Assembly (NCBI GenBank): GCA_963675595.2
Contig: CAXXLZ010000002.1
Location: 672,001-736,000, forward strand
Reading direction: 5' to 3'
Length of the DNA stretch: 64,000 nt
Source: Thermodesulfobacteriota bacterium
GTDB lineage: Bacteria; Desulfobacterota; Desulfarculia; JACQYL01
A program made the position numbers and the translations under genes. Below are positions 1 through 64,000 of this stretch, piece by piece. Positions within the stretch are counted from its first letter, which is position 1, and each line of letters opens with the position of its first letter. The notes under the pieces are model-generated. The model was given only the letters and a program-made list of their open reading frames with translations. It ran no database searches and had not been told where the DNA came from.

Positions 1-1529
1 AGGGCGCCGATCATTTCAATCAAGGCTTCCCACTGATACAGGTCCCTGAAAAACCTGCACAGGACCAAGGCGTCGAAAATGGTGAGCCGGTCCTCCCAGT
101 CGGCAAAGAACTCCGCCTTGCCGTCAATCTGTTCCGGATCGATCATGCCCGCGAGTTCCGGTTTGTAGAAGGTGGTCCGAAGATGGCAGGCCCCACGATC
201 CGAGGCTCCGTAGGCCAAGCCCATGCCTTTCAGAACCCGTGGGTCGTAACCGGCGGGTTCCAGGCCTTTGACGTGAATCGCCTGGTCTTCCATGCCCCAT
301 TCACGGGCGACGAATTTGATGCCCCGTGCCAATAGATCGCCGATCCCACGTCGATAAGCCATGTCCTTGAGCAGTTCTGCGATTTGATCCACTCGCCCGT
401 AGTCCACGTCGTAGGAGACCTTGCCTTGCCGAACGGCCTCGATGGTAAGAGCCGCCAGGTTGCCGGCGGTGATGGTATCGATGCCCAATCGGTCGCAAAG
501 GTCGTTCAAGTAGGCCACCTCCTCGATGTCGGCCACTTCGCACAACCCCCCGAAGGCGTAAATGGTTTCGTATTCGGGTCCCTCGATCTTGAGCCCCTTG
601 TGTCTTCCCTCCTTCACCGTGCCCAACCGGCCGCAGGCGATGAAGCAGCGGAGGCAGGCGTGAGGGGTCACTTCCATGCGGGAATGGAGAGCCGCCGCGT
701 TGATGCTCTCCTTGTGTTCCGCCTGACCTTTCTTCCAGTACCGGGTGGGAAAACTGCCCACGTGGCTCATGATGTCCACCATCATGGGGGTCCCCAGGGA
801 ATGATACGCCTTGACGCCTTTGTCCTCTTTGGATCGTCCGCCCAACTCTTTGACGATCTCACGTACCTTCTCCGGATCGGCCAATTCCTTCTTCTTGTTG
901 CCCCAGAAGGCAACGGCCTTGATCCTCTTGGACCCCATCACGGCCCCGACTCCGGTCCGGCCGGCGCTGCGCCAATAGTCGTTCTCAATCACCGCGAACC
1001 CCACCTCGTTCTCACCGGCGGGTCCGATGCAAATCACGCCGACCTTGGCCGTCGACGCCCTGTTCTCCTTCACCCAGGCCCGAACCCGATCCTCCGTTTC
1101 ATACGTGTCCAATCCCCAGAGGTGGGATGCATCATGAAAGATCACACCCTCTTCCGTGATCTCGAGCCAGACCGGCTCTTCCGACGTTCCATAAATCATC
1201 ACGGCGTCGAAGCCGGTTCGGGCCATGTACTCCGCCGCCGTGCCCCCGGAATAGGATTCGGAATAATACCCCGTCTGCGGGGACTTGGTATATACGCCGT
1301 ACCTGCAGGAGCCCCAGATCGCGGTGCCGTTGGCCGGCCCGCCGGCGAAAATCAGGTGGTTCTCGGGGCTAAGCGGGTCCACTCCCGGCGGATTATGTTC
1401 CAGAAGCAAATGCGTCGCCAATCCCTTTCCCCCCAGCCTGCAACGCAAAAGGTCGTCGGACGTGATCTTGAGATCGAAGGATTTGAGCGAGGCGTTCACC
1501 CTCAGCACCATATTGTAGAAGCCGAACAT
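1..1529 (-). CDS. aor: Aldehyde:ferredoxin oxidoreductase family protein (W/Mo-pterin), 3' end truncated by window edge
   Basis: Manual translation from ATG at 1529: MFGFYNMVLRVN...LGGKGLA...PLSPENHLIF...KSPQTG...SYSGG...CIGPAGEN...AGRTGVGAVMGSKRIKAVAF, all AOR hallmark motifs. Absent from the ORF track because it runs off the window. Confidence 0.93.
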   Translation of the reverse strand, partial: MFGFYNMVLRVNASLKSFDLKITSDDLLRCRLGGKGLATHLLLEHNPPGVDPLSPENHLIFAGGPANGTAIWGSCRYGVYTKSPQTGYYSESYSGGTAAEYMARTGFDAVMIYGTSEEPVWLEITEEGVIFHDASHLWGLDTYETEDRVRAWVKENRASTAKVGVICIGPAGENEVGFAVIENDYWRSAGRTGVGAVMGSKRIKAVAFWGNKKKELADPEKVREIVKELGGRSKEDKGVKAYHSLGTPMMVDIMSHVGSFPTRYWKKGQAEHKESINAAALHSRMEVTPHACLRCFIACGRLGTVKEGRHKGLKIEGPEYETIYAFGGLCEVADIEEVAYLNDLCDRLGIDTITAGNLAALTIEAVRQGKVSYDVDYGRVDQIAELLKDMAYRRGIGDLLARGIKFVAREWGMEDQAIHVKGLEPAGYDPRVLKGMGLAYGASDRGACHLRTTFYKPELAGMIDPEQIDGKAEFFADWEDRLTIFDALVLCRFFRDLYQWEALIEMIGA

Positions 1530-1680
1530 GGTCGGAACATCCTTTCCCCACGGGAACGCCCGTCACCGCCGACGGCGTCGTGTCTAATGCTTTTGTCTTA
1601 AGTTGGCCCGAATTCGCGGACCGCGATACAACGTCGGCACGGGCGTCAACGCGTCTTCCTGCGCAGAGGTTGACCCTGAA

Positions 1681-2838
1681 TCACAGCACGCTACGGTAAA
1701 TGGCTTCGGCGTCCTCCACGGTCAGCTCCCTGGGATTGTTGGCCAGGAGCCGGGTCACCTTCATCACGCCTTGCGCCAACGACGGAAGATGCTCCTCTTT
1801 CACACCGAAATCGGCCAGACGCGAAGGCACCTGAAGGTCCACGGCCAGGGTGCGCAGAGCCTCCACGGCAACCTGAGCCGCGCGGCGTTCGCTTAGTCCC
1901 TCAACCGGCTCTCCGAAGATTTCGGCCATTGCCGAAAACTTGGAGAGATTCCCCAACATGTTGAACTCCATGACCGGGGCAAGCATGATGCTGTTGGCCA
2001 CTCCGTGAGGAATGTGATATTCGGCCCCGATGGGATAGGCAAAGGCGTGCACCGCGGTGACACCCGCGTTGGCGAACGCGATCCCGGCGAGCAGGCTCCC
2101 TTCCAGCATGCCGCACCGGGCATCAAGATTCGTCCCATTGGCATATGCCGTGCGGATATTCCTGGAGATCAGTCTCATGGATTCCCGGGCCAATAGATCC
2201 GTCATGGACGTGGCATTTTTGGATGTATAAGCTTCCACCGCGTGAATCAGAGCGTCCATCCCCGTCGCCGCCGTAACCTTGGGAGGCAGGCCCAAAGTGA
2301 GCTCCGCGTCCAGAATCGCCGCCGCCGGAAAAAGAAACGGGCTCACAATGCCTTTTTTCAGTTTCTCCGCCTCGTCGGAAAGAATGGCGATGGCCGTTAC
2401 CTCGCTGCCCGTGCCCGCGGTTGTGGGGACCAGGATGGTGGGCAAACCCCGCTCGGGAATCATATCGATTCCGAAAAGACCGCCGATGTCACGATCATTG
2501 GTCGCCAGGACCGAAGCAACTTTGGCGATGTCCAGCGAAGACCCTCCGCCGATTCCGATCAACACCTCGGCTTTGAAGCTCTTGGCCTTGTCCGCCGCCT
2601 GAAGCGCGATTTCAATCCGCGGATCCGGTTCCACGGCATCGAAGCGGTCGAAAGTCAACTGTGCCTCGCTCAACAGGTCTTCTAGCTTTCCCACAATGCC
2701 CGCCCGCACCAGTCCTTGGTCGGTCACAATGAGTACACGAGCGCCCTTGAGTCGTTTGACTTCCTCCGCGATACCACCCAAGGAGCCGGGTCCCATCACC
2801 ATCCGGGGAGTCGTCTGAAAATATCTGGTCATTGTCAT
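1681..2838 (-). CDS. Iron-containing alcohol dehydrogenase
   Basis: GGGSSLD, PTTAGTGSEVT, GMDALIHAVEAY, HAFAYPIG and HIPHGVAN motifs of the Fe-ADH family; SD-like AGGAAGG upstream. Confidence 0.95.
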   Translation of the reverse strand: MTMTRYFQTTPRMVMGPGSLGGIAEEVKRLKGARVLIVTDQGLVRAGIVGKLEDLLSEAQLTFDRFDAVEPDPRIEIALQAADKAKSFKAEVLIGIGGGSSLDIAKVASVLATNDRDIGGLFGIDMIPERGLPTILVPTTAGTGSEVTAIAILSDEAEKLKKGIVSPFLFPAAAILDAELTLGLPPKVTAATGMDALIHAVEAYTSKNATSMTDLLARESMRLISRNIRTAYANGTNLDARCGMLEGSLLAGIAFANAGVTAVHAFAYPIGAEYHIPHGVANSIMLAPVMEFNMLGNLSKFSAMAEIFGEPVEGLSERRAAQVAVEALRTLAVDLQVPSRLADFGVKEEHLPSLAQGVMKVTRLLANNPRELTVEDAEAIYRSVL

Positions 2839-3113
2839 GATGAGCCACCTTCCTTCTCAAGTCTCACCAGCCGCTCCGCCGCCGTCGGCTGAGAGACGGT
2901 TGGTCGTGAAATACCGGCGATGTTCCGCGCGAAAAAGCTCCGTGCGCAACGGTGCACGTACGAAACCTCATTTCCCGACCGTTTTCGGAAGCAGCGAGAA
3001 AGCGCCCCCGGAACGTCGGTGCCCAAGTTGTTTCGTTTGCACCTGCATGAAACCGTTTCCGACTTTCGGCTTTTTGCGTGCCCTCAACGGCCCGCCAAAA
3101 AAGGCCGGTCGGT

Positions 3114-3222
3114 ACAGGCCTGTGAAACGCGGCAGGTCCCGAGAAACGAAACGTACATAAAATACGTGACAGTGACTGGGGATGAAACGCAACGCAGCGG
3201 ATCGCGTTTCTCGATAACCTGT
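3114..3222 (+). repeat. MITE-like dispersed repeat, family A, copy 1
   Basis: Core GTAC...CAGTGAC...GATGAA(A/G)CGCAACGC is shared with 7972-8097 and 60476-60599; ends ACAGG...CCTGT; overlaps the livF stop codon. Confidence 0.75.
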
Positions 3223-3926
3223 TAGACGGCCAAGTACTTGTCACGGATGCTCCGGTCGTGCTTGAACTCCTCCATGCCTCCTTCGTAGACCACGTGTCCT
3301 TTGTCGATCACCACGACGCGGTCGGAAACGGCCATGGCGAAGCGGATGTGCTGTTCGGAGAGCAGGATCGTGGTCGAAGCCTCCTTAAGCCTCATGACCA
3401 AGTCCTTCAAGGCTCCTACGATCACGGGCGACAACCCTTCCGTGGGCTCATCAAGAACCAGTACGTCCGGATTCCCCATGAGCGCCCGAGCAATGGTCAA
3501 CATCTGCTGCTCACCGCCCGAGAGTGTTCCCCCGAGACGCTCCTGCATACCGGCGAGAATGGGGAAGTGCTCCAATACGGTACTCAGGTTCCAAACACCC
3601 TTACGACCGGGCATGATGCCGAGATCGAGGTTCTCTCTGACCGTAAAAGGTCCGAGTATCCGCCGATCCTCCGGTACGAACCCCAGGCCGAGCCTCGCCA
3701 TCTTGTGCGCCGGGAACCGCGTGCAATTCATCCCCTTAAAGATGACCTTTCCCGTCTTGGGAGGCGTGAGCCCCATAATGGAACGAAAAGTCGTGGTTTT
3801 TCCCGCTCCGTTGCGGCCCATGAGACATACGGTTTCCCCGGACGTCACGTTCAGGCCCACGTTGAAAAGAATGTGACTGCGCCCGTAATAGGTGTTCAAA
3901 TCCACCGCTTCAAGGATATGACTCAT
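3222..3926 (-). CDS. livF: HAAT-family ABC transporter ATP-binding protein (LivF-like)
   Basis: Walker A GRNGAGKTT, LSGGEQQML signature, LDEPTEGL. The true start MSHILEA at 3926 overlaps the upstream stop (TGATG). Confidence 0.93.
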   Translation of the reverse strand: MSHILEAVDLNTYYGRSHILFNVGLNVTSGETVCLMGRNGAGKTTTFRSIMGLTPPKTGKVIFKGMNCTRFPAHKMARLGLGFVPEDRRILGPFTVRENLDLGIMPGRKGVWNLSTVLEHFPILAGMQERLGGTLSGGEQQMLTIARALMGNPDVLVLDEPTEGLSPVIVGALKDLVMRLKEASTTILLSEQHIRFAMAVSDRVVVIDKGHVVYEGGMEEFKHDRSIRDKYLAV

Positions 3927-4678
3927 CAGAGCTCCTCTCCCAGATAGGCGGTGACCACCTGCGGGTTGTTCCGGATTTCCTGCGGTGTGCCTTCCGCCAG
4001 GAGCGTTCCCTGCTGCAACACCCTGACGGTCTGAGCGATCCCGAAAACCGTATCCATGTCGTGCTCGATAAAAATCAGAGTCAGTTGATACTCTTTCCAA
4101 AGTTTCTTGATCAGTTCCCGGGTCAGCAGCCTTTCTTCCGGCGACATGCCCGACGTAGGCTCGTCCAGAAGCAGGAGCTTGGGTTCAAGAGCCAGTGCAA
4201 TCCCGATGTCGAGCAGCTTTTGATCCCCATGTGAAAGCTCGAAACCCAATCGTTCCGTGTCCCCCTGCAAGCCCAGGCTCTCCAGGATTCGGTGAGCCCT
4301 GTCCGTGGCTTCACGAAACCGGGAGGCGGGTTTAAAGGCTTTTCGGCTCTGTCCGAGTCTGGACAGGCAAGCCACCCTCACATTGTCCAAGACGGTCTCT
4401 TCGGGAAAGATGGAAGCGATTTGGAACGCGCGACCGACGCCGAGAGCCACGATCTGTTGAGTGGTAAGGCCCGGAATGTCCTTGTCTTCGAACAGAATCC
4501 TACCCTTGTCGGGCGTCAGATAGCCCGTAATTTGGTTGAACAGGGTGGTCTTTCCCGCGCCGTTGGGACCGATGACCGCTGAAATTTCACCCGACATCAC
4601 GGAAAAGCTCACTCCGTCGGTGACCTTGAGCCCTCCGAACGCCTTGTGAACCGTATCTAAGACGAGAATGGGTTCCAC
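3926..4678 (-). CDS. livG: HAAT-family ABC transporter ATP-binding protein (LivG-like)
   Basis: FGGL, GPNGAGKTT, LSHGDQK, LLDEPTSG, IEHDM and C-terminal VVTAYLG. Confidence 0.93.
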   Translation of the reverse strand: MEPILVLDTVHKAFGGLKVTDGVSFSVMSGEISAVIGPNGAGKTTLFNQITGYLTPDKGRILFEDKDIPGLTTQQIVALGVGRAFQIASIFPEETVLDNVRVACLSRLGQSRKAFKPASRFREATDRAHRILESLGLQGDTERLGFELSHGDQKLLDIGIALALEPKLLLLDEPTSGMSPEERLLTRELIKKLWKEYQLTLIFIEHDMDTVFGIAQTVRVLQQGTLLAEGTPQEIRNNPQVVTAYLGEEL

Positions 4679-5638
4679 CTATACTCTCCGTGATTCCGAG
4701 CCCGCGAACCGCGACTTGATTCGCTGCACTTCACCCACGATGCCCTTTGGAAAAGCGATGACCATGATCAGCATGACGCCTCCGATGATGGCGGCCCAGT
4801 ATTCCGTGTAAGCTCCCACCACATCCTCGATGAGAATGATGGCGGCGGCCCCGATGAAGGGACCGAAGAACTGGTGAATTCCTCCGAGAACGGACATGAG
4901 GATGACTTCGCCCGAGGTCGTCCAATAGAGCATATCGGTGTGAATCGAGTTATCCACGCCGGCCATAAGTCCGCCTGCCAAGGCGGCGAAGACCGAGGAA
5001 ACCATGTAGACCCTCAACCTGTTGCGCCTTACTCTTTTGCCCAGGAACCGAACCCGTTCCGGGTTCTGCCGGACACACCGCAGTACGAGTCCCAACGGCG
5101 AGTAGGCCAGCCGCTTCATGACCCAAATGGACAACAGACAGAGCACCAGTGTGAAGTAGAAGTACACGATCTGGTCGCCCAGAATGCCGGGTGCCATGAT
5201 CCCCTGCACTCCGTCGTCTCCTCCGGTGAACTCGTACCATTTAAAAGTGATCTGCCAGACCAGTTGAGCGAACGCCAGCGTCAGCATGGTGAAGAAAACC
5301 CCATGGACGCGAATAATGAGCAGTCCCAAGAGGAAGGACAGGACCGCCGAGGCAAGGATGCCGAGGAGCATCCCCGGCAGAAACCAACCGCTGCCGAGGT
5401 AATTCACCATGAGTCCGACGAAATAGGCGCCCAGCCCATAATACAGAGCCTGCCCGAAGGACAGCATTCCCGTCATTCCGAACAGCAGATTGAACGCCAC
5501 GGCGAACATGCCCCAAACGATGATGTGGCTCGCAAGAATGAGTTGGTACGTGGAGGTCATGAACACGGGCACCAGCCCGAATATCACGGCCAACAGACCC
5601 CAGAGGATCCCGGTTCTGTAGTTGCGCACCTGCTCCAT
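4679..5638 (-). CDS. livM: HAAT-family ABC transporter permease (LivM-like)
   Basis: Hydrophobic; GMLSFGQALYYGLGAY, FFTMLTLAFAQ, TGGDDG and VLGG motifs. Confidence 0.92.
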   Translation of the reverse strand: MEQVRNYRTGILWGLLAVIFGLVPVFMTSTYQLILASHIIVWGMFAVAFNLLFGMTGMLSFGQALYYGLGAYFVGLMVNYLGSGWFLPGMLLGILASAVLSFLLGLLIIRVHGVFFTMLTLAFAQLVWQITFKWYEFTGGDDGVQGIMAPGILGDQIVYFYFTLVLCLLSIWVMKRLAYSPLGLVLRCVRQNPERVRFLGKRVRRNRLRVYMVSSVFAALAGGLMAGVDNSIHTDMLYWTTSGEVILMSVLGGIHQFFGPFIGAAAIILIEDVVGAYTEYWAAIIGGVMLIMVIAFPKGIVGEVQRIKSRFAGSESRRV

Positions 5639-5639
5639 G

Positions 5640-6527
5640 CTAGATTTTCCTCACCTTCCGAGGCGCGAACAGACCCTCCGGCTTGAAGATCAAGGTCACC
5701 ACCATTACAAGATAACTGAACAATGTGGCCCACTTCGGCACGAATGCCACGGCGAATGCATTGACTTCGCCTAAAAGAAGAGCGCCGAGCCAGGCCCCCC
5801 AGAAATTCCCCATGCCCCCGAGTACCACGACGATGAGGGAATCGATGATCACCTCGATGCCGGCACCGGGAGTAACGGACCGTAGAGGCGCCGCCAGAGC
5901 TCCGGTCATCCCGCCTAATCCGGTGGCAATGCCGAAAACCAGGGTCATGGTCAGCGGCACGTTGACGCCCAAGACTCCGAGGATCTCGCGATCCACGGCG
6001 AAAGCCCGGGTGATCCGCCCCGGTCGCGTCTTCATAAGTACCCACCAGGACAGGAATACGACCAAGAGCCCGATGACGATGATGGCCAGATTGTAGGACG
6101 GAATGGTCACCCCGGCGAATTGCACGGCGCCCGTGAATCCCGGAGGCCGGGAGATGGATTTGTATTCCGTACCCCAAACGATTTTGACCAAGTCGTCGAT
6201 CAATAGAATGAAACAGTAGGTCAGCAGGATCTGGAATCCGCCTTCCTCGGACCTGCCGTAAATCCGGCGAAGGAAGAGGGACTCCGCCAAAATCCCCAGG
6301 ATACCGGCTCCCAATCCCGCGACGATGAGTCCCAGCCAGAAGTTGAACTGCCAAACCCCGATGAATTGGTAGCCCAGATACGCCCCGACCATGTAGAAAG
6401 ACCCATGGGCGAAGTTGAACACGTTGGCCACGCCGAAGATCAGGGTCAAACCGCTGGCCACGAGGAAAAGGAGTGTGGCCATGGTCAAACCGCTGATCAA
6501 CTGCGATAGGAAAAAGGAGAAGTCCAT
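5640..6527 (-). CDS. livH: HAAT-family ABC transporter permease (LivH-like)
   Basis: LVASGLTLIFG...NFAHGSFYMVGAY, VVVLGGMG and KPEGLF motifs. Confidence 0.92.
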   Translation of the reverse strand: MDFSFFLSQLISGLTMATLLFLVASGLTLIFGVANVFNFAHGSFYMVGAYLGYQFIGVWQFNFWLGLIVAGLGAGILGILAESLFLRRIYGRSEEGGFQILLTYCFILLIDDLVKIVWGTEYKSISRPPGFTGAVQFAGVTIPSYNLAIIVIGLLVVFLSWWVLMKTRPGRITRAFAVDREILGVLGVNVPLTMTLVFGIATGLGGMTGALAAPLRSVTPGAGIEVIIDSLIVVVLGGMGNFWGAWLGALLLGEVNAFAVAFVPKWATLFSYLVMVVTLIFKPEGLFAPRKVRKI

Positions 6528-6544
6528 TCGCCTGCCTCGGGAAT

Positions 6545-6580
6545 GAGCCCTCGGGAGGCGAGGGCCTCCCCGGCGGGCTC
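6545..6580 (-). terminator. GC-rich intercistronic hairpin after the binding-protein gene (mRNA stabiliser or partial terminator)
   Basis: GAGCCC-t-CGGGAGGC...GCCTCCC-cggc-GGGCTC inverted repeat; no U-tract. Confidence 0.5.
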
Positions 6581-6612
6581 TTAGTGGTTAGGGCAATCCG
6601 ATAATCCGGTGC

Positions 6613-7872
6613 TTACTTGGTGCTTTTGGCCTCGGTGTAGCCTTTAGGAGGCATGATGTCTTCGGCTTTGTAGATCTTCCAGTGGTCCAGCATGCGAGTG
6701 GCGGGCGGAAAATCCTTGTTCTCGACGGTCACGCCGATGGCCTGCATCTGAACGACCTGGTGGGTGTCGGGATCGATGTAGGAAGTGAATCCTTCCGGGT
6801 CCTCCGGAAGCTGCATCTTGATCCCTTCCAGCGCCTTCACCAAAGCCTCGGTGTCGTCCGGATTCCCCACTTTTTCCACGGCGTTGGCGATGGCGTAGAT
6901 TCCGGCATAAGCCCCCTCGGCCGCGTAGGTGGGATAACGACCGGTCCTCTTCTTGAATTCGGCCACAAAAGCCTGGTTTTGGGCCGTATCCGGCCAGTTG
7001 TCGTGGTGTCGGGCGGAAAGCACCAAACCCAGGGGCAGTTCGTCGCCCATGGCGCTCATGAGCTCATAGTTCCCGCCGGCATCCGGATGGAAATAGAGCA
7101 TTTTGTCGAATAGGCCGTAGGGCTTGGCCTGCTTGATAAAGGCCACCGTGTCGCCGCCCCAGAATCCGGCCACCAGGATGTCGGGTTTATCGTTGATGAT
7201 GGACGTGATGTACGGAGTGTAGTCCGGAGCAAAAATCTTGGGCCAGTATTCACCCACCACTTTGTATTCAACGCCGAAGCGGTCCAGGCAGAATCGAAGC
7301 TCGTTCCATTGACTGTGGCCGTAAGCGTAATCGGGACCGATAAACGCGATGGTTTCCCAGGGCTTGGACGCCTTGATTTCTTTGAGATACAGGGCTCCGG
7401 CAGCCATGGACTGGAAGGTGTTGTTCGAAACTCGAAAGTAGTATGGTTGCAGACTGTCCGCCGTCAGACGGGTGGAGGCGTGATCCGTTCCGATGAAGAT
7501 GGTCTTGTACTGTTTGGAGACTTCGGTCACCGCCAATCCCACGCCGGAACTCACCACTCCAAAAAGAAAGTGAACGTCGTCTTCCGTGATGTATCGTTTG
7601 GCCACTCGGACCGCATAGGCAGGTTTGGCTTTGCTGTCCGTGAAGACAATATCCAACTTGTAACCTGCGGCCCCGCCCTTGGCGTTGACCTCGTCCACGG
7701 CCATCTCCGCCGCGGCCACGGAATCAAGGCCGTAAAGGCCCGCTCGGCCCGTCATGGGGTACATGGCGCCGATTCGGACCACTTTTTCGTCCGCCGCGCT
7801 TACCACGCCGGGAAGGACCACCAGCGCGAAGAAAGCCAGTACCACCAACGTCCATGTCTTGTGCCTCAACAT
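6613..7872 (-). CDS. HAAT-family ABC transporter periplasmic substrate-binding protein
   Basis: SD AAGGAGG before ATG 7872; signal peptide ending VVSA; IGAMYPMTG, VDEVNAKGG, YFRV and DYAYG motifs of the type 1 periplasmic binding fold. Confidence 0.93.
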   Translation of the reverse strand: MLRHKTWTLVVLAFFALVVLPGVVSAADEKVVRIGAMYPMTGRAGLYGLDSVAAAEMAVDEVNAKGGAAGYKLDIVFTDSKAKPAYAVRVAKRYITEDDVHFLFGVVSSGVGLAVTEVSKQYKTIFIGTDHASTRLTADSLQPYYFRVSNNTFQSMAAGALYLKEIKASKPWETIAFIGPDYAYGHSQWNELRFCLDRFGVEYKVVGEYWPKIFAPDYTPYITSIINDKPDILVAGFWGGDTVAFIKQAKPYGLFDKMLYFHPDAGGNYELMSAMGDELPLGLVLSARHHDNWPDTAQNQAFVAEFKKRTGRYPTYAAEGAYAGIYAIANAVEKVGNPDDTEALVKALEGIKMQLPEDPEGFTSYIDPDTHQVVQMQAIGVTVENKDFPPATRMLDHWKIYKAEDIMPPKGYTEAKSTK

Positions 7873-7971
7873 TCCATACCTCCTTTGTTGATTCATCCGT
7901 CGCCTTTTTGAACAAGATCCGAGTTCGGGCTCCACGTCGGAACCCGGCCCGGAGCCCGGAACCATCTCCCA

Positions 7972-8097
7972 GCCGACCGGTGAAAAACGCGATCCGCGGC
8001 GTTGCGCTTCATCCCTCGTCACTGCGACGTACTACACGTACACCTTCTCACCTCGGAACTTGCACGTCCTGGATCTCATTATTTTTCACCGGTCGGC
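7972..8097 (-). repeat. MITE-like dispersed repeat, family A, copy 2
   Basis: Perfect terminal inverted repeat GCCGACCGGTGAAAAA...TTTTTCACCGGTCGGC; same core as copies 1 and 3 in opposite orientation. Confidence 0.78.
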
Positions 8098-8307
8098 AAT
8101 CATCCGACTCTCTCAACGGGCGGCGGAATCCCACCGGACAAGGAGATACACTCCGTTCTCAAGAAGACCGATGGGTTTTGGAAGCAGCCCGTCCAGGGGC
8201 AAGAAGAATCGACCGACGAGGTTCCATCCCCAAATCGCCGTGATAGGAGTTGCGAAAGGAAACACTGTCGAGTTCCGACGGAGGCCGCCAAGCCTTCCTT
8301 CTCGAAG

Positions 8308-8324
8308 AGCAACACCTGTGCCGG
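8308..8324 (-). promoter_or_regulatory. Sigma54 (-24/-12) promoter of the ABC-ADH-AOR cluster
   Basis: Minus strand CCGGCACAGGTGTTGCT = GG-N10-GC, close to the TGGCAC-N5-TTGC consensus, beside a sigma54 activator gene. Confidence 0.82.
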
Positions 8325-8402
8325 CCGGGCGTGACGCGGGATATGTTATTGTTTGTATTGAGGAATGAGCCGCTTCGCGCGACAAGGGAGAGGGTGTCGG
8401 CC

Positions 8403-8516
8403 TTGCGGTTCTGCAAGCCGAAAGAATGGTGGGTGCGACTAGAATCTAAACGAATCTGTCTCTTTCGTGTGTTTCGGCCTGGATTGCAAAACTGCAATAG
8501 GATTGCCGTTCTGCAA
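8403..8516. promoter_or_regulatory. Three TTGC-N6-GCAA palindromes, probable upstream activator sequences
   Basis: ttgcggttctgcaa (8403-8416), ttgcaaaactgcaa (8484-8497), ttgccgttctgcaa (8503-8516), 80-190 bp upstream of the sigma54 site. Confidence 0.65.
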
Positions 8517-10274
8517 TCCGCTTCGGAAACCGTACTTGACCATCTTGCGCCACAGTGTGGTGGCGTGCACATCCAGGCTTCGAGCCGCTTCCGCCAGAGT
8601 CTCGTAATGGTTCAGCGCACCCGCGATGATCTGCGCTTCCGTCTGCTCCACCGCCTGTTTCAGGGTGAGTCCCGCCCGCACCGCATCCGAAGCCTTCCCC
8701 TCATTCGCCTCCCTGAGTTCCGCCGGCACGTCCGTCAAGGTAATCATCTCCCCGTCGCTCATGATCACCATTCGCTCCATAAGGTTCACGAGCTCCCTCA
8801 CGTTGCCGGGAAAGTCGCACCTGCTCAGGCAGTCCAACACTTCCGGAGCCACCTTTTTGTTCACTCCGGCGGTTCGATTATATTTTTCGAGAATTCTCAT
8901 GGCGAAAGCCGGTATATCTTCCCTTCTGCTTCGGAGCGGAGGGATGTGTATGGGAATGACGTTCAAACGGTAGTACAGGTCCTCTCGAAACAGCCCTTTG
9001 CGCATCATGTCTTTCAGGTCCCGATTGGTGGCCGCGATAATCCTCACGTCCACGGACACCGTTCGGGTGCCCCCCACACGGGTGTACTTCCGGTCCTCGA
9101 TCACTCCCAGCAGTTTGACCTGCATGGCCGGCTTGAGCTCTCCGACCTCATCAAGAAACACCGTTCCGCTGTGCCCCGCTTCAATGAGTCCCGCCTTGCC
9201 TTCCGGCGCCGCACCCGTAAAAGCCCCCTTCTCATACCCGAACAGCTCGGTTTCCATAAGGGAATCCGGTATGGCGCCGCAGTTGATCTTCACGAAAGGA
9301 CGGTCTTTACGGGGACTCACCTGGTGGATGATGCGGGCGAGCATGCTTTTGCCCACCCCCGACTCCCCATGGATGAGCACGGAACGGTCCACACCCGCCA
9401 CTTTGATGGCTTTGCGCACCACCTGCCTCATGTCGTCGCTTTTCACCACCATGTCCTGCAACACGTGCTCGTAGAGATCCTGCTCCAACAGGGACTGATA
9501 ATAGCGCGACGAAAGACGACGACTCTCCTCGAGCTGTGCGCGAAGCTCGTTCAGCTCGGTAAGGTCCCGCACGTTCGTAACCACCAGAGCGATGTCTCCG
9601 CTTTCCTCACGGAAGGGAGTCCCGGTGACCATCACCAGCTTGTTGCCCATGATGTTCTGGAGAATGGTGACCGGTTCACGCCTTTTGATCACTTCAAGAG
9701 TCACCGAGTGATCGAACACGCCCTCTTGGACCAAGTCCCGCATGTTTCGGCCGATGAGCTTGTCTCGGGATAAGCCGGTAATTCGTTCATACGCGCTGTT
9801 CACCCGAACCGTGTTGGCGCTGCCGTCGGTAATATAGAATCCGTCAAAGGAAGACTCGAAAATGGCCTCAAGCTCGCAATGGAGCTTACGGTAGCCCTGA
9901 AGTCCGGATATGATGGCCTCGTATTCCGAGATATCCTGGAATACGCTTATCACTCCCAAGACTTCTCCGCCCACACGAATCGGGCTTCGATTAGCGATGA
10001 TGGTAGCCTCGGGAAGCACGATCCTGCGGCCGATCTGAGCTCGTCCGCCGGCCAGGATTTCCTGCATGTCGGGCCAGGTTTCCGGTCGAAACTCGGAGAA
10101 GTGGCGTCCCACGGGAAACTGGCGACGTTCCGCGAAGATTCGTCGTGCCGCCTCGTTGTAGACCACCAGAATTCCATCGCGGTCGATAATCACCACTCCA
10201 TTGTGGCAGGAATCGAAGATGGACGACCAAACTTCCGAGGGGGCGTTGAGAGCGTTCGAAATTCGATCTTTCAT
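8439..10274 (-). CDS. PAS-PAS sigma54-dependent transcriptional activator (Fis-type HTH)
   Basis: GESGVGKS, ELFGYEKGAFTGA, FLDEVGE, RIIAATNRDL, FREDLYYRLNV, FPGNVREL and HTH AARSLDVHATTLWRK. Confidence 0.96.
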   Translation of the reverse strand: MKDRISNALNAPSEVWSSIFDSCHNGVVIIDRDGILVVYNEAARRIFAERRQFPVGRHFSEFRPETWPDMQEILAGGRAQIGRRIVLPEATIIANRSPIRVGGEVLGVISVFQDISEYEAIISGLQGYRKLHCELEAIFESSFDGFYITDGSANTVRVNSAYERITGLSRDKLIGRNMRDLVQEGVFDHSVTLEVIKRREPVTILQNIMGNKLVMVTGTPFREESGDIALVVTNVRDLTELNELRAQLEESRRLSSRYYQSLLEQDLYEHVLQDMVVKSDDMRQVVRKAIKVAGVDRSVLIHGESGVGKSMLARIIHQVSPRKDRPFVKINCGAIPDSLMETELFGYEKGAFTGAAPEGKAGLIEAGHSGTVFLDEVGELKPAMQVKLLGVIEDRKYTRVGGTRTVSVDVRIIAATNRDLKDMMRKGLFREDLYYRLNVIPIHIPPLRSRREDIPAFAMRILEKYNRTAGVNKKVAPEVLDCLSRCDFPGNVRELVNLMERMVIMSDGEMITLTDVPAELREANEGKASDAVRAGLTLKQAVEQTEAQIIAGALNHYETLAEAARSLDVHATTLWRKMVKYGFRSGLQNGNPIAVLQSRPKHTKETDSFRF

Positions 10275-10672
10275 GGAAATCCGCTCCTACGAAGTTTTCG
10301 AAAGGCGCCCGCCGGCGATCCGAGGGGGTGCATTCCCCAAATCCGGACCGACCAGGCGCCGATATCCGTAGAAAGAAGATTTTTTCGGAACGGGGTGAGG
10401 ATGGTATCTTAATATCCGGTTCCACCTGTCGACGTCAACCCGGAGGATTGACGGCCCAAACAGAACGTTGTCCGATTCCCTACCAAACCTCTTCCTGCAA
10501 TCCGGGCATTCGGCTCCGGACCGTTTCCACTTAAACGCCCGTAGTCTCCGTGCACTCCAAATAGAAATGGAGCGCGGAATTCTTTGGGCAAACCAAATGG
10601 ATGAAACTGTGAAGGGCGTTTGGACGGGGACGGCAAAGCCGGACGAAGCCGCTTCATGAAGAAAGGGGGAGC

Positions 10673-11350
10673 ATGATGAGGACGTACCGAATGGGTAACA
10701 TTCTGCTGTTGGCGGCCTTCCTATGCATGGTTTCCATGCCCGCAGTCGCGGTTTCGGGGGTGGAGACCGATGTGGAGGCTCTAAAGAAGGACGTCGAAAT
10801 CCTGAAACAGGAAGTGGGGGAGCTGAAAGGCGCCGTTCAAAGCCTGAAGGATGAACGAAAAGCAACGGAGACGGTTGCCGTGGCTGTATTTCCCGCAAGT
10901 CTGAACGGCGAAGCGGTGGACTACAAGGATGTGCTCATTGAGGGTCTGAATCGCGCCTTCGAATCTCAAGAGCGCTTCGTTCCGGCTTTTTCCTACTATG
11001 CCTTGGACCGTAGGCTCGGAGCGCAACCCTTGGGCGACCGCGGGGATGGGAATTCCTGGGATCGTTCCAACCCATGGGAAACGGGCAAGCCGGACACGGC
11101 TCACGTGTCGGCGGAAGCCAAGAAGCTGGGAGTGGACGCCGCGCTTCTGGTTTCCATTACCATTACGGGGACGGAAAAGGACGGGATCGGCGTTTATCTG
11201 TTGGACGTTTCACGCGGTAAATGGCTGAGCCGCGAGACCCGCACACCGCTCAAACACACCCTTTCCGGCATCTTGCTTCGCAAGAGCGGGGAGATCGAGG
11301 CCTTGGTGAAAAGGGTCTTCTTCGAATACCGCATGGCGCACGAGAGCTGA
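10673..11350 (+). CDS. Exported hypothetical protein: coiled coil plus TolB-N/CsgG-like alpha/beta domain
   Basis: SD GGGGGAG; signal peptide; heptad run VEALKKDVEILKQEVGELK; VAVFP...AKKLGVDAALLVSI...YLLDVSRGK pattern. Confidence 0.65.
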   Translation: MMRTYRMGNILLLAAFLCMVSMPAVAVSGVETDVEALKKDVEILKQEVGELKGAVQSLKDERKATETVAVAVFPASLNGEAVDYKDVLIEGLNRAFESQERFVPAFSYYALDRRLGAQPLGDRGDGNSWDRSNPWETGKPDTAHVSAEAKKLGVDAALLVSITITGTEKDGIGVYLLDVSRGKWLSRETRTPLKHTLSGILLRKSGEIEALVKRVFFEYRMAHES

Positions 11351-11360
11351 TTCAGCGCAC

Positions 11361-11387
11361 GACCTCCGAGCCCGTGTCTCGGAGGTC
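11361..11387 (+). terminator. Hairpin downstream of the 10673-11350 gene
   Basis: GACCTCCGAG-N7-CTCGGAGGTC perfect 10-bp stem. Confidence 0.5.
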
Positions 11388-11665
11388 CTGCGCAGGCGGT
11401 CTTTCCAAAATAGCCTCACCGCAACCTTGTTCCGGAAAGTTTCGTCCGTCTTCCTCTTTTATTCCCCGACTCCCCGTTGGGGAGCTTCATTTTTCGCCGA
11501 GGGACCACCGCCTCGGACACGGGTTTCAGGTCCTCATTCTTCATGGTTGGCAGGTTGAATGTTTTCGCCGATTCCGATAACATGATCATGGTCCGATTGA
11601 GATTCCCCTCATATTGAATTTGCTTTCCACGAGCCGAATCAACATCATCCCATTCGAGGTGTCGA

Positions 11666-14600
11666 ATGAGAAGGGCTCCCTTTATTCCGGACTCACCCGA
11701 CCAAGATTCATCGGTGCGTAAACGCCGAAAATCGGGGATCGACCTCCTCTCCAACGCGAGACTGAGATTTTTCCTGAAGTTGACCGCCGTCGTCGCCTTC
11801 GTAGCCAATTTTGTATTCTTTCCCACGCTCTTCGGCGTCTTCGGCCAAGTCGCCCGGGCGTTTTCCCTCCTATATGTAAGTCTGGCGGGACTGGCCTGGG
11901 GAGTAGTCGGCGGTACGGCGGCGGCTTTGGCCGGGTTTCTGTCGAACTACACGATCCTCAAAGGCATGGGGGCCGATTTGGAATCGGCGCCCGTCGGTGT
12001 CGGAGCCTCTCTGGTCATTGGTGCGGTCGTGGGTCTCTTGAGCGATCTGTCTCGCCGCTTGTCCTCCGAGTTGTTCGAGAAGGAACGCGTGGAAGAGGAG
12101 CTCAGACGATACCGGAACGGTCTTGAGGAGCTTGTCGAAGCAAGGACGGAGGCACTCAAAGAAACAAACCGGAAACTGGAATTGGAGGTCCGGGAACGCA
12201 TCGAAGCTTTGAAAGCGCTGCATGAGAGCGAAGAACGTTTCCGTTGTCTTTCGGAATCGACTTTCGAGGGGGTGTTGTTCTTTCGGCAACAATTTTGTAT
12301 GGAAGCCAATTCGGTCGCATCCGCACTCCTGGAACGGCCCCGAAGCGAGCTCCTGGGAATGAACGTCGAGGCGCTTTTTCATCCCGATTCGCACTTGAGC
12401 GTGCGTGCCCTCCTGACCGAAGACGGTGAATCACCCGTGGAGGCGCGCGCCTTGAACGGGGACGGACGGGCTTTTCCCGTGGAGGCGCGTTCCGGGAGGA
12501 CGTATCTCAACGGAGAGGCCGTGCGGGTGCTCGCCCTGAGAGACCTTTCCGAACGCGAACACGCTCGCATGGCCCTGGCCGTCTCCGAAGAAAACTATCG
12601 ACTGGTGGTGGAAAATACCAATGAGGCCATTCTGGTGATTCAGGGAGGAACCATCGGATTCGTCAATCCGGCCGCTGCCCGTCTCCTCGGCATCCCGAGA
12701 AAGGAACTGATATCCTCTCCCATTGCCGCGTTCATTCATCCGGAAGACCGGGACGTGATGTCCCGACGATACGACGAACGCCGTCGAGGCGAGCCTCAGC
12801 CGGAGCTTTACGAATGCCGGTTGGTTGACCGGATGGGCAGGACCCGTTGGGTGGAGGCCAAAGTCGTGGTCATCCCCTGGGAAGGCCGTGAAGCCACTCT
12901 GAGCTTCGTCACCGACGTCACGGATAGAGTGCTGGCACAAAAGGCCCTCCACACCAGTGAAGAAACCGCCCGAACCCTGCTTAACGCCTCCACCACCGCG
13001 GCCTTCCTCCTGGACGCGTCCGGAGTCCTTCTGGCGGGCAACGATCGAGCCTTCAAAGAATTGGGCAAACCTTCCTACGAGGTAAAAGGAGGGTATTTGT
13101 ATCGTTTCCTGCCTCCCGAACTGGTTGAACGGAGGCTCGGCGAAGGGAGACAAGTGCTCCGTACCGGAAAACCTTCACGATTCCTGGACGAAATCAACGG
13201 AAGGTTTATGGATACGAGCCTCTACCCGGTGTTCGATGAGCGCCGCAAGGTGGTTCGGCTCGCGTTGTTCAGCACGGACATCACGGAACGTCTGAAGTCG
13301 GAGGAGGCCATCCGCCAATCGGAGGAGAAATATTCCAGCGTGTTCAGCACCGCACCCGTTTGGATCGTCATCAGCACCATCGAGGAGGGACGATACGTTG
13401 AAGTCAACGAGGCCTTTTTGACCTCCACGGGCTACCAAAGAGAAGAGGTCCTCGGGCGCACCGCACTTGAGTTGGGCATGTGGGCGGACAATGAGGATCG
13501 AAACCGTATTGTTTCCGCCCTGAAGCGGGACGGATCGGTGAGAAACGTGGAAGTGTGCCGTAAGACGAAACACGGAACCCTTCTGCAGATGCTCTTTTTC
13601 GCCGACAAGATTCGGATCGGAGACCGCTTCTACATGATGTCCATTTCTCTGGACATCACCGACCGAAAGAGGAACGAAGAGGAGCGGGCCCGGCTGGAAG
13701 AACAACTCCTTCAGGCTCAAAAGATGGAAGCCGTCGGTGTGCTTGCCGGAGGCATCGCTCACGATTTCAACAACCTGCTGCAAAGCATACGCGGGTACGC
13801 CGAATTACTGCTTCTCGACAAGAGCGCCGGGGATCCCGGTTGCCGGGAACTCACCGAGATCATCCATTCCGCGTCGAGGGGCGCGGACATGGTGAAACAA
13901 CTGTTGACCTTCAGCAGAAAAGTGGAGAGCAAGCTCAGACCGGTGGACCTCAACCGTGAGATTCGGAATATGGGCCACGTGTTGGACCGAACCCTGCACA
14001 AAATGATTCGAGTCTCCCTGCACTTGGCGGAGGACCTCAACCCCATCTATGCGGATCCCGTACAGATCGAACAGGTAATCATGAATCTGGCCGTTAACGC
14101 CAGAGACGCCATGCCGCACGGCGGCGATCTCCTCATCGAAACGCTGAATGTTCGGTTGGACGCGGTTACGGCCGCCAGGCACCCGGTTCTTGAACCGGGT
14201 GCCTATGTGAGACTCAGAATAAGCGATACGGGCCAGGGAATGACCACGGAAACGGAGGCGCACCTGTTCGAGCCTTTCTACTCGACCAAGGGCCCCGGCA
14301 AAGGCACGGGATTGGGGCTTTCCATGGTTTACGGCATCATCCGCAACCATGGAGGGGACATTTCCTGTTACAGCGATCCGGAACGGGGCACCTCGTTCCA
14401 CATCTATCTGCGCGTCGCCCAAACAGGCCGCCTTCCGGCGGAGGAACCGTCTGAAAGGCGACTTCCCGGCGGAAGCGAAACCATTCTCTTGGTGGACGAC
14501 GAGGAATCCATCCGATCTCTCGGCGCCGAGATGCTGACCCGTTTCGGATACAACGTGATCGCGGTCGAGGACGGGGAAAGCGCCATCGAGCGCTTCCGGT

Positions 14601-14842
14601 CTTCGAGGAACTCCGTGGACCTGGTCATTCTGGACCTGATGATGCCCGGTATCGGGGGCAGGAAGTGCCTCGAAACGCTGCTCCAAGAAGCACCCTCCAC
14701 TCGCGTTCTGATCACCACGGGATACCCCACGGACGCGGAAAGGCGGGATATGCTCGCCGCGGGAGCCAAGGCATTTATCGGCAAACCCTATGTTATCGAC
14801 GAGTTGCTCGAAGCCGTGAGAAACGTGCTGGACCGCGATTGA
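11666..14842 (+). CDS. Membrane-bound multi-PAS hybrid histidine kinase
   Basis: N-terminal TM helices, four PAS-like repeats, H-box [33 protein letters not shown]-terminal receiver (VDDE, DLMMP, KP). Confidence 0.95.
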   Translation: MRRAPFIPDSPDQDSSVRKRRKSGIDLLSNARLRFFLKLTAVVAFVANFVFFPTLFGVFGQVARAFSLLYVSLAGLAWGVVGGTAAALAGFLSNYTILKGMGADLESAPVGVGASLVIGAVVGLLSDLSRRLSSELFEKERVEEELRRYRNGLEELVEARTEALKETNRKLELEVRERIEALKALHESEERFRCLSESTFEGVLFFRQQFCMEANSVASALLERPRSELLGMNVEALFHPDSHLSVRALLTEDGESPVEARALNGDGRAFPVEARSGRTYLNGEAVRVLALRDLSEREHARMALAVSEENYRLVVENTNEAILVIQGGTIGFVNPAAARLLGIPRKELISSPIAAFIHPEDRDVMSRRYDERRRGEPQPELYECRLVDRMGRTRWVEAKVVVIPWEGREATLSFVTDVTDRVLAQKALHTSEETARTLLNASTTAAFLLDASGVLLAGNDRAFKELGKPSYEVKGGYLYRFLPPELVERRLGEGRQVLRTGKPSRFLDEINGRFMDTSLYPVFDERRKVVRLALFSTDITERLKSEEAIRQSEEKYSSVFSTAPVWIVISTIEEGRYVEVNEAFLTSTGYQREEVLGRTALELGMWADNEDRNRIVSALKRDGSVRNVEVCRKTKHGTLLQMLFFADKIRIGDRFYMMSISLDITDRKRNEEERARLEEQLLQAQKMEAVGVLAGGIAHDFNNLLQSIRGYAELLLLDKSAGDPGCRELTEIIHSASRGADMVKQLLTFSRKVESKLRPVDLNREIRNMGHVLDRTLHKMIRVSLHLAEDLNPIYADPVQIEQVIMNLAVNARDAMPHGGDLLIETLNVRLDAVTAARHPVLEPGAYVRLRISDTGQGMTTETEAHLFEPFYSTKGPGKGTGLGLSMVYGIIRNHGGDISCYSDPERGTSFHIYLRVAQTGRLPAEEPSERRLPGGSETILLVDDEESIRSLGAEMLTRFGYNVIAVEDGESAIERFRSSRNSVDLVILDLMMPGIGGRKCLETLLQEAPSTRVLITTGYPTDAERRDMLAAGAKAFIGKPYVIDELLEAVRNVLDRD

Positions 14843-14956
14843 ACCGGGACCGTTCCGGATGCGGCTCTCGTGTCGGGGTCCATCGACTCGGGAAAGCCGC
14901 GATGAGAGAGCCGATTCACGCCCCAACGGATTTCCTCCGAAGAACGAGCTTGAAGA

Positions 14957-16228
14957 TTATTGCAGCCCTTGTGCGTATTTGAGGCTCCACACCAGGCTGT
15001 CGGACCAGCAACGCTTCATGATTTCCAGATCGACTCCCCATTTGGAGCAGAACTCATCGACCTCTTCCCATTGGCCTTCCTCCAAGGATTCACAGAGATT
15101 CAGCAGTTGGGCGAGGTCGGGATCTTCCCGCAGGAGCGCTCGCTTCATCTTCGCCATCAGAGGCAATCCCGCCACAATGTCCCGCATGGGCGTTTCGAGT
15201 ATGGCCTCCAGAAGCGAGAACAAACCCAGCAGAAAAAACCCGTCGGGCGGATAAGGCAGATTGAGGTAAGGATACAGCGACTCGAGCAATCTCCCCCGCT
15301 GCATGGACAGAACCGCCAGTTCCGGAGTCTTTCCGGCCGGCGTCAATTCGGCGAGAATCACCAGTCGGAGCCAGAACCGCACCTGTTTGATCCCCAGGAT
15401 CAGTACGGCCTGCTTGACGCTCTTGATCTCCGACGCAAAGGAGAAGGCCGCTGAATTCAGATACCTAAGCAACCGGTAGCTGATGGACACGTCGGCTTGA
15501 ATCGCTTCGGCCAACTCTCCGGGGCCCGCGTCCGGAGATTCGGTAAGCCGCAGAAGTTCGAAACGGAAGGCCTCGTTGGGCTTGAGTCGGCGAGCCTGAA
15601 GGTTTTCCGGCCGCGCAAAATAATACCCTTGAAACAGATCGAAACCCATCTCCAGCGCCTGCCTATAGACTTCCTCACTCTCCACCTTCTCCGCCAGGAA
15701 CATACAGGAATACCAACTAAGGCATTCCATGAGTTCCCTGACCTTCTCCACGGTCAGCTCTCCGAAGTCCACTTTGATGATGTCCGTTATCTCGAGCAAC
15801 TCCTCGTATCCCGGCCGCCAGACGAAGTCGTCCAGCGCCACGATGTAGCCGTTACGCTTCAGTTCGCAGACGGCCTCGAGGACGGAAGGAGTGGGACGAA
15901 CGGACTCCAGGATCTCCACCACAGTGACGGAGGGGGGAAGGGCGTAAGGAAAGCCCTCCAGGATGAGCCGCTCGGGAAAGTTGATGCAGAACTTGGTGGT
16001 AGGTCCCGCATCCTGCAAAGACCGGATGAATCCACAAGAGGATACCTGAAGCGTAGCCGCTTCCGCGTCTTGGATATGGGCGACTCGGGATTCCAGCCCA
16101 TCTCGAAACAAAACTTCGTAACCCCAGACTCCGCCTTTACGATCCAGAATCGGTTGTCTTGCACAAAACGCGGGACGATACAACTTGTCGTCGTCCTTAG
16201 GTATGTTCGCCGCCGGTTTCTGATTCAT
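14957..16228 (-). CDS. EAL-HDOD domain protein (YuxH/PdeH-like c-di-GMP phosphodiesterase)
   Basis: ARQPI, GYEVLFR, VEILE, ALDDF, LAEKVE and FQGYYF, then HDOD D..SYRLLRYLNSA. Start uncertain (16228 or 16285). Confidence 0.9.
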   Translation of the reverse strand: MNQKPAANIPKDDDKLYRPAFCARQPILDRKGGVWGYEVLFRDGLESRVAHIQDAEAATLQVSSCGFIRSLQDAGPTTKFCINFPERLILEGFPYALPPSVTVVEILESVRPTPSVLEAVCELKRNGYIVALDDFVWRPGYEELLEITDIIKVDFGELTVEKVRELMECLSWYSCMFLAEKVESEEVYRQALEMGFDLFQGYYFARPENLQARRLKPNEAFRFELLRLTESPDAGPGELAEAIQADVSISYRLLRYLNSAAFSFASEIKSVKQAVLILGIKQVRFWLRLVILAELTPAGKTPELAVLSMQRGRLLESLYPYLNLPYPPDGFFLLGLFSLLEAILETPMRDIVAGLPLMAKMKRALLREDPDLAQLLNLCESLEEGQWEEVDEFCSKWGVDLEIMKRCWSDSLVWSLKYAQGLQ

Positions 16229-16356
16229 ATTCCGTAACCTAACGAATAGTCCGGTGTTGAGAGTTCCCGTGCCGGTGGGAGACAACCGGCCGGCTTCCTC
16301 GCCCGCCGAGGCTGTTGTCTTCCCGAGACGGCATCACTTCCAGCCGGGTTGGAGCA

Positions 16357-17205
16357 TCAGGTCACGCTCCCATTTTTCCGCCCCGAATCAAACCAGCCGC
16401 CATAGAGGTCCTTTCGACGGTGCTTCAGGATGGGCAGCCGGTTCCTTACTCCTTCAAGGGTTTCCAGAGATATCCGTGCAAAAATCTCCTCATTCCCTTC
16501 TCCCGCCTCGGCCGCAATTACCCCCCAGGGGTCCACGACCAGCGAATGCCCGAAAGTGACGAAAGCCGCGTTTTCATCTCGACCGGGACAAGCGGCGGCG
16601 AGAAAGACCTGGTAGTCCACGGCCCGGGAACGCATGATCAGATGCCAGTGGGCCTCCCCCGTGGGTCTTGAAAAAGCCGCAGGCAGGGCCGCCACTTCCA
16701 CGCCGCGTTCCTCGAAATATCGAAAGATTTCCGGGAACCGTACATCGTAGCAGACTGCGACCCCCAACCTGCAAAACGGCGTCTGTACCACCAGAGGAAC
16801 CCGGCCCGGCGAGATCACCTTGGACTCCTCCACTCGCAAATCGTCGAAGTACACGTCGAACAAATGAATCTTACGATGAACGCCCAGCACTTCGCCTTCG
16901 GAATCTATAACGTAGGCGCTATTATAATACCGATCCTCCATCCGTTCACAGAAAGAGCCGGCGACCAGGCAAAGGCCGTTCTTCCGAGCGGCCTCGCGCA
17001 TACGGGTCAAAGTGGGGCCTTCCGGCTCCTCGGATCTCGAAGCCAGAATGTTCAGATCGATGGGCGTCTGGAACATCTCAGGCAACACGCACAGGGAAGC
17101 CCCCCCCCGGGCCGCACGAGAGAGGAACCCTTCGGCGAGAGCCAGGTTCTCTTCCTTGGAATCTCTCACGATCCACTGTCCCACGGCCAAAATGAAGTCC
17201 TGCAT
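16357..17205 (-). CDS. Carbon-nitrogen hydrolase (Nit2/omega-amidase-like)
   Basis: Catalytic triad motifs LPEMF, HRKIHLFD and VCYDVRFPE; GHSLVVDPWG; SD GAGGAG before ATG 17205. Confidence 0.92.
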   Translation of the reverse strand: MQDFILAVGQWIVRDSKEENLALAEGFLSRAARGGASLCVLPEMFQTPIDLNILASRSEEPEGPTLTRMREAARKNGLCLVAGSFCERMEDRYYNSAYVIDSEGEVLGVHRKIHLFDVYFDDLRVEESKVISPGRVPLVVQTPFCRLGVAVCYDVRFPEIFRYFEERGVEVAALPAAFSRPTGEAHWHLIMRSRAVDYQVFLAAACPGRDENAAFVTFGHSLVVDPWGVIAAEAGEGNEEIFARISLETLEGVRNRLPILKHRRKDLYGGWFDSGRKNGSVT

Positions 17206-17719
17206 GAAAGGCTCCTCACGGTGGTTCGATCTTTGTCCCTCAGGAAGGTCGGCATTCCGTGCCGACGAACGCCCCCCGTAAGAACGCCGCCGGGAAATGG
17301 GACGACGCACCCGCTTCAAGCTGCTTCGAGGGCTCCTTGCCGCAAGACCGTCGCCCGACGGTCTCTTTTGACATGGGATCGGCTGTTCAAGGGAAAAGGC
17401 CTGATGGGCCTTTGAGTGCCGAGAGCCGGCGGGAAAAATCATACCTTATCTTATTCGGAAGCGTGGGGGAAAGGCAAGAACCCGTACCGTATTCGGTTTC
17501 CCGACCTTCGTAGATGCGTTTGATGAGCCATGCCGGTGTTCGATCAACAGGATCGCACGCCCTCACAAGGCCGAGCCCGGCGCCGTTTGATCGTTTTTTT
17601 CTTGAACGACCGGCGGATTTCGTCTAACATTTTATTGTTTACAATGTACTAAACGTTGCGGGCGAAAGACAACGCAGGCGAAGGACTCAAGTCCCCTGTT
17701 TCCGTGCGAGGGTCCGACC

Positions 17720-18841
17720 ATGGCAGGCGAACCTCAAAATACTTCCGTCCCGCGGGTGAATCCCTTCATCCACTACACCGCAACCTGCCCTATTTGCGGT
17801 AAGACTCACGACCACCGTCGCATCAAATCCCATCTGTTCATCAAGCAGGACCGGGATATCGACCTGCGTCCCCGCAAAATCACCGTCAAAGAAAAAGGCT
17901 TGGAGCAGATTCGTCTCTCCTGGTACAGTCTGTGGCATTGTCCGGCCTGTTCCTTCACTTTTGACTACCGGAACTTCGAGGATCCCGTTCGAAACGCCGA
18001 TGTTTCCGCACGCGAGTTCCAGGAACGCATCCTGGACGCCTCGTTTGAGAACGATAACTTCAGAAAAATCGCCACGATTCTCAAAGATGAAATCGATGAG
18101 GAACATCCCGACGATTTCCAAACCCTCAAGCTCCATCTCCTCGCCCTGTTACACCTCCAACAGGTTCCCAAACTCGTAGACGCGGACGCCCTCCTTCCAG
18201 GCAAATTCGCCCTTCGCCTGGCTTGGTTTTACCGCGAGCTGCGTGATCACCTGGATCCCGACAACCCCGTGGTCACACGAATCATCGAGCTCCTTCGCAT
18301 GCTGCGGCGTCTATGGGAGAACCTCCCGGGGAGCGAAAGAGAGGCCCATCTTCTGGCTGCGGATTACTACCAGACCGCCGTCACCGGCTCCAGATCCATT
18401 CGTACCGATCTGGATCTCGTGCGCCTCCTTCTGCACATAGCGCGGATTCGGATCAAGCTGGGACAATTTCGGGAGGCCATGATACTTTGCGGCAATGCTC
18501 GTCAATTGCAGATGCGTTTCGAGGCGGAAAGACGCCGCTTATCGGCACTCCCTTCCGACGCACCGAACCCGCCCACGGACCAACAGCTGTCAAAGATGGC
18601 CGCCGCCTCCAGAAACATGCGCTACATGCTGGATCAGGTGCTGCAGATCATCGATACCCTCCGCGAGGATGCGGAAAAGCATGAAATCGCCGAAGCGGGC
18701 AATGTTCTCAGCAAACTGCGGGACGTCCCTTTCGAAGAACAAAGGGAGCAGCTCCTAAGCATGGGCTTCAGGGAACGAGTTGTCGCCCGCGTACTCCCGG
18801 CCCCCAAAAAGAAAAAGCTGCGGGACCTATTCCGCGCCTGA
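17720..18841 (+). CDS. DUF2225-like protein (Zn-ribbon plus TPR-like helices)
   Basis: CPICG...DIDLRP...WHCPACSF and ALRLAWFYRE pattern typical of DUF2225. Confidence 0.72.
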   Translation: MAGEPQNTSVPRVNPFIHYTATCPICGKTHDHRRIKSHLFIKQDRDIDLRPRKITVKEKGLEQIRLSWYSLWHCPACSFTFDYRNFEDPVRNADVSAREFQERILDASFENDNFRKIATILKDEIDEEHPDDFQTLKLHLLALLHLQQVPKLVDADALLPGKFALRLAWFYRELRDHLDPDNPVVTRIIELLRMLRRLWENLPGSEREAHLLAADYYQTAVTGSRSIRTDLDLVRLLLHIARIRIKLGQFREAMILCGNARQLQMRFEAERRRLSALPSDAPNPPTDQQLSKMAAASRNMRYMLDQVLQIIDTLREDAEKHEIAEAGNVLSKLRDVPFEEQREQLLSMGFRERVVARVLPAPKKKKLRDLFRA

Positions 18842-18875
18842 GACCACGCCGTTCAGTACCGGCGGGTTCTCGGTT

Positions 18876-19505
18876 CTATCCCTCTTTGACCTCAATTCTT
18901 CTTCCCCCGCTCGGCGCCCCCTTCTTAGGCAGCTTCACCGTCAGAATCCTTTTCTTGAACGAAGCCTCCGCCTTTGCCGGTTCCACGTCCGCCGGCAGAG
19001 GAATCGAACGAAGAAAAGAACCGCTGAAGCACTCGACCCGCCGGTAGTTCTTTCCCTCTTCCTTCTCTTCCATTTTCTTTTCGCCCCGGATGGTCAGAAA
19101 ACCTTCATCAATGGTGAGCTGAACATCCTCCTTGTCCATCCCCGGCAGTTCCGCCTTCACCTGTACTTCCGACGCAGTTTCGCTCACGTCCACCAGGGGC
19201 CACTCCATTCCCCAATCTCCCATAGGAGAATCGCCTGCGAGGCCCCGCCTCTTGGACCACCGTCCCACGTCTTCAAGAAAGTCATCGAAAAGTCGGTTGG
19301 TCCGGCTCTGCAACTCCCGAAGAGGATTTTCCTCCTCCTCGCGGTGAAACGTGACCGGAAGGCGATCTCCGCTTTCCTTAGCTCGACCGGCTCCCGCCAC
19401 CCTTTCACGAAGTTCCTTCACCTCCCTTTTCAAGGCGTCCACACTGCCCTTGAGTTCTTCGAGGAGATGTTCGGCCTTTTCCTTGACTTTTTCCGTGAAC
19501 ACCAT
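18876..19505 (-). CDS. Hsp20/alpha-crystallin small heat shock protein
   Basis: PLVDVSET...AELPGMDKEDV...LTIRGEKK...GSFLRSIPLP...LTVKLPK; SD AAGGAGG 7 nt before ATG 19505. Confidence 0.93.
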   Translation of the reverse strand: MVFTEKVKEKAEHLLEELKGSVDALKREVKELRERVAGAGRAKESGDRLPVTFHREEEENPLRELQSRTNRLFDDFLEDVGRWSKRRGLAGDSPMGDWGMEWPLVDVSETASEVQVKAELPGMDKEDVQLTIDEGFLTIRGEKKMEEKEEGKNYRRVECFSGSFLRSIPLPADVEPAKAEASFKKRILTVKLPKKGAPSGGRRIEVKEG

Positions 19506-19672
19506 GATCATTCCTCCTTTTCGGTTGGAACAACCTACTGTTGATATGCAAACCTCTATTCACCCTAAAGCGCTTGTCAAGGCCCCTCTCTTTCCCCCGT
19601 CCGCTTTTCGCGCGATGTTGAAGAGAGCTCGGGCGTCAGGCCTTCCGAATTCAGGGTAAGACGGAGAACGAG

Positions 19673-20335
19673 ATGTATTTCAAAGCAGCCATTTTCGATC
19701 TGGACGGGACCCTACTGGACACGCTCCAGGATCTGACCGAGACCCTGAACGCGGTGTTGGATCGAGAAGGGTTTCCCCAACATGACGGCGAACGAGTCAA
19801 ACACTTCGTGGGAGAAGGAGTGGAAACCCTCATCTTGAGGGCCCTACCCGAAGAAAGAAGGGATGACGAAGCGCTGACGGCTCGATGTATCACCCAATGG
19901 CGGGAAGAATACGCCAAACGTTGGATCGAGCATACGCGCCCCTACGAAGGCATACCCGACCTTCTTCATGCGCTCCGTAATCGGGGATTGGCTCTCGGCG
20001 TGCTGTCCAACAAACCTCACAAGCCCACGGTGGAGATCATTTCCAGGTTGCTCCCGGGTCCGCATTTCGCGGAGGTTCGTGGAGCGATGCCCGATTTTCC
20101 GAAAAAGCCCGATCCTACGACCGCATCCGCCATGGCCGGACGTTTGGGCGTTTCCCCCGAACGAATTCTGTACCTCGGCGACACGGCCGTCGATATGAAG
20201 ACCGCAGTGGGCGCCGGCATGTATCCCGTCGGGGCTTTATGGGGATTTCGGGAAGCGAGGGAACTCATCGAAACCGGTGCCAGAAGCCTCTTTCCCCGCC
20301 CCGGCGACTTGTTGCCTTGGGTAACGGGCGCCTGA
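19673..20335 (+). CDS. HAD-family hydrolase (phosphoglycolate phosphatase-like)
   Basis: FDLDGTLLDT, VLSNK, KKPDP and LGDTAVD motifs. Confidence 0.92.
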   Translation: MYFKAAIFDLDGTLLDTLQDLTETLNAVLDREGFPQHDGERVKHFVGEGVETLILRALPEERRDDEALTARCITQWREEYAKRWIEHTRPYEGIPDLLHALRNRGLALGVLSNKPHKPTVEIISRLLPGPHFAEVRGAMPDFPKKPDPTTASAMAGRLGVSPERILYLGDTAVDMKTAVGAGMYPVGALWGFREARELIETGARSLFPRPGDLLPWVTGA

Positions 20336-20390
20336 TCCCCGTAAACCGGAGCTCTCCGCGAAGTCCGCTTACAGGCCTCGCATCGATGTT

Positions 20391-21350
20391 TCAGGCGGCT
20401 TCCTCATCGGGACGAGGAGACCTTGCCGTGCACCGATAGAGGAAAGGAACCCCCATGAGAGAGTCCACCCAATGTCTCAAGGAGCAAAGCAGCCCCACTC
20501 CGGCCAGGATGGAGGGCTCCGCATAGGAAGCGAACAGGATGAGGATGGCGGTGTCCCGTGTCCCCATGCCTCCGATGGTAAAGGGAAGCATCCCGGCAAG
20601 GATGGCCAGGGGGAGCAAGGCCATACTGGGTCCGATGGGCACGGGCTGATTCAACGCCGGGAAAAACAGATAGAACTGCAATAAATGCAAAATCCAAACG
20701 AGGATGGAGAGCCCGAGGATCAGCAGCAGGTCCTGGGGCTGCTTCCGGAGACTTTTCAGGAAGGAGTCCCAGGCGTGGAGCACTCCCGCGATCCGCTCCC
20801 ATCGGCCTCCCCTGCCCGATAAAAATTCGGCCGCCTTGTCGAGAGGCAGAAATAGGCCCACAATGGTGATTCCCAAAGCTCCCGCGCCGATGAGGGCTTC
20901 GATCCAAAGCGCCGAATCACGGGTCTTGAGAGAAAACACGCCCACCAGCAACACCACGCTCAACCCCGCGATGTTCAGGACTTTCTCGAGAATTACCGCG
21001 AGTACGGCCTGGGATGAATCCGCATTGTAATCCCTTCGAAGAAAGTAGGCTTTCCCCAGTTCTCCGAGCTTGGACGGAACCAGCACGTTCAAGGCCTTGC
21101 CCGCGAGAACCAGGCAGGCGGATTCTCCCAAAGAGGCTCGTCGGAATCCGCTGGTGAGCAACTGCCAGCGCCGGGCCGAAACCCAGATCTGGGGCAGGAA
21201 AAGAAGAAGAGCCAGAAGCAGGTAGGAAAATCTGGCGTCTGCAAGGCGTTCCAGTACCAGCGTCAAATCCACCTTGGAATAAACGGCGAACAAGATTCCA
21301 AAAGTCACCAGAAACGCGAGAACCTTGGCTCCCGTGCCGTTCCATTTCAT
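20391..21350 (-). CDS. Lysylphosphatidylglycerol synthase TM-region / flippase-like membrane protein
   Basis: Multi-TM protein; ARRWQLL, NVLVPSKLGEL and LPFTIGGMGTRD motifs. Confidence 0.85.
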   Translation of the reverse strand: MKWNGTGAKVLAFLVTFGILFAVYSKVDLTLVLERLADARFSYLLLALLLFLPQIWVSARRWQLLTSGFRRASLGESACLVLAGKALNVLVPSKLGELGKAYFLRRDYNADSSQAVLAVILEKVLNIAGLSVVLLVGVFSLKTRDSALWIEALIGAGALGITIVGLFLPLDKAAEFLSGRGGRWERIAGVLHAWDSFLKSLRKQPQDLLLILGLSILVWILHLLQFYLFFPALNQPVPIGPSMALLPLAILAGMLPFTIGGMGTRDTAILILFASYAEPSILAGVGLLCSLRHWVDSLMGVPFLYRCTARSPRPDEEAA

Positions 21351-21643
21351 ACTTCGTTACCCTCTTCAAAAACGTCGCGGGAGAGAACTCCCGAAAAGCT
21401 TGAACGCAGGCAACAAGCTGCGTCCGAGCGTTATTCTGCGGAACCTTCGAGGAGCTTGACGACGGATTCGCAGTCCATCCGGGGCAATGGCGGTGACCGC
21501 TCCCTCCCCTTCAATAAAGAAGCATCAGACTACCGGTTCCGTCGAATCCGGTCAATTCATTCCCCAAACCGGACACCCATCGGGTACGCCCTCTTCTCAC
21601 TCACCCGCCTCGGGCTGAGCGCCCACCCTACGGAAACACATTA

Positions 21644-21659
21644 GCGTAATTCATTACGC
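21644..21659. promoter_or_regulatory. Perfect palindrome, possible operator in the divergent region upstream of the MCP
   Basis: GCGTAAT-TC-ATTACGC next to an AT-rich promoter-like stretch. Confidence 0.3.
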
Positions 21660-22005
21660 ACTTGTGAAAACACGTGGACTTGCCGTGACGGTTTCTTTAT
21701 AAATAATAACAGGCCCCGAGGTTGTTTCGGGATCCGCACAATTCGCGAACCTCTTTTTCGGCTGGGAAGAAGATTCGATGTCGTGATTTGTCGAAACCGG
21801 CGGGAACGGCACATTCCCGAAGCTCCGAGGCCTTACCCTTTATCCAACTCAAAACAAGATAAGCTCTTGGCGCCCATGCGTGGATGGGCGACGATCTCAG
21901 CAACCCGGGACGAAGATTTTTTCGAGTCCCGCGGCGAGCTGCGTACCGACCTAAGTTTGAGGCCGGAGGGCTGAATCAACGGACATATTTACAGGAGGGA
22001 GATGC

Positions 22006-23883
22006 ATGGCAAACATGGGTTTCAGGAAGAAACTGTTGCTCACCATTCTTCCTTTGGTGGCGATCACGGTGGGCGTGCTTGCCTTCGTATCCTATCGGAT
22101 TGCATCGAATGTCGTCTTGGAGCAACAAATGGTCACACTTACCCAGGTGGTCGACAAGTCGGCGATCGAGCTGGACGAGTGGCTGAACTACCGGGAAGAA
22201 GAAGTTGCGATTCTGAGTGAAACCGGGGTATTTCAAGCCGCCTGTGTGGGGAAACGGCTGGAGGAGGCGGAGAAACGCCTCCAGAAATATCACGCGATTG
22301 CTCCCGTCCACGAAAATATCTTCCTTGCGGACACGGCGGGGAAGATATTTATGGATTCCATCGGCGGGAAATCCGTGGGTATCGAAGTGGCCAAGATTCC
22401 GGGTTTCAAGATCAATGTCGACAAAGCGCAACTCGGAGAAATCTGGATCGGCACCGTCCTGAAATCCCCGGCCACCGGCCGACCCGTCTGTCTCATCACC
22501 GCCCCCGTGAAATTCGAGGGACGTTTCGTGGGCATTATCGGCACCCCGCTGGATTTGCTGACCTTCTCAAAGGATTTTCTGGAAAAGACTTCTCTGGGGG
22601 CGAGCGGATACTTGTTCATGGTGGATTCCACGGGTCTGGTCGCGGCCCATCCCAACAAAGACCTGATTCTGAAAACCAACATCCTGTCCTTTGATTTCGG
22701 TAAACCGATCATGGAACGCAAGAACGGAGCAATCGACTACCTCTGGAACGGAGAGGAAAAGACCGCCGTTTTCCGCACTTCGGACAAGACCGGCTGGATC
22801 ATTACCGGAACCGTCACCACGTCCGAGCTGCTGGCCCCCATCAGGAAGATCGGCTACATATCCGGCGTCCTGGGGCTGGGCGCCGTCATTCTCATCTCAC
22901 TGGTCACTTGGTGGATCACCGGAACTCTCTTCAAGATCGTCAACCGTGCGGTGGTAAAGCTGGACACCACCAGTGAGGAAGTGAAGCAGGCCGCAGAGCA
23001 AGTTTCCAGCTCCGGCCACTCTTTGGCCGAAGGGGCCTCGGAGCAGGCCGCCTCCGTTGAGGAAACCTCCGCCTCCATCGAAGAATTGACCTCCATGACC
23101 CGGAGGAACGCGGAAAACGCGGCCCAGGCCGGCGCCCTTTCCGGGGAAACCCTCAAGACCACGGTGAATTGCTCCGACTTGATGCAGGAAATGGCGGCAT
23201 CCATAGGGCAAGTCAACGAAGCCAGCGAAGAAACCCGCAAGATCGTCAAGACCATCGATGAAATCGCCTTTCAGACGAATCTACTGGCACTGAACGCGGC
23301 GGTGGAGGCCGCGAGGGCCGGTGAAGCGGGCGCCGGCTTCGCGGTGGTGGCCGGTGAGGTCCGCAATCTGGCCATGCGCGCGGCGGATGCCGCGAGAGAC
23401 ACCACGGACCAGATCGGTGATATTTCCGACAAAATCAACGAAGCCATGGGCAAGGTTTTCGGCGCCATAGACGAGTTCGGTAAAGTCTCGGAAAACACGG
23501 AAAAGGTAGACGGGTTGGTTAAGGAAATCGCCGCCGCTTCCGCTGAACAGGCCCAGGGGATCGACCAGATCGGTCGCGCCGTGACCGAATTGGACAAGAT
23601 CACCCAGCAAAACGCCTCCAACGCGGAGGAGTCCGCTGCTGCGGGTGAGGAGCTTAATGCACAAGCCGTCCAGATTCGGCAATTCGTCGAAACATTGAAC
23701 CGGGCGGTGACCGGCACCTCTCGCGGCGCAGACGCATCCACCCATATGGAATCGACAGGCGCGTCTTTCCACAAATACAAAGGAACCGTCGCGCCCAAGG
23801 TTCGATCCGCAAAGTCTAAGCCTTCCGAGGTGCCTCCGGAGAAGCTCATTCCTTTGGATGACGAAGACTTGCAGGACTTTTGA
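22006..23883 (+). CDS. Methyl-accepting chemotaxis protein with dCache sensor
   Basis: Two TM helices around a Cache domain (SPATGRPV, GYLFMVD, AAHP); signalling tip IAFQTNLLALNAAVEAARAGEAGAGFAVVA; C-terminal pentapeptide-like DLQDF; SD AGGAGG. Confidence 0.96.
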   Translation: MANMGFRKKLLLTILPLVAITVGVLAFVSYRIASNVVLEQQMVTLTQVVDKSAIELDEWLNYREEEVAILSETGVFQAACVGKRLEEAEKRLQKYHAIAPVHENIFLADTAGKIFMDSIGGKSVGIEVAKIPGFKINVDKAQLGEIWIGTVLKSPATGRPVCLITAPVKFEGRFVGIIGTPLDLLTFSKDFLEKTSLGASGYLFMVDSTGLVAAHPNKDLILKTNILSFDFGKPIMERKNGAIDYLWNGEEKTAVFRTSDKTGWIITGTVTTSELLAPIRKIGYISGVLGLGAVILISLVTWWITGTLFKIVNRAVVKLDTTSEEVKQAAEQVSSSGHSLAEGASEQAASVEETSASIEELTSMTRRNAENAAQAGALSGETLKTTVNCSDLMQEMAASIGQVNEASEETRKIVKTIDEIAFQTNLLALNAAVEAARAGEAGAGFAVVAGEVRNLAMRAADAARDTTDQIGDISDKINEAMGKVFGAIDEFGKVSENTEKVDGLVKEIAAASAEQAQGIDQIGRAVTELDKITQQNASNAEESAAAGEELNAQAVQIRQFVETLNRAVTGTSRGADASTHMESTGASFHKYKGTVAPKVRSAKSKPSEVPPEKLIPLDDEDLQDF

Positions 23884-24108
23884 ACATGGAGTTCAGGTCG
23901 GCCTCAAGCACGGCCGCCGAATGAAATGGCGGCAAGGAAGAACTCCGGGGGGCATGGGGTGCCCGGTTCGCCCTTTCCGCGAACCTTCATAGCCTTGACC
24001 GGTATTTCCAATAGGATGCACGACAACAATATGACTCTGTTGGGATAAATCGTTCGGAGGCAACGGAAGAATCCAACCATGAAGCCAACGAGAAAGGAGT
24101 CGGAAGGC

Positions 24109-24297
24109 ATGGGTGCACGATTGCTAAAGGCTTTCGAAGCGGCCAAAAAAGAGGGAGGATCACAGCTTGAGATGCGCTTGGCGATGAAATCGGCCATGAG
24201 CAGCAAGAAAGCTGCGGCGGAACCCGACAGTCCCGAAAATATCAGCAAGATGGAGACGGCCTTCAAAGAGGTCGCGGGCAAGGACATCAAGCTTTAG
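24109..24297 (+). CDS. Small (62 aa) helical hypothetical protein
   Basis: SD AAGGAG upstream; MGARLL...MRLAMKS...EPDSPENI; ends 13 bp before the next gene. Confidence 0.7.
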   Translation: MGARLLKAFEAAKKEGGSQLEMRLAMKSAMSSKKAAAEPDSPENISKMETAFKEVAGKDIKL

Positions 24298-24310
24298 GGA
24301 GGGAGAACCC

Positions 24311-24847
24311 ATGGCCATTGAAAAGCGACTGGAGTTTGAAATCGAGCACAAGTTCGATGCCAAGAACTCCCGCCATTTCCTCAACGGATTTTGCACGGTG
24401 CTTCATTGCCACCATTTTGCCACTTTGTACACCCAACTGGCCGATGACGCCAAGGATTTCCACGGTGAACGGCTGCTCAAGGAAGCTTCGGAAGACACTT
24501 TTTTTCACGTGCTCAGCGAGTACTTCTGCGCCAATAACATCACCGCCGTGGACGACATCGTATCCATTTCGGAGCAATACTGGAAAGCCGTAGGCATGGG
24601 CCTGATACGATTCACCGCGGTGGGCCCTTTTGCGGCGGCCGCCGAAATGGAATATTCACACGTGGACGAAGGATGGTTGAAGAAGTGGGGGAGCCGTGAG
24701 GAACCCGTGAATTTCATCACGTCGGGTTTCGTGGCCGCGGTGGCTTCACTGTGCAACGGAAAGCCCCCACGTGCCTACCAAGTGAGGGAGATTCAGAGCC
24801 TGGTTCGCGGGGACGCGGTATCCGCATTCAAAGCGGTGCTCCGCTGA
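24311..24847 (+). CDS. V4R/H-NOX-like fold protein with HCHH motif
   Basis: SD GGAGGGAG; VLHCHHF, W..VGMGLI, HVDEGW..KWG, PVNFITSGFVAA, and a V4R-like C-terminus VREIQSLVRGDAVSAF. Confidence 0.75.
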   Translation: MAIEKRLEFEIEHKFDAKNSRHFLNGFCTVLHCHHFATLYTQLADDAKDFHGERLLKEASEDTFFHVLSEYFCANNITAVDDIVSISEQYWKAVGMGLIRFTAVGPFAAAAEMEYSHVDEGWLKKWGSREEPVNFITSGFVAAVASLCNGKPPRAYQVREIQSLVRGDAVSAFKAVLR

Positions 24848-24909
24848 CCGACGAAAACCGAAGGACATCGGTCTGTTTCTATTTCCCTCAACAAGAAGGA
24901 GCGTATTCC

Positions 24910-25506
24910 ATGGCGATCGATCGCAAGAAAGTCATAGAGGCAATGTCCAAAGTCTCGGTCATCGGAGACGAGGAAGGCATGATTCGGGCGTTTGGCGTCT
25001 ATGTGCAGCAACTGCCGGCGGAATTCTGGAACTCTTTTGCTCGCCGGATCGTCAATTCGGTGCCGGAAGATTTGGTGGATGTGGCCGAGCAACTCCTGGT
25101 GAACGCCGGACATGAATGCGGATACCACACGGGTTACGGCATCATCACTTCGGAGGAATGGAAAAGTGTCGTCGGCCCCATGATTGAGAAGGAGCCGGAG
25201 GACATCCTCCATGGAGCCTTCGCGGTTTTCACCGCCTGGGGATGGGCGAAGTCGGAAATCGTCGAATTGGTGCCCAAAGAGAAGATGGTGGTCAGAGCCT
25301 ACAACTACTACGAAAGCGACATCGTCACCTACGGTAGAGCGTTGCGTCCCTGCGCCTACATGATCCGCGGCGTATCCGCGGCATTCATGGACCTTGCCTA
25401 CGGCGACAAGCCCTATCCCGACGGACTGAAAACCTTTGAATGTGTCCAAACCAAAGGGATCGAGGTCGGGGACGATTATGGTGAATTTGTCGTGACCCGA
25501 GCCTGA
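24910..25506 (+). CDS. V4R-like domain protein
   Basis: SD GAAGGAG before ATG 24910; AWGWAKSEIVEL, PCAYMIRGVSAAF and ECVQTKGIEVGDDYGEFVV match V4R topology. Confidence 0.78.
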   Translation: MAIDRKKVIEAMSKVSVIGDEEGMIRAFGVYVQQLPAEFWNSFARRIVNSVPEDLVDVAEQLLVNAGHECGYHTGYGIITSEEWKSVVGPMIEKEPEDILHGAFAVFTAWGWAKSEIVELVPKEKMVVRAYNYYESDIVTYGRALRPCAYMIRGVSAAFMDLAYGDKPYPDGLKTFECVQTKGIEVGDDYGEFVVTRA

Positions 25507-25543
25507 AGTCTTCAACGGCCGCAGCCGCGATAGGCATTAGGAC

Positions 25544-25569
25544 CCGGGCGCCCGACCGTCGGCGCCCGG
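25544..25569 (+). terminator. Hairpin after the V4R operon
   Basis: CCGGGCGCC-N8-GGCGCCCGG. Confidence 0.45.
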
Positions 25570-25769
25570 AAGTCCTCCATCCTCGTTCTCAGGGCCGCCC
25601 CGGCTCTTCTTCGCAAACAGACATAGACACAAACTGATCTCCCCTCCAAATGCTCCTTCGCTTCCTTGCCGACAAAAGTCCGGCGTGATATTCTACTTAG
25701 TATAATATCGAGTCCCGCAAGAATCCGACAACAACCATTTCGCAGCCCACACTCGAAGAAGGACTTGAG

Positions 25770-26246
25770 ATGAGAAACCGAAGCATTGTTCTCTTGGCGG
25801 TGGCGGCCACTTGGTTGATTTGCGGCGTCGCTCGGGCCGGAGAAGAAACCATTCAGGTCACAGCCGGGAAAAACCTCCAACCCGTGGCCGTGGAGAACGG
25901 AACCTTCATCCAAGAAGTCTATACCGGGACGGCCCCCTCCGGAGAAGATTTTCTCAACTACGAGGCAAAAAACTATTTCAGCGCGGGTGAACAAGTTCCC
26001 ATTTACGCCCGCTACCGCTTGGAGGGAGACGGGGGCGACTGCACGCCATACCTGCGCGTATCCAACGGCGTCGGCACGGTGGTGGATTTCATCCCCATCA
26101 GCGGGACCCGTTCGGGGTTTCTCACTGCCCCATCCACTCACCGGAATTATGCACCGGGCGCCTACATCATCAACGCGGTGGTTTTGGGACCGGTAAGTAA
26201 CGGCATGTCCGCCCCTCCTTTCGTGTTCACAGTGGATTTGGAATAA
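25770..26246 (+). CDS. Secreted hypothetical beta-rich protein
   Basis: SD GAAGGA; signal peptide ending VARA; alternating beta-strand pattern. Confidence 0.7.
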   Translation: MRNRSIVLLAVAATWLICGVARAGEETIQVTAGKNLQPVAVENGTFIQEVYTGTAPSGEDFLNYEAKNYFSAGEQVPIYARYRLEGDGGDCTPYLRVSNGVGTVVDFIPISGTRSGFLTAPSTHRNYAPGAYIINAVVLGPVSNGMSAPPFVFTVDLE

Positions 26247-26481
26247 GATTTCTTTTCAGGGTTCCCCAAGAGCCGTCATCAACGAGAACTTTCGAGAGGC
26301 GATCCACGATTCGACCGCCCTTCACGCTCTCCCATGCGTGGATGTCGATTATCACCTCGGTGGAGAACGGATCGCCCCATATGCTTGGGCCATGGCGTCC
26401 GAAATCAAGTCGGTCTTGACAAAACTCAACTAATGAAGCCACTAGATTGGTTGCAAAATGGATGTTGAACGGGGGCACGAA

Positions 26482-28974
26482 ATGGCTTCAAGTCCGGCCG
26501 AACCCGGGGATGCTTCTTCGACCTCCCTGGGAAAAGCGCGAGAACGGATACAAGAGCTTGAGACTCTCCTGGAAGAACGGGAAAGGACCGTCCAGGAGTA
26601 CGCTCTGACGCGCTCACTCCTGGACTCTTTCCCTCAAGGCGTCGGATACAAGGATCGGGACGGAGTTTTCAGGCTGGTAAACAAGGCCTTTTGCGATTTC
26701 ATGGGGAAAACACAGGAAGAGATCCTGGGAAAGACCGATCGCGACCTGTTTCCCCAGTCCGAAGCGGATTTCTACCGTCGCCAAGACCTGGATATCATGC
26801 AATCGCGGACGCCCATCGTCCAAAACCAGAAAATCACGGGCAAAGGTGGGCCGGCGTGGAGGCGGGTAATGAAATCGCCCTTGCTCTTCGGCGGGAAAAT
26901 TCAGGGAATTCGATTTCTCCTGAATGATATCTCCCAAGAGACACGCATGGACAGCGTCCTCCTCAAACTGGCCGAGGGGGTTTCCGCGGCCACCGGCAAG
27001 GATTACTTGGCGGCGCTCGTGAAAAGCATGGGAGAAATCCTGGAGGCGGATTTCGCCTTTGTGGGCGAGTTATTGTACCAAACCACCAGAAGGATCCGGA
27101 CGGTTGCTCTGTACGCCGACGGCTCCATCGTCGACAATTTCGAATACGACCTGGAGGACACGCCCTGCGAAAACGTAGTCCGCGGGGAAAGCTGCGTTTA
27201 TGAAAAAGACGTACAGACGCTTTTCCCCAAAGACCGCCTTTTGGTTGAAATGGGAGTCGAATCCTACGCCGGTATTCCGCTGTTCAGTTCTTCCGGAGAT
27301 TTCCTGGGCATCCTGGTGGTGCTGTACCGACATCCCACTGCGGATTCGCCCCTCATCGAGTCTCTCTTGCAGATTTTCGCAGGTAGAGCCGCCTCCGAAC
27401 TGGAACGCGAAACATCCCAAGAACGACTGCGCAACTCCGAACAGGAAAAAACCGCCATTCTCGAGAGTTTCCGCGATGTGATCGTGGAGTATCTCGACAA
27501 GGATATGAACATCATATGGACCAATAACCTGGATACCAAGACCAGCCTCGCCAAGGTGACCGGCCGGCGTTGCTACGAGGTTCGACACGCTCTCCGCCAA
27601 CCCTGTTCGGGCTGCCGGGTTCCCCTGGCCCTTAAAACCGGGCTGCCCACGGAAGGGGAAATGATCTCCCCACAGGGGGCCGTGCTGCTCACCCGGAGCA
27701 ATCCGATCCTCAATGCCCAAGGAGAAGTGACCGGTGTGGTGCACGTGGCCCTGGACATCACCGCCCGAAAGATGATGGAGCAGGAACTCCTGGCGGCGAA
27801 AGAGGCCGCGGAAGAAGCCAACCACGCAAAAAGCCGGTTCCTGGCCACCATGAGCCATGAGATTCGAACCCCGATGAACGCCATTTTGGGTTTCACGGGC
27901 CTGTGTCTCGAAATGGAACTCGCTCCCCTTCAGAAAGAGTATCTGGAACTCGTCAACTCTTCCGCCAAGGACCTCCTCGCCCTCCTCAACGATATCCTGG
28001 ACCTTTCCAGAATCGAAGCGGGCAAGCTCAGGATCGAGAAGCAGGAATTCAGTCTCCTACAGACCTTATCCGAGGTGGTGGACCTCTTCGCCTTGAAAGC
28101 GAAACTAAAAGGCCTTGACTTCCAATTCACCGTGGATCCGGCCACGCCCGAAATCGTTATCGGAGACGAAAGTCGGGTTCGGCAGGTGCTCGCCAACCTC
28201 ATAAGCAACGCGGTTAAATTTACTGAATCGGGGAATGTCCGGGTTTATGCCGCCGATTGCCGTCAGGGACCCGGGAAAGCCATCCTGCATTTCGTGGTGT
28301 CGGATACGGGATGCGGCATTCCGGAAGACAAACAATCGGAAATTTTCGATCCGTTCACCCAGGTAGATGGGGACAAGACCAGGAAACACGGCGGCGCAGG
28401 TTTGGGCCTGGCCATCTGCAAACAACTCGTTCGGTTGATGGACGGGGAAATCTGGGTCACCAGCAAACCCGGGTTGGGTAGCACTTTCGATTTCACCCTT
28501 CCCTTCGAACTTCCCGGCCCGGAGTTCCTCGCCATGGGAGAACCCGCATCGCCCCCTCTGTTCTCAAACGGCACCATGGATGAACCTTGTCGGCACTTGA
28601 AGATACTCTTGGTGGAAGACGACGAGCGGAATTTGATCCTCGCGCAACGGCTACTGGAGCGCGGGTGCCACTCGGTGACCACTGTCCGCAACGGTAGGGA
28701 GGCGGCGGACGTCGCATCCGACGGCCTTTTCGATCTCATCCTCATGGACCTGGAAATGCCCGAAATGGACGGCTTCGAGGCCGCCGAACGCATCAGGAAG
28801 GCGGAAAAAGGCTCATCGCGCCATGTTCCCATCATCGCCATGACCGCCCACGCCATGAAAGGCTACCGGGAACGGTGTCTGGAGGCGGGTATGGACGACT
28901 ATATCACCAAGCCCGTGGACCCATCGGAACTCAACCGTGTCATCCAACGGGCTTTATGCGTGCCCGGCCCTTAA
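26482..28974 (+). CDS. Cytoplasmic PAS-GAF-PAS hybrid histidine kinase
   Basis: FLATMSHEIRTPMN, NLISNAVKFT, DTGCGI, GAGLGL, receiver DLILMDLEMP. Start 26482 or 26458. Confidence 0.95.
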   Translation: MASSPAEPGDASSTSLGKARERIQELETLLEERERTVQEYALTRSLLDSFPQGVGYKDRDGVFRLVNKAFCDFMGKTQEEILGKTDRDLFPQSEADFYRRQDLDIMQSRTPIVQNQKITGKGGPAWRRVMKSPLLFGGKIQGIRFLLNDISQETRMDSVLLKLAEGVSAATGKDYLAALVKSMGEILEADFAFVGELLYQTTRRIRTVALYADGSIVDNFEYDLEDTPCENVVRGESCVYEKDVQTLFPKDRLLVEMGVESYAGIPLFSSSGDFLGILVVLYRHPTADSPLIESLLQIFAGRAASELERETSQERLRNSEQEKTAILESFRDVIVEYLDKDMNIIWTNNLDTKTSLAKVTGRRCYEVRHALRQPCSGCRVPLALKTGLPTEGEMISPQGAVLLTRSNPILNAQGEVTGVVHVALDITARKMMEQELLAAKEAAEEANHAKSRFLATMSHEIRTPMNAILGFTGLCLEMELAPLQKEYLELVNSSAKDLLALLNDILDLSRIEAGKLRIEKQEFSLLQTLSEVVDLFALKAKLKGLDFQFTVDPATPEIVIGDESRVRQVLANLISNAVKFTESGNVRVYAADCRQGPGKAILHFVVSDTGCGIPEDKQSEIFDPFTQVDGDKTRKHGGAGLGLAICKQLVRLMDGEIWVTSKPGLGSTFDFTLPFELPGPEFLAMGEPASPPLFSNGTMDEPCRHLKILLVEDDERNLILAQRLLERGCHSVTTVRNGREAADVASDGLFDLILMDLEMPEMDGFEAAERIRKAEKGSSRHVPIIAMTAHAMKGYRERCLEAGMDDYITKPVDPSELNRVIQRALCVPGP

Positions 28975-29163
28975 GCCGGGCCCGATGCAACGAGGGTCCG
29001 TACATTCGAACTCGGAGAGGAGCGCTTCGGTTCGGATACGCCTTAACCTGAGCCCGGTGCGAAGCCGCCCCTAAAGCGAAGGTGCGGCAAAGCTCCCGAA
29101 ATCCCGCGCCGGGAAAGGGCGGGTGGTCCGCCCGCAACCTTCCCCTCTGAATGAAACCCCGCC

Positions 29164-29964
29164 ATGCACGACGACTCCTTCCGATCACTTCTGGAACTCC
29201 TGGGACTCTCTTGGCAAGGATACCGCAAGGTGAGGCGAGGGGTGAAGAAGCGGATCTCACGCCACATGTCTCAGCAGGGCTGCCGCGGCACGCGGGAATA
29301 CCTGGAGCTGCTGAAGGCCGATGCCGGGTTCCGAAAAGAGTGCGAAGCGCTCATGGGAGTTTCCATCAGCCGTTTCTTTCGGGACCGGGAGCTCTGGGAG
29401 ACACTGGAAGGGAAAATTCCGCCCGAGCCGGCGGCGAGCTCCGGAAGCGAAATCAAGGCTTGGTCCGCAGGGTGCGCACGTGGGGAAGAGGCCTACAGTC
29501 TGAAAATCCTGTGGGACCGGATACGCCGATCCGGCGTCGGCCTTCCCGCCCTTCGCATAACGGCCACGGACATCAACCCGGACTACCTCCAGGCGGCTCA
29601 ACTAGCCCGCTACACCTGGAGCGCGTTGAGGGAACTTCCCCCTGATTCGGCACAACGTTGTTTCGAGCAGGAACCCGGCGGAAGATGGTTCCGGTTGGTC
29701 CAAGATTTGAGAGGGGAGATTGAGTGGCTTTGCCGTGACTTCTTCGCCACGCCGCCCGGCTCCGGATTCCATCTCATTTTCCTGAGGAACAACCTGCTCA
29801 CCTATTACTCACGCGACCGCGTCGGGCCCGCTTTCAACACTATCTTGAACGCCCTTGCCGTTGGCGGCTTTCTCGTGCTCGGTTCCCGCGAGCATCCGCC
29901 CTTTCATCATCCGGCCCTGCGTCCGTCGGCCGGCCTTCCATACTTGTTTGAAAGGCTGCCGTGA
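29164..29964 (+). CDS. cheR: CheR-family SAM-dependent methyltransferase
   Basis: SRFFRD, WSAGCARGEEAYSL, ATDIN and IFLRNNLLTYY motifs. Confidence 0.88.
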   Translation: MHDDSFRSLLELLGLSWQGYRKVRRGVKKRISRHMSQQGCRGTREYLELLKADAGFRKECEALMGVSISRFFRDRELWETLEGKIPPEPAASSGSEIKAWSAGCARGEEAYSLKILWDRIRRSGVGLPALRITATDINPDYLQAAQLARYTWSALRELPPDSAQRCFEQEPGGRWFRLVQDLRGEIEWLCRDFFATPPGSGFHLIFLRNNLLTYYSRDRVGPAFNTILNALAVGGFLVLGSREHPPFHHPALRPSAGLPYLFERLP

Positions 29965-30500
29965 CCATGACCCAAATACCAACAAGAAAGAATCTCCTGT
30001 TCACCGGACCGCCCGGTTGCGGCAAATCCACCCTCATCGAAAAGATCGTCCGGAAAGTGGATCGACCGTGCGCCGGATTCTTCACGCGGGAAATCAGGGA
30101 TCGGGGACGTCGCGCGGGATTCGCCGTCCACACCCTTGACGGGAAACGGGGCATCCCGGCTCACGTGGATTCCTCAAGTCGGATCAAGGTGGGAAAATAC
30201 GCCGTCAACCTGCAGGACGTGGACCACATTGCCGTGCCGTCCCTGATTCCGGAAAATGATCGAATCCTCGTGGTGGTGGACGAAATCGGCAAGATGGAAT
30301 GTTTCTCCCCCCGGTTCCGACAAACCCTGCTGCAGGTTCTGGATTCACCCAACCCGGTGCTGGGCTCCGTGGCCCTCAAGGGAGACGCCTTCATTCAGGG
30401 GGTGAAGAAGCGCGCGGATACGGAGGTGGTCCTGGTCAGTGAGCAAAACAGGGATGCGTTGGCGGAGGTGTATTTTCGGAACGTAGGGGAGGACGGGTAG
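29961..30500 (+). CDS. Nucleoside-triphosphatase (THEP1/NTPase_1 family)
   Basis: TGPPGCGKST, GFFTREIR, KVGKYAV and VVDEIGKME motifs. Start GTG 29961 or ATG 29967. Confidence 0.92.
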   Translation: MTMTQIPTRKNLLFTGPPGCGKSTLIEKIVRKVDRPCAGFFTREIRDRGRRAGFAVHTLDGKRGIPAHVDSSSRIKVGKYAVNLQDVDHIAVPSLIPENDRILVVVDEIGKMECFSPRFRQTLLQVLDSPNPVLGSVALKGDAFIQGVKKRADTEVVLVSEQNRDALAEVYFRNVGEDG

Positions 30501-30730
30501 GGCCGACCTGGATGTTCCAGGGGATTGTTCCGCCCTGCCCCCACGAGGGGACGACTCGGCGGTTGAGGGCGAATCGTTCCATGACGGAGGTTCGCTGGGA
30601 ACTCGACATTTGGTTGGGAGTACCGCACTCGGGAGGGATTTCGGGCAGGCTCTGCGGCCCGCCCGATTGGGTTCGGAAGCCGAATTCGTTGTATTTAGGG
30701 GGAAGAGGCGCGCCGTCCCGCTCGTCTCCC

Positions 30731-31852
30731 CTATTCGAACTGTTCCAAGTACTTCCCGTAACCTTCTTTTTCCAGGTCTTCCTTGGGAATGAACCTTAGT
30801 GCGGCCGAATTGATGCAATATCTCAGCCCCGTGGGTTTGGGGCCGTCGGGAAAGACGTGGCCGAGGTGAGAGTCACCGTGCCTGCTTCGTACCTCCGTAC
30901 GCGTCGAAAACCAGCTACGGTCCTCTTTTTCCACGATGTTGTCCGGCTCCAGAGGCCTCACGAAACTGGGCCACCCCGTGCCCGATTCGTACTTGTCTCT
31001 GGAACTGAACAGGGGTTCCCCGGACGCCACGTCCACGTAAATCCCGGCCTTTTTGTTGTCCCAGTAGGCATTGTTGAAAGGCGGCTCCGTGCCTTCCTCC
31101 TGCGTGACCTTATATTGCATGGGAGACAGCCGTGCCTTCAGCTCTTCCTCGGACGGTTTCGTGTAGGTCCGTTCCTTTTCACTCATGCGCGATTCTCCTG
31201 AATCTTCTTCGCCCCACGTGGTTTTGATGAACTGGTCCCGACCCGAATTCCACCGATAGAACTGATACCGAAGAGAATGATTCTTATAGTAGTCTTGATG
31301 ATAGTCCTCCGCCTTGTAGAACTTTTCGAACGGACGGATTTCCGTGGCGATAGATTTGCTGAAACGACCGGATTCCTCAAGGCGTTTCTTGGACGCTTCC
31401 GCCAAGCGTTTCTGTTCCTCGTTGTGGTAGAAAATGGCCGTGGCGTACTGGGACCCTCGGTCCACGAACTGGCCTCCGGGATCCGTGGGATTCACGTGCC
31501 GCCAGAACACGTCCAGCAACTCATCGTAGGAAATCTTGGCCGGATCGAAATAGACCTGAACCGCCTCCAAGTGTCCCGTGCCCCCCGCTGAAACCTGTTC
31601 GTAGGTCGGGTTTTCCACGGTTCCCCCGGTGTATCCGGAAACCGCCTCCACAACTCCTTTCGCCTTTTCAAAATCCGCTTCCACACACCAGAAACATCCA
31701 CCGGCAAAGGTCGCCGTCTCCAATCCTTCAAGCCTTTGTTCCATACTCTTATCCTCCCCCGGCTTATCCGTCATTGCCAAGCCGGAACCCAAGGAGAAAA
31801 ACATCCAGGCTCCGATCGCCATAAAAGCCGTCAAAAAAAGAATCGTTTTCAT
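30731..31852 (-). CDS. msrAB: Bifunctional peptide-methionine sulfoxide reductase MsrA/MsrB, with signal peptide
   Basis: [14 protein letters not shown] and AEDYHQDY (MsrA); [14 protein letters not shown] and RYCINS (MsrB). Confidence 0.96.
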
Positions 31853-32151
31853 ATCGTGGCCTCCTTATCTCGTTTGGACGCCCGCTCAAAACGTCCCGGG
31901 AATTGTCCTTCGGGATGGAGGCCGCCTCGCTGTTTCGAGAACCGCCTTCACCGATCGCCCCGTCCCGAACTCCGGCGGGCCTTCTACGGTTTTTATAGTA
32001 ACCACGTTCCCGCCTCATTCCTGTGATGACCGGGTAATGATTGTGTAAAGGGCTTGTTATTCGGAGGGGGGGCTCACTGAGAAACGCCGCGGGGGAAGAA
32101 CCTGAGATGGTTCTCCCCCCGTCATGGTCGGCCTCGGTCTTTGCGTACGGC

Positions 32152-33498
32152 TCAGGGCGTGTGTAGCAACTCAATCTGGTACTTGTTGAAAAAAGAAAGT
32201 GTGGTGGTGCCTTCCAGAGCGGTGGAACAAAGCTCCACAAAGGCTTCCGGCGGGAGCCTGACGAACCCCGTCTCAACTTGGTATTCGGCCACGTTGCGCT
32301 GAGCCGTTGGAATCTTGGAGAACCGAACACTGAGCACGCCCTGAGCTTGATTGAGCGCCCCACGGACCTTTTCAGCACCTGCTTCGTCCACTCCGTGGAC
32401 GGTCAACCGGGTGATACGCGCGTCTTCTAGCAGCAGGCCGGGAATGTCCCAGGCCAGTTCTTCCGAAGCATGGGCCGCGGCCTTTTCCAGGCAGCGTACC
32501 CGCGCCTTCATGGGATCGGCGGAAGTGGATTTCTCCAACCGATGAAATGCCTTCACCAATTTGCCGTTGGAAACCACCAGGGCTTTGGCGGACAGTTCGG
32601 CTTCGGCGAAATACACCGTTACGCCCACATCTTCCCGACGAAGAGGTTGCGACCTGAGCACGCCCACCAGCGCCAGGTCGGCGTCCACCGCCCGCGCTAC
32701 GACGAGTGCCTGAGCCGTGACTCCGGCCTTGGCTTCTTGCAGGGTTCGGGCGTCTACGGAACGCTGCACCATCAAATCGTCGGAGGTCACCACTTGGTAA
32801 CCGTATTCTGAAAACGCCCGGGCCATGGCGGCCTCCAAGCTCGTGAGCGAAGAGCCCACCGAAACCTTATCTCCTCCTGAAGAAGCCTCTACGGTCGGCG
32901 GTCCCCCCGACGGCACACCGGCAACCACTTCGGGGAGAATCACGAGCAGCCGTGGCGAATCCAACAATTCCAGGTAGAGACGCAGGGCTTGCTCCCGATC
33001 CTCCGCATCGCTTCCTTTGGGCGCGACTTCCGCTTCGATGAGCACCTCGTACCAGGACGGGTTGCCCTGCACCACGCCTTCCCTACGTATATCGTAGGTC
33101 CGTATGAACCCGGAAGACCGGGAAGTGATGATGTCGTTCACCTGCTTGACGTTTCGAATAACCATCAGGCTTCCAATCTCCACGCCGCATCCTCTGCTTA
33201 CGGCCTCGGCATAGGCGGCCCTCAGCGCCGCCTTGCGCGCGCCTTCCACGTCGCCCCCATAGATGGTGGCAACGCCGCTTGCAACCACACGGCCGGGCTC
33301 GGCTTCATCCACGGGCAGTGGGACCACGTTGCCCTGCTTGCCGATGGACCGAACATCGGCAGGGGAAAAAACAGTCTCCTTTTCCTTCTTCCCCGCGGTT
33401 TCAGGGCTCCGGCCGGCCTTGGCAGGCACGACCATCCACAGGAGGCAAAGCAGGCCCACCCATGCAAGCATCCGAACTAGGTTTCCCTTATGATTCAT
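32152..33498 (-). CDS. Exported protein with FlgT-N-like domain and CsgG/TolB-N-like middle domain
   Basis: Signal peptide; VVASGVA...ARKAALRAAYAEAV...G..I.S...SSGFIRTYDI..E...YEVLIEAEV (FlgT N-terminal pattern); PRLLVILPE...VDADLALVG. Confidence 0.7.
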   Translation of the reverse strand: MNHKGNLVRMLAWVGLLCLLWMVVPAKAGRSPETAGKKEKETVFSPADVRSIGKQGNVVPLPVDEAEPGRVVASGVATIYGGDVEGARKAALRAAYAEAVSRGCGVEIGSLMVIRNVKQVNDIITSRSSGFIRTYDIRREGVVQGNPSWYEVLIEAEVAPKGSDAEDREQALRLYLELLDSPRLLVILPEVVAGVPSGGPPTVEASSGGDKVSVGSSLTSLEAAMARAFSEYGYQVVTSDDLMVQRSVDARTLQEAKAGVTAQALVVARAVDADLALVGVLRSQPLRREDVGVTVYFAEAELSAKALVVSNGKLVKAFHRLEKSTSADPMKARVRCLEKAAAHASEELAWDIPGLLLEDARITRLTVHGVDEAGAEKVRGALNQAQGVLSVRFSKIPTAQRNVAEYQVETGFVRLPPEAFVELCSTALEGTTTLSFFNKYQIELLHTP

Positions 33499-33620
33499 GT
33501 TGCCACCCCATGGTTCTATGAACTTCGATCATTCTCAGTCGCGGTCCGGACTCCTGAAAACCCTCGGCATACAAGGGCCGAACACTCTGGTGCCGCGTGA
33601 GGCCCCCTTGCCCCGGGCTT

Positions 33621-34364
33621 TCAGAGCGGAGCCTTTCGCAGGTCTCCTTTTCGCTTCACCTGATACATCTGTTCCCACACGATGATGCCGGTTTTCGAGT
33701 CGGTGAGACGAAATTGAAACTGTAAGTACCTGAATCCTTGTGTCTCCTGTCCCACGTTCATCTCGTTCATGCCATAAACAAAACCATTGAGGAAATAATC
33801 AACGTCCCTGAGTTTGCCGGAAACTTCGGTGACCCGATGACTGGTTCTGTGACGTTCTTCGTCCGTCGAAGGCAACAAGGTTCCTACTTCCAGGGAAGAG
33901 CCGAGGTCCACGGAGGTGCGCCTCCGCGTTTCTTCCGCATGATCCCCCACGATAATGGGTTCATCCGTCTGTTCGATGCGTTCGTCGATCACTTGAGCCC
34001 GGGCGGTTTCGTCACGAAACAGGATGGGAGCTTCCCCCATGCGCTGGATGATTCCTCGCACCGTCCTGGGGTAAATGGAAAGGTCCAGGGGTTCCCCGGT
34101 GTGGTTTTCCATGGGCTTGATTTCCACCACCACGGGTTCCTCGGCGCTTTGCACCGCCGAACAAAGGACCAGATCGCGAGCCATGAGATCACAGACGGCC
34201 AGAAAATCGTCCACGAGCGGTGCGGCAAGGTAAGGTTCCCGAGGCTCCTCCTGCAAAGCGCGGTGAGTCGAAACCGGTTTGTCCGGGGAGGCGCATGCGT
34301 TCATACACACCATCACCGCCACCCCGAGCAGAAGCATCGCTCCCACCCATCTTCTCATCAGCAT
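33621..34364 (-). CDS. lpoB: LpoB-like lipoprotein
   Basis: SD GAGGAGG; lipobox-like NAC; MENHTGEPLD, DYFLNG and YLQFQFRLTDSKTGIIVWE resemble the LpoB family. Confidence 0.72.
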   Translation of the reverse strand: MLMRRWVGAMLLLGVAVMVCMNACASPDKPVSTHRALQEEPREPYLAAPLVDDFLAVCDLMARDLVLCSAVQSAEEPVVVEIKPMENHTGEPLDLSIYPRTVRGIIQRMGEAPILFRDETARAQVIDERIEQTDEPIIVGDHAEETRRRTSVDLGSSLEVGTLLPSTDEERHRTSHRVTEVSGKLRDVDYFLNGFVYGMNEMNVGQETQGFRYLQFQFRLTDSKTGIIVWEQMYQVKRKGDLRKAPL

Positions 34365-34403
34365 CGTCTTCCTCCTCACCCCAAGCGGGCGACATCCACC
34401 CGG

Positions 34404-34916
34404 TTATTTGTGACGGAACCAACGTTTATCCCGCTTCTCGGGCTTGGCGTTCTCTTTCTTATCCTTGATCTCTTTCGCCGACGGTTCATAAAGCGAAGCA
34501 GTGCGCACCTTGTCGATGACAACCTGGAAATCCTCGATTCCGAATTTCAAACTAGCGCACTTTATCAGTTGCACCTCAGAAGGAGTCAGGAATATGGTCC
34601 GCCAAGCGGACACGTCTTCGGGCTCCTGACTCGAATTGAGAAAAACAAAACGAACGTCGGAAACCACGCCCAAATCCTTCATCCGGCTTTTGAGCACCAG
34701 ACGAACCATCAGGCGCCCCGCAGCAGTGGTTTCGTGTGATACATCGACCACTTCCAGCAGACGCTCCGCGTCGGGTTCCAGAAGCAATACTTGGGGAAAC
34801 CGGTAATGGGTCGAGGAACGGCCCTCTTCCGCGTCGCCCCCCCAATCACCCGCCTTAACCGCCCCCGAAATACCGAGAAGCAAGATCAGGACGGACACAC
34901 CAATCAGCCTATTCAT
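34404..34916 (-). CDS. YcfL/DUF1425-like exported protein
   Basis: Signal peptide; GRLMVRLVLKS...VRFVFLNSSQEP...SAWRTIFLTP pattern; lies directly before the lpoB-like gene as ycfL does. Confidence 0.68.
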   Translation of the reverse strand: MNRLIGVSVLILLLGISGAVKAGDWGGDAEEGRSSTHYRFPQVLLLEPDAERLLEVVDVSHETTAAGRLMVRLVLKSRMKDLGVVSDVRFVFLNSSQEPEDVSAWRTIFLTPSEVQLIKCASLKFGIEDFQVVIDKVRTASLYEPSAKEIKDKKENAKPEKRDKRWFRHK

Positions 34917-35094
34917 CCCTTTCTCCGTCACACGCCATGAAGCCTTCACATCAAATCCTCCACCTTCAGGGGCGAAAAAGCTCTCCCGAAGCCATGATCG
35001 GCGAATGCGAAGGAACCGATCATACAGATCAGAGGTTCCGTGCAACTTCACGCACTCCGGGCATCGAACCGTCCCGGCACCAGCCGGTTCCAAA

Positions 35095-36933
35095 TCATTC
35101 CGTCAGCTGAAACAGGGCGGCGTCCTTGATTTTGGTGAACCAGGGGTTCTCCTCGCCAATGCCCGCCCGTCGGCAATATAGAAACCCCTTGGCCAGCTCT
35201 TCAACGGCTTCATCATGTTCGCGCCTGTCCATGCGAGCCGCAGCCCGCTCCCAGAATCGCCGTTCCCGCGCTTCAAAGGCGCTCAGGACCACTCCGGCCA
35301 CCTTTGCCACCATCTTTTCCATGAGCAGCTGCCGAATTTCGCCGTCCGTGGGCAATTCCAGGGGGTCATGCCGAATGCCCGCGGCGGGTACGGCATCGCT
35401 GAAAGCGTCCTCCGCATCCTCGGCGGCTCGAAAACTCTTGGCCACGGTAATGGACGCCTTTTCGGAGTCGAAAATCCGGAGGGATACGTTCATCACAGCC
35501 TTGATGCGTTCCTTCCCCAAGACATAGGTTGTCATGGACGACAGGGGAACTCGGATGGTCTTTTCCGGAATCGATGGCCACTTGGACATATCCGTTCCGT
35601 AGGTCTTGAGCATCTGATCATAGAGGGGATTGGGCTCGACCCGCTCGCCCATAGGCACCACCACCCTGCTCCGATTCTCGGAACGTTGGTGCTCCGTGTC
35701 GAAAACATTGACGTTGCCGATAATGAACAAGTGAGCGCCGAGTACTTCGCTGAGCTGTTTCAGTTCCTTGCCGCTTTCCTTCAACAGTAGGTCGATTTTG
35801 GACCGCTCGAGCACTTCGATGCCGTAAGGAAGACGCTGCACCAGATAGGAAATCAGGTCATCGGAGAATTGGACACCCACGTTGGGTTGGTCCACGGGAG
35901 AGCCGAATCCGGAGACGGCGATCTGGACTCTGATTTTCCGTTCCAGTCGATCCCTGAGTTCCCGATGGACTGCGAACGCGCCTTCATGGTCCGGATTCAG
36001 CATGAGGGACTTGACTGAAAGCAGATAGGCCAAGCCGAGCTTGTCCGGTTCTTCCGCGCCGATTCGCTTCGCTTCTTCCATGTAATAAGCGGACCCGGAT
36101 GAACGAATGCCCGCAAGCAGCGACTCCTGCGAAGCCAACGGGGAATCCTCAACCAGACGAAGGGCGGCGAAATATCTCTTTTCTCGGGAGAGGTTTCGCA
36201 GTTCCTTAAGCACTCCCCCCTCCACGAGAGCATCCACCCGGTCACGGTAGGCGGAAACTAGAGCGGTGTCGGATGCGGGCTGTTGACAAGTCAGTTCGTC
36301 GAACACTTCCTTGGCCTGCTTCCAGTCCTTCCGTCCGATGGCCTCATCCAGCCGATTCCGGAATGCCGTGTCCCTTTCTTGAAGCAAGGCGGACCTTCGG
36401 GAGAGGAGGTCCGGCTCTCCGGGAGACAGAGTCAGGGCCCGGTCCAGCGCTCCCACGGCCCGGTTCCAGTCCTCCCTGGAAGCCGCCCTTTGAGACTCCC
36501 CAAGGTCTCTGTCCAACGAGGACTCGAGGGTCTTCTCTCGATCGAGATAGAGCGACAAGGCCTGCTCCATCCGTCGCTGTTCGTCGTCGTATGGAAGATG
36601 ATCCTTCAGTAGGACCACGGCGGCCCTGACATCGGGTAGATTCGGTTCATCGGACAGGGGGGGTATTTTCGACAGTACTCCGTCGGTGATTTCGGCGCGG
36701 ATATGAAAGATACGTTGACGAGTGGAGTCGTAATCCGAATGATCGGGCCGAATTTCTTTTAGAGCGGCCTCGTACAGCTCCAGGGATTGTATCTTGTCCC
36801 CCGCTTCGTATCGCCGTTCGGCCTGCTGGATCCGGGAGGCGCAAGCACAACAGAACCAAAGGCACAAGGCCGATACCGCCCATATGAGGACTCGGGTTCT
36901 CCTTGAGTCGCCATGCACGAATCTTTCCGTCAA
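35095..36933 (-). CDS. TPR-repeat lipoprotein with CsgG-like domain
   Basis: Cys-rich lipobox (CCAC); TPR-like helices (WNRAVGALDRALTLSPG); IAVSGF...EVLERSKIDLLLKE...GAHLFIIGNV...SLRIFDSEKA pattern of the CsgG/HfaB family. Confidence 0.75.
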   Translation of the reverse strand: MTERFVHGDSRRTRVLIWAVSALCLWFCCACASRIQQAERRYEAGDKIQSLELYEAALKEIRPDHSDYDSTRQRIFHIRAEITDGVLSKIPPLSDEPNLPDVRAAVVLLKDHLPYDDEQRRMEQALSLYLDREKTLESSLDRDLGESQRAASREDWNRAVGALDRALTLSPGEPDLLSRRSALLQERDTAFRNRLDEAIGRKDWKQAKEVFDELTCQQPASDTALVSAYRDRVDALVEGGVLKELRNLSREKRYFAALRLVEDSPLASQESLLAGIRSSGSAYYMEEAKRIGAEEPDKLGLAYLLSVKSLMLNPDHEGAFAVHRELRDRLERKIRVQIAVSGFGSPVDQPNVGVQFSDDLISYLVQRLPYGIEVLERSKIDLLLKESGKELKQLSEVLGAHLFIIGNVNVFDTEHQRSENRSRVVVPMGERVEPNPLYDQMLKTYGTDMSKWPSIPEKTIRVPLSSMTTYVLGKERIKAVMNVSLRIFDSEKASITVAKSFRAAEDAEDAFSDAVPAAGIRHDPLELPTDGEIRQLLMEKMVAKVAGVVLSAFEARERRFWERAAARMDRREHDEAVEELAKGFLYCRRAGIGEENPWFTKIKDAALFQLTE

Positions 36934-37449
36934 CGATTCACTCCGCGTTTTGATGAAAACCGGGACTTGATCATCTTACAACAAAACCATCTTAGTGAAC
37001 ATAAGGAAAGAATTCAACTTCCCTTGAACATCTCGAATATTTTGTTCACTTTTCGGCCGACGAGACATCACCATGGGAAGAATATCCTGGAGGCGTCAAG
37101 GAAACGCCTACACCGGAAAGGTTCAAAGACGCATGGTATAATGTTGCCCCATTTTACATCTACCACGCCCATCCGACGTATATCGAGAGTGCGCCGGCTG
37201 TTCCAACAACCCATTACCGACAATCCCGTTTTCGGCATGGAGCAACTAAGGAAGCGACGACTGTCTTGATCCACGCTCTTGTTCTTCGGCGAGGTCTGAA
37301 ATACAATTCAGTTGACGGACCGCCCCCCCATTTATATGATGAATGGAAGCTTTTCGTTTTCCAATCCCGCCGTTTCGGCGCAGCCATTGGAGAGGCCCTG
37401 GGTCCTTCGATCCGGGGATCATTCACATCATAAGTCCGAGGAGAACTTC

Positions 37450-37947
37450 ATGGTTTGGAAGATGAACCGTTGCGGAAGATTATGGGCCGTTCTGTTTTCC
37501 CTCGCTTTTCTGGTTGTTTTTGTGGGGTGCCAGGAAAACGTGAGAAACGAAACGGATGATGATTACGCCGCTCGCCAAACGGGACCGTCGCCGGAAGTCA
37601 CCACTGAAACGGTGAGAGTTGAGATGGTGCGGCGTTTTGACCCACTGACCCTGCAGGGCATCGGCGTGTTCGTCTCCGACAACGAGGGCCTGGCCAGGCG
37701 TGCGGCCATTAATCTTGCCGTCGCCGATCTCGCCTCTCAGGTTCAAACCGTGGTGCGTGCCGAAAGCGCGATTTACAACGTAAAGGAAGTCCGAGACGTG
37801 GTGGAGAACCGCGTGCGGGCTTTGGTCAGCAATTACCGAGTGGATTCGGAAGGATACGATCCGGGCACCAATGTGTACCGTGCCAGAATCAGACTCTCCG
37901 GAGAGGATCTCAGGAGAGAGATCGAACGCTGGATCGAAATCCGCTGA
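37450..37947 (+). CDS. LPP20-like lipoprotein
   Basis: SD GAGGAG; lipobox FVGC; QGIG...LARRAAINLAVADLASQVQTVV...V..LV pattern of LPP20/FlgP. Confidence 0.72.
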   Translation: MVWKMNRCGRLWAVLFSLAFLVVFVGCQENVRNETDDDYAARQTGPSPEVTTETVRVEMVRRFDPLTLQGIGVFVSDNEGLARRAAINLAVADLASQVQTVVRAESAIYNVKEVRDVVENRVRALVSNYRVDSEGYDPGTNVYRARIRLSGEDLRREIERWIEIR

Positions 37948-37976
37948 CGCGCCCGACCCCGCCCGTAGGTATTCCA

Positions 37977-38011
37977 TGCGGCAAACCGGTTCCCCGCCGG
38001 TTTTCCGCATG
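37977..38011 (+). terminator. Hairpin after the LPP20-like gene
   Basis: ATGCGG-CAAACCGG...CCGGTTTT-CCGCAT. Confidence 0.45.
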
Positions 38012-38123
38012 TCTACTTTCGGGCGAACCGCCTTCGCGTCGGAGAACGGCCGAGGCGTTTCGGTCTTAGCCCCGCCTCGTTGAATCCGCGGCATTGCCGG
38101 TTCCCTAACGGAAAACGGATTTC

Positions 38124-39125
38124 ATGAGAAAAAAAATCGTCCTGTGGATCGGGATTCTCGCCCAATCGGCGATTCCGTTTTTCTTCTGTCTTGGCTGTGC
38201 CTCGTTTGCCTCCATCCCTCCTGAGCCGGTTAAGACGGTCTACGTGGTCGAAGGTCCGCCCGATCGAGTCGACGTCCGTTTCGCCCCCGCCTTCGTCGCG
38301 CACCAATACTCCAAGACGTATAATCGCATCGGAACGCTCTCGGCCGTTCGTAGTCCCGATGGACAAGAACGAGTCTTCGTGGATCCCCATAAGGCTGTGG
38401 TCTTTTCCGAAGTCCGCACTTTTTCCACGGCTTCGGGAACCTACACCAATCTGATCTACCGGGTGCATTTCTCCGAAGTGCCCTTCACGCTCATCCCTTT
38501 GCATTATACAGCAGGCTACAACGTGGGACTTCTGGTCGTGGTAACGCTGAATGCCGCCGAAAAGCCTATTCTCGTCACTACGGTGCACACCTGCGGTTGC
38601 TATGCGGCCGTCATTCCCACGGCGGCCCTTCCTCTGGAAGCACATCCGGAGAATCGAACAGAGGGTCCACTGGACGTCTACGGAGAACGCCTGCCGTCCC
38701 GACTCGACTACTCGTCCGCTTCCCATCCCAGGCTTATGGTTCATCTGCGGCCCGGTGTACACCGGGTAATGGACCTGCAAATCACAGACGATTCCGATCT
38801 AGCCTCGGACCCGGCTTTTCGTTTGCTGCCCGCGACCATGGAGCCTGCGGATCATTTAGAGAAGATTCCCATCCAGGGCGGAACCACGAGCTTCTATTTT
38901 CGAGATTGGCCGCTCACCGGCCACGTGAAAGGTTCTTTCAAAGGGCTGGAAAGCCTCACATTGGGCATTGTGAGTCTGGATTTCTACGTGGGTATGGACA
39001 AGGTTTACGGGGATGAAAACGGTCCCGACAACCCATTCTATACCAGCCTGCGATTTTGGAACCGGGAGAAATCGGACATGCGGTTTTTCGCCAGGTTTCT
39101 TAGGTTCTGGGGTTGGCGCCTGTAG
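38124..39125 (+). CDS. Hypothetical lipoprotein with HxCGCY motif
   Basis: Lipobox LGC; NLIYRVHF and TVHTCGCY; coding-like composition. Confidence 0.75.
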   Translation: MRKKIVLWIGILAQSAIPFFFCLGCASFASIPPEPVKTVYVVEGPPDRVDVRFAPAFVAHQYSKTYNRIGTLSAVRSPDGQERVFVDPHKAVVFSEVRTFSTASGTYTNLIYRVHFSEVPFTLIPLHYTAGYNVGLLVVVTLNAAEKPILVTTVHTCGCYAAVIPTAALPLEAHPENRTEGPLDVYGERLPSRLDYSSASHPRLMVHLRPGVHRVMDLQITDDSDLASDPAFRLLPATMEPADHLEKIPIQGGTTSFYFRDWPLTGHVKGSFKGLESLTLGIVSLDFYVGMDKVYGDENGPDNPFYTSLRFWNREKSDMRFFARFLRFWGWRL

Positions 39126-39383
39126 GCGTGAAACCGCGAGTCGCATCCATGTGGCGGCGGAGAAGTCCCGAGAAAAAGATACCTTTTTCCCATCACCACA
39201 ATCCATTCTCCATTCAAGTCGGTCTCCCAAGCGCCGACTCCGATCCTACCGAGATTCCCGATCCTACACAGCCGATTCCAGGCCGGATATTTTCCTCGTT
39301 TCTTTCGTTCTTCCATAGTCATCAACGGCAGCCGAAGCCTCGTCCTCAGCGCCTCTGAAATCTGCCGAGTAAGCGGATCGGTA

Positions 39384-39399
39384 TGGAAATTGCATTGCA
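39384..39399 (+). promoter_or_regulatory. Probable sigma54 promoter of the PEP-CTERM gene
   Basis: TGGAAATTGCATTGCA = GG-N10-GC, about 110 bp upstream of the start. PEP-CTERM genes are commonly sigma54/PrsR controlled. Confidence 0.55.
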
Positions 39400-39508
39400 T
39401 AGCGGTGCCGTTTCGATCCGGTCCCCCCTCAAGGCTGGGCCGGAGCACCGTTGAGCTCGAAATGTCATACACTACTTACTGAAGCTGCATCACGAGAAAG
39501 GGCCGAGA

Positions 39509-40264
39509 ATGTACTCCAAAGGAAAATTCCGAATCGGGAAGACCACCAGGGCTCTTGTCCTGGTGTGTGGGATGCTGGCGATTTGCACTTCTTCCTCTTG
39601 GGCAACCACCATCAAGGTCGACGGTTGGAGCGGCAGAAATGTCTGGGTCCATCTCGAAGACAGCTCGGGTGAGGTTCTGAAAGACGGAAAGGTGCTTGCC
39701 GCTGAATTCGATCTTTCCATCGACGGCTACGACACGATAGGGTATTGCGTCGAGCTTGACCAGTCTTTGAAGAAAGGAACCTACGATTACACGCTTACCA
39801 CGGCCGATATGGACCCGTTTAAGAAAGCCGCCTGGGTGATGCTCAACTATGCCCCAGGCTTAGGCAACATTGGCGCCTCGGCCAAAACAAATGAGGAAAA
39901 AATCCAGAGCGCCGCAGTTCAATTGGCTGTATGGGAACTAGTTTTCGACGTGGATCAAAGTGTGACCGACACGCAAGGTCTGTTCTTTGCCACGTCCAAG
40001 ACCGATCAATCCATTCTTCAACTGGCACAGAGCTATGTAGATGCGGTGAACCGGAATAATGTGGATTTTTCCGGCATTCTCGTCAACAGAGTCGCCCTGA
40101 ACGACGCGAAACAGGATCTCCTGGTGGTTGTTTCCACCCCAGTCCCGCCAAGCGTGTGGCTGTTGGGATCCGGTTTCCTCGCGTTTACCGGTATGCGCCT
40201 TCGGAAACGAAAAAACCCTATCATAAACGGGCAGAGAAGAAGGGCAGAGAATTCGAACCTTTAG
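39509..40264 (+). CDS. PEP-CTERM/VPLPA-type sorted surface protein with thioester-domain motifs
   Basis: Signal peptide; YCVELDQ, AVQLAVWE and KQDLL; C-terminal TPVPPSVWLLGSGFLAFTGMRLRKRK sorting signal. Confidence 0.85.
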   Translation: MYSKGKFRIGKTTRALVLVCGMLAICTSSSWATTIKVDGWSGRNVWVHLEDSSGEVLKDGKVLAAEFDLSIDGYDTIGYCVELDQSLKKGTYDYTLTTADMDPFKKAAWVMLNYAPGLGNIGASAKTNEEKIQSAAVQLAVWELVFDVDQSVTDTQGLFFATSKTDQSILQLAQSYVDAVNRNNVDFSGILVNRVALNDAKQDLLVVVSTPVPPSVWLLGSGFLAFTGMRLRKRKNPIINGQRRRAENSNL

Positions 40265-40357
40265 GAGCGCTTCAAGAAGCTAAGCTCAACGAGAGAGACT
40301 AAGTAAGAGAGGAATCGGTGATAAGAGGGTTTTGGGAACGTCCGACGACGCATCAAT

Positions 40358-40585
40358 TCAGTCGGACTTCCCATCAACGCCTCCAATCTCTTCCAAAAAC
40401 TCGGGATAACACTCTGCCATACAATCAGGACAAATACCGTGGGTGAACTCGGCATTTGAATGATCTCGTATGTACGTTTCCACCTGCTCCCAATATCCCC
40501 CATCATTCCGAACTTTTTTACAGATGGAGCAAATGGGAATAATTCCTCTAAGTTGACGTATTTCACCGATCGCCTTCTCAAGCTC
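40358..40585 (-). pseudogene. 3' remnant of a signalling protein gene, truncated at the IS end
   Basis: Frame without a start: ELEKAIGEIRQLRGIIPICSICKKVRNDGGYWEQVETYIRDHSNAEFTHGICPDC, a Cys-rich C-terminal module common on deltaproteobacterial PAS/receiver proteins. It begins at the IS boundary. Confidence 0.8.
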
Positions 40586-42463
40586 TGATGCCGTCGTAAG
40601 AACCCCCCTTTACGAACAGGGCTGTTTTTTGGAGCATTGGAAGTTCAAGCGGCCATTGCAACACTGCCAAGGTTACTGTCATCGTGACATAGGCTACAAA
40701 GACGACGGAAATTATCGTTGCTGCCTCCCTCTATCGAGTTGGAAAGGGCCTTCTTGGCCTTATCAAGGCGGCTCTGGACGAACCTCTTGATGTTGATGGC
40801 CAGGGCCTTCATGAAAACAGATAAGGTGACCCGTTTTTTGCCTCGGGTCCACGATCGTTTCAATCCCGTGACCCGATCCGCTTCGGAGATGGTGGCCTCG
40901 ATGCCGGACCGGATTTTGTAGCGTTCTTTGAAATCATGGCTTTCCTGCTGTAGTCTGCGCTTGGAGGTCGCCATGTCCTTGCGCTTGTACTTCAGTCGAT
41001 AATTTCCGCCCTTGATCCGTTTTACCGGACAGATGGGGAGAAATTCGCATAGGAGACAGTGCTCGCGGGAAAACACGGCTTCCACCGCTTTGCCGCGGTC
41101 AACGATCTTGCATTCAAGTGGCGCGTGCCCCCGGATACAGTAAACGACCTGGGTGCAGTCCTCGTTCGTTTCAAAGTCACTCAACTGCATCTTATTGAGA
41201 TCCGGCGCTTTTCCGCAAGTCACCGGAGCGGTAAGCTCGACTCCGTGCTCGTGAGCTTGAAGGATGTTCTCGCCGCTGCCGTAGCCTGCGTCGGCGAACA
41301 ACTCTTCGGGTTTGCGGCCCGTTTCCTCCAGGCGTTCGATAACGGGCATCACGTCTTTCTGGTCGCTGTCATAGGAAGGGGCCACGTCCACATCGGTGAT
41401 CACCTGGAAGGGATTTTCCTTCACGCAGGTCTCCGTGAGGGAAGCCTTATATCCTTTGCCCTTGCGCCCATAGGTGGCGTCGGGATCCGAAGGATTCTGC
41501 AGGGAGTCCGCAGGGATTTCCTTGGGCTTCTCGAGTTCTGTTTTGTCGGGATCTCCCTCGGTGAAACGGCATTGCTCCGACAGTAGTCGGGCCATCAGCC
41601 GGTATTCTTTCATTCGGCTGATTTCCGGATGACCTCGGAAGCGGTCCACCAGGTCGGCGAGATGGCGGGCGGACTTGTCCAGACGACGCTTGGCCCGCGA
41701 TGATTTTGCATCGGCAAAATAGCCTGCGCGCTTCAAGTAGGCCTTGTCGTAAAGTCGGGGCAGTTTCTCATACAACTTGGGATGTTTCTTATGGAGCCGT
41801 TTCAAGAACGCCTCGATGGTGCGCGTAAAGAGCCCCAGACGGCTCAGATGAGCCATGTTGGAAGTGATCTGTGTGGAGTCCAACCGCTGTTTGTCCGTGC
41901 TAAGGGCCGCCGTCTCGATGATGGCGTCCGTGATTCCGGTAAAGAGGCTCCGCGCTTGCTTGTTGTCGGTAATCAAGGTCCGGAAATTGTGCAGGGTCTT
42001 CTGGCAGACGTGAGATTCAAAGGCGTTGATGTTGAAGGCATATTGCCAACGCAGATCGAAGTCCAGAGCGCCCAAGACTTCCGCATCGGTCAGGCTGTTC
42101 ATTTCCTTCAAAACACACGCTCCGACAAGGATGGCCACGGGTCTGTTGGGCCTGCCGTTGTCCTCACAGTAGAAAGGCCGGAAAGACTCCTCATCGATCA
42201 TGGGAAGCACCAGGCGCCGGAACGGACCGGCCCACGTCTTCTCCAACGCCTCGATCCTGTCTGCGGGAAGGCAAATATCGTGGTCGAAAATGGTCTTTTG
42301 CGTTCTCTTAGGCCGAAACAAAACAACCCCCCTAAGGACCATATTATTAATCAAGTCAGATACTTATCATACAGGACCCAAAAGAAAGGTCAACCCATAA
42401 ATGCCATTTTTATTCATATTTTCAACTAGATACCTTTACGGAGAGGTTTTTACGAACTCATCA
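40586..42463 (-). mobile_element. IS1182-like insertion sequence (about 1.88 kb)
   Basis: Imperfect terminal IRs TGATGCCGTCGTAAGAACC (40586-40604) and TGATGAGTTCGTAAAAACC (reverse complement of 42445-42463), 15/19 identical, flanking the transposase; no clear target duplication. Confidence 0.8.
40645..42354 (-). CDS. DDE transposase (IS1182-like, DUF772 plus DDE_Tnp_1_6 type)
   Basis: YCEDNGRP, QRLDSTQI, QNPSDPDATY..K.KGYK, ADAGYGS and YKIRSGIEATIS. The real start may be TTG near 42321. Confidence 0.92.
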   Translation of the reverse strand: MINNMVLRGVVLFRPKRTQKTIFDHDICLPADRIEALEKTWAGPFRRLVLPMIDEESFRPFYCEDNGRPNRPVAILVGACVLKEMNSLTDAEVLGALDFDLRWQYAFNINAFESHVCQKTLHNFRTLITDNKQARSLFTGITDAIIETAALSTDKQRLDSTQITSNMAHLSRLGLFTRTIEAFLKRLHKKHPKLYEKLPRLYDKAYLKRAGYFADAKSSRAKRRLDKSARHLADLVDRFRGHPEISRMKEYRLMARLLSEQCRFTEGDPDKTELEKPKEIPADSLQNPSDPDATYGRKGKGYKASLTETCVKENPFQVITDVDVAPSYDSDQKDVMPVIERLEETGRKPEELFADAGYGSGENILQAHEHGVELTAPVTCGKAPDLNKMQLSDFETNEDCTQVVYCIRGHAPLECKIVDRGKAVEAVFSREHCLLCEFLPICPVKRIKGGNYRLKYKRKDMATSKRRLQQESHDFKERYKIRSGIEATISEADRVTGLKRSWTRGKKRVTLSVFMKALAINIKRFVQSRLDKAKKALSNSIEGGSNDNFRRLCSLCHDDSNLGSVAMAA

Positions 42464-42692
42464 ATATTGTGAACCAAGAACTCCAATGCATTTTTTGAAA
42501 ACGACTCTTTATTTCGTTGCCCCAAGACAAATCCGAACATTGCTTTCCTTCATCTAAGAATGGGATAGATGAGGGATAGACCTGATAGCCCTGTTGAGGA
42601 GGTTTTGGCCCTTTCCTCGCTTTGGTGGAATAAATCCGGAAGTGCGAGCATGACAAAAGGCCGCCTTCTTCTGGTGCATCGAGCCATTGTGC

Positions 42693-43286
42693 TCACGTAG
42701 CTTTTCTACTTACTTCATAGTTGTGAATGCCCAAAGCAGTAAAGGCAAACCCGAGGGATGCGAACGTTCCTGTAAACATGAGAAGTGCCAATATATCTAA
42801 GGGATCTCCACGCAAGGATTGATAGAGGGTTCTTCGATCTCTTTCGGACGTTTGGCCGCCGAGCTCTCTATGTTCTTCAAGCAATAGGCCCTTATTCTTT
42901 GACACCCACACTTCGATGTTCTTTTCCAGATCAGATGACACCAAGCGATGCGTTTCGACGTCCAAGTAAACGACTCTGACCGATAGGAAAGCAAAAAAGC
43001 AAGACAGCGCAACTGCCATGCTAACAATGCCAAGTTTGCGCGCAAACTTCAAGTCGAGCAAACGCTCACGGTATGTAATAAGGAGAAGGATCCCAAAAGC
43101 CGAAATAGTAGTGCCTATGATCGGGTAGAGTGCAGCAATCCTCGACTCTTCGGTTGCTACAGGTATCTTCAGCAGGGCACTAGCACCGGGGAAAAGCACA
43201 GCCGCTGCTCCAAGGAGGCCCCATAGCGTCTTCAGGTAGCTTAGTAGCTCTTTGAGTTTTATTATCTTCATTTTAAATGAAATCAC
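42693..43286 (-). CDS. Hypothetical four-TM membrane protein (AT-richer region)
   Basis: Four hydrophobic segments; no recognised family; start may be ATG 43271. Confidence 0.6.
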   Translation of the reverse strand: MISFKMKIIKLKELLSYLKTLWGLLGAAAVLFPGASALLKIPVATEESRIAALYPIIGTTISAFGILLLITYRERLLDLKFARKLGIVSMAVALSCFFAFLSVRVVYLDVETHRLVSSDLEKNIEVWVSKNKGLLLEEHRELGGQTSERDRRTLYQSLRGDPLDILALLMFTGTFASLGFAFTALGIHNYEVSRKAT

Positions 43287-43483
43287 ACAGGCCTGTTGGT
43301 TTTCACCTCATCCTTCAAGTTCGTTACTGTGTGGTGAATAGGCATCGGAATTCAATCCCTACCTCTTGTAAAGAGGCCAAATCTCCTCTTGGCTCTTTTG
43401 AAGTCCTTTTCTGACTGGCAAAAAGCATAGATACATGCTTGAGAAGTTAGGCCCAAACCCGTTTCCCTATCTCGTCACTTCTT

Positions 43484-43807
43484 TCACCGGTTCGTACATT
43501 GGTACGCGTGCCCCATGACGTGGGGCGACCAGATATTTCGGGAAGGCTCTTGCCACACAACATGCGTGGCGCCCAATGACGCCGCCAGCTCCATGGCCTC
43601 GATCTTGGCATTCCGTCGGCCCACTTCGGCCATGGCCATGCCCCACCCCGATCTTCCTTGCACGATTCCCAGGTACTTGCATTCCAGAACCCGATCCTGG
43701 GTGGTCTCGATCAAAGATTCGGCCTTGGGGGAAAGGTGGCCGGTGCACGAAGTCGCAGAAACGAAGGTGAGCAGGAGGATACACAAGAGAAGCAATCGTT
43801 GGATCAT
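43484..43807 (-). CDS. DUF4156-like small lipoprotein
   Basis: SD AAGGAG; lipobox TSC; CKYLGIVQG...AASLGATHVV...GHAYQC pattern. Confidence 0.72.
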   Translation of the reverse strand: MIQRLLLLCILLLTFVSATSCTGHLSPKAESLIETTQDRVLECKYLGIVQGRSGWGMAMAEVGRRNAKIEAMELAASLGATHVVWQEPSRNIWSPHVMGHAYQCTNR

Positions 43808-43978
43808 GCGGTCTCCTTGCCGGAAGCATGAAAAGCCCGGTTTCCTGCAGATCGGTTGATCCGGCGATCCCCGACGGAGAGCGCCCATGTGAATCCGTCA
43901 ATCCGCCCAAGTGTCCGACACCGAACCTCATTCTCCGATGCGGACAAGTCTCCGAAATTCCGATCCACTCTTAGGCCG

Positions 43979-44536
43979 TCATCCGAGCACTTCAGATGTC
44001 GGCTTGAGCTTTCTCTTAAGGGCCGGGGACGACAAGTCTCGGTGCAGGTCCTCCAGGCATCGCTGCACCACCTTGGTGCATGCGGAAAATCCCGAGCCTC
44101 CCCTGTTCGCGTGATAATAACTTTTAACGAATATGACCTCACCTTGACGCAGCATGCGCACATCAACGTAGGCCCTGCTCCAGGCACCGGTACAGCCCGC
44201 GGCGCTTCCGGCGTTCCTGTAGGCCACGTGCAGCACCGTCGCATCGGGACTATCCGTTGGAACCACCTCGTACCCCGCGGACCAGAGGACTTCTTCCACA
44301 CCATGCCGCAAATTGCTGCAGGCCTGCTCCTTTTGGATGAAGCGATCGGCTTTCCAGCCTTCTTCGGCCGTCACCTCCACAGAGGCCACCGTCACGCCGG
44401 TAACGTAGCCCTCTTGGCCGGCCTCCGCCGGGACTCTGAAATTGAGTGGATACACGGAGTATTCGCCGTGCGCACACGCGAGCAGTCCGAAGATGGAAAA
44501 CAGAATCAGGAGCTTCAACAAGCGGGAATAGGACAT
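43979..44536 (-). CDS. Hypothetical lipoprotein
   Basis: Lipobox LLAC after a hydrophobic signal; alpha/beta pattern. Confidence 0.68.
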   Translation of the reverse strand: MSYSRLLKLLILFSIFGLLACAHGEYSVYPLNFRVPAEAGQEGYVTGVTVASVEVTAEEGWKADRFIQKEQACSNLRHGVEEVLWSAGYEVVPTDSPDATVLHVAYRNAGSAAGCTGAWSRAYVDVRMLRQGEVIFVKSYYHANRGGSGFSACTKVVQRCLEDLHRDLSSPALKRKLKPTSEVLG

Positions 44537-44896
44537 GGGTCAAGCCTCATCGGAATGTGGAGAAGACGGGTCCGCTCTCGGCGGAGAGGCGCTCCTTGAA
44601 GACGGATTCCTTGTATGATGAATCTGAGCCCTGTGGGTGGGCGGCGGCGCAAGTTCAAACCCCTGGTCGGTCTGGTTCCCCGCCTACACGGCAACGCGAT
44701 ACACCGTCTCTTTCCTCGTTTTGGGAGCGAATTCATCATACACCGACTTCTCAGCTACGACAATAAGCGGATCCATGGTTTTTTCTCATGGAAATCATGA
44801 GTTTCTCTCATGGATTTTGTGATTCGAAAGCAGGAAGAAGAGATGGCGGGGTATGCCCTTGCGAATCACCTATGGAATTCGCAAAACGAGCGGCAT

Positions 44897-44997
44897 GTAC
44901 CGTTCAACGTATTAAAATACTTCAAGTTTTTTGGAGGGAGCCCGAGGGAACCCTATTTCCCAAAAGGGTTCCCTCGGATACCCCTCTGAACGGATAC
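44897..44997 (+). repeat. Palindromic MITE/REP-like repeat, family B, copy 1
   Basis: Ends GTACCGTTCA...TGAACGGATAC; internal hairpin CCGAGGGAACCCT...AGGGTTCCCTCGG; related to 55506-55633 and 57111-57182. Confidence 0.65.
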
Positions 44998-45169
44998 GGT
45001 GACCGAGGTCCGCCCCTACCGGGAGGAGGGTGTCACGATGGGGAGGCGACGAAACACGCCGGTTCAAGCGCGGAATGTTCCGTTGGAACGTTCATTTTCA
45101 ATGGATAATATTCAGAGAGATGAGTCGATCTTATCGCCCTTGGTGGGGACGCGTCACGGAATATAGAAT

Positions 45170-47437
45170 TCATCCACGAGAAGTATCGGGGAGGGGTCGG
45201 GCAATCCTGATGGGAAGCCGGCGAACGGGTTTTCCGGTGGCTGCGAAAACGGCGTTGGCCACGGCGGCGCCGATGGGCAGAACGCCTAGCTCTCCAACAC
45301 CCACGGGGGTTCTGTAGCTGGGCGTGAGATGTACCTCAATACTTGGGATTTCGTTCATTCTCAGTATGGGATAATCGTGGAAGTTACTCTGCACCACCTG
45401 TCCTTTTTGCAGCGTAATTTCTTCCTTGAGCGCTGCGGAGAGTCCGAACAAGATTCCTCCAAAAATCTGCGATTCCACGATATTAGGATTGACCACCCTT
45501 CCACAATCGACCGCACAGATAACGCGATGTACGCGCACCTCATCGCCGTTTTCCAAGGAGACCTCAGCCACCTGCGCCGCAATGCTGCCCACCTCGTGCG
45601 CCTGAACGGCAATGCCCCGGTATCTGCCGTTGGGCGGGGGATTGTTCCACCCGGCTTTACTAGCGGCCAATTCCAGCACCGCCTTGTGCCGAGGAGAACG
45701 TGCCAACAGCTTTCTTCTCAATTCAAAGGGATCCATATGGGTCGCGGCGGCGATCTCATCCATGAAACACTCTATGGCGAAAGCGTTTTGTACGTGTCCA
45801 ACACCCCGATGCGCTCCGGTCTTAACAGGTTCCGGAAGCCTCCCTTGAAGCAACTCCACAGCCTTGTTGGGTACGCCGTAAGGGATCTCATCCACACCGG
45901 TCAATAATTGCACGTAACTCCCCAGGGCGGCGATCCGGTGCCACCAGAAAGTGATCCAACCGCCATCGTCGATGCCTGCTCTTATTTCGCACGTGTAGGC
46001 AGGCCGATAGTGGTCGTGTTGAATATCGTCTTCGCGCGTCCATAAGACCTTTACAGGAGCGCCGACAGCTCTCGACACTTGTGCGGCCTCGGCCACAAAA
46101 TCCGTCGACAATCGACGTCCGAACCCTCCTCCCATTTCTATTTTGTGGAGTTCTATGGCAGTGGGACCCAGACCCGTCCATTGGCTTGCAGTCAACACCG
46201 AGTTCCAAGGGTCTTGAGTCGGTACCCAGAATTCGGCGCTGTGCTCTCGAACGGAGGCAACACAACACATGGGTTCCGAAGTGACGTGAGCCAGATAAGG
46301 CGCCCGATACACGGCGGACAGCGTTTTTGCGCTCGAGGCTTCGGCGGAAAGCACGTTGCCCCGATTCAAGATGAGTTTGCCCGTTTCTTCCCGAAGCCAG
46401 TCGTCAAAAATGCCTGCAATCAAAAGGTTGTCCACGTTGCCGTTCAGTCCGCTTTCCCATTGAATGCGCAGTGCATCCCGGCCTCTTTGGGCGGACCGGA
46501 AATCCCGGGCTACCACTGCCACGCCGACGACTTTGGACCTGGTTGGATGCCATGGGTCCTGAAAATCGCTGGAACCGGTTTGACCTTGAGCCGGAGATAC
46601 CGGATCCGACGCGCCGCGCGCCTGCAACTCGTTGGAACGCATGTAGGCCCATTTCCTGCGGATGGTTTCTCGCGGCGAACCAAACACCGGTATGACATAA
46701 CGCACGCCTTCGATCGCTTTGGCGGCATTTGCATCGACTGTCTTGGCCCAACCATTTAACACGGGGCATCGGGCTATGGTGGCGACCATCATGTTCGGCA
46801 TCTTCAGATCATAGCAATAGCGAAGCTCCCCCTTCGCCTTCTTCGGCGTCCCCAAACGTTTTAACGCCTTTCCGATCAGTTCGTAACCCTTCGGGTTTTT
46901 CAGATGCACACGTTCCGGTATCTTGAGCATGGAGGCTTTTTCGGCCAACGAGCCGTATCCCAGCCGCCGACCGGTCGCATGGTGGATAACGAACCCTCGT
47001 ACCGCTTGACAGGTCTCCTTGGGGACACCCCATTTAAGGGCCCCGGCTTCAAGCAGCATTTCTCTTGCGGTAGCGCCCGCGATCAGGAGCCTTTTCCACA
47101 GCGTCCGGATCGACTTACTGGAACCCGTAGATTGAGGAGCGTATTCCAAGGTGACCGGCGCCCACTCCGTGCGCACTTTTGCCCAATCCGCTTCCAGCTC
47201 TTCGGCCAACACCATGGCAAGAGACGTGGATATTCCCTGTCCCATTTCACACCTTGAAATGAGTACGGTCACTTCGTCGTCCGGACCGATTTTCACCCAG
47301 GCGGCCAATTCCGTTTCGAATTGTTGAGCGTGACCGATTCCAAGAGGCCCCATTGAGACTCCGACAGCCAGACCACCGCCGGAAAGCGCCGCGACTTTGA
47401 GAAAAGTCCGCCTGGAAATGTGGGTACCTTCATTCAT
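45170..47437 (-). CDS. iorB: Xanthine dehydrogenase-family molybdopterin subunit (isoquinoline 1-oxidoreductase beta-like), Tat-exported
   Basis: SRRTFLK Tat motif; EMGQG, GGGFGRR, WTREDD, DCGRVVNP, SNFHDY and GVGELG. Confidence 0.93.
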   Translation of the reverse strand: MNEGTHISRRTFLKVAALSGGGLAVGVSMGPLGIGHAQQFETELAAWVKIGPDDEVTVLISRCEMGQGISTSLAMVLAEELEADWAKVRTEWAPVTLEYAPQSTGSSKSIRTLWKRLLIAGATAREMLLEAGALKWGVPKETCQAVRGFVIHHATGRRLGYGSLAEKASMLKIPERVHLKNPKGYELIGKALKRLGTPKKAKGELRYCYDLKMPNMMVATIARCPVLNGWAKTVDANAAKAIEGVRYVIPVFGSPRETIRRKWAYMRSNELQARGASDPVSPAQGQTGSSDFQDPWHPTRSKVVGVAVVARDFRSAQRGRDALRIQWESGLNGNVDNLLIAGIFDDWLREETGKLILNRGNVLSAEASSAKTLSAVYRAPYLAHVTSEPMCCVASVREHSAEFWVPTQDPWNSVLTASQWTGLGPTAIELHKIEMGGGFGRRLSTDFVAEAAQVSRAVGAPVKVLWTREDDIQHDHYRPAYTCEIRAGIDDGGWITFWWHRIAALGSYVQLLTGVDEIPYGVPNKAVELLQGRLPEPVKTGAHRGVGHVQNAFAIECFMDEIAAATHMDPFELRRKLLARSPRHKAVLELAASKAGWNNPPPNGRYRGIAVQAHEVGSIAAQVAEVSLENGDEVRVHRVICAVDCGRVVNPNIVESQIFGGILFGLSAALKEEITLQKGQVVQSNFHDYPILRMNEIPSIEVHLTPSYRTPVGVGELGVLPIGAAVANAVFAATGKPVRRLPIRIARPLPDTSRG

Positions 47438-47443
47438 AGCGAA

Positions 47444-47908
47444 TCACTTATTCTTCTTCATGAGTTCGCCGGCTCGGTATATGGCTTTTCGTATTCGATG
47501 ATAGGTTCCGCAACGACAAAGATTTTGGGACATGGCTTCGTCAATATCCGAATCCGTGGGGTTGGGGTTTGAGGTCAGAAGAGCCGTGGCCGTTACAATC
47601 TGCCCCGGCTGGCAATACCCGCATTCCGGAACGTCCTCCTCGATCCACGCCGTAATCACCGGATGACCTTTATCCGCCGCCAAACCCTCAATCGTGGTGA
47701 CCTTTGCGCCGCGAACATAGGAAACGGGCGTGACGCAGGAGTGAACGACCTCGCCGTCCACAAGAACGTTGCATGCCCCGCACAGACCCTTGCCGCAACT
47801 GTATTTTGTTCCGGTGAGTCCCAGGACGTCTCTCAAAACCCACAGCAAAGGCATGTCCTGAAGGACTTCCAATGCGACCGACTTACCGTTTAATACGAAT
47901 TCAATCAC
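47444..47908 (-). CDS. iorA: (2Fe-2S)-binding subunit (isoquinoline 1-oxidoreductase alpha-like)
   Basis: [21 protein letters not shown] and NLCRCGTY; GTG start at 47908 after GGAGAGGA. Confidence 0.94.
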
Positions 47909-48274
47909 TGTATGTCCTCTCCGACTCTCCACGCCTCTGAAGGAAAAAGCCCGATATTGATGCTAGGCGGTCGCGGAACCTCACCCATTCCCGACAGTCC
48001 TCTTCTTACTTGACGGACTGCGAAGCACGCCTGATGACACCATGACTATGCCTGCCGAAGAAGGCCGGTTGCGGCTGTTCCTGATCGAATATAATACACC
48101 GACTTAGCCCCCACGACAATATAGGGATGCACGGAGTGCACCGTCATGGCGGGTTGTTCGAAGATCAAAACGGCGCAAGGCCTTTTCGGGCGGACAATAG
48201 GGTTCGCCATCGGGGGATGCGCTTCGGGGTGGGCGGCAATGAAGAAGGGCCGGGGCCGCGGGGTTGAGAACCCG

Positions 48275-48300
48275 GGGCAGGCACTGTGGCCTGCCCCTAC
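48275..48300 (-). repeat. GTAG-type REP element
   Basis: Minus strand GTAG-GGGCAGGC-CACAGT-GCCTGCCC; partial relatives near 21612-21631 and 45005-45019. Confidence 0.6.
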
Positions 48301-48332
48301 AAACCCAGTGCCCCCTTCCAAACGTTTTTAGC

Positions 48333-48372
48333 GAGCCTCACCGCCTTCGGCGGAGAGGCTGAGGGAGAGATC
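48333..48372 (+). repeat. 40-bp repeat, family C, copy 1
   Basis: GAGCCTCACCGCCTTCGGCGGAGAGGCTGAGGGAGAGATC; 37/40 identical to the reverse complement of 55449-55488. Confidence 0.7.
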
Positions 48373-48862
48373 CCTTGCCCATACCCAACGTTTCTCACGT
48401 CTCATGAATTCGCGCAATAGACCTCTATTTCGGCTTCGTCACGTTTAGCGGGACGGAGCCGATCCGGATGGTCACCCTGTCAATACGCACAATGCTTCCG
48501 CATCGCTTTCAAGCGAAGGTGAGCGGTATCCGTGCGATTGGCGATGACGAGCACCCAAGATGTGGGTTCGGTTGGTCGGCGGCATTGTTGATTTTGGGGG
48601 CGGCATGGGATAGTACAAGACGTAATAGAAGCGCGACGTGGTAAGCTTGGCGTGTGCTGATCCGCCTATGGTAGTTTGTCATCGGGCGCCCGGCCGCCCT
48701 TTGCGTGCTCCCTTGTGTTCCTTAATTACAAGCAAGATAAGGCGGTAGCCGCACGGAAGAGCTGGAAAGACCCAAAGCAACCCCGTTACTTCCTTTTTAT
48801 TATGACGGACTATTACGGAACGCTCGGCAAATGATAGCAAAAGACAAAGAGAAGTATAGCAA

Positions 48863-51800
48863 ATGTCATTGCATGAACCCATGAAACTTGCCTGTAAAAA
48901 GAACAAATATCATATTCGAAAGTGGGTCGCCCTTGAAGCCGTGCTTTTGCTGGTGCCGCTTTTACTCGGTTCCTGGACGGATGCCCGGGCGCAGGGACAA
49001 AAGCTTCGGTTTGACCGGGTGATCAGCACGGGTTCCATGTTGACTCCCGGTCCCATCATCCAGGATCACGACGGGTTTATCTGGATCGGGGCTCAGGGCA
49101 GCGGCCTGATCAAGTTTGACGGCTACGACCTTAAGAGGTATTCCGCCGGGCCCGACTCGATTCTGGACGATAATGTCACCGTATTGTATGAGGATAGCGC
49201 CGGCATCATCTGGATCGGCACGCTGGGCGGACTCAGCAGTTATGACAAGTCGACGGACACCTTTCAATCGTATCTCCACTCCCCGGATCGAATAGCCGGC
49301 ATCGGCAGCAACCGTATCAGCCCGTCGGCACAGGCGATCAAGGAAGACAAGGAGGGTAAAATTTGGGTCGCAACCGGAAACGGGCTGAATGCATTCGATA
49401 AGACCACCGGTACTTTTGCCCGCTATCTGCATGTTCCCGGCAAAAACGACAGCTTGGACAGCAATAACATTCTTTCCATTTGTGAGGATGAAGAAGGCTT
49501 TCTTTGGGTCTACACGGATAAGGGACAAAACAAATTCGACAAGGCAAGCGGGTCCGTTGAGCACTACGTTTTTGGCCCTCGTGAGTCCGTGGGTGTGGGC
49601 GAAAACACCGTTCACACCGTCATCGAGGATAAGGACGGGATCCTCTGGATCGGAACCGACTCCGGCCTCAACAGTTTCGATAAGGAGACAAACACCTTTG
49701 TCCGCTACAAGTTTGATCCCAGCAATCCGGAAAGTCTGCCGTGCGACCTGATCCACGTCATCCATGAGGATAAAGACGGAATTCTCTGGATAGGCCACGG
49801 CAACGACTTGAAGGGGCTGACACTTTTCGACAAGAAAACCGGCGTCTTCACCAACTACAGACATCATCCGAAAGATTCTTCTTCCATAAGCAGCGACTCA
49901 GTGGTGGGAATCCTGGAAGGTGCTCAGGGGATCATCTGGTTGGCGCACTTGAACGGCTCGTTGGATAAATATGACCCCAACAGCCACAAATTCAAAATAT
50001 ACCTGAGTGATCCGGATGACCCCCACACCATCAGCGATGACTTGATCAATACCTCTTACGAGGACAGTGAAGGCACGATCTGGTTCGGCGCCGGCAACGG
50101 ATTGAACAGATACGATAGAACCAGCGGCGAATTTACGCGTTATTTGAGTAATTCGGATGATCCCCGGAGTATACCGGGCGGCTTTATCTGCGGTCCTTTA
50201 GAAGACAGCCGGGGCAATTTCTGGGTGTTGTCCTCCAACAATTATATCTCGTTGTTCGACCGGGAAAAAGGCGTGGTATCGGCCGTCTATAAGACGGTGA
50301 GTTTCCCGGTTTCGGTCATTGAAGATCGTCTCAGACCGGAAATTCTGTGGATTGTTTCCTGGGGCGAAGGTCTGGCCAAGTTCAACAAGGTCAGCCACCA
50401 AACCACGGTATTCACTCATGATCCGGATAATCCTGAAAGCATCGCCCATAATAACATGGCCCATTTGTATCAGGATACGGAGGGGTACCTTTGGTTGCCT
50501 ACCGCGGGGGGCGGTTTGGACAAATTCGACCCGACAAAGGAAAAGGTCGTCAAACATTACAGGCATGATCCGGACAACCCCACAAGCATCGGCAGTGATA
50601 CGGTTGTCCATATCTTCAGAGATTCCTCCGGCAATTTCTGGGTCGGCACCTACGGCGGAGGATTGAACAAATTCGACGAAGAGAACGGAACCTTTAAGCG
50701 ATATACGGAGACAAACGGATTCCCCACGAACACAGTTACGAATATTCTTGAAGATGACCAGGGCATGTTGTGGCTGGGGTCAAAGATCGGATACATCAGG
50801 TTCGACCCTCGAACCGAAACGGCGAGAGTCTATACCAAGGAAGACGGACTGGCCGGCAACAAGTTCCAGGAGGCCGCCATGTGCAAGGCCCGGGACGGCA
50901 GCATATGGATCGGCACGATCACCGGCGCGAACAGCTTCCATCCGGAAGACCTCAAGGACAATCCCTATGTCCCGCCGGTCTATTTTACCTCCATTAAACA
51001 GGGTGGAGAAGAGATCGAACTGGGCAAGGCTCCCGAAAAGATCAGCGAGATTGAACTGGACTGGAAGAACAACTTTTTTGAGTTCGAGTTCGCGGCGTTG
51101 AATTACACGAATCCGCAGAAAAACCGGCATGCCTATATGCTGCAAGGGGTGGATCAGGATTGGTATTTCTCGGGAGCCAGACGCTTCGGCCGGTATACCG
51201 GCTTATCTCCGGGCGAATACACTTTGCGGGTCAAGGGATCCAACGATGACGGAGTGTGGAATGAACGGGGCAGCGCGGTCACCATCAGGATTTTGCCTCC
51301 ATGGTGGCGGACGGTCTGGTTCAGAGCCCTTGCCGCGGCTACGGTTTTGGGACTTCTATTCGGGAGCTACCGAGGACGGGTGAGAGCCATCAAGCGCCAA
51401 AGAAGACGGCTTGAACGAGAAGTCTCTGAAAGGACGCAAGAACTGCAAATCGCCAAGGAAGCCGCTGAATCGGCAAGTCGGGCCAAGAGCGACTTTTTGG
51501 CCAATATGAGCCATGAGCTGCGCACTCCCTTGAACGCGATCCTGGGTTATTCGCAATTGATGAGGAGATATCCCGACCTGCAGCAAGAACACCGGAAAAA
51601 CCTGGACATCATCAATCGCAGCGGCGAACATCTGCTGGCACTGATCAACGATGTGCTGGAAATCTCCAAAATCGAAGCAAGGCAGATTCACTTGGAAACC
51701 GCTTCGTTTGATTTGCCGGCCTTGCTCACCAATCTGGAAGTCATGTATTCCGCAAGGGCGGAAGCTAAAGGGTTGAGGTTTGAGATAACGGGTAAAGAAA

Positions 51801-52942
51801 ACGTCCCGCACTATGTAAAAACCGATCAGAGCAGACTGCTCCAGATACTGATCAATCTTCTGGATAATGCCTTCAAGTTTACTCGGAAAGGGACGGTCAC
51901 TCTGCATGTGGGGACGGCCAAACCGGCTAAAACTCCCGATCCTTCTCTTCAAACTCCGGCAAACACTGCTGAAGAACCGGCCGCGGGCATGCGTCTTTTT
52001 TTTGATGTGGCGGACACCGGTGTAGGCATCGCCGAGGATGAACTGGACAAGGTGTTTCAGTATTTTGAACAGACGCAGAGCGGCAAAAACCTCAAAAGCG
52101 GTACCGGATTGGGCCTTGCCATCAGCCGGGATTATGTGCGCGCCTTGGGCGGAGAGATCACCGTTGCCGGCGAGGTCGACAAAGGCAGCACCTTTTCCTT
52201 TGATATTGCAGTCGAAAAGGGTGACGAGTCCGATGTCGAAGGGCGTATTCCAGGGCGGCGCGTCCTTGGTCTCGCGCAGAGCATGGACCGTCAAGAGATT
52301 CCCCGCATTCTGGTTGCCGACGATATGGAAGAAGGTCGGGGTTTGCTGGTGAAGCTTTTAAAAGCCGTGGGATTTCAGGTTCGAGAAGCCGCCAACGGCA
52401 AAGAGGCATTGGATGTTTTTCAACAATGGCGGCCCCATTTCATTTGGATGGACATCCGCATGCCGGTGATGGACGGCCTGGAAGCCACCCGGCGCATCAA
52501 GGATACCGACGCGGGCAAATCAACCGTCGTAGCGGCGCTCACCGCCCATGCCTTGGAGGAAGAGAGAAAAATCATCTTGGCAAGCGGTTGCGACGATTTT
52601 GTGCGCAAGCCCTTTCGAGAAGACCAAATCTTTGAGGTCATGGCCAAGCATCTGAACATCAAGTATGTGTATGAAGATGATCCGGGACGGGTTGACTCTC
52701 CCGAACAGGAGTTCGTTTTACGTCCCGGACAATTGGACGCATTGCCCAAAGAAATGGTCGACCGGTTGTATCACGCGGTGGTGGAACTGGATATGGAAAA
52801 AACCTCGGCCCTGATTGCGCAGATCACCGAAAGGGATTCCGCCCTTGGCGGCGCGCTAAGGTCCCAGGCGGAAAAGCTGAATTACCGTCGTTTGCTGAGC
52901 ATGCTTGGGGAAAAGGATGTCGAGTCGGGAGAAGACTCATGA
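48863..52942 (+). CDS. Hybrid sensor kinase with periplasmic Reg_prop beta-propellers and Y_Y_Y domain
   Basis: Repeated ED..G.LWIGT..GL blades; [17 protein letters not shown]; TM; [14 protein letters not shown]; GTGLGL; receiver WMDIRMP. Confidence 0.95.
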
Positions 52943-55365
52943 CCGACCTCGGGAAAACAGAACCGGATCGTCAAGAAATTCTGATTGTTGAAGATACTCC
53001 GACCAGCCTTCAGTTTTTGACTCGCGTCCTTACGGGACAAGGATACCGCGTACGTCCCGCCACGGACGGTCCCCTTGCGCTGCAATCCGTGGCGGCCAAG
53101 CTGCCCGACCTCATCCTGCTGGATGTAAGAATGCCGGACATGGACGGCTATGAAGTTTGCCGCCGACTGAAATCGGATGAACGATGTCGAAAGGTTCCGG
53201 TCATTTTCATCAGCGCTCTGAACGATCTTTCGGAAAAAGTGGAGGGTTTTAGAGCCGGGGGCGTTGATTACATAACCAAACCGTTTGAGGCGGAAGAGGT
53301 CCTGGCACGGGTTCGAATCCATTTGAATTTGAAGGAACTGACCGAGAATCTGGAACGAAAGGTCGGCGAGCGAACCGAAAAGCTGACCATCGTCAACCGG
53401 CGGCTCGAGCAGGAAATCTCTGAGCGCAAGAAGGCGGAAGAAGCCCTACGAGCCAATGAGCGCACCCTTAAAGCAATATTTGATCAGACATTTCAACTCA
53501 TGGGTCTCTTGGATCCTGATGGAACCGTGATCAAAGTCAATAAAACGGCTTTGGATTTTGCTGGGATTGAAGAAAAGGACGTGGTCGGCAAACCTTTTTG
53601 GGAAACAACCTGGTGGAAACATTCTAGTGAATTGCAGGAACGCTTGCGAACGGCCATCAGCCGGGCGGCAAACGGAGAATTGATCCGCTTCGAAGTCGAC
53701 CACCTGAAAGAGTCCGGCGACATTCGTTACGTTGATGTCTCCATCAAACCGGTGAGGGACGAAGCCGGCAAAGTGATCTTTCTGATTCCGGAAGGTCGCG
53801 ACATCACTGAGCGTATAACGGCCGAGGAAAGACTTCAGAAGAGTGAAGAAGATTACAGACTTCTGATCGAAAATCAGACGGATTTTGTTGTGAAGTTCGA
53901 CAACGACGGCCGACTCCTCTTTGTCAGCCCCTCCTATTGCCGGCTGTTCAGCAAGACGGAAGAGGAATTGCTGGGGAAAAAGTTCCTGCCTTTGGTTCAC
54001 GAAGAGGATCGGGAACCTACCGTTGAAGCCATGAAGGGGCTTTATCAACCGCCCTACACGGTTTATCTGGAGCAACGGGCCATGACCAAAGACGGTTGGC
54101 GGTGGTTGGCCTGGAGCGCCACGGCCGTATTGGATGAAAAGAAGAATGTGACGGCCGCCATTGGCGTTGGAAGAGATGTCACGGATAGAAAAACGGCGGA
54201 AGAAGAGAAGAAGAAACTTGAATCACAACTTCGTCAGGCCATGAAGATGGAAGCCATCGGAACACTCGCGGGGGGTATCGCCCATGATTTCAATAACATC
54301 CTCGGCGCGATCATGGGGTATACGGAGCTCAGCATGTTGGAGGCACCCGAAGGAAGTCAGCTCGAAGCCAATCTGACTGCCGTCCTTGGGGCGACAGACC
54401 GCGCAAAAGACCTCGTCCGACAGATCCTGACGTTCAGCCGACGGACCGAACAGCAGCTCAAGCCCACGCAACTAAGCCTTATCGTGAGGGAGGCCTTGAG
54501 ACTTCTCAGGGCTTCCTTACCATCAACGATCAATATTCATCAGGATTTAAGGAGCAACGGCATCGTGATGGCGGACCCTACACAGATGCACCAGGTAGTG
54601 ATGAATCTGTGTACAAACGCAGGCCATGCCATGGAGGAAAAAGGCGGTCTGTTGGAAGTGTCCTTGATTGACATGGAAATTGATTCCAGCTTCGCGGCCG
54701 GATATCCCGACCTGAAGCCCGGGCCCCATCTGCAATTGACGGTGACCGACACAGGGCACGGCATGCCGCCTGAGGTGCTGAGTCAGATATTCGATCCCTT
54801 CTTCAGCACAAAAGAGAAGGGCCGGGGGACAGGTCTCGGGCTTTCGGTTGTCCATGGAATTGTAACCAGCCATGGCGGAACCATTCATGCTTACAGCGAG
54901 CCTGGAAAAGGCTCCAGCATGAAAGTTTATCTGCCCGTCATCGAGAGAAGGGCGGAGGTTGATGCAATAGAACGAAAGAAGCTTCCTATGGGGACGGAAC
55001 GCGTGCTTTTTGTCGACGATGAGCAACTCCTTACAAACGTTGGAAGCCGGATTCTGGAGACATTGGGCTATCGGGTTACGGCGAGCAACAGCAGCACGGA
55101 AGCGTTGGAGCTTTTCAGGTCAAAACCCGACATGTTTGACTTGGTGATCACGGACCAGACCATGCCGAAAATGACGGGGGACGAACTGGCAAAGCAACTC
55201 ATGGCGTTGAGGCCCGATATTCCCGTCATCATCTGTACCGGATTCAGTGCAAAGGTCAGCGAAGAGAAGGTTCGCGAGATGGGAGTAAGAGCCTTCATCA
55301 TGAAACCGTTGGTTATGCGGGATATTGCGGAAACAATACGAACCGTCCTGGATGAGATGGGATGA
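52939..55365 (+). CDS. REC-PAS-PAS hybrid histidine kinase
   Basis: N-terminal receiver ([11 protein letters not shown]), two PAS domains, [24 protein letters not shown]-terminal receiver; ATGA overlap with the upstream kinase. Confidence 0.95.
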
Positions 55366-55448
55366 GACGAATGTGTGGAAAGTCGAACGGGAGAGCTCCT
55401 TTGCCGATTCGGGAGAGGCAAGGAAGGTTGGAAATCAGCGAGAAAACC

Positions 55449-55488
55449 GATTTCTCCCTCAACCTCTCCGCCGAAGGCGGTGAAGCTC
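55449..55488 (-). repeat. 40-bp repeat, family C, copy 2
   Basis: Inverted near-identical copy of 48333-48372. Confidence 0.7.
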
Positions 55489-55505
55489 CTTTTGTTACGA
55501 ACCCG

Positions 55506-55633
55506 GTTACCCATTCAGAGAGAACGACCAACTTCGGTTACCACGCGTTAGCGAGCAACCCGCTCAAAATGTTTGGGAAAGGGGCCGGGACAACCTTTTT
55601 CAAAAGGTTGTCCCGGATACCCCTGAATGGATA
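55506..55633 (+). repeat. Palindromic repeat, family B, copy 2
   Basis: Ends GTTACCCATTCAG...CTGAATGGATAC; hairpin CCGGGACAACCTTTT...AAAAGGTTGTCCCGG; tail GGATACCCCT as in copy 1. Confidence 0.6.
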
Positions 55634-55675
55634 CGACAAAAGAAACGCACAAATTCAACACCGTCCCTCTTCCTG

Positions 55676-55966
55676 CTAGCCTCGAAAAAGCGTTTCAAAG
55701 TAACCAAACGGCATCAGGGGAATCAGTTCGAAGTCGATCAATTTCTCGCGAACAAAAGGCAATTCATTCAGGCTGTTTCGCGCTTCATCAACACTGTCGC
55801 ATTCAAGAACAAACACAACCCCCGTACGATCTTGCCGATCGTACATTTCTCTACAGGTGCCTTCTTTGTACAGTTTCCAAGCGCACTTCACTTCCGCTTC
55901 AAGATGAGGCCGCATTTTCTCGAGAGTTGCTTGAGGATCCACTTTGGCGATGGCTAAAATCTTCAT
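55676..55966 (-). CDS. Muconolactone delta-isomerase-like small protein
   Basis: MKILAI...AWKLYKEG..REMY...VFVLEC..VDEA...L..LP...LIDFELIPL pattern; SD GGAGG. Confidence 0.75.
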   Translation of the reverse strand: MKILAIAKVDPQATLEKMRPHLEAEVKCAWKLYKEGTCREMYDRQDRTGVVFVLECDSVDEARNSLNELPFVREKLIDFELIPLMPFGYFETLFRG

Positions 55967-56102
55967 CTCTTCGCCCTCCTTTTCTCTGATCATTTCACCA
56001 CAAGCTCACCATATTTTTGAGTTCATTTAATGATTCCTTCCCGAATCTCCGGATCCGGCTGAGCATCCATGCAGGTTCGGCAGGCAGACGCTGTGAAGGC
56101 CG

Positions 56103-57065
56103 TCAGTAGCGTGATCCGGACGTCTCTCGCGGCAGGCGGCTTCGGATTTCCACCAGTTCCTCGGCGGTGAACCGCACCTTCCAGGCTCCCAGGTTTTCCT
56201 CCAGCCGTTCGATGCGCCGCGTGCCGGGGATCGTGAAGACGTCTTCGCCCTGCGCCAGGCCCCAGGCAAGGGCCACCTGTGCTTCCGTCGCGCCCTTTCG
56301 GGCCGCGATGTCTCGAATCAATTCCACAAAGCGAGCGTTCTCCGCCAGCGCTTCGTCGCTGAAGCGCGGATTGTCGCGCCGCCAGTCGGTTGCGTCGAGG
56401 GATGCCCTGTTGGGGATCGCGCCGGTGAGGAAGCCGCGGCCCAGCGGCGCATAGGCGACCAAGGCAATGCCCAATTCACGGCAGGCCTCCAGGATTCCCT
56501 CCTCCACATCTCGGGTCCAAAGCGAATACTCGGTCTGAAGCGCGGTGATGGGATGGACGGCATGGGCGGCATGAATCTGTTCGGCGGAGAATTCACTCAA
56601 CCCGATGAAGCGCACCTTGCCTTGCGCCACCAGTTCCTTCATGGCGCCGACGCTTTCTTCAACGCGTACGTTCGGGTCCGGACGATGCTGATAATAGAGG
56701 TCGATGGTCTCGACGCCGAGGCGCTTCAGGCTTTTCTCGCAGGCCTCCTTCACGTATTCAGGGCGACCGCAGACATCCAGCCATTCACCGTCGGCTCCCC
56801 GCCGAACGCCGAACTTGGTCGCCACGATCACCTTGTCCCAACGGTCCGAGAAGGCCTTGGAAACCAGCTCTTCGTTGTGTCCCAAACCATATATGTCGGC
56901 GGTGTCGAAGAAGTTCACGCCAAGGTCGACGGCTGCGTGCAGGGTCTTGATGTGGTCCGCTTCATCGTGCGTTCCGCCGTAAAACTCCGACATGCCCATG
57001 CATCCGAGGCCGATGCGGCCGACCCGAAGGGTGCTGTTGCCCAGCGTTTTGGGGGTATTTGTCAT
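56103..57065 (-). CDS. Aldo/keto reductase
   Basis: [30 protein letters not shown] and YAPLGRG; SD AGGAG before ATG 57065. Confidence 0.95.
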
Positions 57066-57110
57066 GGAAGTGTCTCCTGTACGGTGCATGGATTCCAGGG
57101 ATTCACGGGT

Positions 57111-57182
57111 GGGACTTTTAAAAAAGGGTTCCCTCGGGCTCCACTCAATAAACCTCTGGTATTTTAATAGGTTGGACGGAAC
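57111..57182 (-). repeat. Palindromic repeat, family B, copy 3 (partial)
   Basis: Reverse complement GTTCCGTCCAACCTATTAAAATAC...GGAGCCCGAGGGAACCCT closely matches 44897-44954. Confidence 0.65.
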
Positions 57183-57368
57183 ATACTGCTCATTTTGCGA
57201 ATCGCGTACGCGATTCGCAAAAACACAACGGGGGTCCGGGGGCCATTGGTCCCCCGGCAGGGGGTGCGGGAGGACGGCGTCCCCCGGTGACCCTGTAAAC
57301 AGGGACTTCATTCGCCCCTCCCTGCGATTCGACAGGTAAAGACTATACCCTTCGCGGCCCGCAGTGCA

Positions 57369-57402
57369 TGCCGGTTCCTCCAAACTACTTGCCCGATCCT
57401 AC
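57369..57402. promoter_or_regulatory. Tandem direct repeats, candidate AraC/YqhC-type operator
   Basis: TGCCGGTTCCTCC and TGCCCGATCCTAC start 21 bp apart, between the AKR and (pre-insertion) araC genes. Confidence 0.45.
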
Positions 57403-57462
57403 ACATTCTGGGAGAATTCGTTCCGTCCCACGCGGACTGATTTATAATGCCGACGGAGGCTG

Positions 57463-59486
57463 GTAGAGTAGAGCGCTGACGGCAAAGGAGTTAAGGCCGA
57501 CTTTTAGTGACGCCTCGCTGCACGCAGCTACTACGTGTCGTCTAAACTTACTTACCGGCAGCGCCCCCTCGTCGAACCGGACGCGCGGATTTCCCGCATC
57601 CGGCTCTCCGATGATCTTTCAGCGACAAGGCATTCGCAAGAAGTTGACGGCTTTCTCATGCAGGTAGACCAACCCTTTCGCGCGCAGCGCCGCATACAGC
57701 GACGGCCCGTCCAGGTGTTGACAGCGCCGGTGGCTCCTCGTCTTCATGAATCGACGAAACCGGTTGTGGACAAACCAGTCGATTTTCTTGAACGCAACCC
57801 GCGGGTACCCAAACTTGAAGTATTGGCCCCAGCCCGTCAGGAATCGGTTCACCCGTTGGATGACCTCCTCCAGCGGCGCTTGCACCTTCCTCAACGTCAA
57901 TGCTCGCAGCCGCTCACGCGCCCGGTGCAGGGCCTTGGACGAGGGAACCACGTTCAAGTAGACACCGGGGCCGAGCACGCTGCGGTCGTAGCGGAAGGTA
58001 AAGCCCAGAAAGTCCAGGCTTCCTCTCGGTTGGTTCAGATTCACGATGCTGGTCTTGTCTCGATTCAGCGTCAGCCCGAGGGACCCGAGAGTCTCTTCGG
58101 CAAAATCCATGATCCGAGGGTTCATGCGCCGGACCAGGATCACCCAATCGTCGGCGTACCTGACAAGGTGGGCTTTCATGGTCCGCCCTGGTCCACCCGG
58201 ACCATGGAACTTCTTGTCGAACTCGTGGAGATAGATGTTGGCCAACAGGGGAGAAATCACCCCTCCTTGAGGTGTCCCTTTCTTCGGTCGGGTCACTTTC
58301 CGGACTCCATTTACTTCTTCCACCACCGGACTTTGCAGCCACATACGGATCAGTTTCAGCACCGATCGGTCCGCTATCCGCCGCTCCACGCACCGCATGA
58401 GCGGTTCATGGGGTATGGTGTCGAAGTAGCTCGTCAGGTCCGCGTCCAGTACCTCCCGATACCCGTCTTTCAGGGCCTGCCGGATCTCCGTCAACGCCCC
58501 GTGGGCGTTCCGGCCCGGACGAAATCCGTGCGAGCAGTCCTCGAAGTCCGCCTCGAAGATCGGTTCAATCAGGAGCAGCACCGCCATCTGGACGATCCGA
58601 TCCCTGATGGTCGGTATGCCCAGAGGCCGCTGCTTGCCGTTGGCTTTGGGGATGTACACCCGTTTCACCGGCAAGGGTCGATAGGTCTTCCCCTTCAGTT
58701 CCCGCTGGATGAATTCCAGAAGGACCTTCACCCCATCTTCCTTTGCCTCGATGGCCCGGATGCTCACTCCATCCACACCGGCCGCACCTCGATTGGCGCG
58801 TACCCGTCTCCACGCACTCTCCAGAACATCCCGACGATATACGCGATCGTACAACGCATAGAATCGAAACTCCGGCTCTTGCTTGGCCTTGAGGCCCAGT
58901 TTCATCCGAAGAAGGGAGACTTTGGCGGCCACTCCATTTTCCGGCTTGACCCGATCCGTAGTGGGACGTTTTCCGTCCAAGCGGTCCTTCCTCCATTCGT
59001 CCGAAACGCGATCAAAGTCCTGCCCCTTGGCTCCATCCTGTTTCCAGGACTTCTTCGCTACTATGGGCAAGTCCGACTCCCGGCCGGGACCGTGCAGCGG
59101 GTTATGTATTCCCCGCTGCCGTTTGGACTCGGGCTACCTGCCGCCCTGCCCGTCCCGCCGGGTCTCCCGGGTTCCCCGGCGCTCCTTCGAGTACATGCCG
59201 TCTCCAAACACCCCGGGCGGCACGGTGCGACGTTCCTGTTTTCCCATCGCACCATTGGCAGGTTTCCCCATATGCTTGGAAGGTCACCGCCGCCATCCGT
59301 GTAACGAGGCCGAAGCGAGTTCACTTGCGTTACGGCCTGCACTCTATCTGACCTTACGGCCTTTTCCGGCCCGCTTGACGCCTCGGGTTACCCCTGCGCG
59401 CCGGGCCGGCGACTTCGCGGTGAACAGGCAATTACCGCGGGCGGAACTTTCATCCGCCAGGATCGCCGGAGCTTTGCCCGGCGCAC
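57463..59486 (-). mobile_element. Group II intron, full length (about 2.02 kb)
   Basis: 5' GTGCG at 59486; domain V GAGAGCCGGATGCGGGAAATCCGCGCGTCCGGTTCG; 3' end ...CTCTACTCTAC at 57463; EBS1 AAGCAT (59272-59277) complementary to the 5' exon ATGCTT. Confidence 0.92.
57619..59070 (-). CDS. ltrA: Group II intron reverse transcriptase/maturase (no endonuclease domain)
   Basis: [57 protein letters not shown], maturase X domain; no HNH domain. Confidence 0.96.
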
Positions 59487-59490
59487 AAGC

Positions 59491-60342
59491 ATGCACTTGG
59501 AAGGAATCATCAAACAAGTGGAAGGACTCATCGAACAAGACGCGCAGCCGATGGACGGTCTTTTGCTCTTCCGGCAGAACTCCCCGAGTTCGTTCGAAGC
59601 CTCGCTGTACGAGCCTGTCCTCTGCCTGATTCTCCGAGGCGCGAAACAGGTATCCATCGGAGAGCAGACCTTGTCCTTCGGCCCGGGGGAGTGCCTCCTC
59701 GTGAGCCACGACCTGCCCGTGCGCTCCAGAATCACGGAGGCTCCCTACTTGGCGTTGGTGCTCAAGGTGGACATTGCCACCATCAGGAAACTCTACGACG
59801 AGGTCGCAGAGTCGGCCCTCGCCGGCGAGCGCGCTCGTGCGGCGGAGACACATCGGGCGGATCCCGGGCTGCTCGATGCCGTGCGCCGATATTTGGCGCT
59901 CGCCGACTCGCCCGCGGACGCCAAGGTACTCGGTCCGCTCATCGCAAAGGAGATTCACTACCGCTTGCTGGTGGCCCCGTTCGGCGGGATGCTGCGCAGT
60001 CTCATTCGCCACGACAGCAATGCGAGCGCCATCGCCCGCGCCATCGGCCGGATCCGCGACGAAATCCGTTCGCCCATTGCGATCCCGGACCTCGCCCGGC
60101 AGGTCGGAATGAGCGTGTCGTCATTCCACAAGCACTTCAAGACCATCACCTCAACGACGCCGCTGCAATACCAGAAGGAGCTTCGCCTGCTCGAGGCAAG
60201 GCGACTCCTGAGGACGGGAGGCGCCTCGGTGACCACCGCCGCTTTTGATGTCGGTTACGAGAGCCCGAGCCAATTCAGCCGCGAGTACGCGCGCAAGTTC
60301 GGAGCCCCCCCGAGCCAAGATATGGTAAACGGGAACGGCTAG
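59491..60342 (+). CDS. AraC-family transcriptional regulator (YqhC-like)
   Basis: [39 protein letters not shown] and [13 protein letters not shown]. Confidence 0.94.
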
Positions 60343-60475
60343 GTGTGGTTGTGGGCCGCGCCGCGGCCTCGTTCGCGCCCGATTCACCGCGGCGTGCCGG
60401 GCTTGATCGAGGTCTTGGATGAGGCGCCGCTTGTGGTGGGGAATTTTTCAGCCCGTTGAAAAAAGCCGGTTGCCA

Positions 60476-60599
60476 CAGGTTGGTGAAAAACGATGACATG
60501 CAAGGCGCGCAAATCCCGAGGAATGAGACGTACATGGAGTACGCCGCAGTGACAAGGAATGAAGCGCAACGCCGCAGGTCGCGTTCTTCACCAACCTGT
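60476..60599 (+). repeat. MITE-like dispersed repeat, family A, copy 3
   Basis: Terminal IR ACAGGTTGGTGAAAAAC...GTTCTTCACCAACCTGT; core shared with copies 1 and 2; overlaps the TAA stop of the IPTL-CTERM gene. Confidence 0.8.
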
Positions 60600-62068
60600 T
60601 AACGCCTGTGCGCCTTTCTCCTCGACACCAGCATCACCGCTCCAACCCCGCAGAGGACGATCAGTGTCAGCATGCCCCAGGGCGAGAGAACAGGAACCGT
60701 GGTGATCTCCTGTTTTTCCTTTTCAACTGGGTTGATTCCGTTGTGAAAGATGCAAGCCACCGTCTCATCCTCGTCAAAATGAATGGTGGCGGTGCGCGTG
60801 GAGATATCCACGGTGGAAGGGGTGCCCGTCAAATCGCTGTCCACGCAAACCAGGTTGAGCAGTCGGTAGCCAAGACCTGTTGGGTCTACTTCGGTTACGG
60901 TGTAGGTCCCTTCCGCGACGTTGCCGAAGGATTGGAACCCGGCGTGATCCAGAGTGAAACCGGCCGACCCGCCCAAAATGTTGTGGGTAAACTGGAAGCC
61001 TGTACCGCCGAACGGCACGGTTGTCTTGGAAATAATGATCATGCCGGGCTGCGCATTGGTGAAGGCGCACGCGACCGTCTCACCCGGATCCAGGTGGATG
61101 GTGGCCGTTCGGCTCGGGATATCGGACGTGGAAGGGGTGCCCGTCAGGTCGCTGTCCAGACAGATCAGAGCGGACAGGCTGTAATTGAGACCGGAAGGAT
61201 CGTCCTCGGTCACGGTGTACGTGCCTTCGGCGACATTGGTGAAGGTTTGTGACTCGCCGTGATCCAGGTCAAAAGTGGCCGGACCGCCCGGTATGTTGTC
61301 GGCAAAACTGAAGCCCGTGCCACCGACCGGGGCGGTTACCTTGGAGATGATGATGGTGCTGAGCTGCCTGTTGGTGAAGGCGCAGGTGACGGTCTCACCC
61401 GGATCGAGGTTGATGGTGGCCGTTCGGCTGGGGATATCGAAGGTGGAAGGGGTACCCGTCAGGTCGGTGTCCACGCAGACCAGAGCGGCCAGGCTGTAAC
61501 CAAGCCCGGAAGGATCGTCTTCACTGACGGTGTACGTGCCGTCGGCCACGTTGGTGAAGGTTCGTGAGCCGCTGTGATCCAGCGAAAAAGTGGCCGGGCC
61601 GCCCGGTATGTCGTCGGTAAAGCCGAAGCCCGTGCCCCCCACCGGGACGGTTGCCTTGGTGATGGTGATTGAGCTGAGTTGCCTGTTGGTGAAGGTGCAG
61701 TCAACGGTCTCATTCGCGTCCAGGTTGATGGTGGCGGTACGGGTCTGGACATCAATCGTGGAAGGAGTTCCCGATAGATCGGTGTCCGTGCAGACCAGGA
61801 GACCCAGACTGTAGCCGATACCGGAAGGATCGTTTTCAGTCACGGTGTACGTGCCGGTGGGAATGTTGCTGAAGGTTCGTGAGCCGCCGTGATCCAAATC
61901 AAAAGAGGCCGGGCCGCCCGGTATGTTGTCGGTAAAGCCGAAGCCCGTGCCCCCGAGCGGGACGGTTGCCTTATTGATGACGATGAAGCCCGTGCCGGGC
62001 TGGCTATAAACGGTAAACGGCGCCAGCATGAACAGAATAAAGCCCATCCAAGGGATGATCTTCTTCAT
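60599..62068 (-). CDS. IPTL-CTERM sorted surface protein with four prealbumin/CnaB-like repeats
   Basis: SD GAGGGG; signal peptide MKKIIPW; four ~105-aa repeats; C-terminal VPVLSPWGMLTLIVLCGVGAVMLVSRRK. Confidence 0.88.
   Translation of the reverse strand: MKKIIPWMGFILFMLAPFTVYSQPGTGFIVINKATVPLGGTGFGFTDNIPGGPASFDLDHGGSRTFSNIPTGTYTVTENDPSGIGYSLGLLVCTDTDLSGTPSTIDVQTRTATINLDANETVDCTFTNRQLSSITITKATVPVGGTGFGFTDDIPGGPATFSLDHSGSRTFTNVADGTYTVSEDDPSGLGYSLAALVCVDTDLTGTPSTFDIPSRTATINLDPGETVTCAFTNRQLSTIIISKVTAPVGGTGFSFADNIPGGPATFDLDHGESQTFTNVAEGTYTVTEDDPSGLNYSLSALICLDSDLTGTPSTSDIPSRTATIHLDPGETVACAFTNAQPGMIIISKTTVPFGGTGFQFTHNILGGSAGFTLDHAGFQSFGNVAEGTYTVTEVDPTGLGYRLLNLVCVDSDLTGTPSTVDISTRTATIHFDEDETVACIFHNGINPVEKEKQEITTVPVLSPWGMLTLIVLCGVGAVMLVSRRKAHRR
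60740..62000 (-). repeat. Four tandem 315-bp intragenic repeats (boundaries approximate)
   Basis: GTGATCCA anchor recurs with a 315-bp period near 60944, 61259, 61574 and 61889. Confidence 0.85.
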
Positions 62069-63130
62069 TGTTGTCCCCTCTTTCGGCTCTCGGATACTGA
62101 AATGCACCGGACAATGCGGCCGGCATCCGATTGCTCTTTTTTCCGCAGGGTTTCCGATTGGGGCCGGGCGACGACGGCTCGCATCCGGTTGTTTGGACAA
62201 AGGCTGAAAGAAAGTGTTCACAACCCCGCGTTGCTTTTCCATGTGCCGACTGTATTCCACGCAGAGAAATCCATCTTCATTATTGAGCGGATGGTATAGC
62301 TTAGGCTCGAAACACGGATGTCCTTTGGAGAAACTCGTCAAGAACTCCATCTATTCTCCAAAGAAGCGACCTTATCTCCGATTTCAAGTCCTTGTCCAAG
62401 TCGATAGTATCACCGGTCGAGGCCTCATCTTTCCCGAATGATGCGGTGACTTTCTCGGACAACGGCTCCCTATGACCTTCCTGCCCGCTCTTGACGGCCT
62501 TGCTTTGATTGAAGGCTTGGGAGGAACAACCAATCAAACCCATGCCCATGCGATCTTCAAACCTGTCTGGAACCCTTTTCCTATCGTTTTTTACAATACC
62601 CCTCTCGTCGAATTCATGCAATCCCCTTTAGAAAGAACGCACCCTTTATGCCGTCCATCGAGTACTAGCCGGTTGCCGCGTCTCCATGGGAGAGCGGAAG
62701 CTACACGCACAGGCCGTCGTTTGCATAATCCCTGTTTTGATCCGGGAGACAATCTACCTGTTTATCCAGAGTTTCGGCTTTTGGTAGGCTTTCACGGGGT
62801 GGGACTTTCGGGAAAGTCCTACCCCGCCCCGTGTCACAGACTGATAGGAATCAGTGAGAAACAACTCAATCGACAAAGAACACAGTTGCTCCCAAAGCAC
62901 GTTGGACAGGCCTCGCAGGCTTCGGCGGAGAGGCTGATGAAGAAAGCGGGTTTCCTCCCTCATTCCCGGCGGCCCTTACATCTGCCGAATCGGCAAATAT
63001 GCCCCCAAGTTCGTTTTCGTCCCGTTGGAGACGGAGCCGATCAGGGCATTCCTAAGGTGCGACGCTTTCGTGGAAAAACCGATGACTGTAAACCTGGAGG
63101 CTTTTACAGAGAGAGCCCCTGCCCCTCTTT

Positions 63131-64000
63131 TCACATTCCGCGAAACTCGGGTTTGTAGTCCGGAACCTTTCGCTCCGCAATCTGGAAGACCACCATGTGA
63201 GGCCGGTAGCGGTCTACCAGGTCCTTCATGGTCGCTACCTGTTGCCAGGTGAGATCCGTGTATATGCACCGGCCAAAGGATTGATTGAAAAGGTGGGTCA
63301 GCGGGGTCAGGAAGGAATCCCGTAAGAAGACCACCTTGAAGTTATTGAGGCTCCGGGTGCCGGCGACATCCGCGCTCAGGGTTCGGAGCACCCTTTTCTT
63401 CGGATCTTCCCATAAGAACTTCGGCGGCGCTTGGTCCCCGATTTCATAGGCCCGCACCGGGTTGAAAGGCTGTTGGTAGTGGATAAATACTTTGTGGTCC
63501 CGAACAGATCCCTCAATTCCCGCCATTTTGGATAGATCGCCCGGGAAAACGCAGTGCTTTATGGTGAATGTTTCCATCTCAAGGGTATTCAGCGGACCCA
63601 GGAACGGTTCCAGGCCCTTCATGATGTGCCGGTAGGCGATATAGGCGCCCAGATCGGTCCAGTGCGTATCGGTCTTTCGGTAAAGCCCCTCACCGTAGTC
63701 CTTTTTGGCGGCCGCCAGGATGGGACGGAGGTCCAGAGTCGTTACTCCGTTTTCCGCCATAAGTTCGACGGCCCGGTCCGCAGCCGACGACGGGCACGTC
63801 AGGGAAACCCACTGGGGAAGGAGCTCCGGGTAGATGGTGTGCTTGTCCGGCGTGACCACCACCAAGTACCCGATCCCTTTGCGAGCGAGCCATTTCGCGT
63901 CTTCCCTTCTTTCCTCCACAAAACGACGTATGATCTCCTCTGAAACCGTTTTCCGCCCGCAGTGTTTGGAGAACACATGCTCGTATTGATCCCCCAGAAA
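63131..64000 (-). CDS. AlgJ/AlgX-family polysaccharide O-acetyltransferase-like protein, 5' end outside the window
   Basis: PDKHTIYPELLP, YRKTDTHWT..GAY, GDL and RDSF motifs; frame open to the window edge. Confidence 0.85.
   Translation of the reverse strand, partial: FLGDQYEHVFSKHCGRKTVSEEIIRRFVEERREDAKWLARKGIGYLVVVTPDKHTIYPELLPQWVSLTCPSSAADRAVELMAENGVTTLDLRPILAAAKKDYGEGLYRKTDTHWTDLGAYIAYRHIMKGLEPFLGPLNTLEMETFTIKHCVFPGDLSKMAGIEGSVRDHKVFIHYQQPFNPVRAYEIGDQAPPKFLWEDPKKRVLRTLSADVAGTRSLNNFKVVFLRDSFLTPLTHLFNQSFGRCIYTDLTWQQVATMKDLVDRYRPHMVVFQIAERKVPDYKPEFRGM

Follow-up and report, generated by a model that had tools for sequence, protein, structure and literature searches.

V4R domains carry an E-x2-C-x3-G-x3-C motif whose cysteines have a zinc-binding role. 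The sensor domains of PoxR, MopR and DmpR (XylR_N plus V4R; PDB 5fru, 5kbe, 6iy8) dimerise via their N-terminal segments and have a zinc site composed of Cys/Glu/Cys/Cys, and H-NOX proteins form a heme pocket with a proximal histidine and a Y-x-S-x-R motif. To our knowledge, no signal has been assigned to the majority of chemoreceptors in anaerobes, many of which possess no sensor domain at all. According to the available text of the respective reports, the methanogen V4R regulator MsvR is redox-sensitive through its V4R cysteines (PMC3729527), members of the Bet3/TRAPPC3 family work as homo- or heterodimers of paralogues (PMC2253512), and the pre-PcyA and cyanobacterial slr0144-slr0149 clusters encode two V4R paralogues of distinct clades side by side, together with an Fe-S protein (PMC10151467). 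As described in the accessible part of two further reports, the PAS domain of OrpR combines three cysteines with a [4Fe-4S] cluster (PMC8359166), and in CetA/CetB a soluble sensor is encoded beside a chemoreceptor without a ligand domain, the two jointly forming one receptor (PMC12442639).

The locus described here lies in the window, the stretch of 64,000 nucleotides that was analyzed, and consists of three genes, A, B and C, following a gene for a chemoreceptor (MCP) (Table 1). Gene B starts 13 bp past the end of gene A and gene C 62 bp past the end of gene B, and the start codons of A, B and C are each preceded by a purine-rich, SD-like stretch (AAAGGAG, GGGAGGGAG and GAAGGAG, respectively). 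The earlier note had described three closely spaced genes with SD sequences, 225 bp 3' of a co-oriented Cache-MCP; spacing, SD-like stretches and strand all match this description, and its coordinates and sequence strings were correct on re-check. The start assigned to gene A was preferred over an in-frame ATG at 24079 because homologues begin MG.KL, and gene C was started at ATG 24910, not at the GTG of the mechanical ORF (24751), because all homologues begin MAIDR. No promoter- or terminator-like sites were found in the stretch separating the MCP from gene A, counts over the whole scanned region falling within the shuffle expectation, and a search of positions 23500-26500 against Rfam gave zero matches. 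The GC content of the trio (0.549) is close to that of the window (0.564), and recent import is therefore not indicated. Since B and C have many relatives and the A-B-C order is kept in related loci, the three are genuine genes and not chance ORFs.

Table 1 Features of the A-B-C locus in the window.
Feature	Coordinates	Strand	Annotation
MCP, 625 aa	22006-23883	+	Pfam MCPsignal 3.3e-38, dCache_1 3e-21
MCP-gene A spacer, 225 bp	23884-24108	+	no Rfam match
Gene A, 62 aa	24109-24297	+	predicted small third subunit
Gene B, 178 aa	24311-24847	+	predicted divergent V4R-fold protein
Gene C, 198 aa	24910-25506	+	predicted divergent V4R-fold protein, trio's most conserved member

A scan of 185,579 species-level genomes identified 252 loci, 80 of which were kept for a neighbourhood survey. 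The A-B-C order recurred in these related loci, with B in 80/80 and A in 72/80 by tblastn plus three further copies of A spotted by eye, bearing out the earlier description of the three genes as one module. Gene C has 1613 database relatives (> 1600 protein clusters) and retains 61-81% identity across phyla, from Thermodesulfobacteriota to Methanospirillum (Archaea), and gene B has 251 database relatives. The module is thus spread over many bacterial and several archaeal phyla; one carrier is a metagenome-assembled genome labelled Woesearchaeota (L076), the binning of which may be wrong. None of the Pfam, NCBIfam and PADLOC models covers A, B, C or the associated protein X95 introduced below, and PADLOC's anti-phage models gave zero matches for all four. 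The sole NCBIfam line for A, B or C, argininosuccinate lyase, was noise (E 0.034; 13 bits, with the cut-off at 388). Sequence searches of the PDB with profiles A1 and A2 yielded nothing usable, a single match at E 1.2 being discarded. In the literature searched, with subscription journals outside its scope, no published description of the A-B-C module was found, in agreement with the earlier view that no characterized system has this layout. The individual searches gave no paper joining V4R with cysteine desulfurase, none relevant by title or abstract on 4-vinyl reductase and chemotaxis, only PYP-V4R fusions for V4R domains and chemoreceptors, and none treating the module under COG1719 or 'predicted hydrocarbon binding protein'; for V4R and iron-sulfur nothing on the module was returned, one match being a UniProt accession and the V4R mention in the OrpR paper being a passing one.

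Both larger proteins are predicted to adopt the V4R/Bet3 alpha-beta fold, as the earlier note had suspected from their C-termini. The AF2 model of B (pLDDT 93.3) had PoxR as its top Foldseek match (5frw_A; E 3.5e-9, TM 0.76, rmsd 3.0 over 172 columns), and that of C (pLDDT 78.9, with an N-terminus that is disordered when C is modelled alone) had MopR (5kbh_A; E 9.8e-8, TM 0.67). PoxR, MopR and DmpR were found for B and C at E 1e-7 to 1e-9 and the V4R protein MJ1460 (2osd, 2oso) at E 7e-4 to 2e-3; Bet3, MJ1460 and H-NOX all scored below PoxR and MopR. BLASTP of B against C detected no similarity, the C-terminal homology being visible to profile comparison only, in which the last 58 columns align (hhalign probability 88%, E 2.9e-6). 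Modelled in this way, B and C are divergent V4R-fold paralogues. In Pfam, neither matched any family at E up to 1 nor reached the gathering score of PF02830, whereas the distant fused relatives P0250, which retains HCHH, and P0252 pass this V4R model with 56 and 52.7 bits (cut-off 31); B and C thus belong to the superfamily as outliers that fall outside the Pfam model. The stretch of P0250 aligned to the motif of B reads E-x2-C-x3-G-x3-C, whereas B itself (C-terminal end VREIQSLVRGDAVSAF) has E160-x2-S163-x3-G167-x3-S171, with serine in place of the zinc cysteines, and C (ECVQTKGIEVGDDYGEF at 177-193) has, in the hhalign register, Q180-x2-G183-x3-G187-x3-G191, so that the C-terminal cysteine pair is missing from both, as noted earlier. 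The His/Cys clusters singled out in place of this pair, HCHH at residues 32-35 of B and HECGYHTG at 68-75 of C, largely coincide with invariant alignment columns: H22, N25, H32-C33-H34-H35, S116-H117-x-D119, W122, K125 and W126 are invariant in B, and E69-C70-G71-Y72-x-T74-G75, T108-A109-W110-G111-W112 and Y133-Y134-E135 in C.

The suggestion that B and C pair as a heterodimer gained ground from two sides. Twelve longer relatives (387-455 aa) include natural B-C fusions such as P0243, whose N-terminal half is 57% identical to B and which also covers 98% of the C query at 64% identity. A complex model of A, B and C reached an ipSAE of 0.94 in each of three runs, compared with 0.00 for the best of three controls, a mark attained in the calibration by 116/157 solved complexes and 2/215 mismatched pairs, although the pass may be partly due to resemblance to the solved PoxR/MopR homodimers and Bet3 heterodimers. 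The model contains 200 contacts, with at least 97% contact agreement among runs and partner pLDDT of at least 91; the pLDDT of C in the complex is 92, and its N-terminus is there ordered and interfacial. The interface residues comprise 27-37, 114-115 and 117 of B and 69-71, 73-74, 108-114, 132 and 134 of C, which places HCHH and ECGYHT at the modelled B-C interface, and Cys33 of B may lie near Cys70 of C, as extrapolated from the listed contact pairs and not from atomic coordinates. Conservation over 66 fused relatives is highest for H32 (93%), C33 (90%), H35 (87%) and H117 (92%) on the B side and C70 (95%), T74 (98%), Y134 (90%) and E135 (100%) on the C side. The product of gene A is a soluble helical protein without Cys or His and without a Pfam or NCBIfam match (consensus MG.KL...GG..QMRLAMKT..PS.KA...PDSPENI.KF..A.KEITGK). 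In the A+B+C model its residues 18-34 are interfacial and A25 contacts C58, consistent with the proposed role of the small protein as a third subunit.

Elsewhere the trio is commonly preceded by two further genes, which had gone unseen in the earlier note because both are absent from the window. A class-V aminotransferase adjoins the trio in 54/80 loci, and all five representatives scanned match the 'cysteine desulfurase family' model TIGR01977 (E 3.6e-77 to 2.5e-122), the curated cut-off being passed by only one of the five (408.6 against 377 bits); SclA, SufS, NifS and CsdA follow among the matches, and the PADLOC matches to SspA and DndA arise because these belong to the same enzyme family. 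The second gene, present in 60/80 loci, encodes X95, a 95-aa protein whose single cysteine, C12, is invariant in 25/25 aligned sequences. X95 resembles no named family in the ESM Atlas, a loose likeness to a PAPS-reductase/ferredoxin protein domain (TM 0.6-0.7) being a lead only, and it is probably a persulfide carrier. The complete order MCP-desulfurase-X95-A-B-C is present in the cultured Aliikangiella maris GXAS 306 (L072), a carrier open to genetics. A clade of 16 rows that includes the window has kept A-B-C without desulfurase or X95, and any argument from sulfur therefore leans on other lineages. Neither A, B, C nor X95 matched the scaffold families of Pfam and NCBIfam, among them IscU, SufU, NifU and the A-type carriers; thus, compared with the ISC, SUF and NIF systems, which combine a desulfurase with a U- or A-type scaffold, the module has the desulfurase in 54/80 loci and no recognized scaffold family.

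Links between the trio and chemoreceptors, proposed from the window, were observed repeatedly. An MCP lies near the trio in 34/80 loci (31 co-oriented, 30 within 3 kb) and was not seen in the fetched flanks of the other 46; among loci with full flanks, 22/46 have an MCP and 24/46 have none. On the B+C tree an adjacent MCP is gained or lost at least 20 times and is therefore not one inherited arrangement. Of the partner MCPs, 12/26 show the signalling domain alone, many of these with a short N-terminal TM hairpin. The window's MCP combines two TM-like segments (residues 7 and 279), a periplasmic dCache_1 domain and an MCP signalling domain; over its N-terminal 330 aa it shares 42% identity with a module-adjacent MCP of another locus (L065), and it is likely the transducer partner. 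In 8/80 loci the partner MCP carries a PAS domain with C-x7/8-C-x4-C, for which a PDB search by sequence found nothing and which resembles the three-cysteine PAS domain of OrpR as presented in the available text (PMC8359166). CheA is encoded immediately 3' of C in two loci (L002, L053), and hybrid kinases immediately 5' in two others (L069, L073). The Pfam census of neighbours covered 121/291 flanking ORFs (L001-L034), among which no other neighbour recurred in more than four ORFs. Other linkages, among them those to CheR and the hybrid kinase suggested earlier, fared less well: the window's CheR, hybrid kinase, NTPase and 158-aa ORF are not conserved as neighbours in the 80 loci, CheR being found in 1/80 and the kinase matches being generic, and no recurrent roadblock, GTPase or TRAPP neighbours appeared in the 121/291 ORFs (RsgA_GTPase in 2/121; the window NTPase in 0/80 loci).

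These observations suggest that A-B-C is a cytoplasmic sensor, its Cys/His centre lying between B and C, which feeds chemoreceptors as one half of a two-part receptor, a reading to which we assign somewhat less than an even chance. The computation shows that the module is conserved and linked to recurrent neighbours, which fold B and C have and that they occur fused; the heterodimer and the position of the motifs at its interface are modelled, whereas cofactor, signal and receptor contact are what we infer. A, B and C would assemble as a soluble cytoplasmic complex, in which B and C would form an obligate heterodimer via the N-terminal strands and the first long helix of each and A would dock on C. 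The ordinary V4R zinc site is lost from both subunits, and a new composite site would have formed at the interface, to which B contributes His32, Cys33, His35 and His117 and C contributes Cys70 and Tyr134/Glu135. Because most versions of the module carry their own desulfurase and the one-cysteine 95-aa protein, this site would hold a metal centre requiring mobilized sulfur, with an iron-sulfur cluster as the likeliest candidate; the window lineage would use housekeeping enzymes for its maturation. The complex might then change with the state of this centre, be it redox potential, O2, NO or iron-sulfur status, and would relay that state to the adjoining transducer, in most cases a chemoreceptor and at times a histidine kinase; complex and transducer together would constitute a two-part receptor like CetB/CetA. 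A more far-reaching version, which we regard as doubtful, would place A-B-C at the heart of a novel class of cytoplasmic input modules for chemoreceptor arrays and kinases that moves horizontally between lineages, with an interface iron-sulfur or sulfur-derived cluster bound by Cys and His of both subunits and matured by the module's own desulfurase and X95 as a new persulfide carrier, providing a shared redox or oxygen steering for anaerobes.

Several observations speak against a sensor. No B/C-like domain fused to an MCP, kinase or other output was seen in the best 150 of 275 representatives or in the 12 longer proteins, all of 455 aa or less, although true sensor domains are usually fused to an output somewhere; the conservation of C is unusual for a ligand sensor and nearer to that of a scaffold or enzyme; the window's MCP already carries its own dCache_1 sensor; 46/80 loci have no MCP in the fetched flanks; and the Woesearchaeota label of one carrier denotes a group that, as far as we know, lacks chemotaxis. 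The missing output fusions and the scaffold-like conservation of C would fit a dedicated machine for cofactor assembly and delivery, in which desulfurase and X95 mobilize sulfur, B and C act as scaffold for building an iron-sulfur or other sulfur-containing centre, with A as accessory, and the completed cluster is passed to clients such as the chemoreceptors with a tri-Cys PAS domain. The frequency of desulfurase and X95 (54/80 and 60/80 loci) argues for such a machine, as do the 8/80 loci whose MCP has an OrpR-like tri-Cys PAS domain, judged by the accessible text on OrpR (PMC8359166). However, most partner MCPs cannot be clients (that of L002 has no cysteine, those of L004, L006, L011 and L072 have a single one each), the clade of 16 rows that includes the window does without both sulfur partners, and similarity to IscU, SufU, NifU or A-type carriers was absent from Pfam and NCBIfam; we therefore consider this explanation unlikely.

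The resemblance to PoxR and MopR raises the alternative that the B/C pocket binds an organic ligand (an aromatic, a hydrophobic compound or a metabolite) and no metal cluster, the desulfurase linkage being metabolic, for instance as a cysteine or persulfide report. The top structural matches are phenol-binding sensor domains, some relatives of B are named 'predicted hydrocarbon binding protein' by JGI, and the invariant W40, W110, W112, Y133, Y134 and Y190 of C could line a pocket. The best-kept residues of the superfamily are, however, interface Cys, His and Glu rather than a buried pocket within one subunit, ligand sensors usually diverge quickly and C does not, and the desulfurase/X95 linkage is too consistent for accident; we rate this alternative as less probable than an assembly machine. 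Non-signalling roles, as an enzyme or metabolic complex or as a TRAPP-like GTPase regulator with MCP neighbours that are coincidental or regulatory targets, would agree with the strong conservation, the absence of output-domain fusions and the Bet3/TRAPPC3 matches (TM 0.5-0.55). They are hard to reconcile with an MCP in 34/80 loci, at least 20 changes on the tree and CheA in two loci, with GTPase and roadblock neighbours that do not recur (RsgA_GTPase in 2/121 ORFs) and with a window NTPase that has no counterpart in the 80 loci, and we judge them very improbable. Least probable of all is a heme-based or other gas sensor of the H-NOX kind with a conserved histidine as heme ligand. H-NOX structures do turn up in the Foldseek search with C (6dxi, E 8.4e-5), B has several invariant histidines, and the carriers come from anoxic habitats, going by record titles. 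Yet the TM score to H-NOX is 0.40-0.45 compared with 0.67-0.76 to PoxR/MopR, Y-x-S-x-R was not seen by eye in the A1 and A2 alignments, and heme has no need of a cysteine desulfurase; the earlier suggestion of heme is not supported by the data.

If A-B-C is a sensor, it would provide a testable input for sensor-less chemoreceptors, explaining some of those of anaerobes, and would constitute the first V4R-based two-part chemoreceptor as well as give a dedicated cysteine desulfurase a novel role; as a scaffold, A-B-C would represent a new cofactor-assembly system.

Among known systems, the sensor domains of PoxR, MopR and DmpR come closest in structure: the predicted fold of B and C is alike over nearly the full length (TM 0.67-0.76), and the modelled pairing of B with C follows the same mode as their dimers. 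In these regulators the domains are located at the N-terminus of sigma-54 activators, whereas B and C occur either as separate proteins or joined to each other only, with no Sigma54_activat match and no AAA+ fusion met among the best 150 representatives (455 aa or less). Furthermore, PoxR, MopR and DmpR are homodimers with a zinc site and a phenol pocket, whereas B and C have lost the zinc cysteines and would instead place a Cys/His/Glu set between different subunits. MsvR, whose V4R part is weakly matched by distant fused relatives of B and C in NCBIfam (E 7.7e-7 to 8.7e-4), is a homodimeric DNA-binding protein, whereas B and C lack a DNA-binding domain and carry another set of cysteines. With Bet3/TRAPPC3 the fold class is shared at a TM of just 0.5-0.55, and recurring GTPase or roadblock partners are missing. 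The pre-PcyA and slr0144-slr0149 clusters, compared by description only and as far as the available text of that report extends, have globins, a bilin reductase and a heme oxygenase as partners and no MCP, desulfurase, A or X95 (PMC10151467). A counterpart in gene arrangement is CetA/CetB: a gene for a soluble candidate sensor beside an MCP without a ligand domain occurs in other loci, where 12/26 partner MCPs have the signalling domain only, whereas the window's MCP has dCache_1. CetB, as the accessible part of the report describes it, is a single PAS-FAD protein (PMC12442639), whereas the candidate sensor here would be a three-protein V4R complex, often accompanied by a desulfurase.

Three small genes, A, B and C, follow a dCache_1 chemoreceptor (MCP) gene in the same orientation, separated from one another by 13 bp (A-B) and 62 bp (B-C), and a purine-rich, SD-like sequence lies 5' of each of the three start codons. 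For C the mechanical ORF opens at GTG 24751; this start was rejected in favour of ATG 24910 because all C homologues start with MAIDR. The motifs cited for the trio in the earlier note were all found in the sequence. No TM-like segments were detected in A, B or C, the GC content of the trio (0.549) matches that of the window (0.564), and in the MCP-A spacer promoter, terminator and Rfam signals did not rise above chance. Between C and the next kinase gene lies a 158-aa ORF with a hydrophobic N-terminus (maximum 19-aa hydropathy 1.98), without a Pfam family or a counterpart in 80 related loci. The hybrid histidine kinase (PAS, GAF, PAS_4, HisKA, HATPase_c, REC) carries a Cys-rich C-x10-C-x2-C stretch between GAF and HisKA, where Pfam gives a second PAS_4 stretch; it is a possible metal or cluster site. 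Further downstream, a CheR methyltransferase gene and a THEP1-type NTPase_1 gene form an unusual pair, the former overlapping the start of the latter by 4 bp. The rest of the window is rich in signalling genes, encoding PAS kinases, a sigma-54 activator and an EAL-HDOD protein among others.

Features of the window around the trio (positions are window positions)
Feature	Position	Strand	Remark
dCache_1 chemoreceptor (MCP)	22006-23883	+	upstream of A; 225-bp spacer
A	24109-24297	+	62 aa
B	24311-24847	+	178 aa
C	24910-25506	+	198 aa
158-aa ORF	25770-26246		between C and kinase
Hybrid histidine kinase	26458-28974		
CheR and NTPase_1 gene pair	29164-30500		
THEP1-type NTPase_1	29961-30500		
DDE transposase (DDE_Tnp_1_6, DUF772)	40648-42354		~15 kb downstream of trio

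None of the three proteins matches Pfam or NCBIfam. The AlphaFold model of B is confident (pLDDT 93.3) and that of C fair (78.9), with residues 1-36 disordered when C was modelled alone. The earlier note had proposed a V4R-like fold, and a Foldseek search of the PDB bore this out: the phenol-sensing domains of PoxR, MopR and DmpR came first for both B (best TM 0.76, rmsd 3.0, 172 columns) and C (best TM 0.67), with Bet3/TRAPPC3, the V4R protein MJ1460, BcsD and H-NOX among the lower matches. B and C show no similarity by BLASTP; in a profile comparison their last 58 columns align (probability 88%, E 2.9e-6). Furthermore, distant relatives of 410-455 aa with a two-halves layout pass Pfam V4R, one of them keeping HCHH, and this family has no NCBIfam name except for a weak MsvR V4R similarity. 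Since the C-termini align by profile and the distant relatives pass V4R, B and C are outlying paralogues of the V4R superfamily. The terminal Cys pair is indeed missing from both, the V4R motif E-x2-C-x3-G-x3-C reading E-x2-S-x3-G-x3-S in B (register of the distant relatives) and Q-x2-G-x3-G-x3-G in C (hhalign B-C register).

The protein collection contains 1613 relatives of C, and the best 120 (70-100% identity) are without exception called hypothetical; for B it contains 251, a few carrying the JGI name 'predicted hydrocarbon binding protein'. Scanning a single genome for each species yielded 252 C-encoding loci, of which 80, with 61-81% identity to C, were kept. Many bacterial phyla are represented among these, as are some Archaea, with MAGs labelled Thermoplasmatales, Woesearchaeota and Methanospirillum. 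B lies directly 5' of C in all 80 (34-66% identity). A was detected by tblastn in 72 (29-71% identity) and by eye in three more; three misses are contig ends, and two loci (L016, L031) gave no A gene by either route. From these identities, constraint on C is much stronger than on A or B. The B+C tree of the kept loci (L001-L080) mixes phyla freely and is at odds with taxonomy: Methanospirillum is placed beside a Bacteroidales MAG, an Acetobacteraceae MAG falls among Acidobacteriota and a Fibrobacteria MAG among Thermodesulfobacteriota. This mixing suggests that the module has been passed repeatedly and horizontally between lineages.

In some lineages B and C are naturally fused into proteins of 387-405 aa (database relatives P0241-P0247; locus L075, 556-1734, where both share a single frame). 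Those of 387-396 aa combine a B half with a C half. The N-terminal half of P0243 is 57% identical to B, and P0243 matches the C query at 64% identity across 98% of that query; many of the 275 representative C relatives measure 387-430 aa and carry their C-like part in the second half. A three-chain model of A, B and C, with C as the scored partner, scored an ipSAE of 0.94 in all three runs, whereas the best of three controls stood at 0.00; model memory may have helped the score, as PoxR/MopR homodimers and Bet3 heterodimers are already solved. The model has 200 contacts, at least 97% agreement between runs and a partner pLDDT of at least 91. In calibration, 116 of 157 solved complexes attained this ipSAE mark, as did 2 of 215 mismatched pairs; the present run, with its custom alignments and three chains, is unlike the calibration set. 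In the complex model the C N-terminus, disordered alone, becomes ordered and interfacial, and residues 18-34 of A contact C. The fusions and the model both speak for the heterodimer proposed in the earlier note, and the A-C contact for the 62-aa protein as a third subunit.

The predicted interface comprises residues 27-37 (including H32-C33-H34-H35), 114-115 and 117 of B, and residues 69-71 and 73-74 (ECGYHT motif), 108-114 (TAWGW), 132 and 134 of C. Helix contacts between B and C are antiparallel in the model (B43-C62/63, B39/40-C62-66 and B36-C66), and by extrapolation from them Cys33 of B would lie near Cys70 of C. Residues kept in at least 87% of 66 fused relatives are H32, C33, H35 and H117 in the B half and C70, T74, S81, W84, Y134 and E135 in the C half. 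Two Cys, three His and one Glu drawn from both subunits are the signature of a putative metal or cluster site; this site and the B/C heterodimer itself are modelled.

Partners were sought by clustering all ORFs flanking the trio in the 80 loci. A class-V aminotransferase adjoins it in 54; all five scanned representatives match TIGR01977 ('cysteine desulfurase family protein', E 3.6e-77 to 2.5e-122), only one passing the curated cut-off (408.6 versus 377 bits), with lower matches to SclA, SufS, NifS and CsdA. X95, a protein of about 95 aa from no known family with invariant Cys12, Pro50 and Gly64, adjoins the trio in 60. The most frequent gene order is desulfurase, X95, A, B, C. A DUF3034 protein is encoded within the module in seven loci (L013, 4239-5150; L015, L022, L023, L025, L043, L049), in the X95-A or the MCP-desulfurase interval. 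Among other flanking ORFs, scanned in L001-L034 only, no family occurred in more than 4 of 121. Desulfurase, X95 and DUF3034 all lack a homologue in the window, which in the tree lies inside a well-supported 16-row clade, mainly Thermodesulfobacteriota, without desulfurase and X95.

An MCP signalling domain is encoded in the fetched flanks of 34 of the 80 loci (22 of the 46 with full flanks), co-oriented with the trio in 31 and at most 3 kb away in 30. MCP adjacency was gained or lost no fewer than 20 times along the B+C tree, so the linkage does not come from one inherited arrangement. Among 26 partner MCPs scanned, MCPsignal stands alone in 12 and is joined by PAS in six, by HAMP only in five, by CZB in two and by dCache_1 in one; many bare MCPs have just a short N-terminal TM hairpin. 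Over 330 aa the dCache_1 MCP of the window shares 42% identity with the module-side MCP of a Latescibacterota MAG (L065). CheA is encoded directly 3' of C in L002 (41 bp) and L053 (146 bp), and hybrid histidine kinases lie 5' of X95 in L069 and L073. Of the signalling neighbours invoked in the earlier note, the MCP recurs across loci, whereas CheR and the hybrid kinase are not conserved beside the trio; nor are the window's NTPase and 158-aa ORF conserved across the 80 loci.

In eight loci (L003, 7443-7787; L020, L027, L028, L039, L046, L077, L079) the MCP has a PAS domain with a conserved C-x7/8-C-x4-C motif, and the closest six (L003, L027, L039, L046, L077, L079) share GH(I/V)E. Identity among these domains is 42-54%, although they come from distant phyla and one archaeon, and a sequence search of the PDB returned no relative. 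Their three Cys span the same distance as C52, C61 and C65 in the [4Fe-4S] PAS domain of OrpR (PMC8359166). These MCPs are candidate iron-sulfur chemoreceptors.

The fold, conservation, B-C fusion and gene linkage are computed results. The best-supported reading is that A, B and C form a cytoplasmic three-protein sensor, whose B/C interface would hold a Cys/His-ligated centre needing mobilised sulfur, most likely an iron-sulfur cluster, and which would report to the adjoining chemoreceptor or kinase; cofactor, signal and receptor contact are what we infer. Against a sensor, no fusion of B or C to an output domain was found in the best 150 of 275 representative relatives or in 12 longer ones, more than half of the 80 loci show no MCP in their fetched flanks, and C is conserved to a degree more usual for scaffolds or enzymes; the window itself lacks desulfurase and X95, and its MCP has its own sensor domain. 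As the chief alternative, the module could be a dedicated system for cluster assembly or delivery, a reading to which the OrpR-like tri-Cys PAS MCPs of 8 of the 80 loci lend some weight (PMC8359166). Most partner MCPs, however, contain 0 or 1 Cys and so cannot be cluster clients.

The family, A, X95, the inter-subunit site and the five-gene layout were found neither in Pfam, NCBIfam or PADLOC nor in the searchable literature. Neither the V4R-type fold nor the two-part chemoreceptor as a concept is new, and the proposed sensor trio with its chemoreceptor or kinase would work like a two-part receptor, for example CetB/CetA (PMC12442639). Paired V4R genes also occur with an iron-sulfur protein in bilin-related clusters, where they differ from B and C in having other partners (PMC10151467).
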